A stretch of 64,000 nucleotides of DNA from Candidatus Parcubacteria bacterium (GTDB taxonomy: Bacteria > Patescibacteriota > Minisyncoccia > Phycocordibacterales > PALSA-1337). The DNA lies in contig CAVYBN010000012.1 of the NCBI GenBank assembly GCA_963766795.1, positions 220 through 64,219 of the forward strand. Reading direction: 5' to 3'. The translations under genes and the position numbers were made by a program. Under the pieces are notes generated by a model. That model saw only the letters and a program-made list of their open reading frames with translations, searched no databases and was not told where the DNA came from. Below, in pieces: positions 1-64,000 of the stretch. Position 1 is the first letter of the stretch; every line of letters starts with the position of its first letter.

Positions 1-641
1 ATGACTACGATGGCGGTTGTGGTTTTCTTGGTCATGGGTGTGGACTGTTTCCGGGATGCATTAAAGAGTAAAGTTCTAACGGAGTATCGTCGACCTTTGG
101 CTTGACGGCCAGGTCCCACTTTAAAGGTGCCGCCGAGAGCCTTTGTTGTCGCACTGGCTGCGCTTATGAGCTGATTTTCAATATTTTCATCTGTTATGTT
201 AGCCAGCTCAGTATTGACATCGAAGTTGATCTGATCAATCGCCACTTGAGCTTGATGAGCTTCCGTTGCCGCATCTGACGCTTGTAGGCCGGAGGCGAGC
301 AATGAACCTACCACGAACCCACCCCCGCCGCTGCCAACGAGGGCTCCCGCGCCCGTGCCGACAACGAGCGCGGCCGCTGTCGCGCTTTGAATGAGGGCTC
401 GGTCTCCGGGAGCTTCGGTCATGTTGCTTACGACGGCATTGTTTATCTTCGCCATTGCCTCCGCGTAGATCGCCTGATTTTCAACTTGTTTCGCCAAAGT
501 CGGCTGCCCGGAGGCATACAGTTTTTGCGCGGCCGTTTCTGCCGTCTGGGTCATGTTTTTCAGGCATGCGTCCATGGTTTGAGACCCTGATTTTGTCGAG
601 CTTGTATTGCTCCCTGTTCCATTGATGGCGCCTATCCCCAT
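1..641 (-). CDS. hypothetical Gly/Ala-rich membrane-associated protein, partial (3' end runs off the window); last visible gene of the T4SS-like cluster
   Basis: Hand translation of the minus strand. ATG at 641-639 (MGIGAINGTGSNTSS...) lies 3 nt after the TAA of the 645..1688 gene and stays open through position 1. It contains a GAGALVGSGGGGFVVGSLL hydrophobic stretch. It is absent from the ORF track because no stop lies in the window. Confidence 0.45.
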   Translation of the reverse strand, partial: MGIGAINGTGSNTSSTKSGSQTMDACLKNMTQTAETAAQKLYASGQPTLAKQVENQAIYAEAMAKINNAVVSNMTEAPGDRALIQSATAAALVVGTGAGALVGSGGGGFVVGSLLASGLQASDAATEAHQAQVAIDQINFDVNTELANITDENIENQLISAASATTKALGGTFKVGPGRQAKGRRYSVRTLLFNASRKQSTPMTKKTTTAIVV

Positions 642-644
642 ACA

Positions 645-1688
645 TTATTCGACTTGGGCATAAGCCATGCCTTGCGCGGTCTCCGCGGTGATATTCGCTT
701 GCGTCTGATTTATTTCCTGATCCTTTTGCGCTATCTGCGAACACGAACTATTCAATACTTCATCCAGATTGGAATTACCGGTGGCGGCGACGGGCACATT
801 ATCATTGCATAGAGAAGTTATCTCGTCTGGCGTAATGTCGTTGGGGTCCTCGTTTGCGTAACCGCTTTGGACCATGGCGTTAGCTATCTGGTTCTGGAGG
901 TTCGTTATATTTGTTTGGTCGTTACTGATGGTATTTAGCTCGGCGTTCGTATCGTTCCTTATCTGATTGGCTTGATTCATCAATGCATTCGTCTGCTGGG
1001 AGATCTGATCAAGAGATTGCACTTGAGTGGTCAGATCAGTCATAAATGCACTCGTCGTGTTCTTATAATTTATATTCAGCGGCGGCACCAAGGTCGAGGG
1101 GATAGCCACCAGCCGCGGGTCTATGATCTGCAGGAGGAAGTATGAGCACAAGACGATGACGAGCCCGAAGATGGCGTTCTTCAATCTCTTTATACTATCG
1201 CCCTTGCCAGTCCAAGATTCAGTGGTCATGTATTGTAAGCCAGCTAGGGCGATCGCGAAGACCGCGGCGGCCGCGGCCAGGGCGATGACCAGGTTGAAGA
1301 AGTATTGGACATAATTCTGGAAATCCACACTGCTCATAAAGCTTCCTTGGGTGTATGTCTTCCCACCGCTTGTGCACGAAGTCTCTCCTTTGCTGGGAAT
1401 GCAAGGCAAGGGTTCGAGTAAAGTATAAGAAGGCGTGGGATTATTGTTGGCCGGGTTGCCCGTCACCGTTCCGGAGCTCGGATTCGCGGTGGAACCCCCG
1501 GAAATCTGGGCAGCTCCTTGACCGTTGTCCGCTGACACGGCATCAGCGCTACCGCAATCGACTACTTGGTTGTTATTGTCGTAGCAGGTTGTTGCCGCCG
1601 TTATCAAGGCCGGCTTATAAGAAATGATCAATGCGCATAAAAATAGCGGTATGGCTACGATCGCGTATTTTTTGAGTAATGTTCTCAT
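645..1688 (-). CDS. T4SS pilin-like (TrbC/VirB2-type) domain protein with signal peptide, Cys-containing N-region and long N/Q-rich C-terminal tail
   Basis: 347-aa ORF with N-terminal signal/TM MRTLLKKYAIVAIPLFLCALII. The central segment FFNLVIALAAAAAVFAIALAGLQYMTTESWTGKGDSIKRLKNAIFGLVIVLCSYFLLQII matches, from memory, the two-helix T4SS pilin pattern common in CPR genomes. Its start overlaps the upstream stop (TAATG). Confidence 0.6.
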   Translation of the reverse strand: MRTLLKKYAIVAIPLFLCALIISYKPALITAATTCYDNNNQVVDCGSADAVSADNGQGAAQISGGSTANPSSGTVTGNPANNNPTPSYTLLEPLPCIPSKGETSCTSGGKTYTQGSFMSSVDFQNYVQYFFNLVIALAAAAAVFAIALAGLQYMTTESWTGKGDSIKRLKNAIFGLVIVLCSYFLLQIIDPRLVAIPSTLVPPLNINYKNTTSAFMTDLTTQVQSLDQISQQTNALMNQANQIRNDTNAELNTISNDQTNITNLQNQIANAMVQSGYANEDPNDITPDEITSLCNDNVPVAATGNSNLDEVLNSSCSQIAQKDQEINQTQANITAETAQGMAYAQVE

Positions 1689-2765
1689 TAGAATGCGACA
1701 GTCGAAGCTTGGCCGGCAGTAGCGTCGGCGCTGAAGAGCACGGAAAGGGCGGCATTGCCTTGTTGCAATATCTTCTGACTATTCGTAACATCAGTTTCAA
1801 TGTCCGAAGAGCCGGAACTGCCCTCCGGCGCGCGCAGAGTGACGATGTCGTTGCCAGCTAATTCGGGGTGTTCAGTGCCATTCACGAGCCAAGACCATGT
1901 TAGTCCGCCAATGCCGGAAGACGGCAAATTGAAGCCATAAGGAACCGCCAGAACGCCGAGCTCGCGTTGCGCGCCGACATACACCGTGCTTCCCAATGCG
2001 TGATTATACAGAGGCCCATACAAAGGATCGTTGTCATAGAAGGCCATATTGCCGAGCGCGCCAGGAGTCACCGAGGTGATCCCCATTCCCTGCGCCGAGC
2101 CGTCGCGGGCCGAAACGGTCACGGTGATATTGTAAGGCCGCGGCACGATGTTCCCCGGAATGACGATGGACTGTTTGCCGTAGCCCGACTGGTCTTGAAG
2201 CACGGAATCATTCTCTTGCCATTGATAGACGAGAGTTTGCGGGTCATATTCGACGCCGGCCGAGTTGGCGAGATGCGGCACGGCGACGATCTTCACGGAA
2301 TTTTGATAGGCCACGGGGACTTTGCCAGTGAAGAATGGCGGAACATAGCCGTCAGGTTCGAGGATCATGTCTATAGATCCGGAACCGATGGTGATCGAGT
2401 TGTTCATGCTCTGGCCGTCAGGCGTCGTGGCCGTCACATTCACGATCAATCGCTTGCCGAGATCAGGCGCTTGCACGGTCACGGAAGTCGCGCCGATGCC
2501 TTTCGCCAAAGTCTTGCCGCCAGCCGTCCAGGTTATGTTGGCCGAATCGATGTTGATGCTGTAACTTTGCGCGGTGATCGTGACCGTTTGTCCCGGATAC
2601 GGATTATTGTTCGAAGCCGTGAGCTCGAGGCCGCCGATGGCGCCGGAGAGTGATTGGGCAAGGACAGGAGAAGCTAGAAGCTGGAAGCTAGAAGCTAGGA
2701 GGAATACAAAAAGGCAAAAGATTGAAAATTGAAAATTGAAAATTGAAAGATTACGAGAGCTTCAT
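1688..2765 (-). CDS. secreted Ig-like/beta-repeat protein; 5' end frameshifted or lacking a canonical start as assembled
   Basis: The track ORF 1688..2509 begins at an internal TTG. The same frame stays open upstream to 2764 and encodes a signal-peptide-like FCLFVFLLASSFQLLASPVLAQS, but contains no ATG/GTG/TTG. An ATG at 2765-2763 (MKLS) is one base out of frame and stops after 4 codons. A 1-nt indel near 2751-2756 would join them. Confidence 0.55.
2670..2748 (-). repeat. two tandem heptanucleotide arrays (4x GAAGCTR at 2670-2697 and 4x ATTGAAA at 2721-2748, plus-strand reading) inside the putative signal-peptide coding region
   Basis: Counted directly from the sequence. The ATTGAAA array has four perfect units. 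The GAAGCTR array has four units, one of them a variant. Confidence 0.85.
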
Positions 2766-2821
2766 TAGCGCTTATTTTAACAAGAATGGGCGAAAGTTGC
2801 GATATTCGACTGTGTACGGCG

Positions 2822-3316
2822 TCAATTCGCGTTCAAACCGCCTCCCGGCGCGCGCACGCCGTCAACTATAGCTGGTCCAGAGCTGGTATTATAGGAGCCG
2901 TCTTCTATCATGGGCTCGCGTCGGCCGCTCTCATTGAAAGGCGTCTGCGCTTGATTGATCGCGTAGGCGGTATCGGCGGTATTTTGAGCCGCTGGATTTC
3001 CTGTAGCTCTTTTTTCCAAATACACCGTCAGCCAAACCACGGCTACTTCAAGAGTCCAAAGCGGCAAGCCGTCGTCTCCTCCCAGCCCGATCTCTTCCAA
3101 GATGAATCCGCCGCCGTACGCCAATCCGCGGCTGGCGTTCATTTTGACTCCTCTCCACCAGAAATACGCAGGCAGACCGAATCCGACGGCGGCGTCTATG
3201 AATCGATTGATGATTATCCCGACGGCGACTAGGTCAAGAGCGAACTGAACACCGTCGAGCGCAAGAGTTCCAAAGATGAGGATGAACCATTCTCCCGTGC
3301 CGATCTTTGATGACAT
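2822..3316 (-). CDS. hypothetical integral membrane protein (T4SS-like cluster)
   Basis: 164-aa ORF with hydrophobic segments (WFILIFGTLALDGVQFALDLVAVGIIINRFI, LEVAVVWLTVYL). Same strand as the cluster. Confidence 0.5.
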   Translation of the reverse strand: MSSKIGTGEWFILIFGTLALDGVQFALDLVAVGIIINRFIDAAVGFGLPAYFWWRGVKMNASRGLAYGGGFILEEIGLGGDDGLPLWTLEVAVVWLTVYLEKRATGNPAAQNTADTAYAINQAQTPFNESGRREPMIEDGSYNTSSGPAIVDGVRAPGGGLNAN

Positions 3317-3340
3317 GATGAGGAATTATAGCAGGAATTT

Positions 3341-3461
3341 AAGGCAGGAACAGAACATGGGGTGAGGCGGCATTGCGGAGGCGCGAAGGCGCCGAGCACG
3401 AGAAACGCGCCCAGCAGGGCGCGATTTCGGTCGACGAATCCCCATGTTCTGTTCCTGCCCT
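3341..3461. repeat. about 120-bp structured palindromic element: 20-bp perfect closing inverted repeat enclosing two GC-rich hairpins
   Basis: GGCAGGAACAGAACATGGGG (3343-3362) is the exact reverse complement of 3440-3459. Inside are the GGCGC-GAAG-GCGCC and CGCGCCC-AGCA-GGGCGCG hairpins. It lies between the virB4 stop (3479) and the next gene start (3316). Confidence 0.7.
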
Positions 3462-3478
3462 ATCTCATCATTCAATCA

Positions 3479-5293
3479 TCATTTGCCTGCCGCCTCCAAA
3501 TCCTTCTTGGCTTGCGCGATCTGCATGAGCTGGGCCGGATTGGTGGTGATGATCTGGTCCTCGGTATATGAAGCGCGGATCTGGATGGCCACGTGCTTCA
3601 GGCCCACGAAGAAGATGCCTTCGCCGACATCGGATTCGAGGAGCAGGTACTTCTCTTCGTCGGTCAGGTTGAAAGTCTGCTGGATGTGATCTATGACCGT
3701 CGGCGACTGCTTGAGGAGGATCTGCATCGAGGAGTTGGTCAGGATCGGCATGCCATATGGCGATTTCAGGAAATCGTCCACATCCTGCGTGATGGTGGCC
3801 AAGCCGAGGAAGTATTTGCGGCAGCGCTTGGCGATGCCGAACAGGAATGAAGCCGTGTCCTCGCTCTTCATCATCCACCAGGCCTCGTCCACGACCATCA
3901 GGCGCTTTTTCTTGGTCTTCCTTATGGTATTCCAGATGTAGTGCGTGACGATGTACATGGCCACCGGCTTGAGCTCGTCTTCCATGTCGCGGAGCGAGAA
4001 GACCACGAATTTGTTGTTGATGTCCACGTTGGAGGGGCGGTTGATGAAGCCGGCCCAAGTGCCTTTGGTGTATTTGCTCAAGCGCTGGACCAGCGAATCG
4101 GCGCCTTCCATTCCCGCCAGCACCAGCTCGAAATCGGACAAGAGCGGCGGCTCGACCTTGCGGAAATCTGACTCTGGCGTGATGTCCTTCAAGGCGTAAG
4201 TCTCGCTGATGGCGCGGTCGATGATGGCGTCTTCTTCCTGGGAGAGGCCGCCCAACATGATGCGGAATAGTCCGACCAGGTTGATGATGTTCGAGCGCAA
4301 GACGTCGGAGCCGGACTCGTCTTCGGTCGGGACCGGCAGGTCGAAGGGATTGATGTGGTGCTCGGAGTTGAGCGAGATATTGAAATATTTTCCGCCGGTG
4401 GCTTCGGACATGTACTCGTATTCCTTTTCCGGATCGATGACGATGACGTCCGTGTCGAACATCAGCGTGCGCAGGATCTCCAGCTTGGTGCAATAGGATT
4501 TGCCGGCGCCGGCCACCGCGAATGTGACCGAATTGTAATTCTCCAGTGAATAGCGGTCGAACAATACCAGCGAGGAATTGTGGCGGTTGATGCCGTAGAG
4601 GATGCCCTTGTCGGAAGTCAGGTCGAATGATACGAACGGGAAGGCGCTCGAGAGCGGCGATGAATTGAGCTTGGAATTGACTGCCAATTCGTCGTCGGCG
4701 ATAGGGATGGTGCTCTTGAAGCCCTGCTCCTGCTGGAACAGGGCCGGCTTGACATAGACCAGTTTGGACTCAAGGATGGATTTGACTTCGGATTCGAGCT
4801 TGTCGAGCTCGTTGTCGGAATCGGCGAATATGGTGATGTAGACGCCGACGTCGAAGAGGTGCTCCTGCGCCTGCATCAGCTGGTCGCGGAGCTGTTCCAG
4901 GTCCTGATAGGCGGTGTCGAGGCCCGGATCGCGGACCAAGCCCTTCTCTTCCCTGTGGGCGATCTGGCTCTGAACCTCGGCGACCTTCTTCTGGAAATGT
5001 CGCAGGATCTTGGCGGTCTCGACGGGATGGATGAAGATCGAGACGTTGAAGACCTTGTCGAGGTTGATGATCGGCGCGAACCAGCTCTCGTCCAAGAATC
5101 GCGGATATGAGATGACGAAGAGAGTGCGGCCGATCTTCTCGCCGAGGTTGATCTCCTTGGGGCTGACTTTGAGAGCCGACGGCGCGATGACGTCCTTCAA
5201 TTCCAGGACGCCGGCCTGATAGATCTCCTCGGGCAGGATGGAGACGATGGGGCTAGCTTCTTTCTTTCCAAATAATTTTGAGAAGATGGACAT
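3479..5293 (-). CDS. virB4: VirB4/TraE-type type IV secretion ATPase
   Basis: Walker A VAGAGKSY, Walker B-like RLMVVDEAWWMM, and an N-terminal DVIAPSA...GRTLFVISYPRFL pattern typical of Gram-positive VirB4-like ATPases. I prefer the ATG at 5293 (MSIFSK) to the track TTG at 5314. Confidence 0.85.
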   Translation of the reverse strand: MSIFSKLFGKKEASPIVSILPEEIYQAGVLELKDVIAPSALKVSPKEINLGEKIGRTLFVISYPRFLDESWFAPIINLDKVFNVSIFIHPVETAKILRHFQKKVAEVQSQIAHREEKGLVRDPGLDTAYQDLEQLRDQLMQAQEHLFDVGVYITIFADSDNELDKLESEVKSILESKLVYVKPALFQQEQGFKSTIPIADDELAVNSKLNSSPLSSAFPFVSFDLTSDKGILYGINRHNSSLVLFDRYSLENYNSVTFAVAGAGKSYCTKLEILRTLMFDTDVIVIDPEKEYEYMSEATGGKYFNISLNSEHHINPFDLPVPTEDESGSDVLRSNIINLVGLFRIMLGGLSQEEDAIIDRAISETYALKDITPESDFRKVEPPLLSDFELVLAGMEGADSLVQRLSKYTKGTWAGFINRPSNVDINNKFVVFSLRDMEDELKPVAMYIVTHYIWNTIRKTKKKRLMVVDEAWWMMKSEDTASFLFGIAKRCRKYFLGLATITQDVDDFLKSPYGMPILTNSSMQILLKQSPTVIDHIQQTFNLTDEEKYLLLESDVGEGIFFVGLKHVAIQIRASYTEDQIITTNPAQLMQIAQAKKDLEAAGK

Positions 5294-5325
5294 GATAATG
5301 AATTCAAAAGGCAAAATTATCTATC

Positions 5326-5413
5326 TTGTCACCCCCGCGGAAGCGGGGGTCCAGTGTATTACCACTGGCATTGTCGGTGAAACCCTGGATTCCCGCTTTC
5401 GCGGGAATGACAA
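5326..5413 (+). repeat. 88-bp two-hairpin MITE-like element, copy 1 (TTGTCA...TGACAA termini)
   Basis: TTGTCA-CCCCCGC-GGAA-GCGGGGG-TCCAGTGT...CCCTGG-ATTCCCGC-TTTC-GCGGGAAT-GACAA. The two ends are imperfect inverted repeats of each other. It lies in the leader of virB4. Confidence 0.85.
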
Positions 5414-5428
5414 TATTTTGGAATTTGT

Positions 5429-6073
5429 TCATGTTATTTGAATCGGTTTCTCAGTTTCCCCCGGATTAAACAGCTTATAAAACAATTCTACCACCTCCTC
5501 CGTGCCCAGCTCGGCGGTCCTGATGCCGCAGCGCACGAGTCCCTGTTCGACCACGGCCACGCGCTGTTCCAATTGGCTCCGATGCTCCTGGAAGAGCTCG
5601 TCGGGAGTAGCCTTGGCACCGTCAGTCCCCTTCTTCCCGCCGGGCAGAGCAGCGGCCAGGCGGCTCTTCGAGCCGGCAGCGATCGCCGGATCATAGGGTA
5701 TGATCACGAAGAAGCTCTTGGACATGATGTTGGTGGATTCCACGAAAGTCTTGATGAAGTCTATGTATTCACGGACTTGGATCTTCATGAGCTCGATCGT
5801 CTGTTCCTTGTAGCGGTCTTCCAGAAGGGCGATGTAAGGCCGGATGTCGAGCTTCTTGGACTGCATGAATATCTGGATGGAGAAATCTAGCGAGTTCAGG
5901 AAGTTCTGGAATTGCATCAGGATGGCACCCTGCTCGTCTGCCGACTTAAGCGCGAAGTTGAGCGAAGTCGCCAAGACGATGGAGCGCATGCCGCCGCTCT
6001 TCAGTATGACCACGCCGTCGCGGATCTCCTGGATGGGAACGAAGTTCTGGGTTGTTTGCTGTTTAGTAGCCAT
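5429..6073 (-). CDS. hypothetical protein of the T4SS-like cluster; N-terminal region resembles the pre-ATPase domain of Firmicutes VirB4-like proteins, no NTP-binding motif
   Basis: ATG at 6073 (MATKQQTTQNFVPIQEIRDGVVILKSGG...SLNFALKS..EQ). The 40 extra residues in the track ORF (SFPRKRESRV...WIPVFTGMT) are read-through of MITE copy 2. The functional call rests on by-eye pattern only. Confidence 0.55.
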   Translation of the reverse strand: MATKQQTTQNFVPIQEIRDGVVILKSGGMRSIVLATSLNFALKSADEQGAILMQFQNFLNSLDFSIQIFMQSKKLDIRPYIALLEDRYKEQTIELMKIQVREYIDFIKTFVESTNIMSKSFFVIIPYDPAIAAGSKSRLAAALPGGKKGTDGAKATPDELFQEHRSQLEQRVAVVEQGLVRCGIRTAELGTEEVVELFYKLFNPGETEKPIQIT

Positions 6074-6102
6074 TGGATGTAATTCAAAAGGCAAAATTAT
6101 CC

Positions 6103-6190
6103 TTGTCATCCCCGTGAAAACGGGGATCCAGTGTATTACCACTGGCGTTGTCGGTGAAACCCTGGATTCCCGCTTTCGCGGGAATGACAA
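6103..6190 (+). repeat. 88-bp two-hairpin MITE-like element, copy 2
   Basis: Same architecture and length as copy 1. The left hairpin is ATCCCCG-TGAAAA-CGGGGAT, with compensatory changes relative to copy 1. The flanking 20 bp AATTCAAAAGGCAAAATTAT (6081-6100) is also shared with 5301-5320. Confidence 0.85.
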
Positions 6191-6247
6191 CATTTTGACT
6201 TTTAACTTTCAATTTTGACTTTTGCATTTTGACTTTTAACTTTTGAC

Positions 6248-6688
6248 TTATTTTTGGTCCTTATTCGAATAGATACTTTCTTTGATATCGAGGCTCCAGC
6301 TCAAATCTTTCAGCTTGCTGTTCGATATCTTCGGAACCATGATGCCGGCATATCCCTTGGCGTCTTTGACGGCGGCTTCGATCGTGGTAGGACGCGGCTT
6401 CTCCTCTTTCTTCCAGATGAAGAGCTTGCCGCCGGTGTAATATTTGAAGGCGGATTCGAGGATGTCGATGAGCGGCCGGCCGAGAGTTCGTGACGGGTAG
6501 AAAGCTAGAGTGGCGGAAATGGCCATGACAATGATGATGGGCAGGAACGCGAGGGTCAGGCTTTTCAGGAGGACATATAAAAGGAATGACAATCCGGCGC
6601 CGCCGGCCATGTAGATGAATTGCTTCAGGGTCATGGGCCCGAATATCTTGTCCTCGACCTCGATGAACTGGGGGACTTGGAAGCGCAT
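6248..6688 (-). CDS. PrgI/VirB3-like small T4SS membrane protein
   Basis: MRFQVPQFIEVEDKIFGPMTLKQFIYMAGG is followed by two TM helices, which from memory is the PrgI-family signature. It lies upstream of the VirB4-type genes, as in Gram-positive T4SS loci. Confidence 0.65.
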   Translation of the reverse strand: MRFQVPQFIEVEDKIFGPMTLKQFIYMAGGAGLSFLLYVLLKSLTLAFLPIIIVMAISATLAFYPSRTLGRPLIDILESAFKYYTGGKLFIWKKEEKPRPTTIEAAVKDAKGYAGIMVPKISNSKLKDLSWSLDIKESIYSNKDQK

Positions 6689-6704
6689 TGAGATAAGTAT
6701 ATCA

Positions 6705-7623
6705 CTACTGTATTACTTCCCTATACGGATCTCCGGTCGGCAGATTTACCGGCGGCTTTGGCGTTGCGGGTTTTGTCGGCGCTGATTTGGACGTAGTCGG
6801 GATATCCAACGGCGCTTTGACCGTTATCTTCTCGAGCGGAATGGCGGCCGGACCGTTCAAGAGCTGGTCCACCAAAGGCTCGTAATGCTCCGCGTCCGCT
6901 TTGGCCGCGGCTTCCTGCCTATGCGAGGACGGATCCTCGATGCCGTGCAATATGCTCGGCGTGGTCGGCTTCGGTCGCCTCGTCTTCGAGCAGGTTGATC
7001 TTCTTTTTCGGCGCGGCTTCCGGCGCGACCGTCCCCCACTTGCCTATGCCGCTCATGTTTCTAGCCATTGCCGCTCCAGCCGTCTGCGCGTGCGGCTGTT
7101 CCGGCTCGATCTCGAAATTTCCCGCGCGCTCCAAGGACGCATTCACCGACTGTTTGACAGGCGCATCCGCCGGCATATCTCTCAATACTCCGCCAGTCCC
7201 GCCGCCAGCCTTGCCACCACCCGCCCCGCCAAACTTTTGACCGTTCCCAAAATTCCGATTGCTGGCACCGATCTGCGATGGCGGCGCTTCCTCATCGGAT
7301 TTTTCCTCGAGGGCGCGCATGGAAGAGCGGATCTTGTCGAATACTTCCTTGTTGATGTCTTCCGCCACAGCTTTGGCAGTAGCTTCATCCACGCCTGCTT
7401 CCTTAGAGAAATTCTTCACAAATTCTTTTGAAGGCATCAATCCAAGCATGACATAGGCAGTCAAGTCGAACAAGACTCCTTCTTGATCGACTTTCAGTCC
7501 GTGCTTTGCGCTGATAGCCTTGATGATATCAGCTGTTTCAACTGAAGTGAGAGCTTCCTGCATCTCTTCAGGTAGTTGCTTTATTTTCTCCTCTAGGATG
7601 TTGTAGTCGTAATCGATGGTCAT
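6705..7623 (-). CDS. hypothetical protein (helical N-domain, low-complexity middle, C-terminal DPYRE motif); frameshifted as assembled
   Basis: ORFs 6919..7623 and 6705..6950 overlap in different frames. Removing one base near 6925-6945 joins ...EADHAEHI to HGIEDPSSHRQE...GDPYREVIQ. Confidence 0.5.
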
Positions 7624-9569
7624 GTTACGTTTTCTAGGGTGGATAATTGTTCCTCAAATGTCGTGACTGTATTGACCGCAGCTGTTTCTCTTGTGATCAA
7701 ACCCGGAAGCTTGGCGTTAAACTCATCTAGCTTAGCTTGTTGTGCGGCGTTAGGTCCTGCAGCTCCCGTGTTCATGACCCTAGTATTGATTGCTTCAATT
7801 CCGTCGTTGGCTTTCTTGATTTCCTCACGGATCTTCTCGAGGTTTTTGTTCGATGATTCGACCCTCTTCTTTAGATTTTCAGATTGGATCTTTGTCGCTG
7901 CGAGCTTATTCTTTCGTGCGACCTTTGTCCATATCGTATCGGCGCTCCGTGTCCTTATGCTACCCGCATATGTGTCTTTTCGTCCAAGTTTCGTCTCATT
8001 TAGAAGACCTTCAACCTCACCTATCCTTGTGTTTAAAGCCTTTGCCCCGTTTATGTCGCCGCGAGAACGCAGGTACCCTTGTTGTCTGCGCAGATCTCTA
8101 AGTTCAGCTTCATGGAATTGGGCTTGACGCTTGTTGTAACCCAATGACTCCGCAAACTCTGTTTTTGATTTCACCTGTCCTGCCAGCTTGGCGTCATAAC
8201 CAGACGCAAGTCCACGAGTTCCTTTCAACAATGTGCCGCCGATCGCGGTATGCCTTGCGGCAAAATCCTTGAATCCTTCGCTCTGGGCGATCTTACTGGT
8301 AGCGCGTCCGACAGTACCTGTATAAGAAGCTCCGCCGAACCTCTTCCATATTCCCTGCATATTCAATCCCGAAGTGAACTTATTCTTGCTGATCCACCCC
8401 GTCGCCACGCCGCCCATCTCGATGGCAGCCACCAGCGGCAGGTTGAGCAGGAAAATGACGATGAAGGCATTGACGCCCAGAGCCAGATAATCGCTGTACC
8501 ATGTAGCGCTTGAGCTGGTGACCAGATTGCCCAGGTAGCCGGTGTGGAAGAATGAGCTTGTGGTGAGGACATTCAAGGCCAGATACATGAGCAAGAGGTA
8601 GACCGGCATGAAGAGAAGCATGCTCGTGTACATACTCGTCCATTTTTTTGCGTAGGTCTTGATCTCCGAGCTCGGGATGATGGCGGCGACGAACCAGATC
8701 GGCGAGAAGGCCAGGAGGACCAATAGGAGCACGAACCTGAAGATGAAAGCGCCGGCGGCCAGAGTAAAGCTGCAAGCGGCGGTAAATTCGATGATCATGC
8801 CGGTCACGCCCATGAGGATGATCTTGAGCGGAGCGGGGGTGTTGGCATTGCTGGCGGCGGCGGTGTTTCCTGTCGAGCCCGACGGCGACAAGGACGGCTT
8901 GTATATGCTTGTGATGTTCAAGGATTGCATGAATATGTCCGAAAGGCCGCCGTCGCCCATCAATTTGCTCATGGTGCCCTGATCCTGGAAAGATAACGCG
9001 TCGCCGCTCACGCTGTTGGCCGGAGCGATGGCGTTGTAAAGTTGTAGAGAGACGATGTTGGAAGCGTCGATGCCGAGTCCCGCCGCGAAGAAGCTGAAAT
9101 TGACGAGGACGCCGGCCACGACGATGTTCTTGATGAGGGTATTGAACTTCGGGTCTTGGATGCCGATGATCATCTGTATAGCCGCCCAGAGCAGGAAGAA
9201 GATGATGAACATGCTGGAGATGTCCCTGATGGCCGTCCATGTCGTGTAGATCGCCGTAGTGCCGTCCACGAAGGCCTTGATGTTCAGCGTCATGCCCATG
9301 GCGATGTTCAGGAACATGCCGGAGAGCGCTACCAGCCAGCTCATGATCATGAGCCCGATGTTCATGATGTTGGCGATAAGGCTGTTGATGAGGGAGACAA
9401 AATCGGGGAAGCCGAAGAAGCTCGCTATGCCGCTGATCCAATTCCCTCCCGAACCGCCGGCGGTGGCCTGCAATGGGCCATCAGCGTGTGCAACCACGGC
9501 GAAAGTGCCGACGCACAATATCAATGTGATCAGTAGGATCGGAACAAGTTTTTTGTATGAGATCCTCAT
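7620..9569 (-). CDS. polytopic membrane protein, VirB6/TrbL-like candidate, with C-terminal coiled-coil tail
   Basis: 649 aa with a signal-like N-terminus, many hydrophobic helices across roughly aa 40-400, then a charged K/E/R-rich tail. Position and topology fit the T4SS channel subunit. No sequence motif was verified. Confidence 0.5.
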   Translation of the reverse strand: MRISYKKLVPILLITLILCVGTFAVVAHADGPLQATAGGSGGNWISGIASFFGFPDFVSLINSLIANIMNIGLMIMSWLVALSGMFLNIAMGMTLNIKAFVDGTTAIYTTWTAIRDISSMFIIFFLLWAAIQMIIGIQDPKFNTLIKNIVVAGVLVNFSFFAAGLGIDASNIVSLQLYNAIAPANSVSGDALSFQDQGTMSKLMGDGGLSDIFMQSLNITSIYKPSLSPSGSTGNTAAASNANTPAPLKIILMGVTGMIIEFTAACSFTLAAGAFIFRFVLLLVLLAFSPIWFVAAIIPSSEIKTYAKKWTSMYTSMLLFMPVYLLLMYLALNVLTTSSFFHTGYLGNLVTSSSATWYSDYLALGVNAFIVIFLLNLPLVAAIEMGGVATGWISKNKFTSGLNMQGIWKRFGGASYTGTVGRATSKIAQSEGFKDFAARHTAIGGTLLKGTRGLASGYDAKLAGQVKSKTEFAESLGYNKRQAQFHEAELRDLRRQQGYLRSRGDINGAKALNTRIGEVEGLLNETKLGRKDTYAGSIRTRSADTIWTKVARKNKLAATKIQSENLKKRVESSNKNLEKIREEIKKANDGIEAINTRVMNTGAAGPNAAQQAKLDEFNAKLPGLITRETAAVNTVTTFEEQLSTLENVT

Positions 9570-9572
9570 GAT

Positions 9573-11381
9573 TTAATGGGCAGTCGTTCCATAGTTGGTC
9601 GTTCCATTGCAGACGCTTTGATACGGTATCAAAGCCTTAGACAGAGTGTTCACCAAAGTCGTGGCAGTCTGGAAATCGTCGCTGGCCGCTTGCGGGTCGC
9701 TGTCGGCGGATGACGATATAGAATCCAATTCCGTGGAAAATTGGGTATTTAAGTTAACGAGATCCTGTGCCGAAGCAGTCTTATTGACCTGATCCTCGAT
9801 GCTTTGTATCTGTATGAGAGTGCTTGAAGCATCCATGGCGGAAGCTTGGGCGATGGCGACTTGCGGCGTTATGTTCGTGGCTATCGCGCTATCCAGAGCC
9901 GATAATTGGCCTTGCAGATAAGTCGTCTGTCCGGCGTAATTGGTTTGATTGGAGTTATTCTGACCGGAATAGTTATTGGATTGTTGTGAGCTATTGGATT
10001 GTTGCAGATTTGTCGATTGCTGAACATCATTTGCAATGCACGCCCTCACTGCCGCATAGGCGTTCTGCTGTGAAGTCACGAGCGCCAAGGATTGGCTACG
10101 ATACAAGATTGCTTGTTGTACGGAAACTGTATCTTGTACCAATTGGTCAACTGCCTGTTTCTTCAAACTGGTGAAGTTCTGGCTCATTTGCGGATCGTTG
10201 GCCAGCTGATCGATATAAGATTGCGCTCCGCTTGTCCCAGAACCGGGCTGGCTTGACGCCAGAAGGCCGCCTCCGACGATTACCTGTTTTACCAGATAGG
10301 AGAAGAATGCCGATACGACCTCGTTGATGTCGTTGGTCATGTTGAGCTCGTCAGTCGAAGCGCCGAGCTGTTTGCTGAGCGATGACGAGATGACGGAGCC
10401 GGGGGTCTGCATCGTGCAGCTCTGGTAGGTTACATTGCCCTTTGCGTCTACGCTTGCGGTGATGCCGGAACCGGCCCCTGCTGTCATCGCGCCCTCGCTC
10501 ACTTCGGCAGTGACATCCGTGCAGCTGTTCCAAGACAAGAAGCCGCTGCCGAGCTGGATATCGGCCGTGAGCGACGCGTGGCGCATGCCGATCTGCGCGT
10601 TCAAGTCGGCGCTAGACTGCAGATATGCTCCGAAAGGATTGTTCTGCGGCACGGTGGTCATGGTGATGAACGAAGACCAGCCGCCGGCCGAGAAGTTTCC
10701 TTTCATGAAGCTGTTTATATTCTGACCATTAACCGTGACATTGACGCCATTCTGGGCATTTTTGATGATCGTGCCGAGCGTGCAGGTGTATCGCTGGTCT
10801 GATGGTTGGACATGCTCGAGCGCCAATGCTACTTGGATATCGACGCTGAACGGCGAACACAGTTGTGATAACGGGCCGCTTCCCGACAGGAACGCGCCAG
10901 TTATCTGATCGCCGGCGTCAATAAAAAATGCTTGCGGATTCTTCAAGAACGAAGGGTTGCCTTTGAAGCCCGTATTGATCCAATTGACCACGCTGGTGGC
11001 GATGCTGTGGAGGACGATGTGCGCCATCTGCCAAGCGATGCCGCTCCAAGTGCACTGGACGTTCTTGGCAGTAGTGGTGTTCGCGGCAATGGTGGAGGTG
11101 TTCTTCCCGACGGTGGCGTCAGTGACGGGCACGGCCTTGCCTATGCCGATCGATCCAGTGATTGATCCGCTGCCACTGCTACCGAACAGACTTCCTAGGC
11201 CTAACATAGATGTCAGCGCGGATCCGCATCCTGCTAGTGCGCCGCCGACCGCGCCGCCGATGATGCCGCTGGCTTGCGCGTTCGTTTGGATAGGTCCGGA
11301 GAATATGGTTGCGACGAGCATCGCAAAGGCGCTTGCCGTGAGCAATATTTTCTTACCGAGATTTTTTTTGTGAGCGGTCAT
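9573..11381 (-). CDS. large secreted protein of unknown function (T4SS-like cluster)
   Basis: 602-aa ORF with signal peptide MTAHKKNLGKKILLTASAFAMLVATIFSGPIQTNAQA, a Gly-rich stretch and an S/T/Q/N-rich C-terminus. There is a 3-nt gap to the next gene. Confidence 0.5.
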   Translation of the reverse strand: MTAHKKNLGKKILLTASAFAMLVATIFSGPIQTNAQASGIIGGAVGGALAGCGSALTSMLGLGSLFGSSGSGSITGSIGIGKAVPVTDATVGKNTSTIAANTTTAKNVQCTWSGIAWQMAHIVLHSIATSVVNWINTGFKGNPSFLKNPQAFFIDAGDQITGAFLSGSGPLSQLCSPFSVDIQVALALEHVQPSDQRYTCTLGTIIKNAQNGVNVTVNGQNINSFMKGNFSAGGWSSFITMTTVPQNNPFGAYLQSSADLNAQIGMRHASLTADIQLGSGFLSWNSCTDVTAEVSEGAMTAGAGSGITASVDAKGNVTYQSCTMQTPGSVISSSLSKQLGASTDELNMTNDINEVVSAFFSYLVKQVIVGGGLLASSQPGSGTSGAQSYIDQLANDPQMSQNFTSLKKQAVDQLVQDTVSVQQAILYRSQSLALVTSQQNAYAAVRACIANDVQQSTNLQQSNSSQQSNNYSGQNNSNQTNYAGQTTYLQGQLSALDSAIATNITPQVAIAQASAMDASSTLIQIQSIEDQVNKTASAQDLVNLNTQFSTELDSISSSADSDPQAASDDFQTATTLVNTLSKALIPYQSVCNGTTNYGTTAH

Positions 11382-11391
11382 TGTCAGTATG

Positions 11392-12303
11392 TCAATTCAA
11401 CAAGACATTGAAAGCGGTCTCATTGTTGAGGATGAACGATACCCCTTGCTGATCCAGGGCGCTCTGCATGGCCAGAAGAGCGCTTGTCAATTGGTCGATT
11501 CCGCTCACATGCGCGCTGACGCCAGCGATCCCGCGCACGATGTCGGTGTCCGTCGCGCGTAGAGCTTCGGCCGCGAATTCAAGAGAACTGTACGAATTTA
11601 TCAGCCCGATCTCGTATGTGGACATGGATTGCGGCGTCGGTATCGAGAGAAGCCCGGCGATGATGGCTTTGTAATTCGCGATTATGGGATCTATGCGCTT
11701 GAGCACGCTCGGGTCATTGTTGTTCAGGTATTCGCTCATGATCGATGACTCGCTTTCCGTCGCGTTATAGAGCTCGACGGTCTGTTCCACAGCCGAAGCG
11801 AACGCGGAAAGAGACTTACCGTCGGAAGCCGGTACGATCGCGACATCCTTCTCGGTATACGATCTCGGTTGCACGGATCCGACGCTGGAAGTCACGAGGT
11901 CGCTAGCCGTTTGATTGACGACATCGGGATTATTGAGCAAATTAGCTTGTTTCAGCTCCATATAGCGCGTGAATAATTCTTGGCTAAGTTTGTCTGTCAT
12001 GGTCAAAGGCGCGGCTTTTACCGAAGGACTGGCATTTCCGTCAGCGATCTTGTATGTCCCAGGAACAGAAGTGTCAGTGAATTGCTTCCGCCAATCAGTT
12101 CCTGTGCTAGAAGCTGTGTTGGCCGCTGATTGTTCTGTGTCAGTATTTGAAGGTTCCACGACAACGGCATTATTTTCAAGGATAGCTTGTTGTGCCGAGG
12201 CCATGGGGGCATTTTTGTGCGTGTAATATGCGACGCCAAACACTGCTACGGCGCACACCAAGGCAATGACTACCGTTTGCTTGCGCGGGTAGAAAACAGA
12301 CAT
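11392..12303 (-). CDS. membrane-anchored hypothetical protein, first gene of the T4SS-like cluster
   Basis: I prefer the ATG at 12303 (MSVFYPRKQTVVIALVCAVAVFGVAYY, one N-terminal TM). The track start at 12489 would overlap the divergent gene at 12403. Confidence 0.5.
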   Translation of the reverse strand: MSVFYPRKQTVVIALVCAVAVFGVAYYTHKNAPMASAQQAILENNAVVVEPSNTDTEQSAANTASSTGTDWRKQFTDTSVPGTYKIADGNASPSVKAAPLTMTDKLSQELFTRYMELKQANLLNNPDVVNQTASDLVTSSVGSVQPRSYTEKDVAIVPASDGKSLSAFASAVEQTVELYNATESESSIMSEYLNNNDPSVLKRIDPIIANYKAIIAGLLSIPTPQSMSTYEIGLINSYSSLEFAAEALRATDTDIVRGIAGVSAHVSGIDQLTSALLAMQSALDQQGVSFILNNETAFNVLLN

Positions 12304-12402
12304 AGTACAATTATAGCAAAGATAGGGTCTAGCGGCCTTGAAATATGGGGATAGAAGGTAAGGATTCACCTGCGAATCGCAAGGCGTGATAGAATCAGTT
12401 GT

Positions 12403-13578
12403 ATGAAAGGCAAGATAATCTCGAACTCGCTTATTTTTATCGTAATATCTTCGGTATTTTTGGCGTTTGTTCGACAAGCGTCGGCTCAAACGCTCTTTTC
12501 AAAGGATCTCACCATTGGCATGAGCGGCTCCGATGTAAAAGAGCTTCAAATCCTTTTAAATCAAGATCCCGCAACAGCCGTTGCTGTTATCGGTCCAGGC
12601 TCTCCAGGCAATGAAACGAGCTATTTTGGGCAAAAAACGGAGGCCGCGGCCGTTGAATTCCAAGAAAAATATGCCGCGGACATTTTGATGCCTATCGGGA
12701 TGACGCAAGGCACCGGATATGTCGGCGCCAGAACGCGGGCGAAACTTGAAGCGCTTGTAAATGCTGGCAGTCTCTCATCCCAAGGACGATTTGAAAGCAC
12801 TGCCACAGGATCAGCTTTGCCAATCACGTCCACCAACGCACCGATTAAAAACATCCCCGTACCATTAGCGTCAGCCGTACCATCCACGGCTACCGTGTCA
12901 GTAGGCTCGACCTCCTCAATCGCGGTTCAATCAAAAGGCGTTTCTTCTTTGCCTGCTCTTCAATCGTCGCTGTCTCAAGGCGTCATCGCTCAACAAAATG
13001 CTTTTCAAGCGGTGTCGCCAAATGATCTTCTGATATTCGGCCTTTCACATGACAAGATAAAACCCGGCGATTCCCTTTCGGTGACTGGTTTCGGTTTTGA
13101 TCCAGGTACGATTGCGCACATAGGCCAATTTTATTCGATCGGCGTGGCGGCAACATCGAGCGATAGCTTCGCCATCCAAATACCGGCTACGATTTCTTAT
13201 GGATCATATGATTTCTGGGTGAGCAACAGCCGGGGTACTTCTATGGGCAAGTCTCCTTTCAAACTGACCATTGCTGACACGACCGACAGAAGGCCTAATT
13301 TAATATCAGTCTCGCCGACGATCGCCGTTATCAATGACGCGATAGTCGTCACCGCCGACAAGCTGGACTTTTCCGGCAATGCCGTTTATTCGAATCTTGG
13401 TATAATAAGGTCAGTGCCATCGTCCGACGGCAAGTCCATGTCTTTTAAAGTGAGCCAGTTGCCGAACGCGAGCGCATTGTTACAGAGCCAGTCTATAGAC
13501 AGATTCACCGTCACTTTCGGTATCAGGACGGCTACGGGACAAAGCCTGAATTACGGTTATTTTACTTTGACCAAATGA
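12403..13578 (+). CDS. secreted peptidoglycan-binding domain protein with IPT/Ig-like C-terminal region
   Basis: Signal peptide, then GMSGSDVKELQILLNQ...GNETSYFGQKTEAAAVEFQEKY, which fits the PG_binding_1-type pattern. The C-terminal part is beta-rich. Confidence 0.65.
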   Translation: MKGKIISNSLIFIVISSVFLAFVRQASAQTLFSKDLTIGMSGSDVKELQILLNQDPATAVAVIGPGSPGNETSYFGQKTEAAAVEFQEKYAADILMPIGMTQGTGYVGARTRAKLEALVNAGSLSSQGRFESTATGSALPITSTNAPIKNIPVPLASAVPSTATVSVGSTSSIAVQSKGVSSLPALQSSLSQGVIAQQNAFQAVSPNDLLIFGLSHDKIKPGDSLSVTGFGFDPGTIAHIGQFYSIGVAATSSDSFAIQIPATISYGSYDFWVSNSRGTSMGKSPFKLTIADTTDRRPNLISVSPTIAVINDAIVVTADKLDFSGNAVYSNLGIIRSVPSSDGKSMSFKVSQLPNASALLQSQSIDRFTVTFGIRTATGQSLNYGYFTLTK

Positions 13579-14057
13579 AAAACTTCTTATCCATCATAGC
13601 TATAATACTTATGACTTTCATTTCCTTGCCTTTTCGCGCTCTCGCATTCGGCGCGACATTCGACGGCGGCGAGCTTCAAGGCATGGACACCATGTGCACA
13701 TGTTCCGGCGGTGAGACCATCGATATCCAAAGCTATGTCGACAATAGTCAGCATACATATCTGTATGAGCTTGGAGCATCGACGCTGTACGCGAATTACG
13801 ATATCATGTCATCGAACGGTTATTTCTTAGCCACACTTACGCCGATGGCGATGTGTTTGGTATACGAAGGCGAGGATTGCGATCAGGAGGGCCAGACTCC
13901 GGAAGGAATGTTCAATTTGGTCGGCACTTCCTTCAACGACAGTAGGAACAGCCTCATGGCGCTTCTAGAGAAGTTTCCGATGGTTTCTAATATCACCGAG
14001 GCTTTCTCAAAGTCGATTTCTCTGTCTTCTTGGAATCGTTCAGATTCTCAGATTTGA
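13575..14057 (+). CDS. small secreted Cys-containing hypothetical protein
   Basis: 160-aa ORF with an ATGA overlap to the upstream gene and signal peptide MKNFLSIIAIILMTFISLPFRALA. Confidence 0.45.
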   Translation: MKNFLSIIAIILMTFISLPFRALAFGATFDGGELQGMDTMCTCSGGETIDIQSYVDNSQHTYLYELGASTLYANYDIMSSNGYFLATLTPMAMCLVYEGEDCDQEGQTPEGMFNLVGTSFNDSRNSLMALLEKFPMVSNITEAFSKSISLSSWNRSDSQI

Positions 14058-15089
14058 AACGATCTCAAACCACTTCCCCAGTTCAACCTCCTCCGCCCGC
14101 GCTTTTTCATTTAAATTCAAGTCAAACCAGACCTTTTCAAGTCTCTCCTTGGCGGTTATTCCATTGGCGATTCCTTTGGTAATCGCTTCTTTGCCAACGA
14201 CTGCCTCCAGATTCCTGATCAAAAGCTTCCTCTTATGAGCGAATCCGGCTTTGACGATCTCAAAAAACCTAGGTATTTCAACGCCTTTCTCCTTAAATCG
14301 TTTATCGGAAATGTTTTCGATTGAAAGTATGGCCGAATCAACCGTTGGCGGCGGCGTGAATGCTCCGCGCGGAACGCGGGCGATGATCTTCGGCGTGCCA
14401 AAAGCTTTGACGGAAATGGAGAGGATGCTCTCTTTGCCAGACAGAGGTCGGACCTCCGCCCGGATGACCCCGAGGTCCGACCTCTGTGTTCTAGTACCGA
14501 TGATCCGTTCAGCGACTTCTTTTTGTACCAATAGAACCATTCTATTTGGCCGTGGTTCATGCTCAAGAAATGATTCGAGAATGGCGCCGGTGATGTAGTA
14601 AGGGATATTGGAGACGATCGCGTACGAGGAATTGGAGATTGAAAATTGAAAAGCCTTGTCATTCCCGTGAAAACGGGAATCCAGTGTATCACTGCTTTCG
14701 ATTTCAGTAGTCTGACCCTGGATCCCCGCTTGCGCGGGGATGACAACAGGATTCGCGGGGATGACAGGCGGTTTACAATCGTTGGCAATCAATCGGCTGA
14801 TTGAATACGATTCTCGATCGAGAATGTCGCCTTCGACGAGCGTTAATCGGCTAGCGTTCAATTCACTGGCGAATCTTTCTTTTAATAGTTCGATCGCCCG
14901 CGAATCTTTTTCGATCGCTATGACATTCGCGCCAGCTTCAAGCAGAGCTTTCGTCAAAACGCCCGTGCCCGGCCCTATTTCAAGGACATTTTCACCGATT
15001 TGAATGTGCGCGCTCTCGATGATCTGCTTCAAGACCACCGGTGAATTCAGGAAATGCTGTCCGAGGGATTTTTTTGGTTTTAAGTTCAT
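14040..15089 (-). CDS. rsmA: 16S rRNA (adenine1518/1519-N6)-dimethyltransferase RsmA/KsgA carrying two in-frame repeat insertions
   Basis: LGQHFLNSPVVLKQIIE...VLEIGPGTGVLTKALLE...SNIPYYITG. I prefer the ATG at 15089 (MNLKPKK). The protein is longer than usual because of the inserts at 14441-14487 and 14631-14768. Confidence 0.85.
   Translation of the reverse strand: MNLKPKKSLGQHFLNSPVVLKQIIESAHIQIGENVLEIGPGTGVLTKALLEAGANVIAIEKDSRAIELLKERFASELNASRLTLVEGDILDRESYSISRLIANDCKPPVIPANPVVIPAQAGIQGQTTEIESSDTLDSRFHGNDKAFQFSISNSSYAIVSNIPYYITGAILESFLEHEPRPNRMVLLVQKEVAERIIGTRTQRSDLGVIRAEVRPLSGKESILSISVKAFGTPKIIARVPRGAFTPPPTVDSAILSIENISDKRFKEKGVEIPRFFEIVKAGFAHKRKLLIRNLEAVVGKEAITKGIANGITAKERLEKVWFDLNLNEKARAEEVELGKWFEIVSNLRI
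14441..14487. repeat. perfect 16-bp-stem hairpin element (ACAGAGGTCGGACCTC / GAGGTCCGACCTCTGT) inside rsmA
   Basis: Arms at 14441-14456 and 14472-14487 are exact reverse complements. The GAGGTC(C/G)GACCTC core recurs at 28269-28285 (intergenic) and 53496-53510 (inside rsmE). Confidence 0.8.
14656..14768 (+). repeat. MITE-like element copy 3 with a partially duplicated right hairpin, inside the rsmA reading frame
   Basis: TTGTCA-ATTCCCG-TGAAAA-CGGGAAT-CCAGTGT...CCCTGGATCCCCGCTTGCGCGGGGATGACAA plus an extra CAGGATTCGCGGGGATGACAGG. It is translated in frame as PVIPANPVVIPAQAGIQ...LDSRFHGNDK. Confidence 0.85.
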
Positions 15090-15115
15090 AATCGCTTGCG
15101 TTATTGAGGAATCCT

Positions 15116-16208
15116 TTACGCGGTCGGAGCAGTCAGCCATTCCCAAAGAGGGACAAACTGCACTGTCACGCCATCCTTTTTGACTTCGCGCTTCTCATCC
15201 CACGAGAGCACGGTGAGCTTATCCACTTTCAATTCGCCGCCGGCTTCGGATAAGGCTTTTATCTCTCTTCGCTCGACATCCGGAGATATCGGATCGTAGC
15301 AGACCTGAATTAGTTCCGTGACTTCTATTCCTTGCCTCACGACAAAATCAACCTCGCGGTCATTGCGGGTTTTGTAGTAAAATAGCTCTTTATTCGGCTT
15401 AGCTCCGCGTTTGACGAGCTCGGTAAAAACGAGATTTTCCATGAGCTTGCCTTTGTCGGGAGAATGCTGGACTCGCTTTCGCGCTTATGAAGCCGTTATC
15501 GACGGCATAGACTTTTCTCGGCGACTTTATGCGTTGTATCGATTTCGGCGAATATCGCAGCAGAGAAAAGACAAGATATGCCTCCTCCAGATATTTTATG
15601 TACTTCTCTATCGTGCTGGTGCTTTTCAGATTCAAAGCCTCGAGCAGTTTGCGTATCGTATACAAGTTGGCGAAGTTATTGACCATATATGCCGCCAGAT
15701 TCACTATCTGCGTCGAGAATCTGACCTCATGCCTTTTGACCACATCCTTGAAGATGAGCGAATCGAACAAAACCTCTAGATAATCCTTGGGGTCGACATT
15801 ATTGACTGCCACCTCCGGAAATCCGCCGTTCACTAGGTAATTTCCCATCAGATTCAACAGCTCGCCTCGTTGCTCCGGCAATGCCGCATACTCGGGATTT
15901 ATTTGAAACTTTTTTGCTTTGAGAAATTCATTGAAATCAAACGGCAGTATCTCTATGGGCATGTGTCTCCCAGTCAGATGCGTGGCGAGCTCCATTGAGA
16001 GAAGCTGGGCGTTCGATCCGGTGAGCACCAGATTGTAGCCTCCCCTGTGTAATCGGTTGGCGAAAAGCTCCCAGCCGTGGAGATTCTGTATCTCATCAAA
16101 GAGAATGGTCTTTACCGGGCCGTATGCCGCGTGCAATTCTTTCATGAGCTCATTCGTTTCTATGCCGCCAGTGCTCGAAAGGACTTCATCGTCAAAATTG
16201 AAATACAT
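15116..16208 (-). pseudogene. AAA-ATPase (DUF4143-type) remnant: N-terminally truncated and frameshifted
   Basis: ORFs 15399..16208 and 15116..15442 together match the middle and C-terminal architecture of AAA14/DUF4143 ATPases (FDEIQ...GSNAQLL...ENLVFTELVKRG). No Walker A region lies upstream. The frames rejoin if one C is removed from the CCC at 15457-15459 (GGG on the plus strand). Confidence 0.65.
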
Positions 16209-16329
16209 GAACGGCCGATCCGATCTCTTTTAGTTTGTTATTTTGCATAGTAACTTACTCATACTGGTCAGAATATGTCTTTTTTGACCAGTACGACTAG
16301 TATACTGGTCACAATGGGAATAAGTCAAG

Positions 16330-18383
16330 TCAAAAATCTATGAACACCGCCTTCGCCCCGGTCGGTTTTTGCGGCGCGGATTCCTCGATGAGCGACGCGT
16401 CTATGTCATCTATGAATTCTGACATGGTGTTCACGCGCTCTGTTCCGTAGACCGTGCGGATGAGAGCGAATGGCTTAAATGGACTTTCTTGCGCGCGCGG
16501 GTCAGAGCGACGTAGAACAATCGACGCTCCTCCTCTGCCTCGGCCTGGCTCTGCCCTTCCTCGTCCATGTGCTTGAATGGAAAAAGGTCCTGCTCGAGGC
16601 CGGCGATGAAGACATGGTCGAATTCCAGGCCTTTCGAAGCATGGACGGTCATCAATTTTACGGCGTCATGATTTTCTTTAAGTTCGTCCTGGTCGGTTGC
16701 CAGTGCCGCGTTTTCCAGAAATGACTCTATCCCTTCTTCAGGTTTCAAATGATCATATTGCGCGGCCACGGTCACCAATTCGTGAATGTTCAAAAGCCGT
16801 TCCTCATCCTCGCTGTCGCCTTCTCGCAAGACGCGCTCCATTCCAGTCTCTTGAATGACGAATTTCACTGATTCAGAAGGCTTTTTCTCGAGGATTTCCT
16901 TCTTAATGTCGGCCAATAATTGTCGGAAGCTGGCGATCTTAGTCTTCATGCCGTCCGGCAATTCACTTTCAGAACCAGCCAGGACTTTTGCCACGGTCAC
17001 CTTGCCGATTCCCCGTGGTGGGACATTGATTATGCGCGCAATATCGGCGGCGCCAGTACCGGTGAAGTTGGAACGATTAAGATTGGCGTCGGTGGTAGCA
17101 CCCTGGATTCCCGCCTTCGCGGGAATGACAAGCGACCCTTTGTTTGGTTGCGAATCAGTATTTGAATTAAGTGCCGCTCTGATATACGACAAAACATCTT
17201 TGACCTCCTTCCTTTCGAAGAACTTCACGCCGATCAATTGGTACGGGATATTCTTCTTGATGAAAGCCTCCTCCAAAGCGCGCGATTGGAAATTCGCGCG
17301 ATAGAGGACGGCGACCTCCTTGGCCGGAGTGCCGCCGTCGATGAGATCGCGAGAGATGTCGGCAATGGCGCGCGCTTCGTCGTTCTCGTTGTACGAAGGC
17401 AGAAGCGCGATCTTTTCGCCGGTCGGGTTGTCGGTGCACAAGGTCTTCTTCTTGCGCATGGAATTCTTCTCGATGACGTCGTTGGCCGCGGCCAGGATCG
17501 TTTTGGTTGAGCGGTAGTTGGTCTCAAGCGTGATCACTGCCGCCTCCGGATAATCCTTCTCGAAATGCAAGATATTCTCGATGGTGGCGCCGCGCCAACT
17601 GTAGATATTCTGGTCGGCGTCGCCGACCACGCAAATATTACGATCAGTCCCTGCTAAGTGATTGGCTATCTCGTACTGGATCCGATTTGTATCTTGATAT
17701 TCATCGATGTGAATGTATTTCCAAATGGAATTGTAATGTCCGCGGACATCAGCGATCTTTAACAGTTCGGCCGTCTTGACCAACAAGTCGTCGAAATCCA
17801 AAGCGCCGTCTTTCTTAAGGATCGCGTCATATTTCTCCCAGACATCGGCGATCATCTCTTCCATGAAATCCTTGGCGGCGTCTTTGAAGGCCAGTGCTTG
17901 GACCCCATCGCCTTTAGCTCGCGAGATCTTATTCAAGAATACTCCCGGCTCGTATTTCTTTGGATCAATGTTGACTTGAACCATCGCTTCTTTAACGGCT
18001 CGACGCGAATCGGAGCGGTCATAGATGTTGAAATGTCGGTTCAGGCCGAGCAGGCGCGCGTTCTCGCGGATGATATGGACGCCGAGCGCGTGGAAAGTGC
18101 TCACGAACGGCCGCTCACCCATGGAGACCGGCCGATTCAAGGCCTTGTCTTCCGCGAGCAGCTTGATGACCCGCTCGCGCATCTCGCTTGCCGCCTTATT
18201 CGTGAAAGTTACGGCCAGAATCGAATGCGGCGCGACGCCTTTCTGGACCAAGTTAAGGATCCGGTGGGCGATGACGCGCGTCTTGCCGGAGCCGGCTCCG
18301 GCCACGACGAGGACAGGACCGTCGGTCGTCTCCACCGCGCGCTGTTGCTCGGGATTCAGGTTCATGTCATCGAATACTAGCAT
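16330..18383 (-). CDS. pcrA: ATP-dependent DNA helicase PcrA/UvrD family with in-frame repeat insertion; 3' end frameshifted as assembled
   Basis: LNPEQQRAVETTDGPVLVVAGAGSGKT, DEYQDTN and VHASKGLEF motifs. The C-terminal FALIRTVYGTERVNTMSEFIDDI lies in another frame that ends at 16330. The shift is near 16468-16478. Confidence 0.85.
17098..17131 (+). repeat. half copy (right hairpin) of the MITE-like element inside pcrA
   Basis: CCCTGGATTCCCGCCTTCGCGGGAATGACAA is translated in frame as SLVIPAKAGIQG within a longer helicase insert. Confidence 0.8.
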
Positions 18384-18567
18384 TCTTTTGGCCTTCCACA
18401 GGCTATGCACAGATGCGATTGACAGCTTTTGTACGATTGCTAGGCTTAATGCATAGCTAAACCTATGTGTGAATAAATGGCTCGATAGAGCCTTATTTAT
18501 TAGGTTAGAGATTTCAATGTGAGGGTTGGAGAGGCCACGAAAGTCTTGTCAGACGGCCAGTTCCATT

Positions 18568-19719
18568 ATGCAATCAAATCAGTCAGATAAAACTCCATAT
18601 TCAAGGCCTTTTAGACATCTTCTGCCTAAGACGCTCATCGCCTTTTTCTGCATGGCGATCGTCCTAGGGCTTTCCAGCACTGCCCATGCCGGCTTCTTCT
18701 CGTACCTATTTTCCGCTGGAGTCCAAGACGCCCAGGCTTCCAACCAGACTGTTTCGAAAGCCGGTTCGTCAAGCCAATCATCACAGACGATGACGATCTT
18801 GGTAGCCCCTTCATCCAATCCCCAGCTAGCGGACAATCTCGGCGCGTCATCTTTGCCGCCGATCGACGGAGAAGTCCTCTCGCCGGACTTGGCTGCCGCC
18901 GCTCAGGCTTCCGGCGTCGATTCAGCCAGCATAAAGGTCAGTTCATATACGGTCCAGTCGGACGACACGCTTTCCGGCATCGCCCTAATGTTCGACATCT
19001 CCGTGGATACCGTGAAGCAGGCAAACCCGAACATCAAAGGGATCAGTAAAGGCATCATCCAACCGGGTGACGTGCTGACGATCCTCCCAGTCACTGGGAT
19101 CTTATATACCGTCGGATCCGGCGACACTCTTTCCGGCATCGCTAAGAAGCTCAACGTCGATGCCGCCGACATCATCGCATACAATGAAGGGCTTTCGGCC
19201 TCGTCGGTTCTGGTCAAAGGCAGGGTCTTGGTCATCCCGCACGGCAAGATCTCCGTAAGCCAAGCGGCTTCGTATGTTTCGAGCCATAAGTCGAAGGTGC
19301 CCTCATTCGAGCCCTTGCTGGATCCAGTCTGGGAATGGGCGGCTGCGCCAGTAGGATATTACGCTTGTCCGGTTCCGGGAGCCCGTCTTTCCCAAGGATT
19401 GCATGGCCATAACGCCGTCGACTTGGCCATCGCTTACGGCACGCCCATCCGCGCCGCGGCCGCCGGAACGGTCATCGTCGCCAAATCGAACGGCGCTTAC
19501 AACGGCGGCTACGGCAACTTCGTGATGATCTCGCACGGCAATGGTTCGGAGACGCTCTATGCCCACATGTCGCGCACGGCAGTCTCCGTCGGCGGAGAGG
19601 TCTATCAAGGCCAGACGATCGGCTACATCGGCATGACCGGCATGACCACCGGCCCGCACACCCACTTCGAGATCCGCGGCGCGCAGAATCCGTTCGTCGA
19701 TCCGGCGCTGTGCCAGTGA
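18568..19719 (+). CDS. secreted LysM-domain M23 family metallopeptidase (peptidoglycan hydrolase)
   Basis: Two LysM repeats (YTVQSDDTLSGIALMF..., YTVGSGDTLSGIAKKL...) and an M23 core (HNAVDLA...GNFVMISHGNGSETLYAHM...GPHTHFEIR). I prefer the ATG at 18568 to the track TTG at 18526. Confidence 0.85.
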   Translation: MQSNQSDKTPYSRPFRHLLPKTLIAFFCMAIVLGLSSTAHAGFFSYLFSAGVQDAQASNQTVSKAGSSSQSSQTMTILVAPSSNPQLADNLGASSLPPIDGEVLSPDLAAAAQASGVDSASIKVSSYTVQSDDTLSGIALMFDISVDTVKQANPNIKGISKGIIQPGDVLTILPVTGILYTVGSGDTLSGIAKKLNVDAADIIAYNEGLSASSVLVKGRVLVIPHGKISVSQAASYVSSHKSKVPSFEPLLDPVWEWAAAPVGYYACPVPGARLSQGLHGHNAVDLAIAYGTPIRAAAAGTVIVAKSNGAYNGGYGNFVMISHGNGSETLYAHMSRTAVSVGGEVYQGQTIGYIGMTGMTTGPHTHFEIRGAQNPFVDPALCQ

Positions 19720-19860
19720 AGGGTTTAAGCTGTCATTTTAATCAAAGAAGAAAACCGCCTTTCGGCGGCTTTCTCTCCACGTTTCGTTTGGAATCCCCCG
19801 ACATATTCATCGGGGCAGGAATCAGTAATGAAGATAGTATAACAGATTATATTGGTTTCG

Positions 19861-20349
19861 TTAAATTTTTGCTTGAATCTTGATTTGCAATGGGATCGAG
19901 CATATCTCTTCGAAGCCTTTGTCTGTTGACGTCTCTATCACGAATCTGTATTCGCCAGGCGTCGTAAAGCTTATGGCGTTAATCATTGTGATAGCACGGA
20001 GCCTTTTGAACCCCTTCTTGAAGCTTAGAGGCAAGGGGTTTTGATTCACCATCTCTCCTTTTGGATCCGTGAATCTTATGCGCGCGTCAACGCTCATCTC
20101 TCCTTCGTTTATGTCGTCATTCCTTTGCCAAAGAGAAGTAATGGTCAGATTCAGAGGTATGGAGAATTTTTGTGGCGAGCCGTCTTTAGGACTGCGATTT
20201 TCCGCTATTTGGGGTATAGAGGTTATGGTAATCTCCTCGACGACATTAAATATAGACAGAGAATTAGTTTGCTGGTCGACAGATGAAGATGCCGATAACA
20301 CAGACCAAAGATGCTCGATCTTCTTCCCTCTTATGATTGTGTTAGGCAT
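19861..20349 (-). CDS. hypothetical beta-rich protein, third gene of the toxin-antitoxin operon
   Basis: 162-aa ORF whose start overlaps the antitoxin stop by 8 nt. I recognise no motif. Confidence 0.5.
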   Translation of the reverse strand: MPNTIIRGKKIEHLWSVLSASSSVDQQTNSLSIFNVVEEITITSIPQIAENRSPKDGSPQKFSIPLNLTITSLWQRNDDINEGEMSVDARIRFTDPKGEMVNQNPLPLSFKKGFKRLRAITMINAISFTTPGEYRFVIETSTDKGFEEICSIPLQIKIQAKI

Positions 20350-20791
20350 GGGTTTTGATTAGGTTTGAATTATTAGACATTGTGAAATTCTGTAAAATCC
20401 ACGGTTCCCGTATTTTTACATAATCTTGTTGCAGACCGATTCCCTCTAGGCGAAAAAGTTCAAACCTCTCTGTGCTCGCTTCTGTCATAAACCCAAACTT
20501 CGGCGCGATCAGATATGTTCCAAGCGCCTCGGCAATCCTTTCGAGGAAACTTAGGCTCGGCAAAGTCGCGCCGCTCTCGACTCTGGCGATGCTTGGCTGA
20601 CGGGTTCCTACCAAATCAGCAAGGTCTTTCTGACTCAAGTTCCTGTACACTCTTGCTTCTGTGATCAATTGGCTTGTCTCGAATCTAAGATTTTTCTTCT
20701 GATATTCCTTTCTAAAATCCTCGTTCTCTAGCTGTTGTTTTTTGTATTCTTTGAAGTTCATGTTTTTGTGTTTCAATGGCTCCTTTTCCAA
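20342..20791 (-). CDS. XRE-family HTH antitoxin (HigA-like)
   Basis: LSQKDLADLVGTRQPSIARVESGATLPSLSFLERIAEAL is a classic XRE helix-turn-helix. It lies immediately downstream of the toxin. An alternative start is MNFKEYKK at 20761. Confidence 0.7.
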   Translation of the reverse strand: MEKEPLKHKNMNFKEYKKQQLENEDFRKEYQKKNLRFETSQLITEARVYRNLSQKDLADLVGTRQPSIARVESGATLPSLSFLERIAEALGTYLIAPKFGFMTEASTERFELFRLEGIGLQQDYVKIREPWILQNFTMSNNSNLIKTHA

Positions 20792-21132
20792 TGGTCCGCT
20801 CTTTCGATTGCTTGGGCTTTGTATCTTGATATGCCCCGGGTTCCACTGCCTTGGAACATCACCAGTCCGATCAGTTTTTGTTTACAGATCACGCACAACA
20901 TCCTGTAGGGTGGTTGGGAATAGTATTTTAATTCGAGGATCAGCATGTCAGTCCCTTCCACGGGTTCGAGATGTTTCGATTTCCGTAGCTGACTGATTGT
21001 GAGCCTTTCAAAATACTCATTCTTTTTTATGATCCAGCTCCTATCTTTTAAAGGTAGGCCATTCAAATAATCGTCAATCGGACTATTATCTAGGCCATCG
21101 TTCCAGAACTCTATGTCTATTTGATAATCCAT
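20773..21132 (-). CDS. RelE/HigB-superfamily toxin, phage Gp49-like
   Basis: 119 aa. The pattern ...LEPVEGTDMLILELKYYSQPPYRMLCVICKQKLIGLVMF resembles Gp49/HigB-type toxins. The toxin-first gene order is typical of HigBA. Confidence 0.6.
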   Translation of the reverse strand: MDYQIDIEFWNDGLDNSPIDDYLNGLPLKDRSWIIKKNEYFERLTISQLRKSKHLEPVEGTDMLILELKYYSQPPYRMLCVICKQKLIGLVMFQGSGTRGISRYKAQAIERADHWKRSH

Positions 21133-21145
21133 ATTATTAAAGTAT

Positions 21146-21205
21146 TATGGTCGACCATACCCATAACAATATTGTTATACTAACAAATAATTACCTTTGG
21201 TGCAA
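21146..21205 (-). promoter_or_regulatory. candidate TA promoter (TTGCAC-17-TAGTAT) with two perfect palindromic operators
   Basis: Palindromes TATGGTCGACCATA (21146-21159) and ATAACAATATTGTTAT (21163-21178) lie between or overlap the -10 (21177-21182) and the toxin ATG (21132). The -35 is at 21200-21205. Confidence 0.45.
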
Positions 21206-21223
21206 GTGATTGATTGTGTTATC

Positions 21224-22756
21224 TCACTCCCCCTCCATCTTCTGCCGGTAATGCAAAGCTTCCAGGATGTGCGTCTCCTGGATGTTTTCTTGATTACTCA
21301 AATCGGCGATGGTGCGGGCGACCTTGATGATGCGGTGGAAAGCGCGGCCGGAGAGCGAGAGCTTGTGCGCCGCGGCGGTCAGAGTCCGCCGAGCCGCGTC
21401 TGGAAGCGCGATCATCTTCTCGATGTCGCGCGCGTTCATCTCGCTGTTGTATCTTTTAGACAGGCCGTGCGCCTTGAAGCGCGCTGCTTGGATCTCGCGG
21501 GCGGCCGTCACCCGCGCGCGGATGTCGGCCGACGATTCCGATGAAGGGTCCGGCGCCGACAGTTTCTCGTAGTCTACTTTATTCACGTTCATCCAGATGT
21601 CCAAGCGATCCATGATCGGCCCGGAGACGCGCCGGCGGTAGGCGCGCAGGATGCCGGCGGTGCAGGTACAGCCGCCGCCTTTCGGCTTGCCGCAGGGGCA
21701 GGGATTCATGGAAGCGATGAGGATGGTCTGCGCCGGAAATTCGACCGAGCCGCGCGCGCGGGATATGGTGATGGTCTTCTCTTCCAGAGGCTGGCGCAGG
21801 GCCTCAATCACGGAGCGGTCGAACTCCGGGAATTCGTCCAGGAAAAGTACGCCGCGATGAGCCAAGGTGATCTCGCCGGGCCGCGGGAATGCTCCGCCGC
21901 CGACGATGGCCGGATACGAAGCAGTGTGATGCGGCGCGCGGAAAGGCGGCCGCGTGATCAGGCTGTTTCCCAGCGTCCGTGCCGCCGAATGGATGCCGGT
22001 GACCTCGACGGCTTCTTCGCGCGACAAGGGCGGCAGGATCGACAGGAAGCTCTGGGCCAGCATGGTCTTACCGGTGCCAGGCGGTCCGAACAAGAGGATA
22101 TTGTGCGCTCCGGCGGCGGCGATCTCGAGTCCGCGCTTGGCGGTCTCGTTGCCGCGGATAAGCCGCATGTCGGGTACGTCCGATGCTTCGTCGGCGGATC
22201 CAAGCTCTTCTCTCGGCGCTACCGGTTCGATGTTCCCTTTTCCTTCGAGACAATCGATGACTTCACGCAAAGACGAGACGGCGTAGACCCGGATGCCGGA
22301 GGCCAGAGAAGCCTCGATGGCGTTGTCTGCCGGCACGAATGCCCGGTCGAATCCGCGCGCAGCGGCTTGGACCAGGATCGAGAGGACGCCGGCCACTTTG
22401 CGCAGGTTTCCTTCGAGCGATAATTCGCCGAGGAAGAGCGTGCCAGTCGGGTCGAATCCGATGTCTCCGGCCGCGGCGAGATACGCCAGAGCCATGGGCA
22501 GGTCGAAAGCCGGGCCTTCCTTGCGCACGTCGGCCGGAGCCAGGGAGATGACGACTTTCTGGTTCTTCTGCTTGGGAGAGACATAGCCGGAATTCTTGAT
22601 GGCCGCCGAGATGCGGTCTTTGGCTTCTTCCACGGCGCGGTCGCCCAAGCCCACGATGGACACGGCATTCAAGCCGTTGGATATGTCCACTTCTACGGTG
22701 ACGATCTCGGCCAAAAGCCCGGTGATGTGCGCGCTCTCACAGGTGGCGATGTTCAT
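21224..22756 (-). CDS. comM: YifB/ComM family Mg-chelatase-like ATPase
   Basis: 510 aa with N-terminal Lon-like domain, Walker A LFGPPGTGKT, GVLFLDEFPEF, and a C-terminal Mg_chelatase_C-like region. Confidence 0.85.
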   Translation of the reverse strand: MNIATCESAHITGLLAEIVTVEVDISNGLNAVSIVGLGDRAVEEAKDRISAAIKNSGYVSPKQKNQKVVISLAPADVRKEGPAFDLPMALAYLAAAGDIGFDPTGTLFLGELSLEGNLRKVAGVLSILVQAAARGFDRAFVPADNAIEASLASGIRVYAVSSLREVIDCLEGKGNIEPVAPREELGSADEASDVPDMRLIRGNETAKRGLEIAAAGAHNILLFGPPGTGKTMLAQSFLSILPPLSREEAVEVTGIHSAARTLGNSLITRPPFRAPHHTASYPAIVGGGAFPRPGEITLAHRGVLFLDEFPEFDRSVIEALRQPLEEKTITISRARGSVEFPAQTILIASMNPCPCGKPKGGGCTCTAGILRAYRRRVSGPIMDRLDIWMNVNKVDYEKLSAPDPSSESSADIRARVTAAREIQAARFKAHGLSKRYNSEMNARDIEKMIALPDAARRTLTAAAHKLSLSGRAFHRIIKVARTIADLSNQENIQETHILEALHYRQKMEGE

Positions 22757-22892
22757 CCCGCCATTCTACGCCGGGGGACATTAAGAAACCCTTAAGAAAA
22801 GTTAAAATTTTCGTGAAGAAAAGTTAAAATTTTCGTGAAGAAAAATACGATGGCGTAGAGCCATCGTTACGAAATAACTAGCTACGCAGTCT

Positions 22893-23255
22893 TCAATGCC
22901 CGTGCTTTATCGAGATCCTGGCAGAAGGATTGGCTTCGAGGCGCTCGAGCTCGATGGGCTGTCCGCAGGCTTCGCAGATGCCGTAGGTGCCCTTATCGAT
23001 GCGCTCCAGGGCGGCGCTGACTTCGAAAAGCTGGTGTTCGAGCTTGTCGGCGATGCCGCTATTGTCATCCAATTCCTCGAGCTTGTCGGCGACCTCGTTC
23101 TCGTCGGCGGCGTCCACTTGCATGCCGCCGCTGGTGGCTTCCCATCCGGAAGAAGTGCCGGAGCTCTTTTCTGCCACCGTGGGCAGGTCCTCCTCTAATC
23201 GGGCTTTCTCCGCCAGAAGTGCTTTCTTGAATCGTTCGATGTCTCGCTTATTCAT
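22893..23255 (-). CDS. DksA/TraR family C4-type zinc-finger protein
   Basis: Coiled-coil N-terminus followed by GTYGICEACGQPIELERLEANP. Confidence 0.75.
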   Translation of the reverse strand: MNKRDIERFKKALLAEKARLEEDLPTVAEKSSGTSSGWEATSGGMQVDAADENEVADKLEELDDNSGIADKLEHQLFEVSAALERIDKGTYGICEACGQPIELERLEANPSARISIKHGH

Positions 23256-23264
23256 GAGGCAATT

Positions 23265-25145
23265 CTAGCGCATGAAAGCCTGTTGTTCAAGCCTGTTGAT
23301 TATCTCGGAAAGAGCGGCCTCGTTGCCAGCGATCGCCAGCTTCGAGCTGTCGATGAATGAGTACAGGAACGGCACTTGTCCGTCCTGCGAGGTGAATTTA
23401 CGGACATCGGCGTTCTTGACGATGCGGTCCTCGAATTGGCCGCGGATGACGGTCGAAGTCGCTTGCGCGTAGAGATACGGCTCTAGGTCCTGCGGCATGG
23501 TGGCTTCCCATTGGAGCATGCCGGCGAAAGCGTTCTGGAAGAAATCAGTCTCGACGATGACGAACAGGCTCTTGCCTCCCGTGGCGTCGGCATATACGCC
23601 AAGCATCCATTGCGACTGGAGCGTCCGAACGATCATGTCGGGTGCGGGTATGTCCATGGTGGAGAGGATGCCGGCCGGATCGGCGCGGACCAAGGCGCCA
23701 TTCTGCGTTTCAGCCAGGACTATCTCCTTCATCGTGCCGGGCGCTTGAGGCTTGGCCATCTCGGCTCTGACTTTCGAGGCGATGGCGCTGCCGGAGAGGC
23801 CGTCGATCGCGATCACGGTCTGCGATTCGGCTTTGACAATGGATTGCGGCGCTTGCGGAGCCACCGGTTGCGGAGCTGGGGCGGCCAAGGGGCTCTTCTC
23901 ATAGAAATAATATCCGCCGAACGCTCCTGCCGCGATCATGATCAGGCTGAATATGACCAAGAAGAGCTTGCGGCCGGCATGCGAAGGCGGTTCCGTCGTC
24001 TCTCTGATCGCTTCGGCGATGTCGACAGGTTGCATCGTCGGTATCGACGGCGCTTGTTCGGATGGCTGAGCGACAGGCATTTCTTCGCGGGGTTGTTTTT
24101 CATTACCGGTGACGGGAATCTGGTTTTGAGGGATGTCCGCCATTGTGCGGGCCTTTTCCTCCTTGCCGCGCCTTTTATTCTCGGCGATGGTCATGGAAGC
24201 CTGCGAGATATTCCTGTGCGAGAGGACGTCGGCCACGTCGCTCTCATAGGTGCGCAATGGCTTGATGTTCGGGTCGGACGAGATCTTCGGCGGCTTTGGC
24301 GTTGAGTCTGGCGCAAACGGCGCAGAATCGGGCGGCTGCGGTTTCGCAGTTGTTGAAGGATAGGCCGGGAATCTTTGGTCCGCGGGAGCTGTCGACGGTG
24401 CGGCCTGCGAAGCTGTCGGCGCTGGCGCGGCAGAAGAAGACATCGGCCACTTGAGCGCGGTAGCTATCGGCGGAATGGTAGGCGAGGGATCCTTGATCGC
24501 CACCGGCGGGATCGGAGGCGTCGAAGTTGACGGCGCAGGCGTTGGTGTTGGCGCAGGCATAGGCGTCATTGATTGCTGCGGAGATTTTGCCGGAATCGGA
24601 GATGTTGGTGAAGGCTGCCGTTTAATAGGTATTGGAATTGTCGGCACAGCCGTTGGAGCCAATGGTTTTGCCGCCTGACCCGGCATGTCCGCGCGCAATC
24701 TTTCCGGGATTATGTTCGCGACGGCCTCTTGTAGATTCTGGCGGTTCTGCGCGACCGATGCAGTCGTTGTCCGCGCTTGATTCTCGGCCATGATGCCGTA
24801 GGCTTCGCCGATCTTCTTAGGCTGGGGGTTGGCCGGGGCGGTCTTGTGCGTCGCCGGGTCACTTGAAGCCGCCGGTACCGCTTGGGATCGCGTCGACGCC
24901 GCCGGATCAGCTTTCTCTTCCGAGATGTTCAGATCATCGGATATGTCGAATACGCGCGCCTCTTCTTCCTCGGCCTGCGAATCCGCTTCCGGTTCTCTGG
25001 GCTCGACCGGAAGGCCTTGCACGGGCAGGCCATCGTCATCGCCAGCCGGAGCTTGCGGATCCACTGGCGGCGTTATGATCACTCCGTCTTCGTCCATGCT
25101 GTTGTTCTCGTCCATTCCGGTATTATAGCGCAGATATATGGTCAT
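23265..25145 (-). CDS. proline-rich single-pass membrane protein of unknown function
   Basis: 626-aa ORF with a long P/A/S/T-rich N-half, the TM segment LFLVIFSLIMIAAGAFGGYYF, and a globular C-half. Confidence 0.5.
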   Translation of the reverse strand: MTIYLRYNTGMDENNSMDEDGVIITPPVDPQAPAGDDDGLPVQGLPVEPREPEADSQAEEEEARVFDISDDLNISEEKADPAASTRSQAVPAASSDPATHKTAPANPQPKKIGEAYGIMAENQARTTTASVAQNRQNLQEAVANIIPERLRADMPGQAAKPLAPTAVPTIPIPIKRQPSPTSPIPAKSPQQSMTPMPAPTPTPAPSTSTPPIPPVAIKDPSPTIPPIATALKWPMSSSAAPAPTASQAAPSTAPADQRFPAYPSTTAKPQPPDSAPFAPDSTPKPPKISSDPNIKPLRTYESDVADVLSHRNISQASMTIAENKRRGKEEKARTMADIPQNQIPVTGNEKQPREEMPVAQPSEQAPSIPTMQPVDIAEAIRETTEPPSHAGRKLFLVIFSLIMIAAGAFGGYYFYEKSPLAAPAPQPVAPQAPQSIVKAESQTVIAIDGLSGSAIASKVRAEMAKPQAPGTMKEIVLAETQNGALVRADPAGILSTMDIPAPDMIVRTLQSQWMLGVYADATGGKSLFVIVETDFFQNAFAGMLQWEATMPQDLEPYLYAQATSTVIRGQFEDRIVKNADVRKFTSQDGQVPFLYSFIDSSKLAIAGNEAALSEIINRLEQQAFMR

Positions 25146-25185
25146 CCATATAGCTGGAAAAGCGAAAGCGGAGAGATCTGATTAT

Positions 25186-25860
25186 TCAAAAGAAATCTTT
25201 TGCATCCGGATTAGTCTGGTTTCCTTGGTTAGGAGCGTCTCCCCACGGATTCCTATTCCTTTTAATCTCTGCATTATTCGGTTCGCCAAAGGTTCCCACT
25301 GAATGATTGCCAACGCCCTGACGACTATCCGTAGGTTTTTCCATGGATTTTCTAATGGACTCTGCCGCATGCGCTGCCCTCAATTCATCTTTCGTGTAAT
25401 CATCCGGGCTGATTGGCACATATTGTCCATCAATCTTTATCTCAACCGGAACTCCGCCAGACGAAGTGAAGATTATCTCGCTGTCCGCTCTGACTTTTAG
25501 GCCTTTTTTAATCGCCAATTCGATCGCTCGGTAGCGCGTTAATTCTCGGAAATCGTTTCCAAAGACGCCGCTCCCCATAGCTTCGTGATATAAGGCGAGT
25601 TTTTTCTGGTCAAGGATGGTCCTGCTCTCGTTTCTCTCCAGATCTCCGGCCAGATCGCTCTGCTTCTCAAAACGGTCAGGCTTATCAGCTTGAGCGCCGG
25701 GATTTTCCGGATGATCTCCACAGCCAACGGCTCCGATGGCGACGGCGCCTGTAGCCAAAGCGACTTGCGTTGCCGTGCGCAATTTATTCCCCAATGACCT
25801 GCTCTTAGCCGCATCTTCGGCCTTAGGCTCATTGTCTTGTTTAAAGCTTTCGGAGCTCAT
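25186..25860 (-). CDS. hypothetical lipoprotein candidate
   Basis: 224-aa ORF with the lipobox-like ATGAVAIGAVGCG near the N-terminus. Confidence 0.45.
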   Translation of the reverse strand: MSSESFKQDNEPKAEDAAKSRSLGNKLRTATQVALATGAVAIGAVGCGDHPENPGAQADKPDRFEKQSDLAGDLERNESRTILDQKKLALYHEAMGSGVFGNDFRELTRYRAIELAIKKGLKVRADSEIIFTSSGGVPVEIKIDGQYVPISPDDYTKDELRAAHAAESIRKSMEKPTDSRQGVGNHSVGTFGEPNNAEIKRNRNPWGDAPNQGNQTNPDAKDFF

Positions 25861-25894
25861 GAGTCTATTATAGCAAGAAATCTAGAACCCCTCT

Positions 25895-28144
25895 CTACCT
25901 CCTCGGCCCGCCGCCGCCGAAGCGGGGCCTCTCGCCGAACGGGCGAGGCGGCCTCGGTGTCTCCTCTTTCTTGGTGAAGAAATTCGGATTGGCGGCCTTG
26001 ACGGAGAGATTGATGCGGCCTTTCTCGTCGATCTCCTTCACGGAGACCGGAACCTTGTCGCCTTCCTTGACGTAGGTCTCAACGCGCTCGACGCGGAACG
26101 GCGCCATCTCGGAGACATGGACCATGCCTTCGGCGTTCGGTCCGATCTTCACGAAGAAGCCGAAGTCCATGAGCCGCGTGACTTCCCCGTCGAATTTCTC
26201 GCCGGGCATGTATTCGCGGGTCATGCCGTAAATGATCTCCTTGGCCTTGGCGGCGGTCTCGTTCTTGCCGGTGATGAAGATTGAACCGTCGTCTTCGATC
26301 GTTATGTCCTCGACGTGCGTGATGTCGCGGATCTCATTGATGGTCTTGCCGCCGGAACCAATGACGAGGCCGATCTGCTCGGGCTTGATCTTCATGACGA
26401 TGATCTCCGGGGCGTTCGGCGAGATCTTGCCGCGCGGTGCGGCAATCTCCTTCTCGATGACATCCAGGATCTTGAAACGGGCGGCTTTGGCCTTCTCGAA
26501 AGCTTCTGCCAAAATCGGAAGCGGGATGCCGCCGACTTTGATGTCCATCTGCACGGCGGTTATTCCGGCGCGCGTGCCGGCGACCTTGAAGTCCATGTCG
26601 CCGTGGTGGTCTTCGGGGCCTTGAATATCGGTCAGAACTTTGTAATCAAAATCAGAGGGTACAGGGTTCAGGGTACAGGGTACAGTTTCTTGTGACCCTT
26701 TTTTCTCTTTACTATTTACTTTTTTCTCTTTCTTTCTCATCATCAATCCGCTAGCAATGCCAGCAACCGGTGCTTTGATCGGAACTCCCCCATCCATTAA
26801 CGCCAGCGTCGAGCCGCAGACCGATCCCATCGAAGTGGAGCCATTCGAGGCCATGGCTTCGGAGACCAATCTGATTGTGTACGGGAATTTGTCCTTGTCG
26901 GGAATAACCGGAAGCAGCGCCTTTTCCGCCAAAGCGCCGTGACCGATCATGCGGCGGTTGGTGCCGCCGATCTTGCCGGTCTCGCCGGTCGAGAATGGCG
27001 GGAAATTGTAGTGGTGCATGAAGCGCTTGTTCTCTTCGACGCTCAAGCCTTCGATGACGAGCGCGTCGCCGGGCGAGCCCAAGGTCAATGTCGAGAGGAT
27101 GTGCGTGCCGCCGCGATAGAAGACGCCAGAGCCGTGGAGGATCGGCGAGATCCCGCCGGCCTGCGCGGACAGCGGACGGACCTCGTCCATGCCGCGGCCG
27201 TCCGGACGCTTGCCGTTCTCGAGCGCCTCCTCATGGAGCATGTCATTCACGGCTGACTCGAAGACTTCCATGGCCATGTTCGGATCGCCATCGGGCATCT
27301 TTTCCGCGAACAGAGCCGTCCATTCCCTGACGATCTCGCCATATCTCTCCTTTCCGCCTTCGATCTTGCCGATGAAGATGTGCTTCTTCAATTTAGGCGC
27401 GATCTCCTTGTCGAACAATTCCTGCGTGCCCGGCGTCGGTTCTTTGATGACGATCTCGGATTTCTTCTTGCCGATCTCCTTGATGATCTTTTCCTGCCAT
27501 TTCTGTATCTTCTCGATCTCTTCCGATGCTTTGGCCAGCCCTTCATTCAAGGCGTCTTCGCCGACTTCCTTGCTGGCGACTTCGATCATGTTGATCATGC
27601 CGTCCTTGCCGCAAGCCACCAATTCTAGCTTGATGCCGGCGTCAGCCTTGGCTTTGAAATCCGGATTGACCAGCCATTCGTGATTCCTGCACATGCGCAC
27701 GGCCGAGACGGGTCCATTCCAAGGGATATTCGAGACGCCGAGCGCGAGCGATGCCGCGATGACCGCCACGACGTCCGGATCGTCCTCACCTATCGAGAGC
27801 GTCGTTAGCACGATCTGCACCTCGTTCCTCATACGCTGATTGAAAAGCGGACGGATGGTCCTGTCCACGACGCGGCCGCTCAAGATGGCTTCCGTCGAAG
27901 GCCGGCCTTCGCGGCGCATGAATCGCGAGCCCAGGATGCGGCCGGTAGCGTAGAAGCGTTCCTCATAATCCACCGTGAGCGGGAAGAAATCCCCTTCGCG
28001 GAGGTCGCCCATGACCGCCGTGGCCATGACCACGGTGTTGCCGTAGCGCAATAAGACCGCGCCGTTAGCCTGGTCAGCGAGGTCGTTGAATTCCGCGGTC
28101 AAGTTCTTGCCGCCGACCTCGAGCGAGTATTCTTTCTTTGTCAT
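25895..28144 (-). CDS. pnp: polyribonucleotide nucleotidyltransferase (PNPase) with an in-frame repeat-derived loop insertion
   Basis: Two RNase PH domains, GDMDFKVAGT, a KH domain (GSGGKTINEI) and an S1 domain (GEKFDGEVTRLMDFGFFV). The insert KKEKKVNSKEKKGSQETVPCTLNPVPSD precedes YKVLTDIQGPEDHHGDMDF. Confidence 0.9.
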   Translation of the reverse strand: MTKKEYSLEVGGKNLTAEFNDLADQANGAVLLRYGNTVVMATAVMGDLREGDFFPLTVDYEERFYATGRILGSRFMRREGRPSTEAILSGRVVDRTIRPLFNQRMRNEVQIVLTTLSIGEDDPDVVAVIAASLALGVSNIPWNGPVSAVRMCRNHEWLVNPDFKAKADAGIKLELVACGKDGMINMIEVASKEVGEDALNEGLAKASEEIEKIQKWQEKIIKEIGKKKSEIVIKEPTPGTQELFDKEIAPKLKKHIFIGKIEGGKERYGEIVREWTALFAEKMPDGDPNMAMEVFESAVNDMLHEEALENGKRPDGRGMDEVRPLSAQAGGISPILHGSGVFYRGGTHILSTLTLGSPGDALVIEGLSVEENKRFMHHYNFPPFSTGETGKIGGTNRRMIGHGALAEKALLPVIPDKDKFPYTIRLVSEAMASNGSTSMGSVCGSTLALMDGGVPIKAPVAGIASGLMMRKKEKKVNSKEKKGSQETVPCTLNPVPSDFDYKVLTDIQGPEDHHGDMDFKVAGTRAGITAVQMDIKVGGIPLPILAEAFEKAKAARFKILDVIEKEIAAPRGKISPNAPEIIVMKIKPEQIGLVIGSGGKTINEIRDITHVEDITIEDDGSIFITGKNETAAKAKEIIYGMTREYMPGEKFDGEVTRLMDFGFFVKIGPNAEGMVHVSEMAPFRVERVETYVKEGDKVPVSVKEIDEKGRINLSVKAANPNFFTKKEETPRPPRPFGERPRFGGGGPRR
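26656..26685. repeat. CAGGGT-type short tandem repeat inside pnp
   Basis: AGGGTACAGGGTTCAGGGTACAGGGTACAG belongs to the same word family as the pnp leader repeats at 28152-28232. Confidence 0.8.
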
Positions 28145-28151
28145 AATTGTA

Positions 28152-28232
28152 AGGGTTCAGGGTTCAGGGTGCAGGGTTCAGGAAAAGCGTTTGCGATTCC
28201 CTGTACCCTGATTCCTGTACCCTGTCCCCTGG
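28152..28232 (-). promoter_or_regulatory. long imperfect hairpin in the pnp 5' leader built from CAGGGT repeats
   Basis: The left arm AGGGTTCAGGGTTCAGGGTGCAGGGTTCAGG (28152-28182) is largely complementary to the right arm TCCCTGTACCCTGATTCCTGTACCCTGTCCCCTGG (28198-28232). The structure ends 8 nt from the pnp ATG (28144). Confidence 0.5.
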
Positions 28233-28460
28233 TTTGCGCCCCCAGATTTCAGAATTGAATGGATCTCACTGAGGTCGGACCTCAGCAAAACATTCAAACC
28301 TGCCTATCCGCGGGCGAGATTACTTTATTAAAAAAACTCTAGCAGAATCACTGTAGCAAAAAGCGCCGGGGAATGCCACACACAGGTTCGACCTGTGTTA
28401 ATCGGGTCATTTCCACCAAATGACTCGATTAGCTTAGAGCCAGCCTAATTATCCGTAGGA

Positions 28461-30757
28461 TTATTTGCTATATAGCTCCTTCTGAAATCCAAAAAAGGTC
28501 GAGCGGATCATATCGACTTCGCCTAGAACATTCACCGCGTTAGCAATGGCATGATACTTTAGATTCAAGAGGACCGGGAGTTTTTCTTCATCAAGCTCCT
28601 CGACTCCTTTTTCTTCGTACTTTGACAATACAAAATCCAAAAACTCCTTTTGCTTCTCGTCCAATCCTTCGAATATCTTCTTCTTTGCGTGCTCAACTCT
28701 TTGCACTCTGGAGATCGGCGGCGTCAAGAAAGAAACATACGATAATACGTCGAACAGGTCGCTTTGTTCCGCATCGATCATTTTTTGAAGCATCTCCAGT
28801 TCATCTTTGCCGTATCCCATAGCCGATATCTTTTCAAGGAACGCTTTTCGAGTTATCGGATCAGACCATATCTTCCGTAGCTCTTCCTCGCTCTTGAAGA
28901 ATTCCGGCATCGCCCCGAACATATTATCCATGAATTCTTGGATCGAGACCGGTTTGCCGTCAGCGCCCCAGAAAGAAGTGGCGATCATGTGCTGGATCTC
29001 GCGCTCTTTTCCATCGCGCAGCTTTATCTTCAATGTCTGTTTTGTAGGCACTGGCTCTGGCGGAACAGGCGGCTCTCTCTGTTCTTTAGGCTCCTTTGGT
29101 TCTCTCGGTTCTTTCTCTTTTATATCCTCTATCGGTTCGCCGTCCCATTCCGGATCGGAGAAATGATAATACGCGTTTACGAAATCATATATGGTGAAGT
29201 ATTCCTTGCCGTCGAAAAGCCGGGTGCCGCGTCCGATGATCTGCTTGAACTCGATCATTGAATTGACTGGGCGCATCAGCACGATATTGCGTATGTTCCT
29301 GGCATCGACGCCGGTGGAAAGCTTCTGTGATGTGGTCAAAACCGTCGGGATCGACTTTTCATTATCCTGAAACTCCCGCAAGATATTGTTCTCCTCGAGC
29401 GCCGTCATTGGCCGTTACGCGCGCGCAGTAATTCGGGTCTTTGCTTTTCTTATATTGATTGACCAGATCGCGCACTAGGAGCGCGTGAGTCTGGGTCGCG
29501 CAGAAGATTATCGTCTTCTCGTTCTGATCGATGTCATCCAAGACGAATCTGACTCGCTTCGACTTCTCTAGCCACGATCTCGATAGTCCGGTTAAATTCA
29601 GGCTCCCTGTAGATCTTTCCTTGCTCAACCTCACCTTCGATGATCTGGTCGTCCGAAACATACATGTAATCATCGAGAGTAGTCTGTATGCGCTTGATTT
29701 TGAATGGCGTCAAGAATCCGTCGTTGATGCCCTCTTTGAGAGAATAGACATATACCGGCTCGCCAAAATATTTATATGTATCGACATTATCCTTGCGTTT
29801 CGGAGTAGCGGTAAGGCCAAGCTGTACTGCCGGTGAGAAATATTCCAGGATTCCGCGCCAGTTGCTTTCGTCATTGGCACCGCCGCGATGGCATTCATCG
29901 ATGATGATCAAGTCAAAGAAATCCGGCTCGTATTCTCCGAAATATTCCGCGCCGTCCGGTCCGCTCATGAATGTCTGGAAGATGGTGAAGAAGACGCTTC
30001 CACCCATGGGAACGCCTCCTTTCTTTCGAATGTCGAGAGGATTTACGCGCACTTTGGCGTCGCTCGGAAAGATCGAGAAATCATTGCCGAACGCTTGGTC
30101 GGCAAGAATATTCCTATCGGCCAAAAACAGGATCCTCGGTCTGCGCGTGCCATCGCGCTTCAAATTCCAACGAGTTTGAAATAATTTCCAGGAAATCTGC
30201 GCCGCCACGGCCGTCTTGCCGGTTCCGGTAGCCATAGTGAGCAATATTCGCGACTTTTCTTCGGCGATAGCGTCGAGGACTTTGTTAATCGCCAATTCCT
30301 GATAATATCGCTTGCCATGCTCGCCCTCTATTGGAATAGCGGTGAATTTTTCTTTCCATTCGTTTTGATCCGAATATGTCTTATCCCACAATTCATCCGG
30401 TGTCGGGATTTTTGCCACTACCCCTTCTTTACCTGACTTCATGGAAACCTGGTAGATTTCTTTGCCATTCGTAGAGTAAGTGTAATCGATATCTAATTTT
30501 TTCGCGTACGATTTCGCTTGCGCCGCTCCTTCAGTCGCCGACAACTCCGCTTGCTTGGCTTCGATGACGGCGATCTTGCGGTTCTTGTAGACCAGGACAT
30601 AGTCGGCGATCTCCGGCTTGCTTCGCTTCCCGCCGACTTGGATCTTGCCTTCAGTGATGCGTAACTCCCGAAGGATTTTTGAATCCTCGGCCTCTCCCCA
30701 CCCGCTTGCCTTGAGCATCGGGTCTATGTACTCGGCTCGCGTTTCCGCCTCGTTCAT
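28461..30757 (-). pseudogene. hsdR: type I restriction enzyme R subunit (HsdR), split into three ORFs by two frameshifts as assembled
   Basis: N-terminal MNEAETRAEYIDPMLKASGW nuclease domain, helicase motifs MATGTGKT and DECHRG, TATP, TSQKLSTGVDARNI and QIIGRGTR, plus a C-terminal EcoEI_R_C-like tail. The frame changes near 29545-29580 and 29362-29408. Confidence 0.85.
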
Positions 30758-30776
30758 GGCTTAAATATGCCACAGA

Positions 30777-31334
30777 CTAGGCATTTTGGCTAGACTGTTT
30801 GATTTTTAAGGCTAAAGGAGCTTTTTCAATCGTATGTACTAATAGTTTTAACGCCAATTCTACGCGTTCAATATCACAACTTTTGACGCGAGGTTTGCTC
30901 AAATGAAATGTATTTCTTACGTCATTTAATTCCAGAATGTCATCAGCCGTCTTTTGTTGTATCAGTTTTTTGCTTAGGAAGAAAGTTATCAGATCATACA
31001 GGCCTATTTGATGATCTTTTTTCTCAATTTTTTCTCGTGCGGCGATGACTACCGGCAGATTGTCTTTTTCTTTGCAGATATATTTTTCTGACAGCTGTTC
31101 CGCGAACTTGTATTCGAAATATTCTATTTTTTCTCCGCGCTCTTTGTAAAAATAAAGAAGCATCGCTTCTATCGCCGATATGACATATAAGATGATGACT
31201 CTGTAAGTTTCTTCTTTGTATAATTGCTCCTGCCCCGCGCTCTTTGATCGATCGTAAAGGGCATAGATATACTCTATGGAATTTTCTAAAATATTACGGA
31301 GTTTTCCGTCATTGATAAAATCGAGATCAGCCAT
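30777..31334 (-). CDS. all-helical hypothetical protein between hsdS and hsdR; possible degenerate HEPN/DUF4145-like protein
   Basis: 185-aa AT-rich ORF. The C-terminal LELNDVRNTFHLS has an R-N-x-x-H, one residue short of the canonical Rx4-6H. The function is unresolved. Confidence 0.45.
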   Translation of the reverse strand: MADLDFINDGKLRNILENSIEYIYALYDRSKSAGQEQLYKEETYRVIILYVISAIEAMLLYFYKERGEKIEYFEYKFAEQLSEKYICKEKDNLPVVIAAREKIEKKDHQIGLYDLITFFLSKKLIQQKTADDILELNDVRNTFHLSKPRVKSCDIERVELALKLLVHTIEKAPLALKIKQSSQNA

Positions 31335-31339
31335 AAAAT

Positions 31340-31513
31340 TTATCTTGATCTCTGTTGAGTCATCTTGAGAAGCTTTGCCAGAGACGGCAAACCTTCTTTT
31401 TCCAATACGGTATAAAGTTTGGCATCGGATCGATAATTCAAATTTACGCCATATTTCTTTTCTATGGTTCTCACCAATGTATCTCCTCTTTTTTTACGCA
31501 TTAGTTTACTCAT
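31340..31513 (-). CDS. small basic protein (57 aa), candidate regulator of the downstream 185-aa gene
   Basis: Found by hand; it is below the track length cutoff. MSKLMRKKRGDTLVRTIEKKYGVNLNYRSDAKLYTVLEKEGLPSLAKLLKMTQQRSR. Its stop lies 5 nt before the next ATG. Confidence 0.35.
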   Translation of the reverse strand: MSKLMRKKRGDTLVRTIEKKYGVNLNYRSDAKLYTVLEKEGLPSLAKLLKMTQQRSR

Positions 31514-31574
31514 GGCTGAAGTATAGCACGCTTTACAGCTCGCCGCTAAATGCTTTTTTGATTTATGCTAATTG

Positions 31575-31630
31575 TGGCGAATTCGCCATAATTAAAGCTA
31601 CTTAATTTCCAAAGGGGTCGAATTCGACCC
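31575..31630 (-). promoter_or_regulatory. pair of perfect GAATTC-centred palindromes upstream of the 57-aa ORF (candidate operators)
   Basis: TGGCGAATTCGCCA (31575-31588) and GGGTCGAATTCGACCC (31615-31630) share the core CGAATTCG. Confidence 0.35.
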
Positions 31631-31728
31631 ATTTGAGAGTATGGTCATTTACCATAATACCCAGCCAAAAGGCCATCTTTTTAGATTACTATTAATTTAC
31701 TATTAATTTTGCTTAAATTAATAGAAAG

Positions 31729-32909
31729 TTATAACTCCCCAACAAAAGCCCTCTTCAGCACCGACTTTTTCAGCTCCTCCAGATCCGCGATCTTCCGCTC
31801 GTATATATTTTCCAGATTTTTCGTCTCCGCCGCCAGCGCATCCAGTTTTTTGACGATGGTTTTTTGGACAGTAAGTGATTTTGGATAACGAAAAAGAATT
31901 TGTTTTACCGCACCACCGTTAAACTGAGGCTGAGCAGAACCTGCAGATAATTGTCGAACTTGGTCCCAATAGTGCTTAGATTTAGAAAAATACCAGTACA
32001 ACTTGCTCAAAAGGTTTTTTCTAAACTTCATTCTAATCAAATACGAAGCAAATATTGCTTTTTCATTGCTTTCAAAAAAAAGTACATTTCCAGCAGAAGC
32101 ACCCGTTCGTGCCATTAATAAATCTCCGTTGCCCATAAATATTTGCTTGCACCGTTAAAAGTTTTCACATACATCTTATTTTCTTGTGTAAGTAGGCCAT
32201 TTTTATCAGTGTCAGTAATTCTTATGAATCTGTAGTCACCTTTGCTTTTAGCCTTTTCTGTGTATCCATACTCAACTTCACAAACTTCTCCAAGTTTCTT
32301 CTCCTCCCAATTCTTCCCTTGCTTTGCAAAAACACTTTGCAGATATGCTTCAAAAAGCTCTTTAGAATTCTGCAGATTCTTCTCTGCATTTTCCTTGGCT
32401 TTTACGACTTTTTCAAAGACATTATCCAAGATTTTTACAATACGGTGCTGGTCGGGAAGAGGTGGAAGTGGGATTTCGATTTCTCTTAATTTTGTCCCTG
32501 AAAGCTCTTTGAATGTTGTACCACTACCCAGACTGTTTAAAAGTTTAACTGAGTCTTTAAGAAAGTAATACAGATATTTAGTGTCGAGCTGTCTATTCGG
32601 TATCAAACCTCTACATCCCTGATTTGTTGAGATTCGTTTTGTATTTATAGCAAGATGACCAATAGGGGCTCGGGTAGACAAGATGATTGAGTTGGGCGGA
32701 ATGATTTTTGCGGATGATTCTTCTAAACCTGCCTCTGTGATTTTTCGATCTGTTTCTTCAACAAATATTCCTTCAAGTTTTCCCATGTCTTTTGGCGTAA
32801 TCCATAAAATATCTCCATCCCAGTATCTCAAAATACCAGTTTTAGGAGTTCCTCCGTTTACAATCTCACATACATCACCAAGTTTTTTTGTTTGCCAGTT
32901 AGTTATCAT
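31729..32909 (-). pseudogene. hsdS: type I R-M specificity subunit (HsdS), frameshifted as assembled
   Basis: Two target-recognition halves: WQTKKLGDVCEIVNGGTP... and WEEKKLGEVCEVEYGYT...GDLLMARTGASAGN..., with conserved coiled-coil spacers. ORFs 32115..32909 and 31729..32136 rejoin with one extra base near 32118-32130. Confidence 0.8.
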
Positions 32910-33394
32910 GATTTGATTTTGCCATCCTCGTAAAATACTACCTGAGGCTCATTTAAACGATCAAAACCTATAAATACTCCCAATCTGTATTTATAAGGAC
33001 CGTCATGTCTAGTGAATTCAATTAATTTTGCATTATCACACTCGTTAACAGAATTTGATTTATTAGGTTTTATCTCAAATATGACTAGATTACAATCAGT
33101 ATTACGACGATGGATATTAATATCCGGGTAAACATATTCTTGATGCTCGCCTCTGCATTCTCGCGGCAAGATTTTTGTTAAAATCCCATGTTTATTATAT
33201 TCACAATCTACATGCCAACCTGGAAATTGCCGTTGAAGATACTCTGCTAGTTTATGGGCTATAGATCTTTCGTGTACGGATTTTTCTAACAAAAAGGCGT
33301 CATCTTTATACAACAAATCAAGAGCAATGCATATATTCCTTTTAATCTCCGCATCACTGATCTCGCCAAGTTTTTTTGTTTGCCATGCGGTCAT
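32906..33394 (-). CDS. PD-(D/E)xK nuclease-like protein whose first 11 codons duplicate the hsdS start
   Basis: The candidate PD...E-x-K motif is YPDINIHRR...NLVIFEIK. The N-terminus MTAWQTKKLGE parallels hsdS MITNWQTKKLGD. The 20-nt CCAAGTTTTTTTGTTTGCCA is identical at 33366-33385 and 32878-32897. Its stop overlaps the hsdS ATG (ATGA). Confidence 0.5.
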   Translation of the reverse strand: MTAWQTKKLGEISDAEIKRNICIALDLLYKDDAFLLEKSVHERSIAHKLAEYLQRQFPGWHVDCEYNKHGILTKILPRECRGEHQEYVYPDINIHRRNTDCNLVIFEIKPNKSNSVNECDNAKLIEFTRHDGPYKYRLGVFIGFDRLNEPQVVFYEDGKIKS

Positions 33395-33395
33395 A

Positions 33396-33866
33396 TCATT
33401 TCTTTAAATACTGATGCCTTGCGTCATTATATTCTCTGACTACTATATCGTAGAATTTTTTGAAATCTTTATCTTGAATTGCAGAATTAAAATCACCGTT
33501 CATAAGATCTTGAAATCTCTGATTCGTATCGCTACCATATGCCCACTGTAAAAATTTCACGCAAGCTTCATGTAATTGATCGTCTGCTAAATAAATGCTT
33601 TCCTTAATGATGTTCTCAATTTGAGATAATATTCTTGTAGGCAAATCAGAATGTAAGTCTGCATAGTCGCCATCTTCTGATCTGGCCCAGGCATCTGTAG
33701 AAATTTCGTCTAAATGTAAGATAATATACAAAGGAAGTAGGAGATTAGTCAGTCTTTGCTTCAATAAACCTTTTGACGCCTTCTTGTGTGTTTGATATTC
33801 AAAATAAGCGATGTTACCGATTACTCCAAGAACAGCGACTGTAATTATAGATACTAGATTAGACAT
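33396..33866 (-). CDS. N-terminally membrane-anchored helical protein of unknown function
   Basis: 156-aa AT-rich ORF with TM segment LVSIITVAVLGVIGNIAYF. There is a 1-nt gap to the next gene. Confidence 0.45.
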   Translation of the reverse strand: MSNLVSIITVAVLGVIGNIAYFEYQTHKKASKGLLKQRLTNLLLPLYIILHLDEISTDAWARSEDGDYADLHSDLPTRILSQIENIIKESIYLADDQLHEACVKFLQWAYGSDTNQRFQDLMNGDFNSAIQDKDFKKFYDIVVREYNDARHQYLKK

Positions 33867-33892
33867 AAAGTTTTTTGTTTGCTATAGCATAA

Positions 33893-34687
33893 TCAGGTAT
33901 TTTGAGTATATAGATATTGCATATATGAAAACCAATCTCGTGCATGCACTTTCAATCTTTCCAAATCTTTAGGAGTTATGGGATTATTGTGGGCGATAAC
34001 ATTTCTTGTAGGGCCTAGTTCTTCAAGTTTACCGATTAAATTCTTTTGTGCCCCCTTTTTAAACAGTTTGCAAAATTCTTTGTCAAAAACACGAATAATT
34101 GATACTAGCTCCAAATAATCCGTATAGTAGATTTCATGGGCGCCTCTCTTTGAATGGTACCAGTTATCAGAGTCGCTTGCTTTTCTGGAGTCAACTTTAC
34201 GTACCGTTTCTTTTAATGATTTTTTATTCCTAACCTCCAGCCACCAGTTACCGCCGTAAACGCCCAGAAGTATTTTTGTGATGAAAGTGCGTATAGAATT
34301 TTCAAGAACAAACATAATTGAATATCCTTCTGAAGGAATATTTTTGTATACTGAGCCTCCTAAAAATGGATCAGAAAAATCATTTTTAGGAATCTGTACC
34401 GGATGAATGACTTTCCTGCTGGTTTTTGATTCGCCGATAATTTTATCTTTAGATTGACTATTTAATTCTAAACTCAGTTGAGCTTGTTGATTAGGATTAA
34501 GCCCGCGCATAAAAGTGGCCGTGCCGATTTTATACTTATCTGCAGTAATGATCAAAGCAACCTCAGGTGAAATCTTTTTCCTAAAAGCGAAAGCACTGAT
34601 ACTTTTCACAACTAACTTTGAAGATTTGCCTGTTTTGTCAGCAATTTTTTTTACCAATTTCTTGCTGTAGATCAAAGGTCTGCCCAT
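33893..34687 (-). CDS. HEPN-domain protein (Swt1/Abi-like) candidate RNase
   Basis: The C-terminal half shows ENSIRTFI...GGNWW...YTDYLELVSIIRVF...LEELGPTRNVIAHNN. The R-x4-H motif and spacing resemble Swt1-like and Abi HEPN families as I recall them. Confidence 0.6.
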   Translation of the reverse strand: MGRPLIYSKKLVKKIADKTGKSSKLVVKSISAFAFRKKISPEVALIITADKYKIGTATFMRGLNPNQQAQLSLELNSQSKDKIIGESKTSRKVIHPVQIPKNDFSDPFLGGSVYKNIPSEGYSIMFVLENSIRTFITKILLGVYGGNWWLEVRNKKSLKETVRKVDSRKASDSDNWYHSKRGAHEIYYTDYLELVSIIRVFDKEFCKLFKKGAQKNLIGKLEELGPTRNVIAHNNPITPKDLERLKVHARDWFSYMQYLYTQNT

Positions 34688-34698
34688 GTTATTTCTTG

Positions 34699-34860
34699 TT
34701 ACTTCTTCTTTATCTGTTTTGACGGCACCATTCTTGAGATAGTCGCCTTGTCAACGCCCAAAACCAGAGCAATGTCCGTACCTTGCATGCCCTTATTTAT
34801 CAAACTAAGCACCAATAACTTTTTGATGTCTTCAAGTGTTTGAATAGCTTTTTTGTCCAT
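34699..34860 (-). CDS. mini-HTH protein (53 aa), third tandem paralog
   Basis: Found by hand: MDKKAIQTLEDIKKLLVLSLINKGMQGTDIALVLGVDKATISRMVPSKQIKKK. It shares the hydrophobic helix plus HTH layout with the two upstream ORFs. Confidence 0.4.
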   Translation of the reverse strand: MDKKAIQTLEDIKKLLVLSLINKGMQGTDIALVLGVDKATISRMVPSKQIKKK

Positions 34861-34864
34861 AAAG

Positions 34865-35092
34865 TTATTTATCTTTATTTAGCTTATTTTTTTTGATAAG
34901 ACTTTTTGCCACATTTACATAATTAGTCGAAGTATTGAGAATCTCGGCAATTTCAGTAGGAGTTAAACCAAAACGGTCAAGCATTTTTATATTATCAGTA
35001 GCTGTTGCTTTACGGTCCATCGAAAGGAGGTTTAAAGCAATCAGCACTCCCAATTTTTTTGACATAGATTCAAGCAATTTATTTGTATCCAT
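34865..35092 (-). CDS. mini-HTH protein (75 aa), tandem paralog
   Basis: LGVLIALNLLS...IKMLDRFGLTPTEIAEILNTSTNYVNVAKSLIKK aligns by eye with the 72-aa neighbour. Confidence 0.5.
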   Translation of the reverse strand: MDTNKLLESMSKKLGVLIALNLLSMDRKATATDNIKMLDRFGLTPTEIAEILNTSTNYVNVAKSLIKKNKLNKDK

Positions 35093-35094
35093 AA

Positions 35095-35313
35095 TTATTT
35101 TTCCTTACGAATTGCGACTAATTCTTTGCTCACATGACCAGAGGATTTGCCGACAATTTTTGCAATCTCCACGGGTCTAACATTTAGTCCGTCTAATAAT
35201 CTTATTTGGTCCTTAAGTGACAATCCTGCTATATCTTTTGGCACAAGCTTAAGCAATATCGCTATTACGATATCTAGTTTCTGCCCCAATATTTCTTTAC
35301 CCTGTTCGTTCAT
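35095..35313 (-). CDS. mini-HTH protein (72 aa), tandem paralog
   Basis: LDIVIAILLKLV...IRLLDGLNVRPVEIAKIVGKSSGHVSKELVAIRK. It is the first gene after the cassette promoter. Confidence 0.5.
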   Translation of the reverse strand: MNEQGKEILGQKLDIVIAILLKLVPKDIAGLSLKDQIRLLDGLNVRPVEIAKIVGKSSGHVSKELVAIRKEK

Positions 35314-35347
35314 AAAGAATATAAGTAGTTAAATTAGTAATAAATCA

Positions 35348-35375
35348 AGTATATACCTTACAAAATATATGTCAA
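35348..35375 (-). promoter_or_regulatory. candidate sigma70-type promoter of the nested cassette (TTGACA-16-TATACT)
   Basis: Read on the minus strand: -35 at 35375-35370 and -10 at 35353-35348, about 35 nt upstream of the 72-aa ORF ATG. Confidence 0.4.
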
Positions 35376-35473
35376 ATAGTATGCACTAAACTACCCAGAT
35401 ACAGTATAAAGTAATTCCTTTGTCAACAAAGGCTAAAATGTAATATTTAGTTAACTGTCTTTATTAGTAAAAG

Positions 35474-36925
35474 TTAGACAAGATCTTTAATTTTACTCAA
35501 CATCTTTTCGCTCTCCCCATCCAACCTCCTCATCTCCTCCAAAATCTCCTTGGGTTCGCGCAAAACAACTTCCCCGCCTTTGTTCGGATTCTTCACTGAC
35601 AAATCGAAGGTTGTCTGATCCACGTTGGAAACGTCGATGCTCCAAGAATTTTCGGAATCCGCTTTGGTCTTTTGGAGCTTCACGAAATCGGCCAGATCGG
35701 CTTCGCTCAATGGATTGGTCTTGCCGAGGTTGCGCTTGAGATTCAATTGATAGAACCAGACCTTCTTTGTTGGACTGCCCTTTTCAAAAAACAATACGAC
35801 AGTTTTGACGCCAGCGCCGGCAAATACGCCGCCAGGAAGGTCGAGGACGGTATGCAGATTACAATTCTCAAGGAGCAACTTGCGCAAACTGACCGAGGCA
35901 TTGTCGGTATTCGAGAGAAAGGTATTCTTGATGACGATGCCCGCGCGACCGCCGGTTTTGAGGATCTTTATGAAGTGTTGCAAAAAGAGGAACGCCGTTT
36001 CGCCGGTCTTTATGGGGAAATTCTGCTGGATTTCGCGTCCGATACCGGCGCCGAAAGGCGGATTGGCCAGGATGATATCGTAACGGTCCTTTTCCTGGAT
36101 GTCGTTTATGTTCTGCGCCAGCGTGTTCATGTGCCTGATGTTCGGAGCCTCGATGCCGTGCAGGATCATGTTCATGATGCCGATGATGTATGCCAGAGAT
36201 TTAATCTCTTTCCCGTAGAATGTCTTGTTTTGAAGAGTCTCCATCTGGGCCGAAGACAGCTTGGCTTGGTTTTGAGTGAGAAAATTGTACGATTCAACCA
36301 AAAATCCGGCCGAGCCGCAGGCACCGTCATATATAGTCTCACTGATCTTCGGCGCCACTACCTTCACGATGGTCCTGATGAGCGGCCTGGGAGTGTAATA
36401 TTCCCCGCCGTTCCTGCCGGCATTGCCCATGTTCTTGATCTTGGCTTCGTATAGATGCGAAAGCTCGTGCTTCTCTTCGTACAGCCGGAAGTGCATGCCG
36501 TCCACGATGTTCAAGATCTCGCGCAGTTTATATCCGCTGGAGATCTTATTTTTCAGCTCGCTGAATATCTCTCCTATTTTATATTCGATAGTATCCGGCT
36601 CTTCGGCCTTGAATTTCTTAAGATATGGGAACAGTTTCTGATTCACGAAGTCATTCAGGTCGTCGCCGTCGAGAGCTTTATGATGGTCTATCTTACCGTC
36701 GATTGTCTTCGGCGCTGCCCAAGAATTCCACCGGTATTGCTGGTCCAGAATGTAATCATACTTCTTGCCGGCCAAGGCCGCCTCTGTCTTCTTTGTCTCA
36801 TCCAAATCATCGAGATACTTCAAAAACAAAATCCATGAAGTCTGTTCAACGTAGTCCAGCTCTGTAGCCGAGCCAGAGTCGGTGTGGAGTATCTGGTCTA
36901 TGTTTTTGAATGATTGTTCGAACAT
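35474..36925 (-). CDS. hsdM: type I R-M N6-adenine DNA methyltransferase subunit (HsdM)
   Basis: HsdM N-terminal domain (ELDYVEQTSWILFLKYLDD), EYYTPRPL, DGACGSAGFL and ILANPPFG motifs. I prefer the ATG at 36925 (MFEQSFKNID). The track start at 37006 would overlap the NYN gene. Confidence 0.9.
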   Translation of the reverse strand: MFEQSFKNIDQILHTDSGSATELDYVEQTSWILFLKYLDDLDETKKTEAALAGKKYDYILDQQYRWNSWAAPKTIDGKIDHHKALDGDDLNDFVNQKLFPYLKKFKAEEPDTIEYKIGEIFSELKNKISSGYKLREILNIVDGMHFRLYEEKHELSHLYEAKIKNMGNAGRNGGEYYTPRPLIRTIVKVVAPKISETIYDGACGSAGFLVESYNFLTQNQAKLSSAQMETLQNKTFYGKEIKSLAYIIGIMNMILHGIEAPNIRHMNTLAQNINDIQEKDRYDIILANPPFGAGIGREIQQNFPIKTGETAFLFLQHFIKILKTGGRAGIVIKNTFLSNTDNASVSLRKLLLENCNLHTVLDLPGGVFAGAGVKTVVLFFEKGSPTKKVWFYQLNLKRNLGKTNPLSEADLADFVKLQKTKADSENSWSIDVSNVDQTTFDLSVKNPNKGGEVVLREPKEILEEMRRLDGESEKMLSKIKDLV

Positions 36926-36935
36926 AAAAACTATC

Positions 36936-37454
36936 CTACCTCTTCCCCGCCCGCAATAGATATTTATTCGACGCCTCGTCCAAGTCCATGAAATGGTCGG
37001 TGGCATCGATCAGCTTGGCAGAGGTGGATTTGCCGAAGGAGACCACTTCCACCTGGCAACCTTGATTCATCTGCAGGTATTCCACCAACGGCACGAAGTC
37101 GCCGTCGCCGGTTATGAGAATGACCGCGTCGAGCTTCGGCGACAATTTGACCGCGTCGATCGCCAGCCCCACGTCCCAGTCCGCCTTCTTGGCACCCGAG
37201 CTGAAGATCTGCAGATCCTTGATCTTTGTCTCGATGCCCATCTTGACCAAGGCGTCGAAGAAGGCGCTCTCCTCGCCGGATTCCGTCTTGATGACGTACG
37301 CGATCGCGCGCACCAGCTTCCTGCCGTCGAGCGCGTCTTTGACGATTGCGCCGAAATTGACCTTCGAATGATAGAGATTCTTGCCGCTGTGATACAGATT
37401 CTGCGCGTCTATGAAGATGCCCACGCGCTGCTCCTTATGTTTGATGACTGCCAT
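36936..37454 (-). CDS. NYN/LabA-like domain protein (predicted RNase fold)
   Basis: RVGIFIDAQNLYHS...LVRAIAYV...DWDVGLAIDAV...DAVILITGDGDFVPLVEYL fits the NYN (LabA-like) pattern. Its stop lies 10 nt before the hsdM ATG. Confidence 0.75.
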   Translation of the reverse strand: MAVIKHKEQRVGIFIDAQNLYHSGKNLYHSKVNFGAIVKDALDGRKLVRAIAYVIKTESGEESAFFDALVKMGIETKIKDLQIFSSGAKKADWDVGLAIDAVKLSPKLDAVILITGDGDFVPLVEYLQMNQGCQVEVVSFGKSTSAKLIDATDHFMDLDEASNKYLLRAGKR

Positions 37455-37578
37455 GTTATTGAAAATGCACGATTATTATAAAAACGACTGATTATTAAAA
37501 GAACGGATAACTGAAAATTGACCTAATTTCTAATTACCTAATTGACCTAAGGAAATCCCAATTATTAAGCAACCTGTC

Positions 37579-37666
37579 TTGTCACCCCCGCGAAAGCGGG
37601 GGTCCAGTGTATTGCAACAGACATAATTGTTAATACACTGGATTCCCGCCTTCGCGGGAATGACAC
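37579..37666 (+). repeat. 88-bp MITE-like element, copy 5, nested inside a larger word-shuffled palindromic spacer (about 37500-37740)
   Basis: TTGTCACCCCCGCGAAAGCGGGGGTCCAGTGTATT...AATACACTGGATTCCCGCCTTCGCGGGAATGACAC, with a central CCAGTGTATT/AATACACTGG inverted repeat. The flanks carry TTAGAAATTAGGT / ACCTAATTTCTAA words in inverted orientation. Confidence 0.85.
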
Positions 37667-37736
37667 GAGTTCTAAATTAAAGATGTTTGGGATTTTATTA
37701 GAAATTAGGTTAATTAGTTCAATTAGAAATTCCCCA

Positions 37737-38003
37737 TTATTTCTTCAATTCGAGCTTCTTGAGTATCGCCGAGTATCGTCTCGGATAGTTCTTCTTCAAG
37801 TACACCAAATGAGTCTGGCGGTTGGCGACCATGCCGAGAAGGCCGCGGCGCGAATGGTTGTCTTTCTTATGCTTCTTCAAATGGCCCGTCAGCTCCTCGA
37901 TCTGGCGGCTCAAAAGAGCGATCTGGACCTCCGGCGAGCCGGTGTCTTTGTCGTGAACGCCCGTTTCCTTGATTATCTTGCTTTTCTGTCTGGCCGTAAG
38001 CAT
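37737..38003 (-). CDS. rpsO: 30S ribosomal protein S15
   Basis: 88 aa, [52 protein letters not shown]. Confidence 0.9.
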
Positions 38004-38055
38004 GTTTTTAGGATTTGATTATAGTAGCATGAATGGGTGGTGAGTGCAATATCGG

Positions 38056-38110
38056 ATAAAAATTTAGGCCGCCAGGGATATTCAGTATTAGCTGAAGTCC
38101 TTGGCGGCCT
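38056..38110 (-). terminator. candidate intrinsic terminator of an unidentified minus-strand transcript upstream of rpsO
   Basis: A 12-bp stem with one mismatch (AGGCCGCCAAGG / CCCTGGCGGCCT on the minus strand), followed by AAATTTTTAT. Confidence 0.35.
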
Positions 38111-38736
38111 GCGGGCGATTTGGCTTGAATCCCGTTCCCGTTGTTTCCGACTTTAAGGTTTGTGCGAGCCCATTAGCCGTTTGCTTTGGCCACTACAGCC
38201 TCATGCAATCCGAGTCCCCTTTTAGGAGGAATGGGGATGTTTCCAATGGATGTACGACGGTATAGTCTCCTTTCAGCCACAATCGCAATGCTGCGGCAGA
38301 TTTCTTCTGGCGAATTTCGGGCGAGTCCATCATTCATTCATTTTCAATTAAACCCGGCATAACAATTTCTTGGATGCCGATCCCAATGGAAGTGGACTCG
38401 CGGGCCGGTGGCGGCGATCATTAGGTCAAATATTTGCCGCGCAGGCCGGGGCCGGAGGCGCCGACGAAGGGGGAATCTTGGCTCTTATTCTTCTGGCCAG
38501 CGAAGGCCACAATGATATTCGAATTCGGGGGGCTTTTGTTCATAATATATGCCTTTCTATCAAGCCGTTTGTTGTTTTAAGCTTGAGTAGTTGGGATGAC
38601 CTCCAAACCTGCGCACACGCGCGATTTTGGTGGAATCGTGATTCAAAGATCATCCCGAAAACATGCTAGCACGCTCGAATTATTTGTCAAGTACAAGAAA
38701 ATATTGCCTATTGCGAGGCTATGCTACAATAAAACC

Positions 38737-39663
38737 ATGTCGCACAATATCAAGGACTTGAAACAGCAATTCCTCGAATACACCGAGATCGAAAAAGGCC
38801 GATCGATCAAGACTGTCATCAATTATGATCATTATCTCACGCGATTCATAACCTTTTCAAAGGTCAAAAACTGTGAAGATATCACGGCTGACAGTATCCG
38901 TAATTATCGCCTGTGGCTCAACCGGCAATCTACTGGCCATGTGCGCAATGGTCCGGAGACTCTGAAGAAGAAGACACAAAACTATCATCTGATCGCTCTG
39001 CGCGCGTTCCTTAAGTACCTCGCCAAGCGCGGGATCAAATCATTATCGCCGGAGCATGTCGAGCTGGCCAAGGTCGGCGAACGGCATATCGATCTAATTT
39101 CAAGCGATGAATTGAAGCGTCTTTTCGATGCGACCAGAGGCGACGATCTCAAATCACTAAGAGATAGAGCCATTTTAGAGCTTTTATTTTCCACTGGCCT
39201 GCGCGTTTCAGAGCTATGCTCGCTGACGCGAGATACCGATTTCAATGCTGAAAGTTTTTCTATCCGCGGCAAGGGAGAGAAGATCCGCGTCGTCTTCATG
39301 TCCGACGAGGCCAGGAAGGCAGTGAAGAATTATCTGGCTAAGCGCGCGGATGTCGAGGACTCTCTGTTTGTCCGCGTTCCCGGCGTTGAAATGAAAGGTT
39401 GGCAGAAACAGCAGGCATTAACGACAAGATCAGTCGAACGCATCATCAAACATTACGCAATCAAAGCTGGCATATCCAAGAAAGTCACGCCGCACGTCAT
39501 TCGCCATTGTTTTGCCACTGACTTGCTCGGCAACGGCGCCGATTTAAGATCAGTCCAAATGCTTCTCGGCCACGCCAACATTTCCACGACTCAAATCTAT
39601 ACGCACGTCACCGACGCTGAACTCAAAAGAGTTCATAAGCAGTTTCATAATCGGAAAAGATGA
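38737..39663 (+). CDS. tyrosine recombinase, XerC/XerD family
   Basis: N-terminal SAM-like domain (FLEYTEIEKGRSIKTVINYDHYL) and a catalytic region with LLFSTGLRVSEL, HVIRHCFAT, LLGHANISTTQIYTH. I prefer the ATG at 38737. Confidence 0.85.
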   Translation: MSHNIKDLKQQFLEYTEIEKGRSIKTVINYDHYLTRFITFSKVKNCEDITADSIRNYRLWLNRQSTGHVRNGPETLKKKTQNYHLIALRAFLKYLAKRGIKSLSPEHVELAKVGERHIDLISSDELKRLFDATRGDDLKSLRDRAILELLFSTGLRVSELCSLTRDTDFNAESFSIRGKGEKIRVVFMSDEARKAVKNYLAKRADVEDSLFVRVPGVEMKGWQKQQALTTRSVERIIKHYAIKAGISKKVTPHVIRHCFATDLLGNGADLRSVQMLLGHANISTTQIYTHVTDAELKRVHKQFHNRKR

Positions 39664-39669
39664 TTTGAT

Positions 39670-39757
39670 TTGTCACCCCCGCGGAAGCGGGGGTCCAGTG
39701 TGATACCGCAAGTGTTATCTGCAATACCCTGGATTCCCGCTTTCGCGGGAATGACAA
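39670..39757 (+). repeat. 88-bp MITE-like element, copy 6
   Basis: TTGTCACCCCCGCGGAAGCGGGGGTCCAGTGTG...CCCTGGATTCCCGCTTTCGCGGGAATGACAA lies between the recombinase gene and xth. Confidence 0.85.
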
Positions 39758-39823
39758 ATAATTCCCCAGCTCTGCCGAAGCCCCTGTGTTCACTGCCTGT
39801 TATGCTGTTATACTATGTGAATC

Positions 39824-40591
39824 ATGCGAATCATCAGCTGGAACGTCAACGGTTTGCGGGCCAACGTCAAAAAAGGCGGCTTCGATTGGTTCCTGAATGA
39901 ATCCCCCGATATCTACTGCCTGCAAGAAACCAAAGCCGAAGCTGAACAGCTCGATGAAGGTGTCCGTAATCCGCCCGGCTACCATTCTTATTTCGATCAT
40001 TCTAAAGGACGCAAAGGTTACAGCGGCGTTGCCATATATTCAAAAGTTGAACCTGAAAAAGTCGAATACGGCCTAGGAATCGAAAAATATGACCAAGAAG
40101 GGCGCTTTATAGCCTTGTTTTTCAAGGAATTTGTCCTTTTGAATATTTACTTCCCCAATGGCGGTGGCGGACCTGACCGATTGAAATTCAAGCTCGAATA
40201 TTATGATGAATTTTTGTCCTATATCAATCGACTAAGAAAAAAAGGCCATGAGATCATCTTTTGTGGCGATATCAATACGGCTCATACCGAGATAGATCTG
40301 GCCAGACCAAAGGAGAATGTCGAAAATACCGGATTCTTGCCGATTGAAAGGGCTTGGATAGATAAAGTGATCCAAAATGGTTACGTCGATGTTTTCCGAC
40401 ATTTCAATCCAGGTGTCAAGGACGCCTATACCTACTGGGACATGAAAACCTTCGCTCGCGATCGCAATGTCGGATGGCGCATAGACTACTTTTTCGTGTC
40501 CAAAGGATTGCTTCCAAAAGTTGACAAAGCCAAGATCCTTGACCAAATAATGGGTTCTGACCATTGCCCTATCGAGATTGATTTGAGGTAA
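39824..40591 (+). CDS. xth: exodeoxyribonuclease III
   Basis: MRIISWNVNGLRA...CLQETK...SDHCPIEIDL. Confidence 0.9.
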   Translation: MRIISWNVNGLRANVKKGGFDWFLNESPDIYCLQETKAEAEQLDEGVRNPPGYHSYFDHSKGRKGYSGVAIYSKVEPEKVEYGLGIEKYDQEGRFIALFFKEFVLLNIYFPNGGGGPDRLKFKLEYYDEFLSYINRLRKKGHEIIFCGDINTAHTEIDLARPKENVENTGFLPIERAWIDKVIQNGYVDVFRHFNPGVKDAYTYWDMKTFARDRNVGWRIDYFFVSKGLLPKVDKAKILDQIMGSDHCPIEIDLR

Positions 40592-40972
40592 TTTGTAGGC
40601 TTTAAGTTAGGCCTATTAAGTAAAAAAGCTAACTTTATTTTGAAGTTTTTGATTAAAATCGGGCAAAAGTTAACCGCGCTTTGCGATTCCAGAAAGGGAT
40701 TCGCGGCGCGGTTATTCGAAGTTTTGCGAAACGAAATAGCTTGTGTAGTCAAAACCATTCCTCATGTCGATGTAAATCGAATGGGTGACGGTGTGCGTTC
40801 CCCAAAATAAATGGTTGAGAGAAGATGCACCGCCATTTTCCCAAGCAATGGAACGATGCTACTTAAAAATATTTCGCAAACTCCATGAGAATAGGAGCCT
40901 ACCCATAAATTGTTTAAAGAACATTGTCCCGTTCTGCGAAATTGTTTTAACGACGCGAAACTTTTTCTGTGA

Positions 40973-42511
40973 TCATTCTATGTCCTTTAAAGGACACTGT
41001 AAAGGACATACTGTGGACAACTCGGGGACAATTATGAGACAAAGTGTTTTTTCCTTATGGCACCTACTTCTTTTTCCTCTTCTTGTTCCTTGTGCTGTCT
41101 TCCCCTTTTGAGCTAATTCCATCAATTTTGCATCAGGAAAACCTGCCAATTCAAGGGCTCTTTTCTCAAGATATTCCGGTGTGTTCAGCTTCGGATCATT
41201 CAAGACTTCGTCAAAAAGCGCATGCAGAATGTTCCCGATCTTGGGGCTTGCCGGAATCTTGCAAACCTCCATGACTCTACCACCATTAATCTTGAGCATA
41301 CCAACGGAAATCGGGTCTCGGAGTGCTTCCTCGATCATGGCCTTATACTTTCTTAGCCGATAAGGGTTTTCTTTGGGCCTGCCGGTTCCTATACGGTCGC
41401 AGACGCGTAGATTCATGAGATCCCATATGTTTTCACGTCCCACGTTGACTATCATGCGCCTAACCGCCGAAAGCGTGATTGTTTCAGTGTCGGCAAAGAA
41501 CATGTGCCATCTGACCATTTTGACGACTTTCTCGACTATTTCACGTGAAAACTTCATTCTTTCGAGGATTTTTCGTGTTTCACGTGAACCTTTTAGTTCA
41601 TGATTGTAGAAAGTCGGCTGTTTTGTTTCTTGTGAAACACCTTTAGTTTCTGGCTTGGAAATATCGTGAAATAGGGCAGAAAGCCTTATTTCTAGGCTCC
41701 AACCCTTGTCAGCGGCGCCTTGAAGGCTTCGCAAGAGATGTTCCCAGACATCATAAGCGTGAGCTTGAGGCTGTTTAACGCCTATTCCGCGCTCTAATTC
41801 AGGGACTATGTGCTTCAGGATTCCAGACTCGTGCAGAAGCAAAATCCCTTTCATTGGCTTGGGGGACATGATGATCTTGGTGAATTCGTCGCGGATTCTT
41901 TCACGTGAAACATCCTTTATCAGGGAATTATGGCTCTGTATGGCCACAAAGGTATTTCTGTCGATTTTGAAGTCCAATTCAACCGCCAAGCGGATGGCGC
42001 GCATCATCCTCAAGGCATCTTCCGTGAAACGGTCAACAGGATCGCCGACAGTCTTGATAAGTTTGTCCTTTATGTCAGAAAAGCCGCCATATAAGTCAAT
42101 TATGTCTTTTATAGCTTCGTCTATAAGACTAGCCGCGATAGCATTGACCGTGAAGTCGCGTCTCTTCAAGTCATCTTCGATCTTGTCGCTGAACTTGACT
42201 AGGTCTGGATGGCGCCGATCGGAATAGGTCGATTCCAGACGATACGGAGTGACCTCGACATTCCTGACGGTTTCATCAGTCGTGGCCTCGTTGATCACCG
42301 CGACCGTGCCGTAGATGTTCTCGTAGACGGTTTTGATGAATAGCGGCTGGATCTTTTCAGGCGTGGCATTGGTGGTGATGTCCCAGTCTTTTGGCTGCCG
42401 GCCGAGCAGGAGATCGCGCACGCAGCCGCCGACCAGATAGGCCTGAAAACCGGCCTTTTCCAGGGTTTGGATGACGCTGATAACTTCATTAGGAATCACT
42501 TTTTTATTCAT
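40973..42511 (-). CDS. cca: CCA-adding tRNA nucleotidyltransferase with HD domain
   Basis: AYLVGGCVRDLLLGRQPKDWDITT...RRDFTVNA plus the HD region LFHDISKPET. The last roughly 30 residues look non-native, so the 3' end is uncertain. Confidence 0.8.
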   Translation of the reverse strand: MNKKVIPNEVISVIQTLEKAGFQAYLVGGCVRDLLLGRQPKDWDITTNATPEKIQPLFIKTVYENIYGTVAVINEATTDETVRNVEVTPYRLESTYSDRRHPDLVKFSDKIEDDLKRRDFTVNAIAASLIDEAIKDIIDLYGGFSDIKDKLIKTVGDPVDRFTEDALRMMRAIRLAVELDFKIDRNTFVAIQSHNSLIKDVSRERIRDEFTKIIMSPKPMKGILLLHESGILKHIVPELERGIGVKQPQAHAYDVWEHLLRSLQGAADKGWSLEIRLSALFHDISKPETKGVSQETKQPTFYNHELKGSRETRKILERMKFSREIVEKVVKMVRWHMFFADTETITLSAVRRMIVNVGRENIWDLMNLRVCDRIGTGRPKENPYRLRKYKAMIEEALRDPISVGMLKINGGRVMEVCKIPASPKIGNILHALFDEVLNDPKLNTPEYLEKRALELAGFPDAKLMELAQKGKTAQGTRRGKRSRCHKEKTLCLIIVPELSTVCPLQCPLKDIE

Positions 42512-42571
42512 GTTAATTACAGATTATTTCGTTTGACTTTTTATTCAAACCATGTATTATAGTTATATAAC

Positions 42572-43339
42572 TTGAAAACAAGATTAGAAGATAAATTAAA
42601 AGCTATAGAACTAAGAAAGAAAGGTCTTAGCTATAGAGAGATACAACGACAAATCCCTGTTAGCAAGGGGCTTCTTTCCAGATGGCTAGAGTATATCAAA
42701 CTTTCTCCCAAAGAGGAGGAATTTCTTAAATCCAGAATGACAGAACTAAAAGATGAGGGTCGCATAAGATCGATGTTTTCTAATCGTGCCAGAAGGATTG
42801 AGAGGGAAAAGATAGCGGAGGCTGACGCAGAATCCGTGTTTGATAAGCACATAGATGATCCGGTATTTCTAATTGGTGTCGCGCTATATTGGGCGGAAGG
42901 CGGGAGAAGATCCGGATGTTTCCAATTTGTCAATTCGGATCCTGACATGATCGCGTTCATGTATAAATGGGTACAAAGATTCGTGAACGCCTCACCTGAA
43001 GAAATACAATGCCGGCTTTATATCCACAGTGTGCCTGGCTATGAAGGTTGTGAGCTTGCGTGGTCAAAAAAGCTCTCAATAGAGCCTTCTTCTCTTCAAA
43101 AAACTATATATAAAAAGACCAGGCATGTCATTAAAAAGAATCCGGATTACCAAGGTTGCCTCCGCTTGAATATCAACAGCGTATATATACTTAGACTCAT
43201 GAAAGCTTGGCAAAAGCTTTTAATAAAGTATTATGGTGATGCACATGCGCCCGTAGCTCAAAGGATAGAGCACTTGGCTTCGAACCAAGGGGTTGGGGGT
43301 TCGAGTCCCTCCGGGCGCACAAATGACATTGAAAATTGA
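42572..43339 (+). CDS. HTH plus LAGLIDADG-like (single-motif) endonuclease-like protein; ORF reads into tRNA-Arg
   Basis: N-terminal HTH LSYREIQRQIPVSKGLLSRWL and a central LIGVALYWAEGGRRSGCFQFVNSDPDMIAFM resembling LAGLIDADG_3-type motifs. The last roughly 30 codons (..APVAQRIEHLASNQGVGGSSPSGRT..) translate the tRNA gene at 43247. Confidence 0.45.
   Translation: MKTRLEDKLKAIELRKKGLSYREIQRQIPVSKGLLSRWLEYIKLSPKEEEFLKSRMTELKDEGRIRSMFSNRARRIEREKIAEADAESVFDKHIDDPVFLIGVALYWAEGGRRSGCFQFVNSDPDMIAFMYKWVQRFVNASPEEIQCRLYIHSVPGYEGCELAWSKKLSIEPSSLQKTIYKKTRHVIKKNPDYQGCLRLNINSVYILRLMKAWQKLLIKYYGDAHAPVAQRIEHLASNQGVGGSSPSGRTNDIEN
43247..43319 (+). tRNA. tRNA-Arg (anticodon TCG)
   Basis: Folded by hand: acceptor GCGCCCG/CGGGCGC, D arm GCTC..GAGC, anticodon stem CTTGG/CCAAG with loop CTTCGAA, T arm GGGGG-TTCGAGT-CCCTC. 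No encoded CCA. Confidence 0.85.
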
Positions 43340-43429
43340 GGATTGAAAATTGAAAATTTGAACCTGATACGCTATACTCGTAGCACTTTTCAATTTTGAA
43401 TCTTCGATGTTCAATCTTGAATTGATCAT

Positions 43430-43503
43430 GCGGGTATCGTTTAGTGGTAGGACGCGTCCTTGCCAAGGACGAGGTGGGAGTTCGATTCTCCCTACCCGCA
43501 CCA
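43430..43503 (+). tRNA. tRNA-Gly (anticodon GCC), CCA encoded
   Basis: Acceptor GCGGGTA/TACCCGC, anticodon stem CGTCC/GGACG with loop TTGCCAA, T arm GGGAG-TTCGATT-CTCCC, 3' ACCA. Confidence 0.9.
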
Positions 43504-43707
43504 GTTAGCAGAGCTTCGTTTACCAGCATTAATACATAAAAGCCATAAAAACATTGTCTTTTTAGCAGTATTTTTTGATTTCCTTAATAAACGGCTTGAA
43601 ATATGGAGTGGGTGTTGATAACTGTGGATAAGGTTGTGAATCAGGGTGATAAAAGACAGAAATAATGGCTTATCAGCGTCTTTAATAGTCTTTAATACGA
43701 TAACGAT

Positions 43708-44169
43708 ATGTTCTCAAGATGTACAGTTTCACATTTAAATAGGCCGTTTTTTAAGCACAAAAGGGCCAAGGGCAATGCAGGCGAGAGCATTGCCTGTGTA
43801 TATCTTGAAAGACAAGGATTTATGGTCATTGTCCGTAATTATCAGAAGAAATGGGGAGAGATCGATATCATCGCTCAAAAAGAAGGGATCCTTCACTTCT
43901 TTGAAGTCAAAAGCGTGATCGTAAAGAGCCTCGATTCTTTGACCGGCGCTAATCATTGGGCTGATTCAAATCATCCTGCAAACCACCACGAACCAGAAGA
44001 GAATGTGCATGCTTATAAGAGGCTTCACATCAGACGGATGATCGAAACGTTCTTGGCTGAAACAAAGAGGGGATTCGACACAGAATTCCACTTCCATGTC
44101 CTCTGTGTCTACATGAATGCGAATACGCGTCGAGCCAGAGTAAAATGGATAAAAGATGTCATCTTGTGA
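43708..44169 (+). CDS. yraN: YraN family (UPF0102) endonuclease-like protein
   Basis: KGNAGESIACVYLERQGFMVIVRNYQKKWGEIDIIAQKEGILHFFEVKS. Confidence 0.75.
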   Translation: MFSRCTVSHLNRPFFKHKRAKGNAGESIACVYLERQGFMVIVRNYQKKWGEIDIIAQKEGILHFFEVKSVIVKSLDSLTGANHWADSNHPANHHEPEENVHAYKRLHIRRMIETFLAETKRGFDTEFHFHVLCVYMNANTRRARVKWIKDVIL

Positions 44170-44196
44170 TAGTATGAGCGGGCGCGAATAGGGAAC

Positions 44197-44269
44197 CGGA
44201 GCGTGGTGTAACGGCTAACATACCTGTTTTGGGTACAGGTGACTCCGGGTTCGAATCCCGGCGCTCCGA
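44197..44269 (+). tRNA. tRNA-Pro (anticodon TGG)
   Basis: Acceptor CGGAGCG/CGCTCCG, anticodon stem CCTGT/ACAGG with loop TTTGGGT, T arm CCGGG-TTCGAAT-CCCGG. Confidence 0.9.
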
Positions 44270-44277
44270 CAAGATTC

Positions 44278-44348
44278 GCGGGACTAGTTTAATGGTAGAA
44301 CAGAAGATTTCCAATCTTCTGGTGGGAGTTCGATTCTCCCGTCCCGCA
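44278..44348 (+). tRNA. tRNA-Gly (anticodon TCC)
   Basis: Acceptor GCGGGAC/GTCCCGC, anticodon stem GAAGA/TCTTC with loop TTTCCAA, T arm GGGAG-TTCGATT-CTCCC. Confidence 0.9.
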
Positions 44349-44490
44349 CAAACAAAAACCGCCTTTCGATTGAACTCAGGGCGGCTTTTGCGTTTCGGAC
44401 AGAAATAACAGGCTATTCTGGCGAGCGATGATGCGTGTCTGCTTGCAGACACGACATCCGAGTCGAAGCCAGAACAAAGGCCGTAGGCCT

Positions 44491-44763
44491 TTATTTCACC
44501 GCATCCTTGAGGGCCTTCGCGGCGCGGAACTTCGGGACCTTCATGGCCGGGACCTTGATGGCCTCGCCAGTGCGCGGGTTGCGGGCTTCGCGAGCGGCAC
44601 GTTGCTTGACCGAGAAGATGCCGAGGCCGGCGATAGAGACTTCCTCGCCCTTCTTGAGCGCGTCGACGATGCTGTTAATCACTGTTTCGACCGCTTGTTC
44701 GGCTTGAACCTTGGTTCCGCCGAGGACACCATGAACTGCATCTGCGATTGCTGCTTTGTTCAT
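44491..44763 (-). CDS. hup: HU family DNA-binding protein
   Basis: MNKAAIADAV...VSIAGLGIFSVKQRAAREARNPRTGEAIKVPAMKVPKFRAAKALKDAV. ATG at 44763. Confidence 0.9.
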   Translation of the reverse strand: MNKAAIADAVHGVLGGTKVQAEQAVETVINSIVDALKKGEEVSIAGLGIFSVKQRAAREARNPRTGEAIKVPAMKVPKFRAAKALKDAVK

Positions 44764-44828
44764 TTTTGCATTATTAATGCTATTAATGTCTCGGCGCCGA
44801 CGCGACGAGGTAACGAACATACCAAGAT

Positions 44829-44887
44829 ATTATATAGTAAGCCATATTTTAAGCAATGCCACGCCAACAAGGCTGTGGATTGGCTTA
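44829..44887 (-). promoter_or_regulatory. hup promoter (TTGCTT-16-TATAAT) plus conserved upstream block shared with the SWIB gene
   Basis: -10 at 44834-44829 and -35 at 44856-44851 on the minus strand. The block AAGCCATATTTTAAGCAATGCCACGCCAACAAGGCTGTGGATTG is about 85-90 percent identical by eye to 45206-45252. Confidence 0.5.
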
Positions 44888-44908
44888 TTCAGGCTTTTAG
44901 TGTCGCAA

Positions 44909-45160
44909 TTATGAGAGGTGCTTCGATACTGCCCCGCCCATTTTCATCATATTCATGGGCGCGCTGCCCAAGACCTTTCCGAGCTTCTCGTCAGGATTGA
45001 TCACGCGCTTATCCTTGGCGTCTTGAAGGTTGTTGGCCTTTATGTAGACCCAAAGCTTGCTCACTACCTCTGAACGGGGCATAGGGCCATTGCCTACCAC
45101 GGCCGCCAGATCGGCGCTCACGGTCATAGGCTTCATGAATGCGGAATTTTTCTTTTCCAT
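44909..45160 (-). CDS. SWIB/MDM2 domain protein
   Basis: 83 aa. MKPMTVSADLAAVVGNGPMPRSEVVSKLWVYIKANNLQD...INPDEKLGKVLG is the typical SWIB pattern. Confidence 0.8.
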   Translation of the reverse strand: MEKKNSAFMKPMTVSADLAAVVGNGPMPRSEVVSKLWVYIKANNLQDAKDKRVINPDEKLGKVLGSAPMNMMKMGGAVSKHLS

Positions 45161-45196
45161 GTTTTTGTTATTACTTTTATTAATAGTACGGCATTA

Positions 45197-45252
45197 ATTG
45201 TACTTTAAGCCGTATTTTATGCAATGCCGGGTCAACATGGCTGTGGATTGCG
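45197..45252 (-). promoter_or_regulatory. SWIB gene promoter (TTGCAT-16-TACAAT) plus the same conserved upstream block
   Basis: -10 at 45202-45197 and -35 at 45224-45219, the same geometry as the hup promoter. Confidence 0.5.
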
Positions 45253-45397
45253 ACATTTTTGCAGGGGAGTTGCAATGTTTAATTATATATGCTTCTATTT
45301 CCTTAGAAATCCTTGGTTGTATGACCAAGTCGTCCTAAAAGTGGATCAGGGAGTCAGGTGTATGCTCCTATTTATACACCAAGTTCATTGAGAAAGT

Positions 45398-45748
45398 TTG
45401 TTTATGCATGTAAGAGACAGAACAAAAAGACCACTTAGCATAATGAGTGGACCCGGCGAATTAGACTTGATAATCTCCTTGTTTCGTCAGCAGAAGGTCA
45501 AGATGACGCTTCTGCAACGGCCAGGGTTAGACAACGACATTGGTCTGTCAACGCGCAGTTTTACACCTGCTACTGTCAGCATCAGCGCGGTCAGCATTCT
45601 TAACCCGGAAGAAGGGTTGTTTCGCTTTCAAGGCTATGCTGATTTGTGTGTTGATAACAAATGGTTCGGTAGACACACAGGTTACCATCTTGTGGCTGAA
45701 TTTAACGTGAAAAGCCGCACTGGTTCGGCTATGATTTGGCACGAGTAA
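45398..45748 (+). CDS. hypothetical protein (weak call)
   Basis: This 116-aa ORF is the only sizeable one in a gap of about 640 bp. It has no recognisable motif and coding is uncertain. Confidence 0.25.
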   Translation: MFMHVRDRTKRPLSIMSGPGELDLIISLFRQQKVKMTLLQRPGLDNDIGLSTRSFTPATVSISAVSILNPEEGLFRFQGYADLCVDNKWFGRHTGYHLVAEFNVKSRTGSAMIWHE

Positions 45749-45805
45749 ACCAATTTCCAGGCGCTCTCGCAAGAGGGCGCCCTTACTCATATTTGTAGAT
45801 TCGTA

Positions 45806-46477
45806 TTATTTTACATCGCGCGCGGAAAGACGCTTGGCTTCGCTTATGAAGAACGATTGCCAATCTTTCTCGTCGATCTTCTTGATCATGGTCGGGTAGT
45901 CTTTCAACCCTCCGCATTTGACGAATTGGGCCGCCAATTGAAGGGGATCGATGTAGTGGTCGAATTTTATCTGGGCTTTCTCGACTAGTTCATCCATTGT
46001 CCAGTCTTTCTTTTCTTTCAAGATGCAATACAGATCGATGAAATCGCGCGAGCGCGGCTTTTGATATATGGTGAACGCTTTGTTCACGGCTATGTCGAGA
46101 AGACTGTCGACGGATAAAGCGCCGAATTTTTGTTTCAAATCTATCCTAGTAAAAGGGAAATACGTGAATTCCGTCTTGATGGAATCATTTTCCAGTTCAA
46201 GAAAGAACAGGTTCCGATTGAAGCTTTGTTCGTAAGAAACCTTCTTTATGCCGGCGGTCTTCTGAAGCTTTTTGAACAATGCAGAGATCGCTTGCGGGTC
46301 GAATTCATTTTCGGAAAAGAAATCCAGATCTTCCGACAGACGATGACGCAAATAAAATTCTGCCAGGGCGGTGCCGCCCGTCAGATAGAAACTATCGGTT
46401 ACGAGCTTTTCTTTGGCAAGGATGGAGAGCAGACCTTTTTGATTCCTTGAAAGGATTGACGGCATCGTTTTAAGCAA
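45806..46477 (-). CDS. nucleotidyltransferase, AbiEii/AbiGii (DUF1814) toxin family
   Basis: FYLTGGTALAEFYLRHRLSEDLDFF is the signature N-terminal NTase motif of this family. Confidence 0.75.
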   Translation of the reverse strand: MLKTMPSILSRNQKGLLSILAKEKLVTDSFYLTGGTALAEFYLRHRLSEDLDFFSENEFDPQAISALFKKLQKTAGIKKVSYEQSFNRNLFFLELENDSIKTEFTYFPFTRIDLKQKFGALSVDSLLDIAVNKAFTIYQKPRSRDFIDLYCILKEKKDWTMDELVEKAQIKFDHYIDPLQLAAQFVKCGGLKDYPTMIKKIDEKDWQSFFISEAKRLSARDVK

Positions 46478-46673
46478 ACAGAGCGAGAGCCAAGGCCTTG
46501 CGTTTCCACGGATCGATATTCAGGCGGTTCCAAAACTTGAGCAATTCCGCCTTGTTCATGATCTTCTCGCCAATACCCCAATTGATGCGCTGTTCAAGCC
46601 TCCAGATAGCGTGCGCCTCTGGATTCTTGGCGAGCTCTGCCTCATTGACTGACCAATGCTTATTCATGGCCAT
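46470..46673 (-). CDS. small (67 aa) protein translationally coupled to the NTase; candidate non-canonical antitoxin
   Basis: I prefer the ATG at 46673 (MAMNKHWSVNEAELAKNPEAHAIWRLEQRINWGIGEKI...). The stop overlaps the NTase start by 8 nt. The upstream 80 codons of the track ORF look non-coding. Confidence 0.4.
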   Translation of the reverse strand: MAMNKHWSVNEAELAKNPEAHAIWRLEQRINWGIGEKIMNKAELLKFWNRLNIDPWKRKALALALFA

Positions 46674-46758
46674 ATTATAGCATACTTGAAACATTTTTCT
46701 GCCTTGCAAAATAGATTCGATTATGCTACGATTGTCTGTACAGTTATGTACAGAGATT

Positions 46759-47346
46759 ATGAACACAAAAAATGATATAAAACCGCATAAAACGCCTTCA
46801 CACCTACATCGCGTGGCGTCTTTGATACAGACTGGCGATGTGGTATTTCGCGATACCGATTTGGCCGTGATCTGGGGGATCACCAACAAGAATACTCTAT
46901 ACACGATGCTCAAAAGGTATTCCCAGAGCGGGATCCTTAATCGGATAAAACCCGGGATATATTCTATCGTCGATCCGAAAACCGTATCCCCGGAGATTCT
47001 TGGAGCAAAGGTTATCCATTCACATTGCTATGTCAGCACCGAGACGGTCTTGCGCGACGAGGGGATCATCATGCAGAATATCCAGCATACGACTTTCGTT
47101 AGCGGCAAGTCGAAAAGATTCACTGTTGCCGGCCATTCTTTTATTTCAAGGCAAATGAAAGACATTTTCCTGTATAATGATGCCGGCATATACGAGAAAG
47201 ACGGCGTCTTGCGCGCCACTGTTGAGAGGGCAGTCGCCGATCTGCTTTATTTCGATCCTTTCTATTATTTCGACAATGACCGGGCTATAGATTGGAAGAA
47301 AGTCCGGAAGATGCAGAAAGACATAGGATACCCGCAAAAATCATGA
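46759..47346 (+). CDS. AbiEi-type antitoxin (wHTH N-domain plus C-terminal domain)
   Basis: FRDTDLAVIWGITNKNTLYTMLKRYSQSGILNRIKPGIYS...CYVSTETVLRDEGII. Its stop overlaps the ATG of the next gene (ATGA). Confidence 0.7.
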   Translation: MNTKNDIKPHKTPSHLHRVASLIQTGDVVFRDTDLAVIWGITNKNTLYTMLKRYSQSGILNRIKPGIYSIVDPKTVSPEILGAKVIHSHCYVSTETVLRDEGIIMQNIQHTTFVSGKSKRFTVAGHSFISRQMKDIFLYNDAGIYEKDGVLRATVERAVADLLYFDPFYYFDNDRAIDWKKVRKMQKDIGYPQKS

Positions 47347-48095
47347 TGATCACGCCTAAAAAAGGAGACAGTCTGCACCTCGCTCTGCTACACCAGATCT
47401 TGTCGGCCATGTTCGACGACGCCGTGATAGCCAAGAATTTCCGCTTCAAAGGCGGGACCTGCGCCGCCATGCTCGGATACCTGGATCGCTTTTCTACGGA
47501 TCTGGATTTCGATTATGTCGGCGACCCGGATGAGATAGACGGCATCCGTCCGTTATTGGAGAAAATATTCCTTAAGCTTGGTTTGAAGATCGACGACAAT
47601 AGCAAGAAAGCCATCCAGTATTTCCTTAAATATGAGAATGCTCCCGATAAAAGAAATACCATAAAGATAGATTCGCATTTCCCGACTCTGAAATCCAACA
47701 AGTACGAGCCGAAAAGATTCATGGAGATAGACCGGACCATCATCTGCCAGACAAAAGAGACCATGTTCGCTAACAAACTAGCGGCTCTTTTGGACAGGTA
47801 CGAGAAGCGCAAGATCGTGGCAGGAAGAGATGTGTATGACATCTGCTACTTTTTCTCGAAGGGATTCGATTTCGACGACGCGGTTCTGGAAGAGCACACC
47901 GGCATGAAGCCTGCCGAATATCTGAAGCTGACCGTCAAATTCGTGGAAGACAGAGTCACTTCCACGATCATAGACCAGGATCTGAATTATTTGTTGACCA
48001 CGGAGAGATTTCAAGCCATAAGGAAGACGCTCAAACAAGATACGCTGTTATTCTTGAGATTGGCGTATTCTCAGATCACCTCGCGAACTCTATAG
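47343..48095 (+). CDS. nucleotidyltransferase AbiEii/AbiGii toxin family
   Basis: NFRFKGGTCAAMLGYLDRFSTDLDFDY. ATG at 47343 (MMITPKK). Confidence 0.8.
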   Translation: MMITPKKGDSLHLALLHQILSAMFDDAVIAKNFRFKGGTCAAMLGYLDRFSTDLDFDYVGDPDEIDGIRPLLEKIFLKLGLKIDDNSKKAIQYFLKYENAPDKRNTIKIDSHFPTLKSNKYEPKRFMEIDRTIICQTKETMFANKLAALLDRYEKRKIVAGRDVYDICYFFSKGFDFDDAVLEEHTGMKPAEYLKLTVKFVEDRVTSTIIDQDLNYLLTTERFQAIRKTLKQDTLLFLRLAYSQITSRTL

Positions 48096-49606
48096 TCCTG
48101 GTCTCCCTGATGACCGTCACCTTGATCTCACCCGGGTACTTCAGGTCTTTCTCGATCTTCTCGGCGATGTTGCGCGCCAGATTCTTGGCTTCGATGTCGT
48201 TCACCGCCTCGGGCTTGACGAAGATGCGGATCTCGCGGCCGGCTTGCAAGGCATAGGACTTCTCGATGCCCGGGAATGAATTGGCGGTGGCCTCGAGGTC
48301 GCCCAAGCGCTTGAGGTAATTCTCGACGTTGTCTCGGCGTGCGCCGGGGCGTGCGCCGGAAATGGAGTCTGCCGTCTGGACGATGCGCGACTCGACGGTC
48401 TCGTACGGATATTCCTCATGGTGGGCCTGCATGGCTTTGATGACCTCTTCGGGAGCGCCGAATTTCTGCAGGATGCGGCGGCCGATCTCGACGTGCGTGC
48501 CGGCGACTTCATGGTCGAGGGCCTTGCCGATGTCGTGAAGGAGCGCACCGGCTTTGGCGACTTGGACATTGGCACCGAGCTCTTCGGCGATCATGCCGGC
48601 GATGTGAGCCATCTCTATGGAGTGCTGGAGCACGTTCTGGCCATAGCTGGTGCGGAAATGCAATCGGCCGAGGATGAGCGATATGCGCGGATCGAGCCCA
48701 AGCACGCCGCATTCATAGGCGGCTTGCTCGCCCTTTTCCTTGATGGTCTTGTTGACGTCCTGGCGGGCTTTCTCGACGACTTGCTCGATCCTGGCGGGCT
48801 GGACGCGGCCGTCCTTTATGAGCTCGCGGAGGGCGATGCCGGCCACATGGCGGCGGACCGGGTCGAACGAGGATATTGTGATGGCGCCAGGCGTATCGTC
48901 GACGAGGACTTCCACGCCGGTGGCGCGTTCGAAGGCCTTGATATTGCGGCCTTCCTTGCCGATGATCTTGCCTTTGACGTCGTCGCTGGGGATCTCGACG
49001 GTGGATGACATGAAGTCCGAGGCCACGGATGAAGCCAGGCGCTGGATGGAGACGGCCAAGATGTCCTTGGCTTTGTCCTCGAGCATCTCCTCGCCCTGAT
49101 GTCTCGAGCTTCTTCATGCGGATCATGAAATCCTGCTCGTTCTGCTTCTCCAGCTGGGCGATGATCTCTTTCTTGGCGTCTTCGGCGGACAGGTTGGCGA
49201 CTTTCTCGAGCGCTTTCAGGCGGTCATCCTCGAGCTTGTCGGCCTTGTCCCTGATGGCGCGGATCTCGTTGGCGCGCTGTTTTATGAGCTCGACTTCCTT
49301 GTCTATGTCGCCTTGGCGCTTGTCGAGAATGGATTCCTTATGGATCAGGCGGTCTTCGGTCTGACTGGCTTTATGCTCTTTTTCCTTGATCTCGGCATTG
49401 GCCGCGGTCAAAAGGTCGCCGGTCTTCTTCTCGGCGTCGGCTGTGATCTTTTTGGCCTCTTCTTTCGCCGAGAGGAGCATCTCTTTGACCTCGAGCTCCA
49501 TCGAGCCTTTCTTGCCGAGGGTGATTAGGTATCGGAGGTAATATCCGATGGCGACTCCCGCCACTCCGGCGATGGAGAGGAAGAGCGCGACTAGTTTTAA
49601 TGACAT
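48076..49606 (-). CDS. rny: ribonuclease Y, frameshifted as assembled
   Basis: N-terminal TM plus coiled coil (48713..49606 ORF), then KH (GKIIGKEGRNIKAFE) and HD (LLHDIGKA) domains (48076..49086 ORF). Removing one G from the GGG (plus-strand CCC at 49094-49096) restores ...KKLETSGEEMLEDKAK... Confidence 0.85.
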
Positions 49607-49874
49607 ATGCGGTGCGTACCCGCCTTTCGAGGACTAGGGATGAATAATATGAAACTCTGCCAGGCCTATTCTGCCGTTGGATGCGATGCCGTTTGAATAA
49701 TGTGGAAGCGTCATAATGTTAGCCGTATTCCGGAAAAGCAAGATCAAAATTAAAGTGGTAACACGGGTATCATACAATAAAGGAGGGTTTGAGCGCAAGT
49801 TTTGGTTGAAAAGTTTACAGTTTACAGTGAAAAGTGATTAGTTGGAGTTAAAAGTGAATAGTTCCAGCAAGAAA

Positions 49875-50699
49875 TCATTGGCCAGCTATGTTTTGCGGAG
49901 GATTCTCGATCTTTTGGTCTGATTTCAATTCTTTGTCGAGCCTTTTAGCCTCATTCCAAGCCAATTCGTAGATCTTCTTCATGGCATCAGCGATTTCGGC
50001 GCTTTCGATGATGATGCCGAGCTTTTCCCGCCATGAAGCGATCATCACTTTGTCGTCATAGATGTTGATCTCTGGCGAGAAATTAAAAACATCAGCCGGA
50101 ATCAAAGCCGTCTCGCGTTTTTCTTCCTCATTATGTTTTACAAGCTCTGACGCCGCATCGGTGCGGGGAAAAATCGCTCGAATATGAATATCTCTCTTTG
50201 CGCGACGCTTGTAATAATTAGGAAAATAATTAGGTAAAGTATTATGGACATCTTCCACGGAAGCATACGCAAGAATTGTTTCCGAGCTCGTAAGCGTGTC
50301 TTCATAGACATGTTGCAATCCTTCTTTTCCTTCGTAGAAGCGGATCTTTGGTCGATTTTTATACGCATGAAGCAATGTAAGATCCGGAATGATCTCCTCT
50401 GACTTTTTTATGTATCCTGTTATCTTTTCAACTTCTTTTTTCAGATAAGCGGCAATCGCCTCCGGCGGCTCCGCGGCATATTCCGATTTCGGTTCTTTTC
50501 CGGAAATTGTGACCAGTCCTTTGTTTGCAAGGGAACTCAAAATATCATAGCCAGTCGTCCGGTTAATCCCCGCCTTTCCGCTGATTTGCGTGACCGTGCC
50601 TCTTCCAAGCTCCAAAAGCGCGATGTAGACAGTCGCTTCTTTTTCACTGAAGCCAAATGACTGTAGATTTAGCTTGATCTGGGCATTTGTGTCTTTCAT
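49875..50699 (-). CDS. TrmB family transcriptional regulator
   Basis: FGFSEKEATVYIALLELGRGTVTQISGKAGINRTTGYDILSSLANKGLV, plus a TrmB-type C-terminal domain. Confidence 0.7.
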   Translation of the reverse strand: MKDTNAQIKLNLQSFGFSEKEATVYIALLELGRGTVTQISGKAGINRTTGYDILSSLANKGLVTISGKEPKSEYAAEPPEAIAAYLKKEVEKITGYIKKSEEIIPDLTLLHAYKNRPKIRFYEGKEGLQHVYEDTLTSSETILAYASVEDVHNTLPNYFPNYYKRRAKRDIHIRAIFPRTDAASELVKHNEEEKRETALIPADVFNFSPEINIYDDKVMIASWREKLGIIIESAEIADAMKKIYELAWNEAKRLDKELKSDQKIENPPQNIAGQ

Positions 50700-50815
50700 G
50701 GTGTGAGTATAGACCCAAACTAATTATGTGTCAACATCTTTCCACAAAAATATGTTGATATACCTAAATATTATGCTAAATATAACTATTTAAGCAATTT
50801 TATTGACGCTTACTA

Positions 50816-50844
50816 TTGACAATAGCTATCCAATCTGTTATACT
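50816..50844 (+). promoter_or_regulatory. candidate promoter TTGACA-17-TATACT
   Basis: Exact -35 at 50816-50821 and -10 at 50839-50844, divergent from the TrmB-like gene. Confidence 0.4.
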
Positions 50845-51270
50845 TATGGCAGAAAGAACATCAAAAAACAAACAACAAAAAAAGGAAGAAATATGAACAT
50901 TGATACATTGGCATTTTGGGGGATGGTCACTTTGCAACATGTGTGAGGAGTCTGGTTAGTGATCTGTAGCGATGCGATTTTTGGAAGATGATGAAACGGC
51001 GATTTGCAGGCACAATGCTTCCGTCGCTGTGTTATTCCTTCATACTCCTTGTCTTGTTGTCTATGATGGACCGACCGGAGAAGAATGGCTTCCAGTCTTG
51101 ATATTCGGTGGATATATCTTCCGTGGGTGTTGTGGGTTTGCAGATCCTTTTAGAGGTTTCATAAGGAATGCAAGAAAGAAGAATATCGGCGGAGCCGGGG
51201 GTGGAAGTAGATCTGCCAAGAAGTTATACATTATCTTTCAAAATGTTTATGGTCTGGAGCGCCATTGAAA

Positions 51271-51477
51271 ATGTTCCTCTGTATCGAAATTGAAGGATTT
51301 ATGAAGACACCGACTTGTTATGTGGTAGTCGCAACCATCTCCGCAGGAATGGTAGCCCTAAGTCTTTTCCTGAATAAGGAAAAACGGAAAATGTATCCCG
51401 GTGGGCGTTTCTTGTTCCTAGCCATGTTCCTTTTGGGCATGTGGGAGATTTTCACACGGCTTCTCACACGGCAGTAG
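51271..51477 (+). CDS. small two-TM membrane protein (weak call)
   Basis: ...MKTPTCYVVVATISAGMVALSLFLNKEKRKMYPGGRFLFLAMFLLGMWEIF. Possible starts are at 51271 or 51301. It lies between the promoter at 50816 and the terminator at 51517. Confidence 0.3.
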   Translation: MFLCIEIEGFMKTPTCYVVVATISAGMVALSLFLNKEKRKMYPGGRFLFLAMFLLGMWEIFTRLLTRQ

Positions 51478-51516
51478 GTCTGCCAAACGCTTTGGAGATA
51501 CAGCGTCAAACTCCAG

Positions 51517-51544
51517 CCCCGCACGAGCGATCGCGCGGGGTTTT
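51517..51544 (+). terminator. intrinsic terminator
   Basis: CCCCGCACG-AGCGAT-CGCGCGGGG, followed by TTTT. Confidence 0.55.
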
Positions 51545-51779
51545 AATATGTATTGTCGCTCCTATACCCAATCTCTTTTATCACCGGCAAGCCATTTATG
51601 TCCAAGCTGAAGATTATCCTGACCCGGCCTTTGCGGATCCTGAAATAGTTGTCATAGCCCTTTAATTTCTTTATATCGAAGCCCGCCAAGTCGTTGTGGC
51701 GTATGCGTTCGAGATCTTCCAAGAGGGAAATTCGTTCTTTCGGCCGGCATTTTTTGATGAATTTATCGACTTTATTCAT
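51543..51779 (-). CDS. RelE/ParE-family toxin
   Basis: LKGYDNYFRIRKGRVRIIFSLDINGLPVIKEIGYRSDNTY matches the RelE/StbE C-terminal pattern. A 4-nt overlap links it to the upstream antitoxin. Confidence 0.6.
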   Translation of the reverse strand: MNKVDKFIKKCRPKERISLLEDLERIRHNDLAGFDIKKLKGYDNYFRIRKGRVRIIFSLDINGLPVIKEIGYRSDNTY

Positions 51780-52033
51780 TTTGTCGCGGCTTTTAGCTTC
51801 TCAATGAATATGTCTATGGGCACGCCACCTTCAGGTAGAGACCTGAAGTCGGCCACCGTCTCCCAAGTCCCCTCATCGCCCCATTTGTCGACTGGTTCCA
51901 ATTTGAATACTGGATCAGATTTCCTCATGACTACAAAAGAGTGCCCTTTTTCGATCATCTTGATGTATTTCTCTATATTCAGACGCAATTCTTTGAGGCC
52001 AATGATATTTGGTTGTGTTGTTTTGGTTATCAT
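51776..52033 (-). CDS. Phd/YefM-like antitoxin
   Basis: IIGLKELRLNIEKYIKMIEKGHSFVVMRKSDPVFKLEPV. Confidence 0.6.
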   Translation of the reverse strand: MITKTTQPNIIGLKELRLNIEKYIKMIEKGHSFVVMRKSDPVFKLEPVDKWGDEGTWETVADFRSLPEGGVPIDIFIEKLKAATK

Positions 52034-52135
52034 GCGGTAAGTTTATCTTAAGTTAAACTTGATTGTCAAGCTGGATTAATTTGATTTTGTATGTTATATT
52101 CATTGTATACAATTAAATTAATTCACGAACCCACC

Positions 52136-52717
52136 ATGCTCATCCCCACCGTCATCGAAAAATCCAGCTTCGGCGAGCGCGCGTACGACATATACTCGCG
52201 CCTTCTCAAGGACAACATCATATTCTTGGGCGGCCAGATCGACGACCACATCGCCAACCTGGTGATCGCTCAGCTTCTTTTCTTGCAATCCGAGGATTCG
52301 AAGAAAGAGATCAACATGTACATCAATTCGCCCGGAGGCTCGGTCAGCGCGACCTTGGCCATCGTGGACACGATGCAGCACATCAAGAACGACGTCTCGA
52401 CGGTCTGCGTCGGCATCGCCGCTTCCGGGGCTGCTCTGGTCCTGTCTGCCGGAACGAAAGGGAAGCGCTTCGCTCTGCCGAACGCCGAAGTCATGATCCA
52501 TCAGCCGCTCGGCGGCGCCGAGGGTCAGGCTTCCGACATCGAGATCAGCGCCAAGCACATCCTGAAGACGCGCGCGATCCTGAACAAGATGCTGGCCAAG
52601 AATACCGGGCAATCTCTTTCGAAGATCGAGAAGGACGTCGACCGCGATTTCTTCATGGATGCCGAGGAGGCCAAGAAATACGGGATAGTTGACCAGGTGA
52701 TGGCTACTAAGAAATAG
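52136..52717 (+). CDS. clpP: ATP-dependent Clp protease proteolytic subunit
   Basis: [24 protein letters not shown]...[10 protein letters not shown]...[14 protein letters not shown]...[11 protein letters not shown] at 52136. Confidence 0.9.
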
Positions 52718-52720
52718 AGG

Positions 52721-52880
52721 TAAATTTCTAAGTTCTAATTGACCTAATTTCTAATAAATCCCAAATCCCAAAAATCAAATTCCAGAAAAGCTTCAAAAGT
52801 CAAATTTCAAAAATGGCAATATTTGAGATTTGGTGCTTGGAACTTGTTTAGAAATTAGGACTTAGGTCAATTAGAAATTA
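52721..52880. repeat. word-shuffled palindromic intergenic spacer (TTAGAAATTAGG / TTGACCTAA words) with AAATCCCAAATCCC core
   Basis: The left arm (52721-52754) and right arm (52848-52880) are imperfect inverted repeats. The same word family flanks the MITE at 37500-37740. Confidence 0.7.
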
Positions 52881-52885
52881 TCTCT

Positions 52886-53674
52886 ATGCGCCTCCACCGC
52901 TTCCACATTGACGAGCTTGTCGGCGACCGAACCGAGTTGACTATTCATTCGCCTGAGCTTGTGAATCAGCTTCGTCATGTCTTGCGATTGAAAGTCGGCG
53001 AAGAAGCGATTCTATTCGATGGATCAGGCTCCGATTATAAGGTAGTAATAAACCGATTCATTGGAACCGACCAGGCCGTCTTTGATGTACGCGAATCAAT
53101 GCGAAGCCGATTTATGCCCACAAGAAAGACTTATTTGTTTGCGGCGGTTATTAAAAAGGACAACTTTGAATTCATCGTGGAGAAGGCGACCGAGCTTGGA
53201 GTGACGGATATCATTCCAATCATTGCTGATCACAGCGAGAAGAAGGCCTTGAATCGGGAGCGACTGATTAAGATCAGCATTGAAGCAAGCGAGCAGTCGG
53301 GCAGAGGAGATGTGCCGAAGATTTATCCGATCATTTCTTTGAAGGAAGCGATCGAAGCGATCAAGCGTGGATTTGGAAGCGTTGAGAAAACTGGTGAGAA
53401 AATCCTAAATCCTAAATCCGAAATCCGAGACAAATCCGAAGCACGAAATTCAAATGTCAAAATAATTGCTTTCCATACCGAGGGTGAGTATTTATCGAGG
53501 TCCGACCTCAATGAATCCGACCCGATCGCCATCTTCATCGGACCGGAAGGCGGCTGGTCGCCGGAAGAAATCGATATGTTTCACAAGAATGAAATTACAG
53601 TTCGTTGTCTAGGACCTCAAGTCCTTAGGGCTGAAACAGCTGTCATTGCCGCCCTTTCCAAGGTGCTCCTCTAG
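52886..53674 (+). CDS. rsmE: 16S rRNA (uracil1498-N3)-methyltransferase RsmE with in-frame repeat insertion
   Basis: MRLHRFHI..., PUA-like N-domain, SPOUT C-domain (IFIGPEGGWSPEE...LGPQVLRAETA). The insert is EKILNPKSEIRDKSEARNSNVK...LSRSDLNESD. Confidence 0.8.
   Translation: MRLHRFHIDELVGDRTELTIHSPELVNQLRHVLRLKVGEEAILFDGSGSDYKVVINRFIGTDQAVFDVRESMRSRFMPTRKTYLFAAVIKKDNFEFIVEKATELGVTDIIPIIADHSEKKALNRERLIKISIEASEQSGRGDVPKIYPIISLKEAIEAIKRGFGSVEKTGEKILNPKSEIRDKSEARNSNVKIIAFHTEGEYLSRSDLNESDPIAIFIGPEGGWSPEEIDMFHKNEITVRCLGPQVLRAETAVIAALSKVLL
53399..53510. repeat. AAATCC-type repeat plus GAGGTCCGACCTC hairpin core inside rsmE
   Basis: AAATCCTAAATCCTAAATCCGAAATCCGAGACAAATCCGAAGCACGAAATTCAAATGTCAAAAT parallels the intergenic AAATCCCAAATCCCAAAAATCAAATTCC...AGTCAAATTTCAAAAAT at 52758-52815. 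Confidence 0.7.
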
Positions 53675-53688
53675 ACAAGGTGCTATTT

Positions 53689-54739
53689 TCAGTTAGCAGA
53701 TTCCAAAAACTGGAATACCTTCTCATTCGTGAGCACGGTCTCTGCATAGATGGCGGCGCTCTCGCGGTCGGCGTCTTTGTAGTGCTCGAGAATGTGGGAG
53801 ACTTCGGCCTCGACTTCTTCTTTTGACGGCTCGATCTTCTCGGCCTTGGCGATCTCATTCAGGACCAATTGGAGCTTGGCCTTCTTCTCGGCAAGCGGCC
53901 GCCACTCCTTGCGGACATCATCGATGGATTTCTTGGCATGCTTCAGATAATCGTCGAGCTTTACGCCCATGCGTTCGATGTCGGCGCTGAACTGCGCTTC
54001 GGTGCGATGTAGCTCGCTCTCGACCATGATGTCAGGCAATTCGACGCCGGTTTTCTCGGCGATGGCATCGGCGATGCGGATGCGGGTCTTCTCCTTGGCC
54101 TCATCTTTTTTATTCTCAGCGATCATGACGGAGAGCTTGGATTTGAAATCAGCGACATCTTTGAAATCGCCGAGCTTCTTGACTAACTCGTCGGTCAGCT
54201 CCGGCATAGCGGCTTCGACGGCTTTGGCGTGCTCTTCGGCGCTCATCTTCGAATGGTCATGTCCTTCATGCGAGGCGTGCGTCTTTCGAATGCGCAGAAT
54301 AGCTTCTTCGATTTCTTTATCGGTGGTTTTTTCTTCACCGGGCTTATTCTTACCGACTTCAATCGTCGCGAGCTTGCGGTAATCCGGTAGCTTCACTTCT
54401 GGGACGACGGCGGTCACGGCTTTGAATTCGAGCGGGATTGCCTTTGGCGAGCTTTGTCACGTGGATCTCCGGCTTGCCGATGGCGTCGATCTTGTTGTCT
54501 ATCAATATGTCCACATAAGCCTTCGGCAAAGCCAATTCGGCCATCTCTTCGAGGATGGCCATCTCGCCGACTTTGGATATCAGGATATTCTCGGGGATAT
54601 TGCCTTTGCGGAAGCCGTCGATCGAGATCGACTGATTGATGCTCTTCAATGCTTGGGCGCGGAACTTCTCCCAAACCTCGGCCGGAATCGAACCGCTGAT
54701 CTCCACGCGGGACTTGTCGAGCTTTTTGATTTCGGTCAT
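53689..54739 (-). CDS. tig: trigger factor (short form), frameshifted as assembled
   Basis: The N-domain MTEIKKLDKSRVEISGSIPAEVWEKF...GFRKGNIPENIL continues after removal of one C from the CCC (plus-strand GGG at 54434-54436), giving ...AKGNPLEFKAVTAVVPEVKLPDY... Confidence 0.85.
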
Positions 54740-54846
54740 GGAAAAGAGTCTATAGAAAAAGCCGCAAGTTAGCAAGTTAAAGACTACAAGTGATGATGTG
54801 ATTACTTGTTAACTTGTAACTTGCAACTTCAGTTAACTTGAAACTG

Positions 54847-55263
54847 TTAGAAATTCTGATTGTCCAGACCGTTGGTGGAGCTGTTGAGGTCGTTCTGGAG
54901 CGACTGGATATCGGTCGAGGTGCCGGTCGTCGGCTGGACCGCCGCCGAAGCCTGTGAATCGTTGTTCACGATCGCAGCTCCGTCGAGATTTCCCGCTGAG
55001 ACGGCGTTGTCGTCGGGAATAGCCGGCTGATTGATGCGCGACGCGAAGAGATACAGAGCGGCGATTATGAGGATGAGCACGATCACCAGCGTGGCGATGA
55101 TAGGGCCGACCTTCTTCTCGCCATTCTGGCCGGGGCCTTTCATTGAAGGGATCACGATCGGCGTAGGCGGAACCGCTGGCGGCATCGTCGGAGGCATTGT
55201 CACCGGCATCGTCGGCGGCATTATCGGCTGATCATTCGCGATGGGCTGGTTCTGCGGTTCCAT
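54847..55263 (-). CDS. proline-rich single-pass membrane protein
   Basis: ATG at 55263 (MEPQNQPIANDQPIMPPTMP...). TM segment GPIIATLVIVLILIIAALYLF. Confidence 0.45.
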   Translation of the reverse strand: MEPQNQPIANDQPIMPPTMPVTMPPTMPPAVPPTPIVIPSMKGPGQNGEKKVGPIIATLVIVLILIIAALYLFASRINQPAIPDDNAVSAGNLDGAAIVNNDSQASAAVQPTTGTSTDIQSLQNDLNSSTNGLDNQNF

Positions 55264-55322
55264 GTGGTTATTTGTTATGTTTTTTATTAAAACGATAGCG
55301 CTCATTGATTGGAAGGTTGGCT

Positions 55323-56177
55323 TTAGTGCGAAGATGGCAGGACTGCTTCGGTCGAACTGCCTATCGGAGGCACTCCCAGGGCCTGAATGATCGCGCTCAC
55401 AACCTGATCAAGCGCCATGCGAGCTGCATTGATTGATTGTATAGCGGCGGATCCTAATTGTCGGGCCTGTCTGAGATCAATGGTGGTCGAAGCGGTGATG
55501 GTCGTGGAGCCTGTCGACGGCACGTATGCTGCCAAGGCCTGCACGGCTTGCATAGCAGTCGAGATGTCCTTGTCTGCCGTCGCGAGAAGGGTAGTCGCTT
55601 TGCTCATGTCTATGCCTTTGGCCGTCTCGGTCTGGATCAATGAGGCGATGCGAGCCCGGATCTGCTGAAGGTTAGTCAAAGATTGATTCGATTGCTGTAC
55701 TAGATTGTCCTGCAGAAAAGCAAAGGCGTCGGCGCGAAGGCTCTGCTCGCGCTCGTGGTTAGCCGTCATCTGTTGGATCAATGTCGAAGAAGCGAACATC
55801 GTCGAAGTGGCGAATCTTTTCATGAGCGCAGGCATCATGACTGGACTGCGTGCCGATGGTGGCATTATGCCGGGACCGCGGCCTTGTGCATTCGGAGGAA
55901 GGACGCCGGTCTGGCCTGCTCGGAATGGCGGTGTGCCGCTCGCGTATGACGGCGAGCTCGAGCCGTAATGTTCTTGCGGTATGAGGGTATTGCGGTAATC
56001 GCGGTTATTCTGGAGATTCTGCATGCCGGCCTGATATTCGGACTGCAAATGGCCAGTGATGGTGTTCGGCTTAGGTTGTGGCGCTGGCGCGCTTTGATTG
56101 TCCTGCGCATAGATCAAAGCCGGCACTGCTAATGTTACTAGCAGAGCTGAACTTAAAAGGAAAGAATGTTTTTTCAT
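55323..56177 (-). CDS. secreted helical protein of unknown function
   Basis: ATG at 56177 (MKKHSFLLSSALLVTLAVPALIYA signal peptide). Confidence 0.45.
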   Translation of the reverse strand: MKKHSFLLSSALLVTLAVPALIYAQDNQSAPAPQPKPNTITGHLQSEYQAGMQNLQNNRDYRNTLIPQEHYGSSSPSYASGTPPFRAGQTGVLPPNAQGRGPGIMPPSARSPVMMPALMKRFATSTMFASSTLIQQMTANHEREQSLRADAFAFLQDNLVQQSNQSLTNLQQIRARIASLIQTETAKGIDMSKATTLLATADKDISTAMQAVQALAAYVPSTGSTTITASTTIDLRQARQLGSAAIQSINAARMALDQVVSAIIQALGVPPIGSSTEAVLPSSH

Positions 56178-56370
56178 GATGGGATTCAGTATAGCAACAA
56201 GCGAGGACATGAACAAACCCATTTGTTCAATGTCCGAGCGCCGTTGATATATAGTCCTCTATATAGCATAAAGTCTTTTGACGCGAAGAAAAACTGTTGA
56301 TTAAAATAATTAAAATAAAAAGCCCCAGCCTCGAGAGCGAGGCGTGGGGTGAAAGAATGTGTCCGACAAA

Positions 56371-56910
56371 TCAACTGCAGTTGAATGACTCGCCACAGTT
56401 GGGGCATCTGAAGCAGGCGCCGGCTCGTACGCCCACATGCCCGCATCTCGGACAGGTAGGTTCCTTTTCAAAGTAAGGAGGCGATTTGCCATCACTGAGC
56501 GGCGTTTGAGGAGGGCTCGATGCTTCCGGTTTTGATGTGAAGAGATCTGGCGGCAGCAATATTTCCAAGTGGTACTGTCTTGCCAACTTCTCATCGAGTG
56601 TCCAGCCTTGTTTATGAAGCATTTCCGAGTATCCTTGCCGAAGATTATACTCTTCCATATAGCCGGAAACTTCAATAGTGGTATCTTCGTCACCATTGTA
56701 ACCATAACCTTTGATGGTGAACGAGGTACCATCGATCAGAAACGGACGTATGCCGACAATAGAATGTAACAGTCTGTGCGTCATTTCCACTTCGGATGTC
56801 ATAGAATAGATTGCTTCTGTGCCGTCGCGACAACAAACACGTGGCGGATAAAGCTGGGCATGCATTTTGATTTTCATGGGTAACCTTTCTGCCATCCAAA
56901 TTACTCCCAA
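56371..56910 (-). CDS. hypothetical protein with C-terminal zinc ribbon
   Basis: C-terminal CPRCGHVG...CFRCPNCGE. The start is uncertain. Confidence 0.45.
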   Translation of the reverse strand: MGVIWMAERLPMKIKMHAQLYPPRVCCRDGTEAIYSMTSEVEMTHRLLHSIVGIRPFLIDGTSFTIKGYGYNGDEDTTIEVSGYMEEYNLRQGYSEMLHKQGWTLDEKLARQYHLEILLPPDLFTSKPEASSPPQTPLSDGKSPPYFEKEPTCPRCGHVGVRAGACFRCPNCGESFNCS

Positions 56911-57022
56911 TCAATGATTTGTCAAACCAAAAAGAACCGGCTCTTCGCTGGCTCTTTTTCGACTTGTAACTTTTCACTTGCAACTTGCTTCGCCCTCCGA
57001 AGCCCTGCGAAGGAGGGTGACT

Positions 57023-59023
57023 TTAGAACAAATGCCACGCCATAACGAAGGTGACAATGAGGAGCGCCACGATGTTCAGGATCTTGATCATCGGATTGAT
57101 GGCAGGCCCCGCGGTGTCCTTGTAAGGATCGCCGACAGTGTCGCCGGTGACGGCCGCCTTGTGGGCGTCGGAGCCTTTGCCGCCGTGAGCGCCTTGCTCG
57201 ATGAATTTCTTGGCATTATCCCAAGCACCGCCGCCGGATGTCATTGATATCGCGACGAATAGGCCAGTTACGATCGAACCGACAAGCAAACCGCCAAGGG
57301 CGACAGGTCCGAGAACAAAGCCGACAATTATTGGCGCTAGCACTGGAATCAATGCTGGCACGATCATCTCCTTGATGGCTGCTGAAGTGACGATGTCTAC
57401 ACAGCGCGCGTAGTCAGGCTTGGCCGTGCCTTGCATGATGCCTTTGATCTCGCGGAATTGGCGACGGACTTCATCAACGACCTTGCCGGCGGCTTTGCCG
57501 ACGGCTTCCATGGACAGAGCCGCGAAGTAATAGGGAAGCAGGCCGCCGATGAACAGGCCGACGATGACGCGCGGATCGCTCAAATTGAAGGCGAGGCCGT
57601 GCGTGGCTTGCGTGTACGAAGCGAACAAGACGAGTGCGGCCAAGCCGGCCGAGCCGATGGCATAGCCCTTTGGTGACAGCCTTGGTGGTATTGCCGACGG
57701 CGTCGAGAGGATCGGTGACGTCACGGACTTCCTTGGGCAGTTCTGCCATCTCGGCGATGCCGCCGGCGTTATCGGTGATCGGACCGTAAGCGTCGATGGC
57801 CACGATGATCCCAGCCATCGAGAGCATGGACATGGCTGCCACAGCGATGCCGTAGAGGCCGCCGAGCGCATAAGCCAGAAGGATGCCGACGACGATCGTG
57901 ATCAAGGGCCATGCCGTGGACTTCATCGAGATCGCAAGGCCTTGAATGATATTCGTGCCATGGCCAGAGAGCGAAGCATTGGCGATCGACTGTACCGGCT
58001 TGTATTTCGTCGAGGTGAAATATTCGGTGATGACGACGAGCGCGGCTGTCACGAGCAATCCGATCAGAGTCGCCAAATAAATGTGACCAGCTCCATACAT
58101 TGGAATTGTTCCCATTATAGAGCGAGTGACTGGATAGAATGCGATAGCCGCCAAGATTCCGGCAACAGCCAGTCCTTTATACATAGCACCCATGATATTC
58201 TTTGAATTTCCCATCTTCACGAACCAAGTCCCGATGATCGAAGCGATGATTGCGATACCTCCAAGAGCAAGCGGGTAAATCAACGCGCCGTTGAAGCCCG
58301 GGAAGAGCGCGGTGCCGAGCATCATGGCGGCGATGGTCGTGACAGCATAGGTTTCAAATAGATCGGCAGCCATTCCCGCGCAATCGCCGACGTTATCTCC
58401 GACATTATCAGCGATGACACCGGGATTTCGCGGATCATCTTCGGGGATTCCAGCTTCGACTTTTCCGACGAGATCAGTACCGACGTCAGCGGCTTTGGTG
58501 AATATGCCGCCGCCAAGACGAGCGAAGACGGAAATGAGCGAAGCGCCAAAGGCCAGACCGATTAACGAGCTCACGTCTTTTGTGATTGAGTAGAAGACGG
58601 TGACGCCAAGCAGATGCCAAGACCGACAACGAGAAGCCCGGTCACAGAGCCGCCTTTGAATGCGAGCGAAAGTGCCGGTGCCAATCCTTGTCGAGCCGCT
58701 TCAGCCGTGCGGACATTCGTGCGCACCGAGACATTCATGCCGATGAAGCCGGCCAAAGCCGAGAGAATCGCGCCCAAGATGAAGCCAAGCGCGATCGTGA
58801 TCCCGAGGAATATCCAGAGGATGATAAATAGAATGACAGCAATTATCGCGATCGTTCGGTACTGGCGATTCAGATAAGCCTTAGCGCCGGCCTGTATGGC
58901 GGCCGCGATCTCCTTCATGCGGTCGTTGCCGGCAGGCTTCTTCATGATAGAGGAGGCCAGCCATGCGCCGTAAGCGATGGCGATCACGGAACAGACGAGA
59001 GCGAACCAGATATAGTGGGACAT
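57023..59023 (-). CDS. hppA: membrane-bound pyrophosphate-energised ion pump (H+/Na+-PPase), two frameshifts as assembled
   Basis: Three consecutive ORFs carry [49 protein letters not shown]|YAIGSAG and [17 protein letters not shown]. One junction is repaired by removing one G from the GGG (plus-strand CCC at 57666-57668). The other needs one base added near 58608-58616. Confidence 0.85.
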
Positions 59024-59271
59024 TTCAAGTTAAAAGTTTACAGTGCAAAGTGCAAAATTTTAGGGCACTTGCGGTTATTAATGACTATTATTGAAGCAAT
59101 AAGCGAGAATATAGCAGGTTTTCTCAGGGAATTGGCAGGGTTGACAGAAAATTATTGGTATGCTATCCTAGTTTTGAACATGGGCAGTCTGGAGGCAATT
59201 ATGCCGATAGAAACCCCCATGAAAGAAAGGTTCCATTGAAAACAAATGACAAAACGGCGGCAGGCACCGAT

Positions 59272-59967
59272 ATGCCTGATTTCAAGAAGATTCATCCGGA
59301 TTCGTTGAGGTGCGAGTTCACCACACCGATCATCTTCGGATTCTTCGAGTTCCTACGAACACTGATGCTCTGGTTTGAAACCCAGGGCAAAAGACTATTG
59401 GAACAATCAGACCCTCTCACTTTCGAACAGTGGGAAGAGCTGTATACTAACAGTTGGCTCATGTACACTCGCCTCGGTCGGGCAGGAGGAGCTGTGACGA
59501 AACTCCATTTAGAAGTCTTGCGAAAAGGCATCGCTTCGCTTGATCACTGGGTACGGACGGTATACGTTCATGATGATGAGTCTGATTTTGGAAAGGAATG
59601 CAATTATGTCCTTGGCCAATGGTCAGCTCAAATTCATAACGACATCCGCGTCGGTGGGGCATTCGGAATTGGTTCTCACTTCTGTACAAAGGATGAAAGT
59701 TGGAAGTTGGTGGAGAGCCTGGTACCTATAGCGCAAGCACTCAAATCTGACGCCTGGCTCAAAGAGATTGCGATGGAGCGCTATGCTGGCGACGACAGGC
59801 TGTCAGTTGAGCTTTTCATCAAAGCTCACAGAATTGGTAACGCCTCGGACGCGTTCGAAAAATCTCCGCCCCTTCGGCAAATCGGCCGAAGGGGATTTTC
59901 ATTTTCAAGATCATTACGAAACAAAATATCGGCGCGCGACAGATTGCAAAACTTTTTAAAGTGGTAA
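59272..59967 (+). CDS. hypothetical protein
   Basis: The track ORF is 59155..59967. I prefer the ATG at 59272 (MPDFKKIHPD). No motif recognised. Confidence 0.4.
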   Translation: MPDFKKIHPDSLRCEFTTPIIFGFFEFLRTLMLWFETQGKRLLEQSDPLTFEQWEELYTNSWLMYTRLGRAGGAVTKLHLEVLRKGIASLDHWVRTVYVHDDESDFGKECNYVLGQWSAQIHNDIRVGGAFGIGSHFCTKDESWKLVESLVPIAQALKSDAWLKEIAMERYAGDDRLSVELFIKAHRIGNASDAFEKSPPLRQIGRRGFSFSRSLRNKISARDRLQNFLKW

Positions 59968-60018
59968 AATGTCGGTGCGACTGCCATCGCACACCGCCTT
60001 GATCGCCTCTCGATTCAA

Positions 60019-60321
60019 ATGAGAACAAATACTACATACGCAACTAGAAGCCAGCTCTTGGACTATGTGACCAAGGGCGAATTCAACGAATTTAAAGGAG
60101 AGATGTATGATTTCCGTGATCGTGCGGAAGATCATTTTGCAAGCATCGAAGGACATTTTACCGATGTGGAAAAACGGTTAAATTCTATTGACCGCCGCTT
60201 TGATGAACTAAAAGATGAGTTTCGGATTCAGACCGGCATCCTCGTAGAGCAAATGCAAGATGAACGCAAAATCACGCTTGAACATGTCAACGGTTTGGTC
60301 CAGAATTGGCAAAAACGATAA
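60019..60321 (+). CDS. coiled-coil hypothetical protein
   Basis: 100-aa ORF with a heptad-like charged sequence. Confidence 0.4.
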   Translation: MRTNTTYATRSQLLDYVTKGEFNEFKGEMYDFRDRAEDHFASIEGHFTDVEKRLNSIDRRFDELKDEFRIQTGILVEQMQDERKITLEHVNGLVQNWQKR

Positions 60322-60374
60322 TTGGTTCAGCGTGTAGCCCTAAAATGGTCAACCTGATAAGATAGGGTATACAC

Positions 60375-60596
60375 ATGGTCAACCTCCAGAAACATTACCA
60401 GCAATCGATCGGCGCGAAGATACGGCGCGAGCGCGAGAAGCTGGGCATATCGCAGGAAGAATTCGGCGCGTTGGCCGGCGTTCACCGGACATACGTGGGC
60501 ATGGTGGAGCGCGGGGAGAAGAACATAACTATCCACAACCTGATCCGATTTGCTGACGCGCTCAAGCTGCAAGTCAGGGATCTCATAGATTTTTAA
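60375..60596 (+). CDS. XRE-family HTH regulator resembling R-M controller (C) proteins
   Basis: IRREREKLGISQEEFGALAGVHRTYVGMVERGEKNITIHNLIRFADAL. It is followed by the hairpin AAGCCT-ATTG-AGGCTT plus TTT at about 60621-60642. Confidence 0.7.
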   Translation: MVNLQKHYQQSIGAKIRREREKLGISQEEFGALAGVHRTYVGMVERGEKNITIHNLIRFADALKLQVRDLIDF

Positions 60597-60746
60597 ACCA
60601 GTATATCGGCCGTATCCCAAAGCCTATTGAGGCTTTTTAGTTATACCGACAAGCGAGGAGCGCGTAAAAGCTTGCTTTTACAGCGTCCGAGCGCCGTCGA
60701 GGAAACGAGCGAAGCGAGTTATCCCCATAATTGGCGCTAACTATAG

Positions 60747-60775
60747 TTGACAATTGTTTCGTGCTCGTCTATGAT
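60747..60775 (+). promoter_or_regulatory. candidate promoter TTGACA-17-TATGAT flanked by GCGCTAAC-type boxes
   Basis: -35 at 60747-60752 and -10 at 60770-60775. The boxes are TTGGCGCTAAC (60731-60741), TAGCGCTAAC (60785-60794) and TTGGCGCTAC (60800-60809). Confidence 0.45.
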
Positions 60776-61224
60776 ACTCATAGATAGCGCTAACTGTGAT
60801 TGGCGCTACCAAAAAAGCACATTGAGAAAAGCGGCTCCTTATGAACACTGACACCATTTACGATCCTAGGCCGAAGACCTCGACTGTCCAAAAATCCCGC
60901 CCTGAAAAAGGAAACGGCGATGACCGGATAGACGATTTCGACGCCAGGATCCCGAATTGAATACCTCTTTGAGGGAGGACCGATCTGCCAGGAGCAGAGG
61001 CCCGTTACGACAATGTCTATTGTACATGAGGTACCTTATGAACAAGTTCCAAGACAGGATAATCTGCAAGGGGGACGAAGAGGGTTGCCCGTCATATGAA
61101 GGAGATTCGAGTTCTCCCGGTGGCGGTGATGGAAGCACCGGCGAAGGCGTGTAATACGCCTGTAACCGATTGTAGGGGTAGTCGTTCATTCGATTGCCCC
61201 TATATTTTATAAAACATTCTTATT

Positions 61225-62451
61225 ATGAAAACATCCAACCTTTCCAACGGCCTCACTGTCATTTTGTGTGATAGGCCAGGCTGTCGCAGTGTCGCCATGA
61301 GCTTCCGTGTGCGGGCGGGCAGCATATATGAGCATGCGCATGAAACGGGTGTAGCTCATTTTCTAGAACATGTCGCAATGGACGGATCAAGGAGATATCC
61401 CAATGAACGCAAATTATCGGATGTGATAGACCTCCATGGCGGAATAAAGAACGCGGTTACGAACAAGGACACGATCGAATATTACGTAAAAGTCCTCAAG
61501 GGGGATGAATCTTTCGCGCTTGAATATCTGTCCCAGATCGTCTGCGAATCTCTTATCAGCAAAGAAAGCATCACGAAGCAGAAGGGGATAATAGAACAAG
61601 AGATCTCGCGTTTTAAATCTGATCCGGAGAGGCTCTCTCAAAGGGCTGTATACTCCGTGGTCTTTCCAGGAACACGTTTAGGTTCATTCAATACCGGCGA
61701 TGTCGATGATATAAGATCATTACGATGGGAAACTGTCGTGGCGTATGCCCAAGTCACCCATTGCGGAAATAATTCCGTGCTCGTCGTCTGCGGTGATCTC
61801 AAGAGTTCCAACATCGAGAGTTTGATACAGACATATTTCGGAGCATTGCCTCCCGGCCAGACCATGTCCGTTCCTGATATAAAGGCAACGCCTCTCGCGA
61901 ATCCTGTTACGATGCACTTGAATGGCGCAAAACAGACAGTGATATCCGCAGGTTTTCAAGCATTTCCCACTGGGGATATCCGCCGCTATGCGGTCGATGT
62001 CTTGAGATATATCCTCTGCGCTCCTACTTCTGGACGATTGAGCTATGAGATCAGAGAACGCCAATCAATGGCATATTCTATCGCTGGCAATAGCTATCAC
62101 GGCCGTGCCGCGGGTGCACTCATGATACACGCCGGCGTTTCACCGGAACGGGTCGATGACTGTATCGCCACGATGACCAATGAATTCGCAAAACTGTCCC
62201 AAACAGTGCCAGATTCTATTGAATTGGATAGGTCATACGCTTCGATAAAAGCGAGAAAGGCATTTCTATTGGAGGATACTCTTGGCGAAGCCTCTTACCA
62301 TTCATATCAATGGTGCACGACTGATACGACTAAGACCGTAGAGGCAGAATTGGACGCATACAAGGCTGTGTGTGCTGATAATGAATGCATACGAAATACC
62401 GCATCTTCATTGTTTAAAGACCCGCCAGCCATACTCCTTGTCGGACCATAA
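61225..62451 (+). CDS. M16 (pitrilysin/insulinase) family zinc peptidase, active-site form
   Basis: HFLEH inverted zincin motif near the N-terminus (GVAHFLEHVAMDGS). 408 aa with the two-domain M16 layout. Confidence 0.8.
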   Translation: MKTSNLSNGLTVILCDRPGCRSVAMSFRVRAGSIYEHAHETGVAHFLEHVAMDGSRRYPNERKLSDVIDLHGGIKNAVTNKDTIEYYVKVLKGDESFALEYLSQIVCESLISKESITKQKGIIEQEISRFKSDPERLSQRAVYSVVFPGTRLGSFNTGDVDDIRSLRWETVVAYAQVTHCGNNSVLVVCGDLKSSNIESLIQTYFGALPPGQTMSVPDIKATPLANPVTMHLNGAKQTVISAGFQAFPTGDIRRYAVDVLRYILCAPTSGRLSYEIRERQSMAYSIAGNSYHGRAAGALMIHAGVSPERVDDCIATMTNEFAKLSQTVPDSIELDRSYASIKARKAFLLEDTLGEASYHSYQWCTTDTTKTVEAELDAYKAVCADNECIRNTASSLFKDPPAILLVGP

Positions 62452-62489
62452 TCTCTCTTATTACTGCGAACGATTCTTCTTTTTATCTA

Positions 62490-63838
<1,349 letters not shown>

Positions 63839-64000
63839 GATATTTGATTATTATTCTGCTGTTATTAAGTTGTAAGCCGCGATGCGAATACGCGAATCAT
63901 GCGAATGACGCGAATATAAGCCCTTTTGACAAACGATTCGCCCAAGAGCGAACTGATCACTCGAAGAATATAGCTAAATAGGGGCATTTTGGCAAGGGTT

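Follow-up and report, generated by a model that had tools for sequence, protein, structure and literature searches.

In type I restriction-modification (R-M) systems the target-recognition domains (TRDs) of the specificity subunit HsdS change places through recombination between the repeats on either side of them (Furuta et al. 2011, PMC3077401; reviewed in PMC3874165), and hsdM and hsdS overlap and are translationally coupled (PMC3510504). Type I R-M operons are known to harbour embedded defence genes, PrrC among them (PMC3874165; bioRxiv 10.1101/2024.01.29.577857), and EcoprrI is known to sequester PrrC (PMC3874165). Gene junctions can themselves form an evolutionary unit that reaches from the 3' part of one ORF across the junction into the 5' part of its neighbour (Tsuru and Kobayashi 2008, PMC2568036), and the PD-lambda-3 system, which has a PD-(D/E)xK domain (PMC10952713), acts by abortive infection, as reported for the E. 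coli system (PMC13190303). The window analysed here, a stretch of DNA of 64 kb, holds a type I operon in which copies of the hsdS start head genes other than hsdS. To our knowledge there is so far no explanation of how genes can embed without breaking overlapping, translationally coupled hsd genes. The answer we propose is that the junction or hsdS start would be duplicated, that the newcomer would take over the original initiation region, and that the repeat would let cassettes travel with TRD1; the locus and its relatives suggest that additional defence genes join type I systems, and move with them, via recombination at the conserved hsdS start.

The operon lies entirely on the minus strand in the order hsdM ... 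T-hsdS ... hsdR, the gene under study (ORF162, hereafter T) being embedded in it in the same orientation. The gene for the methyltransferase subunit, hsdM (35474..36925), was placed from the ORF list and its homologues, as the listed ORF reaches 37006 and the homologues begin MFEQSFKNID at 36925; it is 76-86% identical to the hsdM genes of four other loci (L161, L081, L164 and L166) with HsdM_N/N6_Mtase Pfam matches. Then come three small embedded ORFs (72, 75 and 53 aa, 34699..35313), two with weak, sub-threshold helix-turn-helix-like matches (Pfam HTH), and an embedded Swt1-like HEPN protein of 264 aa (33893..34687) that its profile matches (Pfam HEPN_Swt1 5.5e-11, PADLOC PDC-M34B 1.2e-27) make a candidate phage-defence protein. 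ORF156 (cassette 1, 33396..33866), a small protein with a hydrophobic N-terminal segment, T (cassette 2, 32906..33394) and the specificity gene hsdS (31729..32909; Pfam Methylase_S 1.5e-45 and 1.2e-07) complete this part of the operon. One frameshift splits hsdS into ORFs of 264 aa (32115-32909) and 135 aa (31729-32136); the frame change is seen by tblastn with the HsdS of L167, full-length homologues having about 390-400 aa, and is also present in an independent assembly (L177). The interval to hsdR holds two small ORFs (57 and 185 aa, 30777..31513), at the position of which L167 carries genes of 59 and 180 aa, homology being confirmed by tblastn only for the 57-aa ORF. The restriction subunit gene hsdR (28461..30757) is broken into three ORFs by two frameshifts, and the HsdR of L167 matches it at 81-85% identity over the three frames (tblastn). 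As both hsdS and hsdR are frameshifted, the host type I system may be dead. The AT-rich block (34-38% GC) spans hsdS and the embedded genes, and a promoter and terminator scan returned counts no better than in shuffles. A tyrosine recombinase gene is found at 38596-39663, 1.6 kb past hsdM, and is not conserved with the locus. Across relatives, hsdS begins at the T stop in 38 of 111 informative loci, and hsdM is upstream in 46 of the same 111. The first 160 T loci contain no homologues of the HEPN protein, ORF156 or the 185-aa ORF of the window, indicating that T has no fixed partner; the recognised defence neighbours across embedded-gene loci comprise PDC-M34B, PDC-M43A/B, a Gabija-like pair, Fic and DUF3800.

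The 20-nt string CCAAGTTTTTTTGTTTGCCA, which reads TGGCAAACAAAAAAACTTGG on the coding (minus) strand, occurs in the window as two exact copies, at 32878-32897 and 33366-33385, and the same two are recovered with up to three mismatches on both strands, with 0 in 100 dinucleotide shuffles and a chance expectation of 0 copies. In hsdS (MITNWQTKKLGD...) it takes up codons 5-11 and in ORF162 (MTAWQTKKLGE...) codons 4-10, exactly as the preliminary description had reported, and the overlap of the ORF162 stop TGA with the hsdS ATG, as ATGA at 32906-32909, is likewise borne out. Beyond the 20-mer the copies agree at 22 of 23 nt (..GG[C/T]GA) and 27 of 32 nt, after which the flanks are unrelated. Given the common peptide and the codon usage of the locus, identical Q, T, K, K and L codons would arise with P ~0.007, and the local alignment of copy 1 within its own locus scores 20.5 against a shuffle maximum of 14. 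At its wider limits motif copy 1 (33363..33385, TGGCAAACAAAAAAACTTGGCGA) encodes the W-Q-T-K-K-L-G-E tail of ORF162, and copy 2 (32875..32897, TGGCAAACAAAAAAACTTGGTGA) is the hsdS 5' constant region, codons 5-12. Copy 3 (33867..33890, ATGCTATAGCAAACAAAAAACTTT) is a decayed hsdS start that abuts the ATG of ORF156 and reads ATG CTA TAG CAAACAAAAAACTTT, TGG having become TAG and the A7 run A6; with it the window forms an array of motif-ORF156, motif-T and motif-hsdS, in units of about 490-500 nt with one motif per cassette. A weaker relative within hsdS (32278..32309, NWEEKKLGEVCEV), 72% identical to the reference copy, lies at the start of the second TRD. A core pattern scan found three matches in the window and none in 1.28 Mb of shuffled sequence, and all motif copies in the window share the strand of the genes and mark gene 5' ends. 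The arrangement is repeated in an independent assembly, a Logan contig (run ERR11593882) that is 100% identical over 31906-34394.

The T protein holds, by its sequence, as a PD-(D/E)xK-fold protein related to component A of PD-lambda-3, with a putative nuclease activity, in agreement with the PD-ExK-like assignment made originally. It matches the PADLOC profile PD-Lambda-3_A at 3.1e-22 (residues 16-145 on profile positions 15-148 of 159), and the residues P90 D91 ... E107 x K109 are invariant in 77 T homologues, as are E42, D63 and E65. The AF2 model has a pLDDT of 89.4 and a pTM of 0.85, residues 1-8 falling below 50, and its best PDB match by Foldseek is 3ijm, a 'restriction endonuclease-like fold superfamily protein', with probability 1.00 but E 3.8e-3 and a TM of 0.45-0.49. 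The HsdS-derived N-terminal tail is predicted by this model to lie outside the fold and to be disordered, and in L164 it is lost with the body intact, leaving a remnant (ATGAAAAATAATTGGAAATAG) and a new start, MISDLEIK. PD-lambda-3 itself was reportedly the subject of work by Vassallo et al. in 2022. On an E. coli plasmid component B, a Hypoth_Ymh/HEPN-like protein of 267 aa, directly follows component A, and the reference plasmid A protein matches the PD-Lambda-3_A profile at 2.3e-100. No homologue of PD-Lambda-3_B was found among the ORFs of the window, and the phage and plasmid collections gave only distant T homologues, one of which leads to a bona fide PD-lambda-3 A+B locus. T presumably serves in defence and, as its first ten or so codons copy the hsdS 5' constant region, would be translated from the former hsdS start.

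The T family is wide, with 244 genome matches and at least 579 metagenome matches, and the HsdS-like tail is present in only one subclade, found mainly in Patescibacteria-type metagenomic genomes. Most members of this subclade, at about 40-81% identity, carry a W(Q/P)TKKLGE tail joined to the body at a constant junction, and the fusion of the hsdS start to T is old and inherited by the whole subclade. The cassette insertion that the preliminary description proposed thus stands in part: ORF162 does begin with a duplicate of the hsdS start, and the former initiation region would be the one in use, but with a clade-wide tail the event was neither one-off nor recent. Nor is the tail tied to the hsdS context: it is kept on T copies without an adjacent hsdS (for instance L002, L088 and L162) and in L115, also away from hsdS, a situation that the preliminary description had itself named as counting against its reading. 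W, T, K, K and L of the tail are kept and the Leu and Gly codons vary synonymously; degenerate tails occur in several T lineages (P0013, P0018, P0020 and P0031), and in many P-type loci a WPTKKL tail on T stands beside WRSRKL or WQSRKL in hsdS. The tail of the window T matches orthologous T tails (17-24 of 24) as well as it matches its own hsdS, and T and hsdM diverge in parallel across related loci (T 75, 74 and 62%, hsdM 86, 86 and 80%). Gene conversion between T tail and hsdS within loci was considered and set aside, as it left no clear signal, tail identity between close T orthologues (84% at the nucleotide level) being barely above that of the body (76%). The sequence W(Q/E)(T/I/V)KKLG(E/D)V is the generic start of the HsdS family, with Pfam Methylase_S aligning from residue 4, and a motif generic in HsdS and restricted to one subclade in T indicates capture in the direction hsdS to T. 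A neighbour-joining tree of T (156 columns, weakly resolved) separates the two subgroups that bear the motif, and lineages without it fall in between; the tree is compatible with one capture followed by losses or with two captures.

The same footprint, which the preliminary description suggested looking for at other type I loci and on other cassettes, recurs in several settings. A second T clade repeats, at the end of T, the hsdM tail ..NLExLGYGx* together with the overlapping hsdS start, the junction repeat scoring 20/20 in L030 and 18/20 in L160; this hsdM tail is generic in 24 of 43 hsdM genes, and LGYG tails persist on T copies away from hsdS (L018, L013 and L010). As a further independent case L079 was rejected, its T and hsdS sharing only the first four codons (MTAQ), which is too weak. 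ORF156, without a countable Pfam, PADLOC or NCBIfam match, has 22 homologues, and four homologue contexts (L170/171, L174, L175 and L176) place it directly upstream of hsdS in type I loci; in the window, in L170 and in L176 its ATG is immediately preceded by a motif copy, which is better preserved in the latter two and is non-coding. A family here called X (L125/L131) carries the tails MPCPTKKLEE and MDSNYPTKKLRE, which have lost the Trp through W-to-C and W-to-Y changes, on a protein otherwise unrelated to T. Over 7,562 ATG-initiated ORFs of at least 80 aa from all loci, the motif falls within the first 14 residues only in HsdS, T, X and one likely spurious ORF. The upstream neighbours of T and ORF156 vary by locus, and the junction motif-cassette-hsdS is constant.

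L161, L163, L164, L166, L170, L175 and L176 all carry the identical 20-mer in hsdS despite their unrelated TRDs, and viral contigs lack it. The conservation of the motif as DNA among hsdS alleles would be attributable to its position flanking the variable TRD1, and, since hsdS genes whose TRDs are unrelated begin with this DNA too, the exact 20-nt identity cannot date the event. The proposed comparison with a relative that lacks the insert is provided by L161 and L167, which belong to the type I family of the window (hsdM 86% for L161, hsdR 81% for L167). From the upstream gene through the start codon as far as ..CTTGGTGA, L161 (order upstream gene-T-hsdS) keeps colinearity with L167, which has no T (upstream gene-hsdS); L161 then diverges into the T body, and a second copy restores hsdS. 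The difference between these loci may be a loss of T in L167 or a gain in L161. L125 and L131 share a block of 1,676 nt at 97.9% identity, made up of X, T and the first half of hsdS within unrelated flanks; the left end of the block lies exactly at the motif heading X and its right end about 600 nt into hsdS; this breakpoint evidence comes from a single pair of metagenome contigs.

Our preferred reading, to which we would give a probability of roughly 60%, is that the embedded defence cassettes move as hitch-hikers when TRDs are shuffled by recombination at the conserved start of hsdS. The founding event would be an insertion just inside hsdS or, in the second T clade, at the overlap of hsdM stop and hsdS start, and the duplication of 20-30 nt would have persisted because neither of the overlapping, translationally coupled genes could be broken, the second motif copy downstream restoring a complete hsdS. 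The motif could afterwards serve as a homology arm: recombination using the motif and the central conserved hsdS region would move blocks of cassettes with TRD1 between type I loci, and recombination between flanking motif copies would give precise gain or loss of one cassette. The repeats, their homology to hsdS, their inheritance by clade, the arrays and the one block running from motif to mid-hsdS are direct observations, and recombination would be the mechanism behind them. Against the hitch-hiking view, 17-23 nt is short for RecA-type recombination, only the L125/L131 pair shows breakpoints at the motif, and the tail and body identities give no strong signal of repeated homogenisation. 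Tail residues that are kept as their codons vary, and tails that persist off hsdS, also fit protein-level selection at least as well as a DNA-level role. The lack of a PD-lambda-3 component B and the frameshifts in hsdS and hsdR count on the same side. A stronger version, in which the hsdS 5' repeat is a gene-capture platform of Patescibacteria-type type I systems, with cassettes gained, lost, reordered, expressed from the captured start and moving with TRD1, and with tails that may tether effectors, seems to us distinctly unlikely; if true, restriction specificity and the accessory defence repertoire would be shuffled in one step.

Of the alternatives, the one that would make the repeats mere scars, left by a few ancient fusions that were passively inherited, kept by coding constraint alone and shared through ordinary hsd recombination, is rather unlikely in our view. 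It accounts for the captured tails that are clade-wide in both T clades, for the constant tail/body junctions of T and ORF156, for the absence of excess homogenisation within loci, and for the decay of tails where they are unneeded, as in window copy 3, L164 and the altered Trp of X; it does not sit well with the left end of the L125/L131 block exactly on the first motif codon and not inside the flanking gene, with the same signature in three unrelated families forming arrays, or with a constant junction to hsdS behind upstream neighbours that vary. The HsdS-like N-tail and HsdM-like C-tail could, by analogy with PrrC, be mimics that dock the nuclease on the type I complex and hold it latent, a reading compatible with the hitch-hiking view. 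The conserved W/T/K/K/L with synonymous Leu and Gly codons, the tails kept away from hsdS (L002, L088, L115, and LGYG in L018, L013 and L010), their form as a flexible extension outside the fold and the precedent of PrrC sequestered by EcoprrI (PMC3874165) would all be expected of such mimics; yet L164 has lost the tail from an intact T body, tails are degenerate in P0013, P0018, P0020 and P0031, Trp is gone from those of X, and the motif copy of ORF156 is non-coding, and we regard mimicry as quite improbable.

The simplest history, that a promoterless cassette recently inserted in the hsdS of this genome with a fresh 20-bp target duplication and hijacked its start, draws on the exact direct repeat with unrelated flanks, the ATGA overlap, the low probability (~0.007) of the same codons given the same peptide and the AT-rich block over hsdS and the embedded genes. 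It takes identity as recency, whereas the 20-mer is invariant in the hsdS of many loci; the same tail and junction recur in dozens of T homologues, with identities as low as about 40-45% and in part off hsdS, T diverges in parallel with hsdM, and the window tail is as similar to orthologous tails as to its own hsdS, all of which makes a recent insertion very unlikely. Insertion of a transposon or IS was rejected, the 490-nt units having no terminal inverted repeats or transposase and the repeats, at 20-32 nt, being too long for the 2-14 bp target duplications of such elements. Site-specific integration, with the motif as attachment site of a dedicated recombinase that perhaps acts in trans, would suit the array layout of one motif per cassette of about 490-500 nt, expression from the host gene's initiation region and the tyrosine recombinase gene beyond hsdM. 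The recombinase or integron-like signatures that the preliminary description had suggested searching for did not materialise: only 5 of 160 T loci have a tyrosine-recombinase homologue, a search of both strands turned up neither attC-like inverted repeats nor a palindromic core, no inverted repeat marks the cassette ends, the motif has no reverse-strand copy, and the L125/L131 block ends on its right in the central hsdS region, as is typical of homologous exchange. Without an integrase association or attC-type ends, identity as integron cassettes was rejected, and an integron-like system in general is more improbable even than recent insertion. Chance, low-complexity sequence or faulty assembly could be suspected from the A-rich motif (A7 run) and the metagenomic origin of the sequences, and we regard any of these as practically negligible, with 0 matches expected, all copies on the gene strand at gene 5' ends, the arrangement repeated in an independent assembly and across many unrelated samples, and repeats shorter than typical final assembler k-mers.

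If the hitch-hiking reading is general, an hsdS-start motif at the 5' end of an ORF other than hsdS would be a signature for new defence genes in poorly studied lineages, specificity switching would be linked to turnover of the defence repertoire, and the unusual terminal peptides, HsdS-like or HsdM-like, that unrelated proteins carry would be explained.

Among described systems the locus resembles TRD shuffling and DOMO (domain movement). The motif corresponds to the 'x' repeat that begins each TRD, with copies at the starts of T, TRD1 and, more weakly, TRD2; its DNA is conserved across alleles with different TRDs, and the one exchanged block (L125/L131) ends at the repeat and in the central conserved hsdS region. 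Unlike in DOMO, what stands behind each extra repeat is no TRD but a whole foreign ORF (T, ORF156 or X) that has a stop of its own, and the repeat gives these ORFs a start codon, an N-terminal tail or a mini-uORF; the literature consulted does not describe such arrays of non-hsdS genes. Like PrrC in EcoprrI and the candidates of Payne et al. (2024), the embedded genes are accessory, of defence type and placed between hsd genes on the same strand. PrrC is held by EcoprrI, and sequestration of T by the complex is only putative. By a term search, the Payne et al. preprint (bioRxiv 10.1101/2024.01.29.577857) does not mention hsdS and uses 'duplicat' once, for the removal of duplicate sequences; it therefore appears to contain no account of duplicated junctions or starts, of tails taken from HsdS or of arrays headed by the motif.

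With PD-lambda-3 T shares the match to the component A profile and the PD-(D/E)xK motif, at about 34-37% identity to the plasmid A proteins; it differs in sitting inside a type I operon without B, the nearby HEPN_Swt1 protein being of a different family (PDC-M34B). As in integron cassettes and in integrative elements that bring a copy of the target gene's end (at tRNA genes, for example), tandem, putatively promoterless ORFs are each bounded by a copy of one short site, expression would come from host signals and the target gene is rebuilt by a duplicated segment; by contrast, the site here lies within coding sequence and the pattern of exchange looks like homologous recombination. A parallel to the duplicated unit is the case of Tsuru and Kobayashi, since in both T clades this unit is a gene junction and not a gene, one clade duplicating the hsdM stop with the hsdS start and the other the hsdS 5' end. 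Their case concerns tandem paralogues, whereas here unrelated genes are inserted between the junction copies.

The 20-mer CCAAGTTTTTTTGTTTGCCA is found at 32878-32897 and at 33366-33385; the window has no other copy on either strand at up to three mismatches, and none of 100 dinucleotide-preserving shuffles contains a match. The genes of the locus all lie on the minus strand, where the 20-mer reads TGGCAAACAAAAAAACTTGG and encodes W-Q-T-K-K-L-G as codons 5-11 of hsdS (MITNWQTKKLGDV) and codons 4-10 of ORF162 (MTAWQTKKLGEI), the PD-(D/E)xK-like gene 5' of hsdS, hereafter T. The two copies agree at 22/23 nt, or at 27/32 nt over a longer stretch, between unrelated flanks, the T stop and the hsdS start share ATGA, and 31906-34394 is identical in an independent assembly of run ERR11593882, so that both the duplicated start and the stop-start overlap of the preliminary description are confirmed. 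Given the same peptide and the codon usage of the locus, the probability that all five degenerate codons would agree is about 0.007. Each copy carries A AAA AAA in frame, as an A7 run (32881-32887 and 33369-33375), at which homopolymer slippage could occur in replication, transcription or translation.

This arrangement can be compared at two loci that share the window's type I family. In L161 hsdM is followed by a PDC-M43A-like gene, a PDC-M43B-like gene, T and hsdS, while in L167 a PDC-M43B-like gene directly overlaps hsdS and there is no T. The L167 upstream-gene/hsdS and L161 upstream-gene/T junctions can be aligned past the start codon, to ..CTTGGTGA, beyond which L161 has the T body and then a second motif copy (31/32 nt) that restores hsdS. 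T lies immediately within the 5' end of hsdS, with the duplication on both sides, and would use the former hsdS initiation region, as the preliminary description had proposed. The peptide itself originates in hsdS, from which T acquired it, since HsdS proteins of this family typically carry W(Q/E)(T/I/V)KKLG(E/D)V at the N-terminus (WQTKKLGEV being commonest in a set of 120 homologues) and the Pfam Methylase_S alignment starts at HsdS residue 4. TGGCAAACAAAAAAACTTGG is identical in hsdS of L161, L163, L164, L166, L170, L175 and L176 and one base off in L081, L087 and L174, and the target-recognition domains (TRDs) behind it differ between loci. In a second type I family the version is TGGCCAACAAAAAAATTAGG, and that family's T tails carry it too. 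The 20-mer is thus the hsdS 5' constant region, the "x" repeat that starts each TRD, and a weaker copy stands at the TRD2 start of the window hsdS (32278-32309). Exact identity between T and hsdS therefore cannot date the duplication, and the window T tail matches orthologous T tails at 17-24/24 positions, as closely as it matches its own hsdS.

The tail is moreover inherited. W(Q/P)TKKLG(E) is N-terminal in most members of one T subclade, whose named members come from Patescibacteria or Minisyncoccia genomes and which spans 81% down to ~40-45% identity with a constant tail/body boundary between ..GE and I.D.EIK; the remaining subclades lack the motif. An NJ tree of T is compatible with one capture of the tail or with two. 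In related type I loci the divergence of T keeps pace with that of hsdM (T/hsdM identity to the window 75/86% in L161, 74/86% in L081 and 62/80% in L164). Motif-bearing T is also found without an adjacent hsdS (L088, L162), with neither hsdS nor hsdM within 6 kb (L002), with another gene intervening before hsdS (L163), and directly before a truncated hsdS remnant, MVQRWPTKKLGEIIF and a stop, whose hsdS body is gone (L115:5468-5515). The fresh, local, one-off insertion envisaged earlier is consequently not upheld: the 20-mer is constant in the hsdS of many loci, the tail is clade-wide, T carries it away from hsdS, an observation that the preliminary description had itself named as grounds for rejection, and two further gene families, described below, bear the same signature. 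The T body can stand alone, as it is kept in L164 after decay of the tail to the remnant ATGAAAAATAATTGGAAATAG, where a new start gives MISDLEIK. The tail shows protein-level conservation, W being retained in 19/19 T tails and Leu being encoded variously by TTA, CTT, CTA, CTC and TTG; by the precedent of PrrC (PMC3874165) it might, with low probability, act as a docking peptide.

ORF162 has no match in Pfam or NCBIfam but matches the PADLOC model PD-Lambda-3_A (3.1e-22). Eighty homologues were retrieved, and in the alignment of 77 the PD...ExK signature (P90, D91, E107, K109) is invariant. The AlphaFold2 model is confident (pLDDT 89.4, pTM 0.85), its best PDB match being 3ijm, of "restriction endonuclease-like fold" (probability 1.0, E 4e-3, TM 0.45-0.49). 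In the model residues 1-8, the HsdS-like peptide, have pLDDT <50 and residues 1-13 lack secondary structure, so the captured peptide is predicted to be a flexible tail outside the T fold. PD-lambda-3, described as an abortive-infection system (PMC13190303), has a PD-(D/E)xK domain (PMC10952713). In a genuine PD-lambda-3 locus on an E. coli plasmid component A is followed by B, a 267-aa Hypoth_Ymh/HEPN-like protein, and the window contains no component B; T is therefore related to component A but does not make up a PD-lambda-3 system.

T relatives occur in 244 species-representative genomes, bacterial and archaeal, and in at least 579 metagenome stretches. Of the 111 loci where T is flanked on each side by 600 nt or more, hsdS begins at the T stop in 38, usually with an overlap of 4-31 nt, and hsdM lies up to 3.5 kb upstream in 46; embedding between hsdM and hsdS is a habit of the family. 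At P-type loci, such as L102 (5429-5460), L082 and L125, the T C-terminus WYKNGQQKN-stop and the hsdS start MVQKW... share 31 nt in different frames, making the second motif copy dual-coding.

A second, independent kind of duplication marks a monophyletic T clade whose members span diverse phyla and include one from a Thermoplasmatales genome. Here T ends ..L(K/R)ELGYG(G/E)-stop, overlapping the hsdS start M(A/G)(G/S)EW, and the upstream hsdM ends ..NLE(A/E)LGYG(K/E)-stop, overlapping the T start. That hsdM ending is generic (24/43 hsdM genes, some of them at loci with other T types), and the C-terminal tail of this clade is HsdM-derived; the entire hsdM-stop/hsdS-start junction, with its AAGGAG ribosome-binding site, has been duplicated either side of T. 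Junctions of this type surround T in L030, L160, L028, L033, L154, L156, L159, L146, L143 and L024, the copies agreeing at 20/20 (L030), 18/20 (L160) and 17/20 (L028) positions, and own-locus alignment scores exceed every shuffle in L161, L081, L030, the window, L102, L160 and L028. The LGYG tail is kept in clade members away from hsdS (L018, L013, L010). The hsdM gene overlaps hsdS and the two are coupled in translation (PMC3510504), so that any insertion sparing both must duplicate the overlap, which accounts for the footprint.

Nor is T the only gene headed by the hsdS-start motif. A third motif copy in the window (33867-33890, minus strand; ATG CTA TAG CAAACAAAAAACTTT) directly abuts the ATG of ORF156, making ORF156 a second motif-headed cassette. 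This copy, as ATGCTATAGCAAACAAAAAACTTT, is decayed (TGG to TAG, A7 to A6); its A6 run, at 33871-33876, is one A shorter than in the other two. The core motif pattern matches three times in the window, each time at the 5' end of one of three consecutive genes, and not once in 1.28 Mb of shuffled DNA; the array is motif-ORF156, motif-T, motif-hsdS. ORF156 has 22 homologues and lies directly 5' of hsdS in four further type I contexts, beside differing passengers (DUF3800, RelA_SpoT, AAA ATPase, Fic). In L170 a well-preserved motif, ATGAAAACTAATTGGCAATCAAAAAAACTT, forms a 12-codon mini-ORF ending just past the ATG of the ORF156 homologue; L176 retains the copy ATGACTTGGCAAATAAAAACACTC, and L174 and L175 have lost it. 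The second family, X (L125:1776-2405 and L131:3896-4531; 209-211 aa, upstream of T), has no Pfam or PADLOC match and starts MPCPTKKLEE or MDSNYPTKKLRE. When its profile is compared with that of T, residues 1-14 align and nothing else does. The X body has an EVD...ELK stretch that may, from its sequence, be another nuclease motif. Of the 7,562 ORFs in all loci that start with ATG and reach 80 aa or more, only HsdS, T, X and one probably spurious ORF have a loosened form of the motif within their first 14 residues.

The window hsdS has one frameshift (32115-32136), seen also in the independent assembly L177, and hsdR has two (about 29362-29673) relative to intact homologues, so the restriction system may be inactive while its embedded genes are intact. 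The longest hsdM ORF has a 27-codon 5' extension (36926-37006) absent from homologues, and the true start is probably MFEQSF at 36925. Embedded after hsdM, on the minus strand, are a Swt1-like HEPN protein (PADLOC PDC-M34B; 33893-34687) and three small ORFs (34699-35313), two with weak helix-turn-helix-like matches; none has homologues among the first 160 T loci. Between hsdS and hsdR (30777-31513) the minus strand has two small ORFs, of 57 and 185 aa, where L167 (1955-2683) has 59-aa and 180-aa genes; tblastn confirmed homology for the 57-aa ORF only. In related type I loci the passengers from hsdM to the last cassette vary (L164:2034-5642; L161:4520-5997; L170, L174, L175, L176) and include Gabija-like OLD ATPase and UvrD helicase, PDC-M43A/B, DUF3800, RelA_SpoT, AAA_15/21 ATPases and Fic.

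How such cassettes move is suggested by one near-identical pair of loci (n=1), in which L125:1784-3459 and L131:3910-5585 are 97.9% identical over 1,676 nt between sequences unrelated on both sides. The block's left end falls exactly on the motif heading X and its right end ~600 nt inside hsdS, near the central conserved region, so that X and T are enclosed; this is the geometry expected of TRD1 exchange at flanking repeats with the cassettes riding inside, the homology available at the motif being short. Three further features fit such exchange: upstream neighbours of T and ORF156 vary by locus while the cassette-hsdS junction is constant; hsdS and all embedded ORFs of the window form an AT-rich block (30500-35500, 34-38% GC) lying between hsdM and hsdR at ~48-50% and flanks at 47-60%; and a search for integron-like or recombinase signatures found tyrosine-recombinase homologues in only 5/160 T loci and no inverted repeats at cassette ends, lending no support to integron-like machinery. 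The XerC/D-like tyrosine recombinase of the window (38596-39663, plus strand), 1.6 kb beyond hsdM, is, given that rarity, probably unrelated to the cassettes. Putative accessory defence cassettes that begin with the hsdS 5' constant repeat, or stand between copies of the hsdM/hsdS junction, form a recurrent pattern, and probably spread together with TRD-shuffling recombination. Movement of hsdS domains by recombination at flanking repeats (DOMO, PMC3077401) and TRD exchanges (PMC3874165) have been described, and the geometry at L125/L131 is the same, but here cassettes would travel inside the exchanged module. The pattern joins two themes already known, the embedding of defence genes and the shuffling of hsdS domains, in a new form.
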